Origin: an uncultured bacterium
Lineage (GTDB): Bacteria > CSSED10-310 > CAZUFC01
Assembly (NCBI GenBank): GCA_964619725.1
Contig: CAZUFC010000209.1
Coordinates: forward strand, 1-10,149
Length of the DNA: 10,149 nucleotides
Reading direction: 5' to 3'
Below, piece after piece: positions 1 through 10,149 of this stretch (its first letter is position 1; each line of letters begins with the position of its first letter). The notes under the pieces were generated by a model. The model saw only the letters and a program-made list of their open reading frames with translations. It searched no databases and was not told where the DNA came from. A program made the position numbers and the translations under genes.

Positions 1-14
1 GGATCAAAAACCCA

Positions 15-69
15 AGTGGCTGTCCAACATTAAATTTTGAATCGAGATTCGAGTTAGTGGACAGACACT
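15..69. repeat. Imperfect inverted repeat / long hairpin (REP- or MITE-like)
   Basis: AGTGGCTGTCCA (15-26) versus the reverse complement of 58-69, AGTGTCTGTCCA (11/12 match), enclosing an inner palindrome GAATC-GA-GATTC (39-50). Confidence 0.55.
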
Positions 70-161
70 ACTAAATTATTCAAATCTAAAAAAATGTAAC
101 CTCGAAACATGGATATCAAATCAGCGCCGGAATTTTTGAAGCGTATAAATTGAATTATATT

Positions 162-203
162 GTCCTATCCGTCCCTTAGGTCCCTTAGGTCCCTTGGTCC
201 CTT
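162..203. repeat. Short tandem repeat, about 9-nt unit GTCCCTTAG
   Basis: Units GTCCTATCC, GTCCCTTAG, GTCCCTTAG, GTCCCTTG, GTCCCTT read directly. Confidence 0.8.
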
Positions 204-258
204 TGCGAATTTTCCTCCCGTTAAAAACTGACTCAAACAAGCCGGACATTTCAGCCGG

Positions 259-2622
259 TCATGACCTCTTCAATCTATTAGTCATATATTTTCCTAAAAG
301 TTTCATGGCCGTATCTGCGCTTCTCAGGGTTACTATATTTTGGGATTCGAGATATTCCACGGCGGGATCGTATATTTTTCCGGCATCGACAACGGCTACG
401 ACGGGTTTGTCGAAATTGCGGGCGATATGGGGCAGCGTTTGCATGATGGAGTGTTCGGCGGTGTAGAGGAGTTCCGGTTTATCGTTTGATGGGGCCGTTG
501 CGGTCATGGGAGAAAAGGGCACCAGGCCGACCAGGAGAGCATGGATATCATTATCCTGAAGCATCGAGCTGACTATTTCGGCGTATACCTTGTCGTCGGC
601 CATAGGTGTGATGTCGAGAGGATTGCGCATGTCTACGATGGCATCAATCTTTAATTTCGAGAAGGCCCTCCTGATGCTGTTTTCCGTCGCCGGTTTAAAG
701 TCAAGCAGATTGAACGCGTAATCTTCGCCTTTAACATTGTCTGCCATGGCCACGCATTCATAACCGGCATTGCTTAAGGCCGCCAGGTTCATTCCTTTAA
801 TTTCCTTTCCGTCAAGATAATCCGCCAATCGCATCAGTCCCCTGAATTCGTCGAAATCTTCGGCGATCAGCGCTCCGGATTCTTTCAACACTGCCTTGCA
901 AACCTTGTAATCCCCGGCAATGGATGCTGTATGTCCTGAAGTGGCTTTTCTGCCTTCAGACGTTCTTCCGGCTTTATAGACGATGACGGTTTTTCCTTTT
1001 TTTACGGCTTGTTCGGTCAACCGGGCGAAACGGTACCCGTCGACTTCCTTGAAACCTTCAACATACAAGGCCAAAATTTTAGCTTGAGGGGTTTCCAGGC
1101 AGAATTCCAGGTAATCGGAAACAGTCACGTCGACTTGATTTCCCGATGATATCGACAATAAAGGATTTAATCCCGAAAGTTTCGTTATCCGGCCCAGCAT
1201 GAATGCGCCGCTTTGAGATACCAGAACGGTTTTGCCTTCGCTTCCCGAAGGCTCAGGCATTTTACTTTTCGGTGAAAAAATGGTGTTGTAATTGCCGATC
1301 AGCGACCTTATACCCATGCAATTGCCGCCGTTGACTACGAATCCTTCCCCCTCTTTTCTGCGCGACCTTCTCACGATTTCCCTGATTTTTTGCTCGATCG
1401 ACTCTCCGCCTGACTTTTCTGCCATTCCTCCCGTTATTAGGACGACAGATTCGGTTTTCTGCATTCGCTCGAATTTTTCCATCAACTCTGGAACCTGAGC
1501 CGCATTGATTGAAACGACCGTCATATCCATTTTTTCCGGTAAATCTTTTATATCAGGCACGCAACGGACTCCGTCGATTTCATCCGAACCGGGTTTCACG
1601 ATATATAACTGTTCTTTGGGATATCCGAATTCAATAATGTTGCGCAGGATAACGCGTCCCATATTCATGCTTCCGGCTGAGACGCCGATTATTCCAATGG
1701 TTTCAGGTTTAAGGAGTTTCGTGATTTTCTGTAAGGGTCTTGAAGGCGGCGTATCCCCTTTAAGGCTGAATCTGCATAAGGCATCGGCGGGTACGAGCCT
1801 GCCTTTTGATATTATGAACGGATTAATTTCGAATTCGTCCAGTTTAAATTCCGCTGCTCCCTCAGGACCGAAATATCGGGCCAAGGACCGATAAGTTTCA
1901 TAAATTTTCATTATCTCATCGTCTTCGATAAGACGGCCCTGCATTCTAACGCGGCCGGTCATTTTTTTTGCAATGATCGTATCAGAGAAAAGCTGCATGA
2001 ACCTGTCGGGAGAGGTAAGGCCGGGGGAGGCTAACACAAAGCCTTTGCCCGGCTTAAAGGCATCGGCCATTAATTCCGTGTCTACTCCGCCCACGTTGGA
2101 AATGACGATAGGGCCGAATTCCCGTGACCAGTTCAGGCCCATAAAAAATTCGCCTCCGAAACCTTCGTGATCAGCGGTTACATAATTGCACACCAGGATG
2201 CCGCATAAGTCCTTCAGAAATTGCTTTTCAATCTGTTTCCCATCCAGATTCCTGTAATTGTCATGTAAAATCTTACCGGCTTCAACTTCACGCCGGAATC
2301 GTACCGGCATCTCTATCAGCATCTCTTTAAAAGCCGCTTCAACCTTTACCGCATCAGCTTCCACGATGCGCACTCCACCAATATCAGATTTATGAATAAC
2401 AGCAGGCGATACGACTTTAAGAACTACTCTGGACGTCCCCAGGCGGTCCACAAAACCCCAGTCAGGCGCTCCCTGCGGAGGAACAAGGTTCCCGAACCTT
2501 CCCTCTATGCCTGCAGCAGCCAGAAATTCATAAACTTCATGCTCGAATAATTCGTAGCGACCTTCCTCCACTGCCTTTTTTAATATTTCATGACATTCGT
2601 TAAAGTCGATTTCGATTTTCAA
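259..2622 (-). CDS. ADP-forming acyl-CoA synthetase (acetate--CoA ligase family, ACD), single-chain beta-alpha fusion
   Basis: 787 aa. N-terminal ATP-grasp region (VVLKVVSPAVIHKSDIGGV with His77, FGPIV, EFEINP, DAL), then CoA-binding domain (PETIGIIGVS, GGNCMG), SQSG, GNQVDV, YVEG, KAGRT, phospho-His motif TSGHTASIAG (His564), SNAGY and NPLDIT. TTG start with AAGGAG 7 nt upstream. Confidence 0.93.
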   Translation of the reverse strand: MKIEIDFNECHEILKKAVEEGRYELFEHEVYEFLAAAGIEGRFGNLVPPQGAPDWGFVDRLGTSRVVLKVVSPAVIHKSDIGGVRIVEADAVKVEAAFKEMLIEMPVRFRREVEAGKILHDNYRNLDGKQIEKQFLKDLCGILVCNYVTADHEGFGGEFFMGLNWSREFGPIVISNVGGVDTELMADAFKPGKGFVLASPGLTSPDRFMQLFSDTIIAKKMTGRVRMQGRLIEDDEIMKIYETYRSLARYFGPEGAAEFKLDEFEINPFIISKGRLVPADALCRFSLKGDTPPSRPLQKITKLLKPETIGIIGVSAGSMNMGRVILRNIIEFGYPKEQLYIVKPGSDEIDGVRCVPDIKDLPEKMDMTVVSINAAQVPELMEKFERMQKTESVVLITGGMAEKSGGESIEQKIREIVRRSRRKEGEGFVVNGGNCMGIRSLIGNYNTIFSPKSKMPEPSGSEGKTVLVSQSGAFMLGRITKLSGLNPLLSISSGNQVDVTVSDYLEFCLETPQAKILALYVEGFKEVDGYRFARLTEQAVKKGKTVIVYKAGRTSEGRKATSGHTASIAGDYKVCKAVLKESGALIAEDFDEFRGLMRLADYLDGKEIKGMNLAALSNAGYECVAMADNVKGEDYAFNLLDFKPATENSIRRAFSKLKIDAIVDMRNPLDITPMADDKVYAEIVSSMLQDNDIHALLVGLVPFSPMTATAPSNDKPELLYTAEHSIMQTLPHIARNFDKPVVAVVDAGKIYDPAVEYLESQNIVTLRSADTAMKLLGKYMTNRLKRS

Positions 2623-3035
2623 TAGTGTCTCCTTTTCAGTTGAAACAGATTAATGAATTTATTATTTGTGAAGAATACATATAACAAATTGACGCTGAAC
2701 ATTTTAAGAGCTCGAACAAAGTCCCGGCAAACCAAACGTCTCTGCGCGACAGCGAAAAAACCGCGTGGGCATTCGGAAAGCTTCAGCGTTTTTCTGAGGC
2801 CGTATGAAGTTATCAGCGCCGAAAAGTACAATTCAGTATTGACGGAAGAAAAGTGAAATAATTTGTGGGCATAATGATGTTCGGGCATTCGGTCGAGAGT
2901 CGGACCATCGTCAGTTAATCTCACTTTTACATACGCTTGACACAATAGACAGATGATTTTCATTTTACACTTTAAATACAAGTATTTATAAAGCTTATTC
3001 GTCTGAACAAAAAATATAAAACTGTGACTTCATAG

Positions 3036-3073
3036 AAAGCCCCCCTATATCCCCCCGCAAGCGGGGGGACTTT
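3036..3073. repeat. C/G-rich palindrome (REP-like, possibly acting as a terminator or mRNA stabiliser)
   Basis: TCCCCCCGC-AA-GCGGGGGGA perfect inverted repeat at 3050-3069, preceded by AAAGCCCCCC, which can pair alternatively with GGGGGG(A)CTTT. Confidence 0.65.
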
Positions 3074-3145
3074 GTCTGTGAGCGCTGTTTGACTGTCTGA
3101 TTTCGGCAGTCCACTATTTTTGATTCCGGGCAGCCTCTGTTGGGA

Positions 3146-3175
3146 ATCGGTGTCGGTATAGGCATCGCAATCGTA
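3146..3175. repeat. Degenerate hexamer tandem repeat (RTCGNN), copy 1
   Basis: ATCGGT GTCGGT ATAGGC ATCGCA ATCGTA; a similar array lies at 9407-9430. Confidence 0.55.
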
Positions 3176-3302
3176 AATCAAATATACAGAATGAAGCCAA
3201 TCGAACTCTTGTGTCACGTGTGTTTAATAGTCAGGTCAGTTAATAGGGGTCAGCCTGTTTGAAATTTTACAGACGAAATTCCATCACGCAGGGCCGGCGA
3301 AT

Positions 3303-4133
3303 TCATGCTGATTCGAGGACTTTCAGAATTTCCGATGAGTGAAAATCCTGAAGCGACGTCAATTTATCGATCAGGTCGCTATTGCCGGGGATAAAGCTTT
3401 CGAGTTCAACGAGAGCTGATATCAAGGGTTCCCGGTTCGGACCGTTCAGGAGTTCAGCCCAGGATTTCTCAATGCCGGGTTCGATATTTTCGGGGGATAT
3501 CCGGGAAGAAAGAGCCAGGGATTTAACTCCGTTGAGACCTGCATCCAGGCACGCTTGAAAGAAATTTCCGATGATTTTTCCATAACTCAAAGCTTTAAAA
3601 TTGGCTTCCACTATTCGCTCGCCTTTTTTTCCGAACAACACCCTGACAGATTCCTGAAGGTCGCTTTCCTGAAAGGGCAACCAGTTGGATGCGGCGCCCA
3701 GCATGACCATATTCTCCGTTTTTTTGCTGCCGGCGAAGCCGGCTAATCTTTTCGCATGTATCAGGACATACTGAGGCAACCTCATTACAGCTTGAAGCGT
3801 ATTCGCTTCGTCAGGGTAATTGGGTATGTTGACGAAAGGGTCGGCGCTTGAAACGACTCGTCCTTCAGGATGGAGGTAATGAGCGTAACGGAGTGATTCC
3901 AGCGGTTCTACGGAAAGAATCATATCCGCTTTTCCGACTGGGATAAGGTCGCTGTGGATGTCAGTGTCGGCTATTCTTAGATGAGATTGAACGGCCCCGC
4001 CTCTTTGAGACATGCCGTGCACTTCAGCCTGCTTGATTTTTAAGTTTTTATTTAATGCTGCAATATCTATGGCGGCGGCGATGGACAATATGCCTTGTCC
4101 GCCGACGCCGGCAAGTATCAGATCGCTTTTCAT
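3303..4133 (-). CDS. iorB: Indolepyruvate ferredoxin oxidoreductase beta subunit with a C-terminal extension
   Basis: 276 aa. Motifs AGVGGQG, EVHGMSQRGGAV.SHLRI, EPLES.R and NMVMLGA. GGAGG ribosome-binding site 9 nt upstream. Directly downstream of iorA. Confidence 0.95.
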   Translation of the reverse strand: MKSDLILAGVGGQGILSIAAAIDIAALNKNLKIKQAEVHGMSQRGGAVQSHLRIADTDIHSDLIPVGKADMILSVEPLESLRYAHYLHPEGRVVSSADPFVNIPNYPDEANTLQAVMRLPQYVLIHAKRLAGFAGSKKTENMVMLGAASNWLPFQESDLQESVRVLFGKKGERIVEANFKALSYGKIIGNFFQACLDAGLNGVKSLALSSRISPENIEPGIEKSWAELLNGPNREPLISALVELESFIPGNSDLIDKLTSLQDFHSSEILKVLESA

Positions 4134-4188
4134 TCGTATTTACCTCCAGGTTTAATTCCGCTTGTCAAAAGTTCCTTTTGCAATTCAA

Positions 4189-5793
4189 TTACCCTTTTTT
4201 ACGAAGGATATGGATGCAGGGACGCTGAGAAATAACAACCGAAAGACCTTCATAATCAAATTCTTCGCGTAGAATTTTCACATTCTGCTCATGATTTTTA
4301 GGCAAAGGTTTAATCGTTCGGATATGTTCAGGGTCAACGCCGATGCCGACTATGAGGTTCTTCAGCCTATCGCCTTCGGCCATGGTCGGCTGGAAACCCG
4401 TCATCGCTACCGTGCCGTTGTCCATAATGACGACGGTCATGGGCGTATTTTCCTGCGCCGCGGCCAGCAGGGGCGTCATGCCGGAATGAGTGAAAGTCGA
4501 ATCCCCGATGGCGCATACGGAAGGATGAATCCCCGCGTAAGCCGCCCCAGATGCCATCGATACGCTGGCGCCCATGTCGACGCATGAGTGAATAGCGGAA
4601 TAGGGCGGGTAATAACCCAGGGTATAGCAGCCGATATCGCTCATGACCCTTGGCTTTTCGCCGGCGCATTCGTATATCTCAAGCGCTTCTTTCATCGCTT
4701 TATAAGTGTCGCGATGAGGGCAGCCCTGGCAGAGCGCGGGAGGACGCCCGACCAGGATATCCTTTTGAATTTCTGCGGCTGTAGGTCTCGGTTCCAGCTT
4801 CAGGGCGGTTCTGATCAGGTCCGGATTCAGTTCGCCTGTGCGAGGTAAATTTCCGGACAATTTGCCGTGCACATTCTTGTCGCATAGTCCGAAAGGTCCG
4901 TTCAAATAGGATTCGATAAAAGGATACCCATCTTCAAAAATCGTGATGTCCGTCGATGCGGAGACGAGTTTGTGCAGCTTTTCGCGCGGCAATGGATAAA
5001 ACTTGATGAATAATGTCGAAGGCGGCTCAGCCAGATCGCTCAGGTTCTCTTTTACGTAATTGACGGCTATACCCGATGCTATAATGCCGGAATTGCTCTT
5101 TTCATTTATTCTTAACTCATTATAAGGGGTTTCGTCAGAATAGGCTTTGAATTGGTCGTATTTTTCTAATAGATCGATGAACGCGGATCTGGCATTGGAA
5201 GGTAAAAGAGTCCAGGTGAATGTGTTCTCATCCCATTTCAACTCGTTCTCATTTCGAGGCTCTTTAGGGACGATCACCGAACGGCTGTGAGCCAGCCGGG
5301 TAACCAAACGAAGCAATACCGGTATTTTATACTTTTCCGACAAGGCGAACGCCTCATAAGTCATGTCGTAAGCCTGCTGATGATCGGAAGGTTCAAAAAT
5401 CGGTATATGAGCGAATTGACCGTAATAACGGGTATCCTGTTCATTTTGCGATGAGTGCATGCCGGGATCGTCGGCCACCGCCACGACAAGTCCGCCGTGA
5501 GCTCCCGTATTAGCCGAATTCATGAACGGGTCCGCAGCCACGTTTAATCCGACATGCTTCATCGATACTATGGCTCTCCTGCCGGCATACGACATTCCCA
5601 TAGCCTCTTCATATGCCGATTTCTCGTTTGTTGACCAGTTCGCATGTATCCCGCCGTTTTTCGTCGCATAAGCCGTGATATACTCGAATATCTCCGTCGC
5701 CGGCGTTCCAGGATATGCAAAAGCGCCGCTTATGCCGGCATGAATCGCCGCCAGTGCAACCGCTTCGTCGCCCAAAAGAATTTGTTTATTCAT
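4189..5793 (-). CDS. iorA: Indolepyruvate ferredoxin oxidoreductase alpha subunit (TPP-dependent), short form without the C-terminal ferredoxin domain
   Basis: 534 aa. Motifs LLGDEA, AYPGTPATEI, NEKSAYE, MKHVGLNVAAD, DDPGMHSSQNEQD, RPPALCQGCPH, DIGCY, TPP motif GDSTFTHSG...DN..AMTG, and terminal RPC. Confidence 0.96.
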   Translation of the reverse strand: MNKQILLGDEAVALAAIHAGISGAFAYPGTPATEIFEYITAYATKNGGIHANWSTNEKSAYEEAMGMSYAGRRAIVSMKHVGLNVAADPFMNSANTGAHGGLVVAVADDPGMHSSQNEQDTRYYGQFAHIPIFEPSDHQQAYDMTYEAFALSEKYKIPVLLRLVTRLAHSRSVIVPKEPRNENELKWDENTFTWTLLPSNARSAFIDLLEKYDQFKAYSDETPYNELRINEKSNSGIIASGIAVNYVKENLSDLAEPPSTLFIKFYPLPREKLHKLVSASTDITIFEDGYPFIESYLNGPFGLCDKNVHGKLSGNLPRTGELNPDLIRTALKLEPRPTAAEIQKDILVGRPPALCQGCPHRDTYKAMKEALEIYECAGEKPRVMSDIGCYTLGYYPPYSAIHSCVDMGASVSMASGAAYAGIHPSVCAIGDSTFTHSGMTPLLAAAQENTPMTVVIMDNGTVAMTGFQPTMAEGDRLKNLIVGIGVDPEHIRTIKPLPKNHEQNVKILREEFDYEGLSVVISQRPCIHILRKKG

Positions 5794-5867
5794 GATCCGT
5801 CACTCTCTCGTTCGTGAATGAAGTTTTTGTTGACGTTTATGAGTTAAACCGATTTAACCCGTAAGGC

Positions 5868-5896
5868 ATTATTCTTCAAAAGACTTCCACTGTCAA
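5868..5896 (-). promoter_or_regulatory. Putative sigma70 promoter for iorAB
   Basis: On the minus strand: TTGACA (5896-5891), 17-nt spacer, AATAAT (5873-5868), about 75 nt upstream of the iorA start. Confidence 0.55.
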
Positions 5897-5984
5897 CCTG
5901 TAATCATATATTATCCCACGACCATTACTGAACAGTGCGGCGGATTTGAAACGTCCTGTAAGTTTGAAAAAAAATCGAAAATTT

Positions 5985-6013
5985 GGAACACTTTATCGTG
6001 TAGGATTGTGTAA
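5985..6013 (+). promoter_or_regulatory. Putative ECF-sigma-dependent (autoregulatory) promoter
   Basis: G-GAACAC (5985-5991), 16-nt spacer, GTGTAA (6008-6013), resembling the RpoE-type GAACTT-N16-GTC pattern, 20 nt upstream of the sigma start. Confidence 0.55.
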
Positions 6014-6033
6014 GCAAATGGGAAGAGAGAGAA

Positions 6034-6654
6034 ATGAACCGGACTGAACTAAGCGACAACCTGTTAATGAAATCTGTTGCCGACGGAGATGCAGGAAGTT
6101 TCGACATCCTGGTTTCCAGGCATCAGAACAGGCTTGTCAATTATCTCTTCAGAATGACCCGAAACAGGGAGACTGCCATGGACCTGGCACAGGAAACATT
6201 CATTAGAGTTTACAAAGCGGCAGACAGGTATGAGCATACGCGAGCCTTCAGTACATGGTTGTATCGAATAGCGACGAACCTGGCGATCAACAACATTAAA
6301 CGAAAGAAAATCGTCCGTTTTATTTCATGGGAAACGATAAAGACAGCGACAGGACTCAAGAAACGACTGTCGCATAAAGACCCTGATCCTGAACAGAAAT
6401 TGCTGATGTCCGAAAGACAGAAACTCGTTTGGGACCTCTTGAATTCAATGCCGGCAAAATATAGAACTCCCTTGATACTCAAGGATATAGAAGGTTTGCC
6501 CTATGCCAGGATATCAGAAATAATGAATTTAAATGAAGGAACCGTCAAATCGCGGCTGAACCGCGGAAGAAAACTGCTGCGTGAGAAGGTCATCCGCAAT
6601 GAACCTGAATGGGCGGAGACCGAACCTGTCGTCGCGATGGAGGAACGTAATTAA
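6034..6654 (+). CDS. ECF RNA polymerase sigma factor (RpoE/SigW-like)
   Basis: 206 aa. Region 2: GDAGSFDILVSRHQ, AMDLAQETFIRVY, FSTWLYRIATN. Region 4: L.DIEGLPYARISEIMNLNEGTVKSRLNRGR. Stop overlaps the next start (TAATG, 6652-6656). Confidence 0.96.
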   Translation: MNRTELSDNLLMKSVADGDAGSFDILVSRHQNRLVNYLFRMTRNRETAMDLAQETFIRVYKAADRYEHTRAFSTWLYRIATNLAINNIKRKKIVRFISWETIKTATGLKKRLSHKDPDPEQKLLMSERQKLVWDLLNSMPAKYRTPLILKDIEGLPYARISEIMNLNEGTVKSRLNRGRKLLREKVIRNEPEWAETEPVVAMEERN

Positions 6655-7349
6655 TGAACTGTAGAGAATGCAAAAGACAAATTAGCGCCTATATAGATAA
6701 AGAATTGACCGACAATGAATCAGCCGTGATGAGCATGCATCTCTCCGAGTGCGATGAATGCGTATCGGAATTCAACTCATTGTCTGAGCTTAAAAATGAA
6801 ATGGCATCATTGAAAGGCGTATTGACTGCAGAATACGATCAGGAGACTTTTCTGAAAAAAGTGAAGGCAGAAACCGTTAATAAAAAGCAAAGGTTGAAGG
6901 CATACTCCCGTTTTACGCCCGTGCCTGCAGGCTTTGCAGCCGCCGTTGTCCTCCTGATAATCGGTTATCTTGTCTTTTCTCCTCATCTTAACGAAGTCAT
7001 GCCGCCGGAGTTTAAACAAGCCCATAATCTGGAAAATCTCAACGGCGCTGCAATGAAAAGCGGAAACGATACAGGCGGCGTTACGGCAGTCTCCGACAGC
7101 GTTTCAGAAAGCGACGTTTTGCATTATGCTGAGAGTATTTCATCAGGAAATATCGGATATTCAAGAGTATCCGTGGTCGAATATAAATTACCGACATATT
7201 TTCCGTTCTCTTACGACGGGCAGGTAAGTGATGCCGTGCCTGTCGAATTGATCGAAGCGGGATTGAATTATTCCAGGCCTGTAATTCATTCTCCGGAATC
7301 TTACAATGCATCTGTAAAAAATGCGGTATATACCCGCGTAGCGCTTTAG
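6654..7349 (+). CDS. Zinc-binding anti-sigma factor (zf-HC2/ZAS), single transmembrane helix
   Basis: 231 aa. MNC...ISAYIDKEL...HLSECDEC (Cys3, His29-x3-Cys33-x2-Cys36), hydrophobic segment AGFAAAVVLLIIGYLVF, then an extracytoplasmic region of about 120 aa. GGAGG upstream and translational coupling to the sigma gene. Confidence 0.93.
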   Translation: MNCRECKRQISAYIDKELTDNESAVMSMHLSECDECVSEFNSLSELKNEMASLKGVLTAEYDQETFLKKVKAETVNKKQRLKAYSRFTPVPAGFAAAVVLLIIGYLVFSPHLNEVMPPEFKQAHNLENLNGAAMKSGNDTGGVTAVSDSVSESDVLHYAESISSGNIGYSRVSVVEYKLPTYFPFSYDGQVSDAVPVELIEAGLNYSRPVIHSPESYNASVKNAVYTRVAL

Positions 7350-7361
7350 GAGGAAAAGAAG

Positions 7362-9230
7362 ATGAACAGAATAAACATAAAAAAAGCCATTATCGTCCCG
7401 GCGTTGGCCTATTTCATTCTGGCAGGCGCCGGGGTTTTTGCTGCCGGAGAGTTGCTGACGGATTGGGAAAGAGATGTTCAGGAGCTGTTCAAGGGAGCAT
7501 TGCCGTCCATAGTGAAGGTTGTGGCTGAACAAAAGCCTGTCATGCATAAGGTGGGGCAGGTTCAATATCAATACTTAATGCCGACGCGCGTCAGTGTGGG
7601 CACAGGAGCGGTATACGACGATGAAGGACATATCGTGACGTCTGCGGGCATAGTCGGTGATTCAGAGAAAGTTAAGGTCATCGACACAAGCGGGAATGAA
7701 TATGAGGCTGTGGTTGTGGGAGCGGATGATTTTTCTGATATTGCCGTCATTAAAGCGGTAAATCTGTCGGCGCCTGAAATTGCATGCGAAATGCTGGAGG
7801 GTATCGATCCCGGCAGCGTCGCTTTGCTGATCGGTTATTCTGTGACAGAGAGTCCCAATTTTTCTTTCGGGTTTATTAACGTGCTTTCCTCATCCGAAGA
7901 AGACCTCAAAAACGCCAAACTTACTTTCGGAGGCCCTCTGTTGCCGGGAAATGCCGGAGCTCCCCTGATTGATGTTGATGGCAGACTCATCGGCATGCTC
8001 AAGGGGCAAATCAAGTCGGACATGATAAACTGGGTGCAAAAACCGGATTGGAGCAAGGAATTCCTTAAAGACAAAGAAGGACTTAAAAAATACAAGGACG
8101 AGAGGGCCGTGTGGGTTCCCGATTCTGATGAGATGCTGAATTACTACTACTTTACGCCTTCCGAAAAACAGAAACCCAAATTGATCCAGAACATAACGAG
8201 GGTCGCCGATGCTTCCAAAGGTTTGGGATTGGCTACACCGGTCAATATGATCATCAACGTTTCGGAAAAACTGATCAAATACGGCCAGGTCAGGAGAGGA
8301 TGGCTGGGTGTGACTATTCAGCATACGATGCAACCTGTCGAGGGCGCTTTGGTCATATCTGTGATTGAAGACAGTCCTGCTGAAAAAGCCGGCATCCAGG
8401 AACAGGATGTCATTATGGAGATTGAGGGAGAAGCGATAAAAGACGTTATCGCACTTGTCAAAATGGTTCAGAGTCATGAATCGGGCGATGAAATTTCCGT
8501 TAAATTGTACCGGGATGAAGAAGAAATTGAATTGAATGCTGTTTTGGAAGTTAAAAGGGACCAGCCCGCGCCTTATTATAAACAAATGATGGAAGAGAAA
8601 ATGCCTCAGATGAAAAAGAAAAGCAAACCTAAACTGGGCGTCATCGTTCAGGACGTGATCGACGAAGAGAGTGGAGAAGCTGAAGCTCAGAAAATCGATG
8701 GAACGACCATAATTAAAGTCATTGAAGGTTCTCCTGCTGAAAAAGCGGGCTTAAAGGAGAACGACGTCATCATCGCCATTGACGATCACGATATTGACTC
8801 TAGCGGCGCATTACTCCGGACTCTGGGCCTCTATGAAGGCGATGAAGAAATTGAAATAGCGGTGATCAGAGGCGATAAAGAAGTTAGCTTCCATGCAAAG
8901 TTGGAAGCCGGATTCAAATATGAAATGAAGCCGGGCGACATTGATTTTGAACAGAAAGAGACGCTCGTGGTACCTCAGAGCGGGCTGGAAGGACTTGAAT
9001 TTTGGAAATGGCAACAGGATTCCAGCGAGAAGCAATACCAGATGCAGATCGAAAAGTTGAACCAGGAGCTGGAGAAACTGAAGGATAAACTTCAACGATT
9101 ACATGAAGAACGCGACTACGAAAAATCTCTGGATGAGATGAAAAAAGAATTGCAGCAGATGAAAGAGATGCAGAAGAAATTCGATGAGCTTCTGAAGGAG
9201 AGGAATTCGAATGCGGACAGTCAGACTTGA
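7362..9230 (+). CDS. Secreted HtrA/DegP-like protein: trypsin-like domain (predicted catalytically inactive), two PDZ domains and a C-terminal coiled coil
   Basis: 622 aa. Signal peptide ending VFA (27/28). HtrA landmarks PSIVKV, GTGAVYDDEGHIVT, SDIAVIK, PGNAGAPLIDVDGRLIG, GLGLATP, G.VRRGWLGV, and SPAEKAG..DVI twice. AGGAGG site (7348-7353) overlaps the anti-sigma stop. Confidence 0.92.
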   Translation: MNRINIKKAIIVPALAYFILAGAGVFAAGELLTDWERDVQELFKGALPSIVKVVAEQKPVMHKVGQVQYQYLMPTRVSVGTGAVYDDEGHIVTSAGIVGDSEKVKVIDTSGNEYEAVVVGADDFSDIAVIKAVNLSAPEIACEMLEGIDPGSVALLIGYSVTESPNFSFGFINVLSSSEEDLKNAKLTFGGPLLPGNAGAPLIDVDGRLIGMLKGQIKSDMINWVQKPDWSKEFLKDKEGLKKYKDERAVWVPDSDEMLNYYYFTPSEKQKPKLIQNITRVADASKGLGLATPVNMIINVSEKLIKYGQVRRGWLGVTIQHTMQPVEGALVISVIEDSPAEKAGIQEQDVIMEIEGEAIKDVIALVKMVQSHESGDEISVKLYRDEEEIELNAVLEVKRDQPAPYYKQMMEEKMPQMKKKSKPKLGVIVQDVIDEESGEAEAQKIDGTTIIKVIEGSPAEKAGLKENDVIIAIDDHDIDSSGALLRTLGLYEGDEEIEIAVIRGDKEVSFHAKLEAGFKYEMKPGDIDFEQKETLVVPQSGLEGLEFWKWQQDSSEKQYQMQIEKLNQELEKLKDKLQRLHEERDYEKSLDEMKKELQQMKEMQKKFDELLKERNSNADSQT

Positions 9231-9314
9231 AATGGAAAATTTGACGGGTGTCCGCTGTTTGATTAGAGCATGAATCTTCAAAGCGGTTGGGCATCAGCAG
9301 CTTGAAGATAAAGC

Positions 9315-9347
9315 AGCCGGCGGCAGAACGTGTCGCCGGCTTTTTTT
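9315..9347 (+). terminator. Rho-independent terminator of the sigma/anti-sigma/htrA-like operon
   Basis: Stem GCCGGCGGCA / TGTCGCCGGC (10 bp, one G-U pair), 5-nt loop, followed by seven T. Confidence 0.88.
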
Positions 9348-9406
9348 GGGGACTCATCAAATCGCGGTTACACTCCTTTCAAAACTTTTGACGGTTTGCT
9401 TCAGTA

Positions 9407-9430
9407 ATCGGTATCGGGGTCGAAATCGAA
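9407..9430. repeat. Degenerate hexamer tandem repeat (RTCGNN), copy 2
   Basis: ATCGGT ATCGGG GTCGAA ATCGAA. Confidence 0.55.
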
Positions 9431-9540
9431 ACAAAATGATTGGAGATTCTGTCGAATTGTAATCTCAAAACACGGATATTTGATCAATGTCCAAAAAAGC
9501 ATCTATAATCCATTAAAAATAAAGACTATCTTTGTTTCAT

Positions 9541-9599
9541 CAAAATAAAATAAAAAACCAAAAAATAAAGTTGACAAAAATAGCAGACCATAGTACATC
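9541..9599 (+). promoter_or_regulatory. Possible sigma70 promoter with an A-tract UP element
   Basis: Perfect TTGACA at 9571-9576 preceded by 30 nt of A-tracts. The hexamer at 17-nt spacing (TACATC) is a weak -10 match. Confidence 0.35.
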
Positions 9600-9974
9600 A
9601 AAAAACAGTTGCGTTTTTCCATAACGAAATTTTTTTCTGTTTACCCGGAAGGGGATGCTGGCAGAAAAATACGTTTTGAAGTGAAAATGAGAATATTATG
9701 AATAAGGCGGGAGATTTGTACAAAGCAGCATGCAACAATAAGGAGGATTTTCCTCATCCTTTAGTAAAATATAACCTGTACGGGGTGAATGCGCCAGGTT
9801 CAGAAACGACAAAAAGTCGAATATCCGGCAGGTTTCCGATAGCGGCAGCGTCCGTCCGGTATCCCAGCGTAAATATTTTCCTTCCTTCAATAGAAGGCAA
9901 ACAGAAAATTCAATAAATCCCGATAAAAAAGTTTCTTTTTTAAATCAAAATTTTCAAAGACCGGTTATGGAAGC

Positions 9975-10034
9975 TTATCCGGGGATGCGCAAAAGCATCG
10001 CAGAGCCTTTTTGCGCCCCTTTTTCGACGGATAA
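9975..10034 (+). other. Stem-loop, terminator/attenuator-like
   Basis: GCGCAAAA (9987-9994) pairs with TTTTGCGC (10009-10016), extended by GGG/CCC and followed by five T. Outer helix TTATCCG (9975-9981) pairs with CGGATAA (10028-10034). Confidence 0.5.
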
Positions 10035-10067
10035 AAACAAACAACCGTTTTTTCAAGGAGAGGATGA

Positions 10068-10127
10068 ATGAAGTCGAGTCATTTACAATTCATTATCCCG
10101 GATCCCAAGCGAGCAATCTTGAGTTGA
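10068..10127 (+). CDS. Possible small ORF, 19 aa (MKSSHLQFIIPDPKRAILS)
   Basis: AAGGAG (10055-10060) lies 7 nt before the ATG; the ORF ends in tandem TGA TAG. No recognisable homology. Confidence 0.25.
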   Translation: MKSSHLQFIIPDPKRAILS

Positions 10128-10149
10128 TAGACTAATACAAATAATATTG

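Follow-up and report, generated by a model that had tools for sequence, protein, structure and literature searches.

What does an HtrA-like protein do behind a sigma factor and its anti-sigma factor when it can no longer cut? The question arises from an operon in the window (the whole stretch of DNA analysed, 10,149 nucleotides), where a sigma gene and an anti-sigma gene are followed by a gene for an HtrA-fold pseudoprotease, P0001 (Table 1). ECF sigma factors are a major route of envelope sensing, and in the textbook case they are switched on when an active HtrA protease (DegS, AlgW) cleaves the anti-sigma factor. An earlier note on this DNA had proposed that P0001 is a selected, non-proteolytic HtrA derivative in the slot after the sigma and anti-sigma genes. 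We examined its active site, its relatives and its operon.

Table 1. Features of the sigma/anti-sigma/HtrA-like operon, with positions in the window.
Feature	Position	Strand	Basis or remark
ECF-type promoter candidate: GGAAC (5985-5989), 18-nt spacer, GTGTAAG (6008-6014)	5985..6014	+	Read by eye
ECF sigma factor P0122, 206 aa	6034..6654	+	Pfam Sigma70_r2 75.6 bits, Sigma70_r4_2 62.3 bits
Class I (zf-HC2 / ZAS) anti-sigma factor P0121, 231 aa	6654..7349	+	Pfam zf-HC2 35.7 bits
Ribosome-binding site AGGAGG	7348..7353	+	Sequence read; 8 nt 5' of the HtrA-like ATG
HtrA-fold pseudoprotease P0001, 622 aa	7362..9230	+	Third gene of the ECF sigma / zinc-finger anti-sigma operon
Putative signal peptide or membrane anchor, residues 1-28	7362..7445	+	Judged by eye
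Degenerate trypsin-like domain, residues 76-300	7587..8261	+	Pfam Trypsin_2 80-212
GGC = Gly96, catalytic His position	7647..7649	+	phmmer alignments and codon read
GAT = Asp126, sole triad residue retained	7737..7739	+	phmmer alignments and codon read
GCC = Ala198, nucleophile Ser position	7953..7955	+	phmmer alignments and codon read
Insertion of ~70 residues (216-287), loop after the nucleophile strand	8007..8222	+	Gap in all PDB alignments between 213 and 284
PDZ1, residues 309-395	8286..8546	+	Pfam PDZ_2 at 315-392
PDZ2, residues 423-515	8628..8906	+	Second Pfam PDZ stretch; loop K424-L425-G426-V427
C-terminal helical, coiled-coil-like extension, residues 541-619	8982..9218	+	Model helices 541-582 and 586-619
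Intrinsic-terminator-like hairpin and T run	9315..9348	+	11-bp stem 9315-9341, 8 GC pairs; operon end

The fold and the active site of P0001

Translation of the gene gives one uninterrupted frame, whose product is ordered as a putative signal peptide, a degenerate protease domain, PDZ1, PDZ2 and a C-terminal coiled coil. Pfam detects two PDZ domains and Trypsin_2, the latter with 61.1 bits where 27.6 is the cut-off, the best phmmer match among PDB chains has an E-value of 1.9e-31, and the top Foldseek match of the AlphaFold model is DegP (3otp_E, E 2.1e-32, probability 1.00). DegP and DegQ are the top folds, and MucD (8k2y) is matched by both phmmer and Foldseek. P0001 has the chymotrypsin-like fold and the two PDZ domains of the HtrA/S1C architecture, and its scores lie below the curated NCBIfam cut-offs: 188.2 bits against 416.2 for TIGR02037, 116.5 against 408 and 109.7 against 423 for the DegS models, 107.5 against 720 for DegP and 106.1 against 756 for DegQ. 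Judged by its sequence, P0001 is a homologue of the HtrA/S1C proteins and not a functional member of the family. The N-terminus, where the earlier note had placed a signal peptide, does look like one by eye, with basic residues followed by a hydrophobic stretch (9-28) ending in VFA/AG, and the model has a helix at residues 12-23; we list it as putative.

The alignments to PDB chains cover residues 78-213 of the protease domain and pick up again at 284, and the model of this domain has a pLDDT of ~80-89 outside the intervening insertion. The insertion itself is rich in Lys and Glu, predicted to be disordered (pLDDT below 50), and lies in what we take to be loop L2 of the HtrA nomenclature. Both PDZ domains keep an intact carboxylate-binding loop. 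In PDZ1 this is R312-G313-W314-L315-G316; in a 15-row family alignment R312, G313 and G316 never vary and W314 hardly does. PDZ2 is covered by a PDB alignment over 425-494 and modelled with a pLDDT of 79-90.

We set the triad positions by phmmer alignment to the solved HtrA/DegP-like chains 7xs0_A, 5y2d_A and 22kg_A. The stretch ivtsagiv of P0001 aligns with ivtnnhvi, which puts Gly96 at the catalytic His, sdiavik aligns with sdlavir, which retains Asp126, and pgnaga aligns with pgnsgg, which puts Ala198 at the nucleophile Ser. The alignments and the codons agree with the earlier reading that His and Ser are replaced and only the Asp is left: the His-Asp-Ser triad of HtrA is Gly96/Asp126/Ala198 here. 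The PGNxG loop frame is retained, and its G196 and G199 (L1 loop) are invariant in the 15-row alignment. As far as these residues tell, P0001 is incapable of serine-protease action. The substitutions were also compared with contigs that we assembled separately from each of four public runs, all from one study and one of them possibly the source of the window itself. These contigs, in 15 pieces, show 0 differences to the window, spanning codon 96 in three runs and codon 198 in four.

Relatives, synteny and the age of the loss

P0001 has no close homologues, the best non-self match scoring 137 bits against 1356 for the self match. Its nearest homologue, P0200 (27% identity end to end, over 596 aa, E 8e-55), shares the Gly/Asp/Ala pattern and the architecture with it, and also has sigma and anti-sigma genes as neighbours. 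The locus of P0200, L049, was found in a metagenome collection with a two-row alignment; the genome collection returned one weak and irrelevant locus, L048. Another locus of the metagenome collection, L050, encodes a canonical H-D-S HtrA and was set aside.

Within the phylum of the source genome, 11 of the 13 other genomes carry a His-less HtrA-like gene. At the triad positions ten of these orthologues read S/N/S and one, in G004, reads A/G/V; none has His. Ten of the 11 lie directly behind orthologous sigma and anti-sigma genes (nine S/N/S loci and that of G004), a count that leaves out L030, where a contig end cuts the locus and synteny cannot be judged. Pfam supports both the sigma and the anti-sigma factor in 4/4 S/N/S loci tested. 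The source genome has a second module of this kind on contig C66, with an E/N/S paralogue behind its own sigma and anti-sigma genes. An ECF sigma gene and a ZAS anti-sigma gene thus stand directly upstream of a dead HtrA, on the same strand, in the window, L049, the nine S/N/S loci, G004 and C66. Among the database sequences, the 18 clusters of the phylum clade show S/N/S in 17 and T/N/S in one, always without His. His is also missing in 78 of the 114 alignable top profile matches, and only five of these 114 rows have Gly in its place (P0001, P0200, P0177, P0167 and P0195). In the ESM Atlas the nearest clusters, which serve as leads only, carry the generic name "PDZ/Trypsin-like peptidase" and come from Gemmatimonadota, Eiseniibacteriota, Aminicenantota and Acidobacteriota.

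We delimit the clade of sigma-linked dead HtrAs as P0200, the S/N/S clade of the phylum and the G004 orthologue. P0001 fits it in the absence of His, in the sigma and anti-sigma genes directly upstream on the same strand, and in the insertion after the nucleophile strand. Shorter insertions occur at the same site in P0200, P0195, P0006, P0069, P0087 and all orthologues of the phylum; canonical HtrAs are without them. Tails similar to the C-terminal extension are found in P0200, P0177, P0167, P0195, P0006, P0069 and the G004 orthologue; the S/N/S clade and canonical HtrAs have none. Because the S/N/S orthologues lack the 70-residue insert and the coiled-coil tail, the role of P0001 may differ from theirs.

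A quick tree of 69 rows, drawn from the matches to a profile built on degenerate sequences and with no root inferred, gathers the 19 H-D-S rows in one clade (SH-aLRT 97) and leaves all 50 degenerate rows outside it. In the same quick tree P0001 and P0200 are paired (87) and grouped with the phylum clade (82), both groupings being unstarred and on long branches. Selection could be measured on relatives, and not on the P0001 gene, because the latter has no close homologue: two congeneric pairs from the phylum gave dN/dS values of 0.130 and 0.088, and the more distant pairs L030/L038 and L036/L037 were saturated, with dS undefined. The earlier note had spoken of two separate triad losses. Both are seen in P0001, but the sequences indicate that the loss of His is the primary and ancient event, while the Asp and Ser positions drift across lineages (G/D/A, S/N/S, A/G/V, E/N/S). 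The contigs without differences, the pattern and synteny of P0200, the His-less loci of the phylum and the low dN/dS together indicate that the inactive HtrA is conserved, and is not a product of recent decay or of assembly error. The proposal of a selected, non-proteolytic derivative in this slot is supported by the shared loss of His (P0200, the 11 phylum orthologues and the 18 clusters), the synteny and the low dN/dS of the relatives (0.09-0.13).

The operon and the anti-sigma factor

The ATG of the anti-sigma gene overlaps the sigma stop codon (ATGA), and the ribosome-binding site of the HtrA-like gene overlaps the anti-sigma stop codon; with the 622-codon frame, this site and the terminator-like stem with its T run, the earlier description of a full-length, properly bounded gene holds. 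Searches of the window with Rfam families at gathering thresholds gave no matches. For the sigma factor only the sigma70-ECF superfamily model of NCBIfam passed, the best equivalog, SigW, reaching 151.8 where 209 is required. The sigma factor shares 43-44% identity with its counterparts in nine phylum loci, 39% with the one in L049 and 35% with the one in G004. The promoter candidate lies ~20 nt upstream of the sigma start codon, and GGAAC-N18-GT was seen by eye, with no statistical motif search, 5' of the sigma gene in 10/10 loci with at least 87 nt upstream (the window, L031, L032, L034, L035, L037, L038, L039, L044 and L049); L033 and L036 are left out of this count, their upstream DNA being too short. 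By estimate only, about a dozen chance occurrences of GGAAC-N17-19-GTGTAA are expected in 9.2 Mb.

The anti-sigma factor has one predicted membrane span, placed by eye at about residues 90-108, and a predicted periplasmic part (111-231) that contains the motif EYKLPTY at 176-182 and ends in the tail YTRVAL-COOH. In an alignment of 11 sequences these periplasmic parts are otherwise variable, with Y177 and P196 invariant and Y226 nearly so. Where an anti-sigma factor adjoins a dead HtrA, its last residue is Tyr or Leu (13/13 cases); the tails ENSIML (L049) and QEGLTL (C66) have no Tyr-x-Arg part. In the single case of an orthologous anti-sigma factor with no HtrA-like neighbour (G001), the protein ends in Lys. 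The anti-sigma factors of the window and L049 are only weakly similar, with a single match, 24 residues long (E 0.015), when the two sequences are compared. Predictions of a complex between residues 30-520 of P0001 and residues 111-231 of the anti-sigma factor, made from an alignment of each, scored 0.01 and 0.06 against a mark of 0.32; with the fold of the partner itself uncertain, these scores give no verdict on binding either way.

Possible roles and comparison with known systems

The reading we prefer, at a probability of roughly 55%, is that P0001 acts in the periplasm, without catalysis, as a partner or a sensor for the anti-sigma factor. Binding or sensing, rather than cutting, is probably its role because the catalytic residues were lost long ago and the gene is nevertheless conserved. 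Conservation of the operon, and of the anti-sigma tail, speaks for a function bound up with the anti-sigma factor, and we infer the contact between the two proteins from the synteny and the short motifs. The sigma factor would autoregulate its own operon, as the conserved GGAAC-N18-GT suggests. P0001, presumably exported, keeps an HtrA-like peptide-binding scaffold: the frame of the PGNxG loop, two PDZ domains whose carboxylate-binding loops are intact, and what would be an enlarged L2 loop. With this it may bind the single-pass anti-sigma factor on its periplasmic side, most likely at the conserved EYxLxxY motif, at the C-terminal tail, which is aromatic or aliphatic (YTRVAL in the window), or at both. 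Binding could shield the anti-sigma factor from, or expose it to, the real site-1 proteases and a site-2 protease of the RseP type, of which the source genome encodes an M50 example elsewhere (232 bits). Competing ligands, e.g., unfolded envelope proteins, could displace P0001. The net picture would be a DegS-shaped sensor in a binding role like that of RseB/MucB.

A wider form of this scheme, which we offer tentatively and at less than even odds, is an undescribed and widespread mode of ECF control in uncultured phyla. A dead, DegS-shaped HtrA would hold an anti-sigma bait formed by the periplasmic motif and the C-terminal tail; under envelope stress the C-termini of unfolded proteins would compete for the PDZ domains or the cleft, freeing the anti-sigma factor for other proteases. 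In P0001 the coiled coil and the 70-residue loop may make a higher-order scaffold.

The main rival is a general periplasmic holdase. As an effector of the sigma regulon, P0001 would then use its PDZ domains and dead cleft to bind unfolded proteins of the envelope, would not touch the anti-sigma factor specifically, and would amount to a permanent equivalent of E. coli DegP S210A, the laboratory mutant that retains chaperone activity. We regard a holdase as unlikely, at a little under half the weight of a partner of the anti-sigma factor, even though the retained HtrA fold and both PDZ domains suit it and the coiled-coil tail could, from the model, drive the formation of oligomers or cages. The place of the gene at the end of the operon fits an effector too: degP belongs to the sigma-E regulon and mucD to the algU operon (algU-mucABCD), precedents because of which operon membership suits a stress-regulon effector equally well. 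However, a holdase leaves unexplained the anti-sigma motifs and the aromatic or aliphatic tail in 13/13 partnered cases, as well as a three-gene linkage kept across relatives of only 27% identity, and the L2 insertion falls in a loop region with which canonical HtrAs handle substrate.

Rather improbable is an adaptor or activator, i.e., a dead subunit that brings a site-1 protease, such as an active HtrA paralogue, to the anti-sigma factor or activates that protease allosterically. MamO is a precedent, an HtrA-family pseudoprotease that activates MamE-dependent proteolysis according to PMC4794232, and the source genome has several triad-intact HtrA paralogues elsewhere, but none of the operons examined has an active HtrA gene in or beside it. 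We give very little credence to a hydrolase that uses other residues. Asp126 and the PGNxG frame are kept, but the sequence at and next to position 198 (GNAGAP) offers no nucleophile, and the Asp and Ser positions vary freely among relatives. The only His residues in the first 300 positions (62 and 90) and the only Cys of the protein (142) are not retained in P0200 in a pairwise alignment, and this comparison revealed no conserved alternative His, Cys or Ser for catalysis. Recent decay to a pseudogene, or an assembly or sequencing error, is refuted as far as sequence data allow, the draft state of the genome (344 contigs, 6.5% estimated contamination) being outweighed by the intact frame with its ribosome-binding site and terminator, the identical contigs of four runs, the same Gly and Ala in P0200 and a clade-wide loss of His under purifying selection.

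P0001 differs from each of the nearest known systems. DegS of E. coli and AlgW of P. aeruginosa are the site-1 proteases of the RpoE/RseA and AlgU/MucA pathways, HtrA enzymes under PDZ control. P0001 resembles them in its HtrA fold and PDZ domains, as the PDB sequence and Foldseek matches show, in its predicted periplasmic location and in its genetic tie to an ECF sigma factor and a single-pass anti-sigma factor. Yet both of these enzymes are active: their triad is intact, they have a single PDZ domain and are anchored by the N-terminus, and their genes lie outside the sigma operon, whereas P0001 lacks His and Ser and has two PDZ domains, the loop insertion and the coiled-coil tail. In DegS the recognition of C-terminal aromatic or hydrophobic peptides by the PDZ domain is the sensing element (for DegS see PMC8103513).

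RseB of E. coli and MucB of P. aeruginosa are comparable by analogy in the proposed role alone, that of a non-enzymatic periplasmic binder of the anti-sigma factor from the same operon. The RseB fold is LolA-like and unrelated to that of P0001. Pfam finds no MucB_RseB domain (PF03888) in P0001 and no RseB/MucB gene in the operon; the sole match in the genome is weak and partial (31.8 bits) and on a different contig. MucD of P. aeruginosa and DegP/DegQ share the two PDZ domains with P0001, and MucD shares its operon-end position. Unlike P0001, whose inactive state appears natural and ancient, they are enzymes with a working H-D-S triad.

In magnetotactic bacteria, MamO and inactive duplicates of MamE are also natural, degenerate HtrA/trypsin-2 proteins kept for non-catalytic roles, and catalytic loss occurred repeatedly in proteins of this type according to PMC4794232. 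MamO itself belongs to a magnetosome island, has a TauE transporter domain and di-histidine metal binding, and has no known link to sigma or anti-sigma factors. Pfam finds no TauE domain in P0001, and the NCBIfam MamO model does not match it at an E-value of 0.001 or below. One relative from the phylum scores 32.8 bits with this model, against a cut-off of 800.

We found no published account of a sigma-linked dead HtrA. HtrA, DegP, trypsin, PDZ and serine protease are not mentioned once in the main text of the ECF reclassification (PMC7826278); its per-group supplements, outside the search, may cover the context. In titles and the opening lines of abstracts on HtrA pseudoproteases, MamO is the sole bacterial case of the family picked out, and a similar search for ECF, anti-sigma and inactive HtrA gave, at this depth, only work on the Prc protease, a different module. 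Searches for a pseudoenzyme with anti-sigma and PDZ, or for a catalytically lacking HtrA in a sigma operon, returned nothing.

The HtrA-like gene tied to the sigma and anti-sigma genes, here and in many relatives from uncultured phyla, thus appears to be non-cutting and yet, as measured in the relatives, under purifying selection. If P0001 is indeed a binding partner or sensor, the HtrA scaffold would have a second use in signalling, one without proteolysis, and P0001 would be a natural counterpart of DegP S210A. Such proteins carry the database labels "serine protease Do", "S1-C subfamily serine protease" and "trypsin-like peptidase domain-containing protein". Because annotation pipelines give dead HtrAs the names of proteases, the proteolytic capacity of such genomes is overstated.

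A degenerate HtrA-like protein in an ECF sigma operon

The contig comes from a draft genome of 9.17 Mb in 344 contigs, with 90.9% completeness and 6.5% contamination, and carries a tight unit of three plus-strand genes that encode an ECF sigma factor, an anti-sigma factor of the zf-HC2 type (ZAS) and the HtrA-like protein P0001. The latter has a Trypsin_2 domain (residues 80-212) and two PDZ domains by Pfam. Its phmmer alignments with solved HtrA chains pair TSAGIV with TNNHVI, SDIAV with SDLAV, and PGNAGA with PGNSGG, which places Gly96 (GGC at 7647), Asp126 (GAT at 7737) and Ala198 (GCC at 7953) at the triad positions. The gene shows no difference from contigs assembled separately from four public runs, which cover both replaced codons; the four runs come from a single microbial-mat study and one of them may be the window's own source. 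This confirms the claim of the earlier note that the catalytic His and Ser are both replaced.

The AlphaFold model (mean pLDDT 65) has a confidently folded protease core and PDZ domains, a disordered segment (residues 216-287) and two long terminal helices (541-619), and its top Foldseek matches are DegP and DegQ (E 2e-32). P0001 is a relative of HtrA (S1C) by fold and homology, but it lacks the defining triad and scores under every curated cut-off of the NCBIfam HtrA models (best 188 bits against 416).

Features of the window and of related loci
Feature	Contig	Position	Strand	Remark
Minus-strand gene cluster	window	259-5793	-	divergent from sigma operon
Small ORFs	window	2972-3217; 2619-2981	-	within minus-strand cluster; no Pfam match
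GGAAC-N18-GT motif	window	5985-6014		upstream of sigma gene
ECF sigma factor	window	6034-6654	+	
zf-HC2 anti-sigma factor	window	6654-7349	+	own ATG overlaps sigma stop codon
AGGAGG	window			8 nt upstream of ATG of third gene
HtrA-like ORF (P0001)	window	7362-9230	+	622 codons
Terminator-like 11-bp hairpin and T run	window	9315-9348		3' of HtrA-like ORF
AT-rich end of contig	window	9349-10149		
Sigma-70-like promoter	window	9480-9509		TTGATC-18-TATAAT
Second module (L044)	C66	673-2199; 2246-2833; 2802-3404	-	same genome
HtrA-like ORF of G004 (L051)	C154	4052-5662	-	
Anti-sigma gene of G001 (L058)	C15	1201-2010		no HtrA-like neighbour

Relatives lacking the catalytic histidine

A search of 5.8 billion clustered proteins found nothing close to P0001: the top non-self match scores 137 bits against 1356 for P0001 itself. 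Because a few of its matches also lacked the His, we built a four-row profile and used it in an exhaustive search. Among the best 150 rows, 114 could be aligned over the three triad positions and the G-x-x-G loop frame. The triad was intact in 31 and the His was lost in 78 (43 of these having lost the Ser as well), while five kept the His and lost the Asp or the Ser; the His-less share is no natural frequency, since the profile came from degenerate sequences. They do reveal that HtrA-like proteins without the His are numerous and diverse. Judged by protease domain, the nearest homologue is P0200, on metagenome contig L049, which scores 111 bits (next match, about 84) and aligns with P0001 along the full length (596 aa at 27% identity; E 8e-55). 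Both proteins have Gly/Asp/Ala at the triad positions, an insertion in the same loop, two PDZ domains and a coiled-coil tail. Directly upstream of the P0200 gene lie an ECF sigma gene (39% identity to the window's) and a gene for a single-pass anti-sigma-like protein.

The collection covers the window's phylum with just 14 species genomes, and relatives are labelled "candidate division CSSED10-310". An HtrA-like ORF with Ser/Asn/Ser at the His/Asp/Ser positions (S/N/S) occurs in 10 of the 13 other genomes. Nine of these ten loci have, upstream, ORFs that match the sigma factor (43-44% identity) and the anti-sigma factor of the window; the tenth (L030) is truncated by the contig end. The sigma and zf-HC2 domains were verified by Pfam in all four S/N/S loci tested. 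The S/N/S clade comprises 18 database clusters, of which 17 have S/N/S and one T/N/S. G004, the phylum's other genome of about 9 Mb, has the same operon, with a sigma factor 35% identical to the window's; its HtrA-like protein (Trypsin_2, 41 bits) has Ala/Gly/Val at the triad positions and no longer has even the PGN in its nucleophile loop. Because this orthologue keeps two PDZ domains and a coiled coil like those of P0001, its sequence suggests that the conserved function may reside in that part. In G001 the sigma/anti-sigma orthologue stands without an HtrA-like neighbour, and in G002 the contig ends 331 nt beyond the anti-sigma gene.

In a quick maximum-likelihood tree with 69 rows (long branches, moderate supports, root not inferred), the 19 rows with an intact triad, two of them paralogues encoded in the window's genome, make up one clade (SH-aLRT 97), and all 50 degenerate rows fall outside it. 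P0001 pairs with P0200 (support 87), and the S/N/S clade of the phylum is the sister group of this pair (82). Every relative lacks the His, and the Asp and Ser positions vary by lineage, a pattern that fits an early loss of catalysis, probably followed by drift at idle sites. The dN/dS of the S/N/S orthologues in two congeneric pairs (0.130 and 0.088) is similar to that of their anti-sigma genes (0.087 and 0.129). The conserved His loss and synteny, together with these values for the relatives, support the earlier proposal of a selected non-proteolytic HtrA derivative. By its sequence, P0001 is a naturally occurring HtrA pseudoprotease of ancient origin, linked to an ECF sigma and anti-sigma pair; the mechanism proposed below is an inference.

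Candidate functions of the putative pseudoprotease

Sigma genes are preceded by GGAAC-N18-GT(A/T) in all ten loci with sufficient upstream DNA (the window, L031, L032, L034, L035, L037, L038, L039, L044 and L049). This is probably an autoregulatory ECF promoter and could be used to define the regulon. No variation is seen across 15 family rows at the protease fold's scaffold glycines, in the nucleophile-loop frame (G196/G199) or in the carboxylate-binding loop of PDZ1 (R312-G313-x-x-G316). The periplasmic parts of the anti-sigma factors vary, but P196 is conserved in them, as are a motif of the EYxLxxY type (with Y177 invariant) and a C-terminus of the form Tyr-x-Arg-x-hydrophobic-hydrophobic (YTRVAL in the window, YERTIY in most relatives). 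The last residue is Tyr or Leu in all 13 anti-sigma factors adjoining a dead HtrA, and the G001 protein ends in VRTANK, with Lys last; this single case has the pattern expected if the anti-sigma tail were the partner's ligand.

From these sequence patterns, we favour, at a probability of roughly 55%, the reading that P0001 is a non-catalytic HtrA derivative of the periplasm and a partner of the anti-sigma factor. Most likely it would hold the periplasmic motif or the tail of the anti-sigma factor and so gate its regulated proteolysis. If this reading is right, the way P0001 works would be closer to RseB or MucB than to DegS, although it has no fold in common with RseB/MucB; its operon contains no RseB/MucB gene, and an RseP-type site-2 protease is encoded elsewhere in the genome. 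That P0001 is a plain holdase effector of the sigma regulon is a possible but distinctly weaker candidate. Triad-intact HtrA paralogues also occur elsewhere in the genome; that P0001 serves an active protease as its adaptor, in the way MamO serves MamE, we consider unlikely. A cryptic activity is very improbable: P0001 has two His in residues 1-300 and one Cys overall, none kept in P0200. Decay or error is the least credible account of all.

MamO is a bacterial HtrA-family pseudoprotease that differs from P0001 in context and mechanism (PMC4794232). The literature searched yielded no other published bacterial case. Nor did this literature, which included the main text of the ECF reclassification paper (PMC7826278), describe any ECF operon that contains a dead HtrA.

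Paralogues and neighbouring genes

The window's genome has a second module of ECF sigma, anti-sigma-like and dead-HtrA genes. Its middle ORF (196 aa) has no Pfam match and, by eye, an H-x3-C-x2-C motif. Its HtrA-like protein has Glu/Asn/Ser at the triad positions, one PDZ domain and a weak C-terminal match to the GWxTD domain (17.7 bits, under the cut-off). Another contig, C21 (locus L003), encodes an HtrA-like protease domain with an intact triad, followed in a fusion by a long C-terminal stretch with FG-GAP/VCBS-like repeats (by eye). The open frame measures 1112 aa, of which the locus covers 803 aa before the frame runs off the locus end.

The minus-strand cluster of the window encodes proteins of 534 aa (POR_N and TPP_enzyme_C) and 276 aa (POR domain), apparently a 2-oxoacid or indolepyruvate:ferredoxin oxidoreductase pair. 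The two small ORFs come next, and after them the gene for a 787-aa protein resembling ADP-forming acyl-CoA synthetases (ATP-grasp_5, CoA_binding_2, Succ_CoA_lig), and the whole fits a route of substrate-level phosphorylation from 2-oxoacids. The roughly 800 bases from the terminator to the contig end contain no ORF longer than 72 aa and no Rfam match; they include a near-consensus sigma-70-like promoter.
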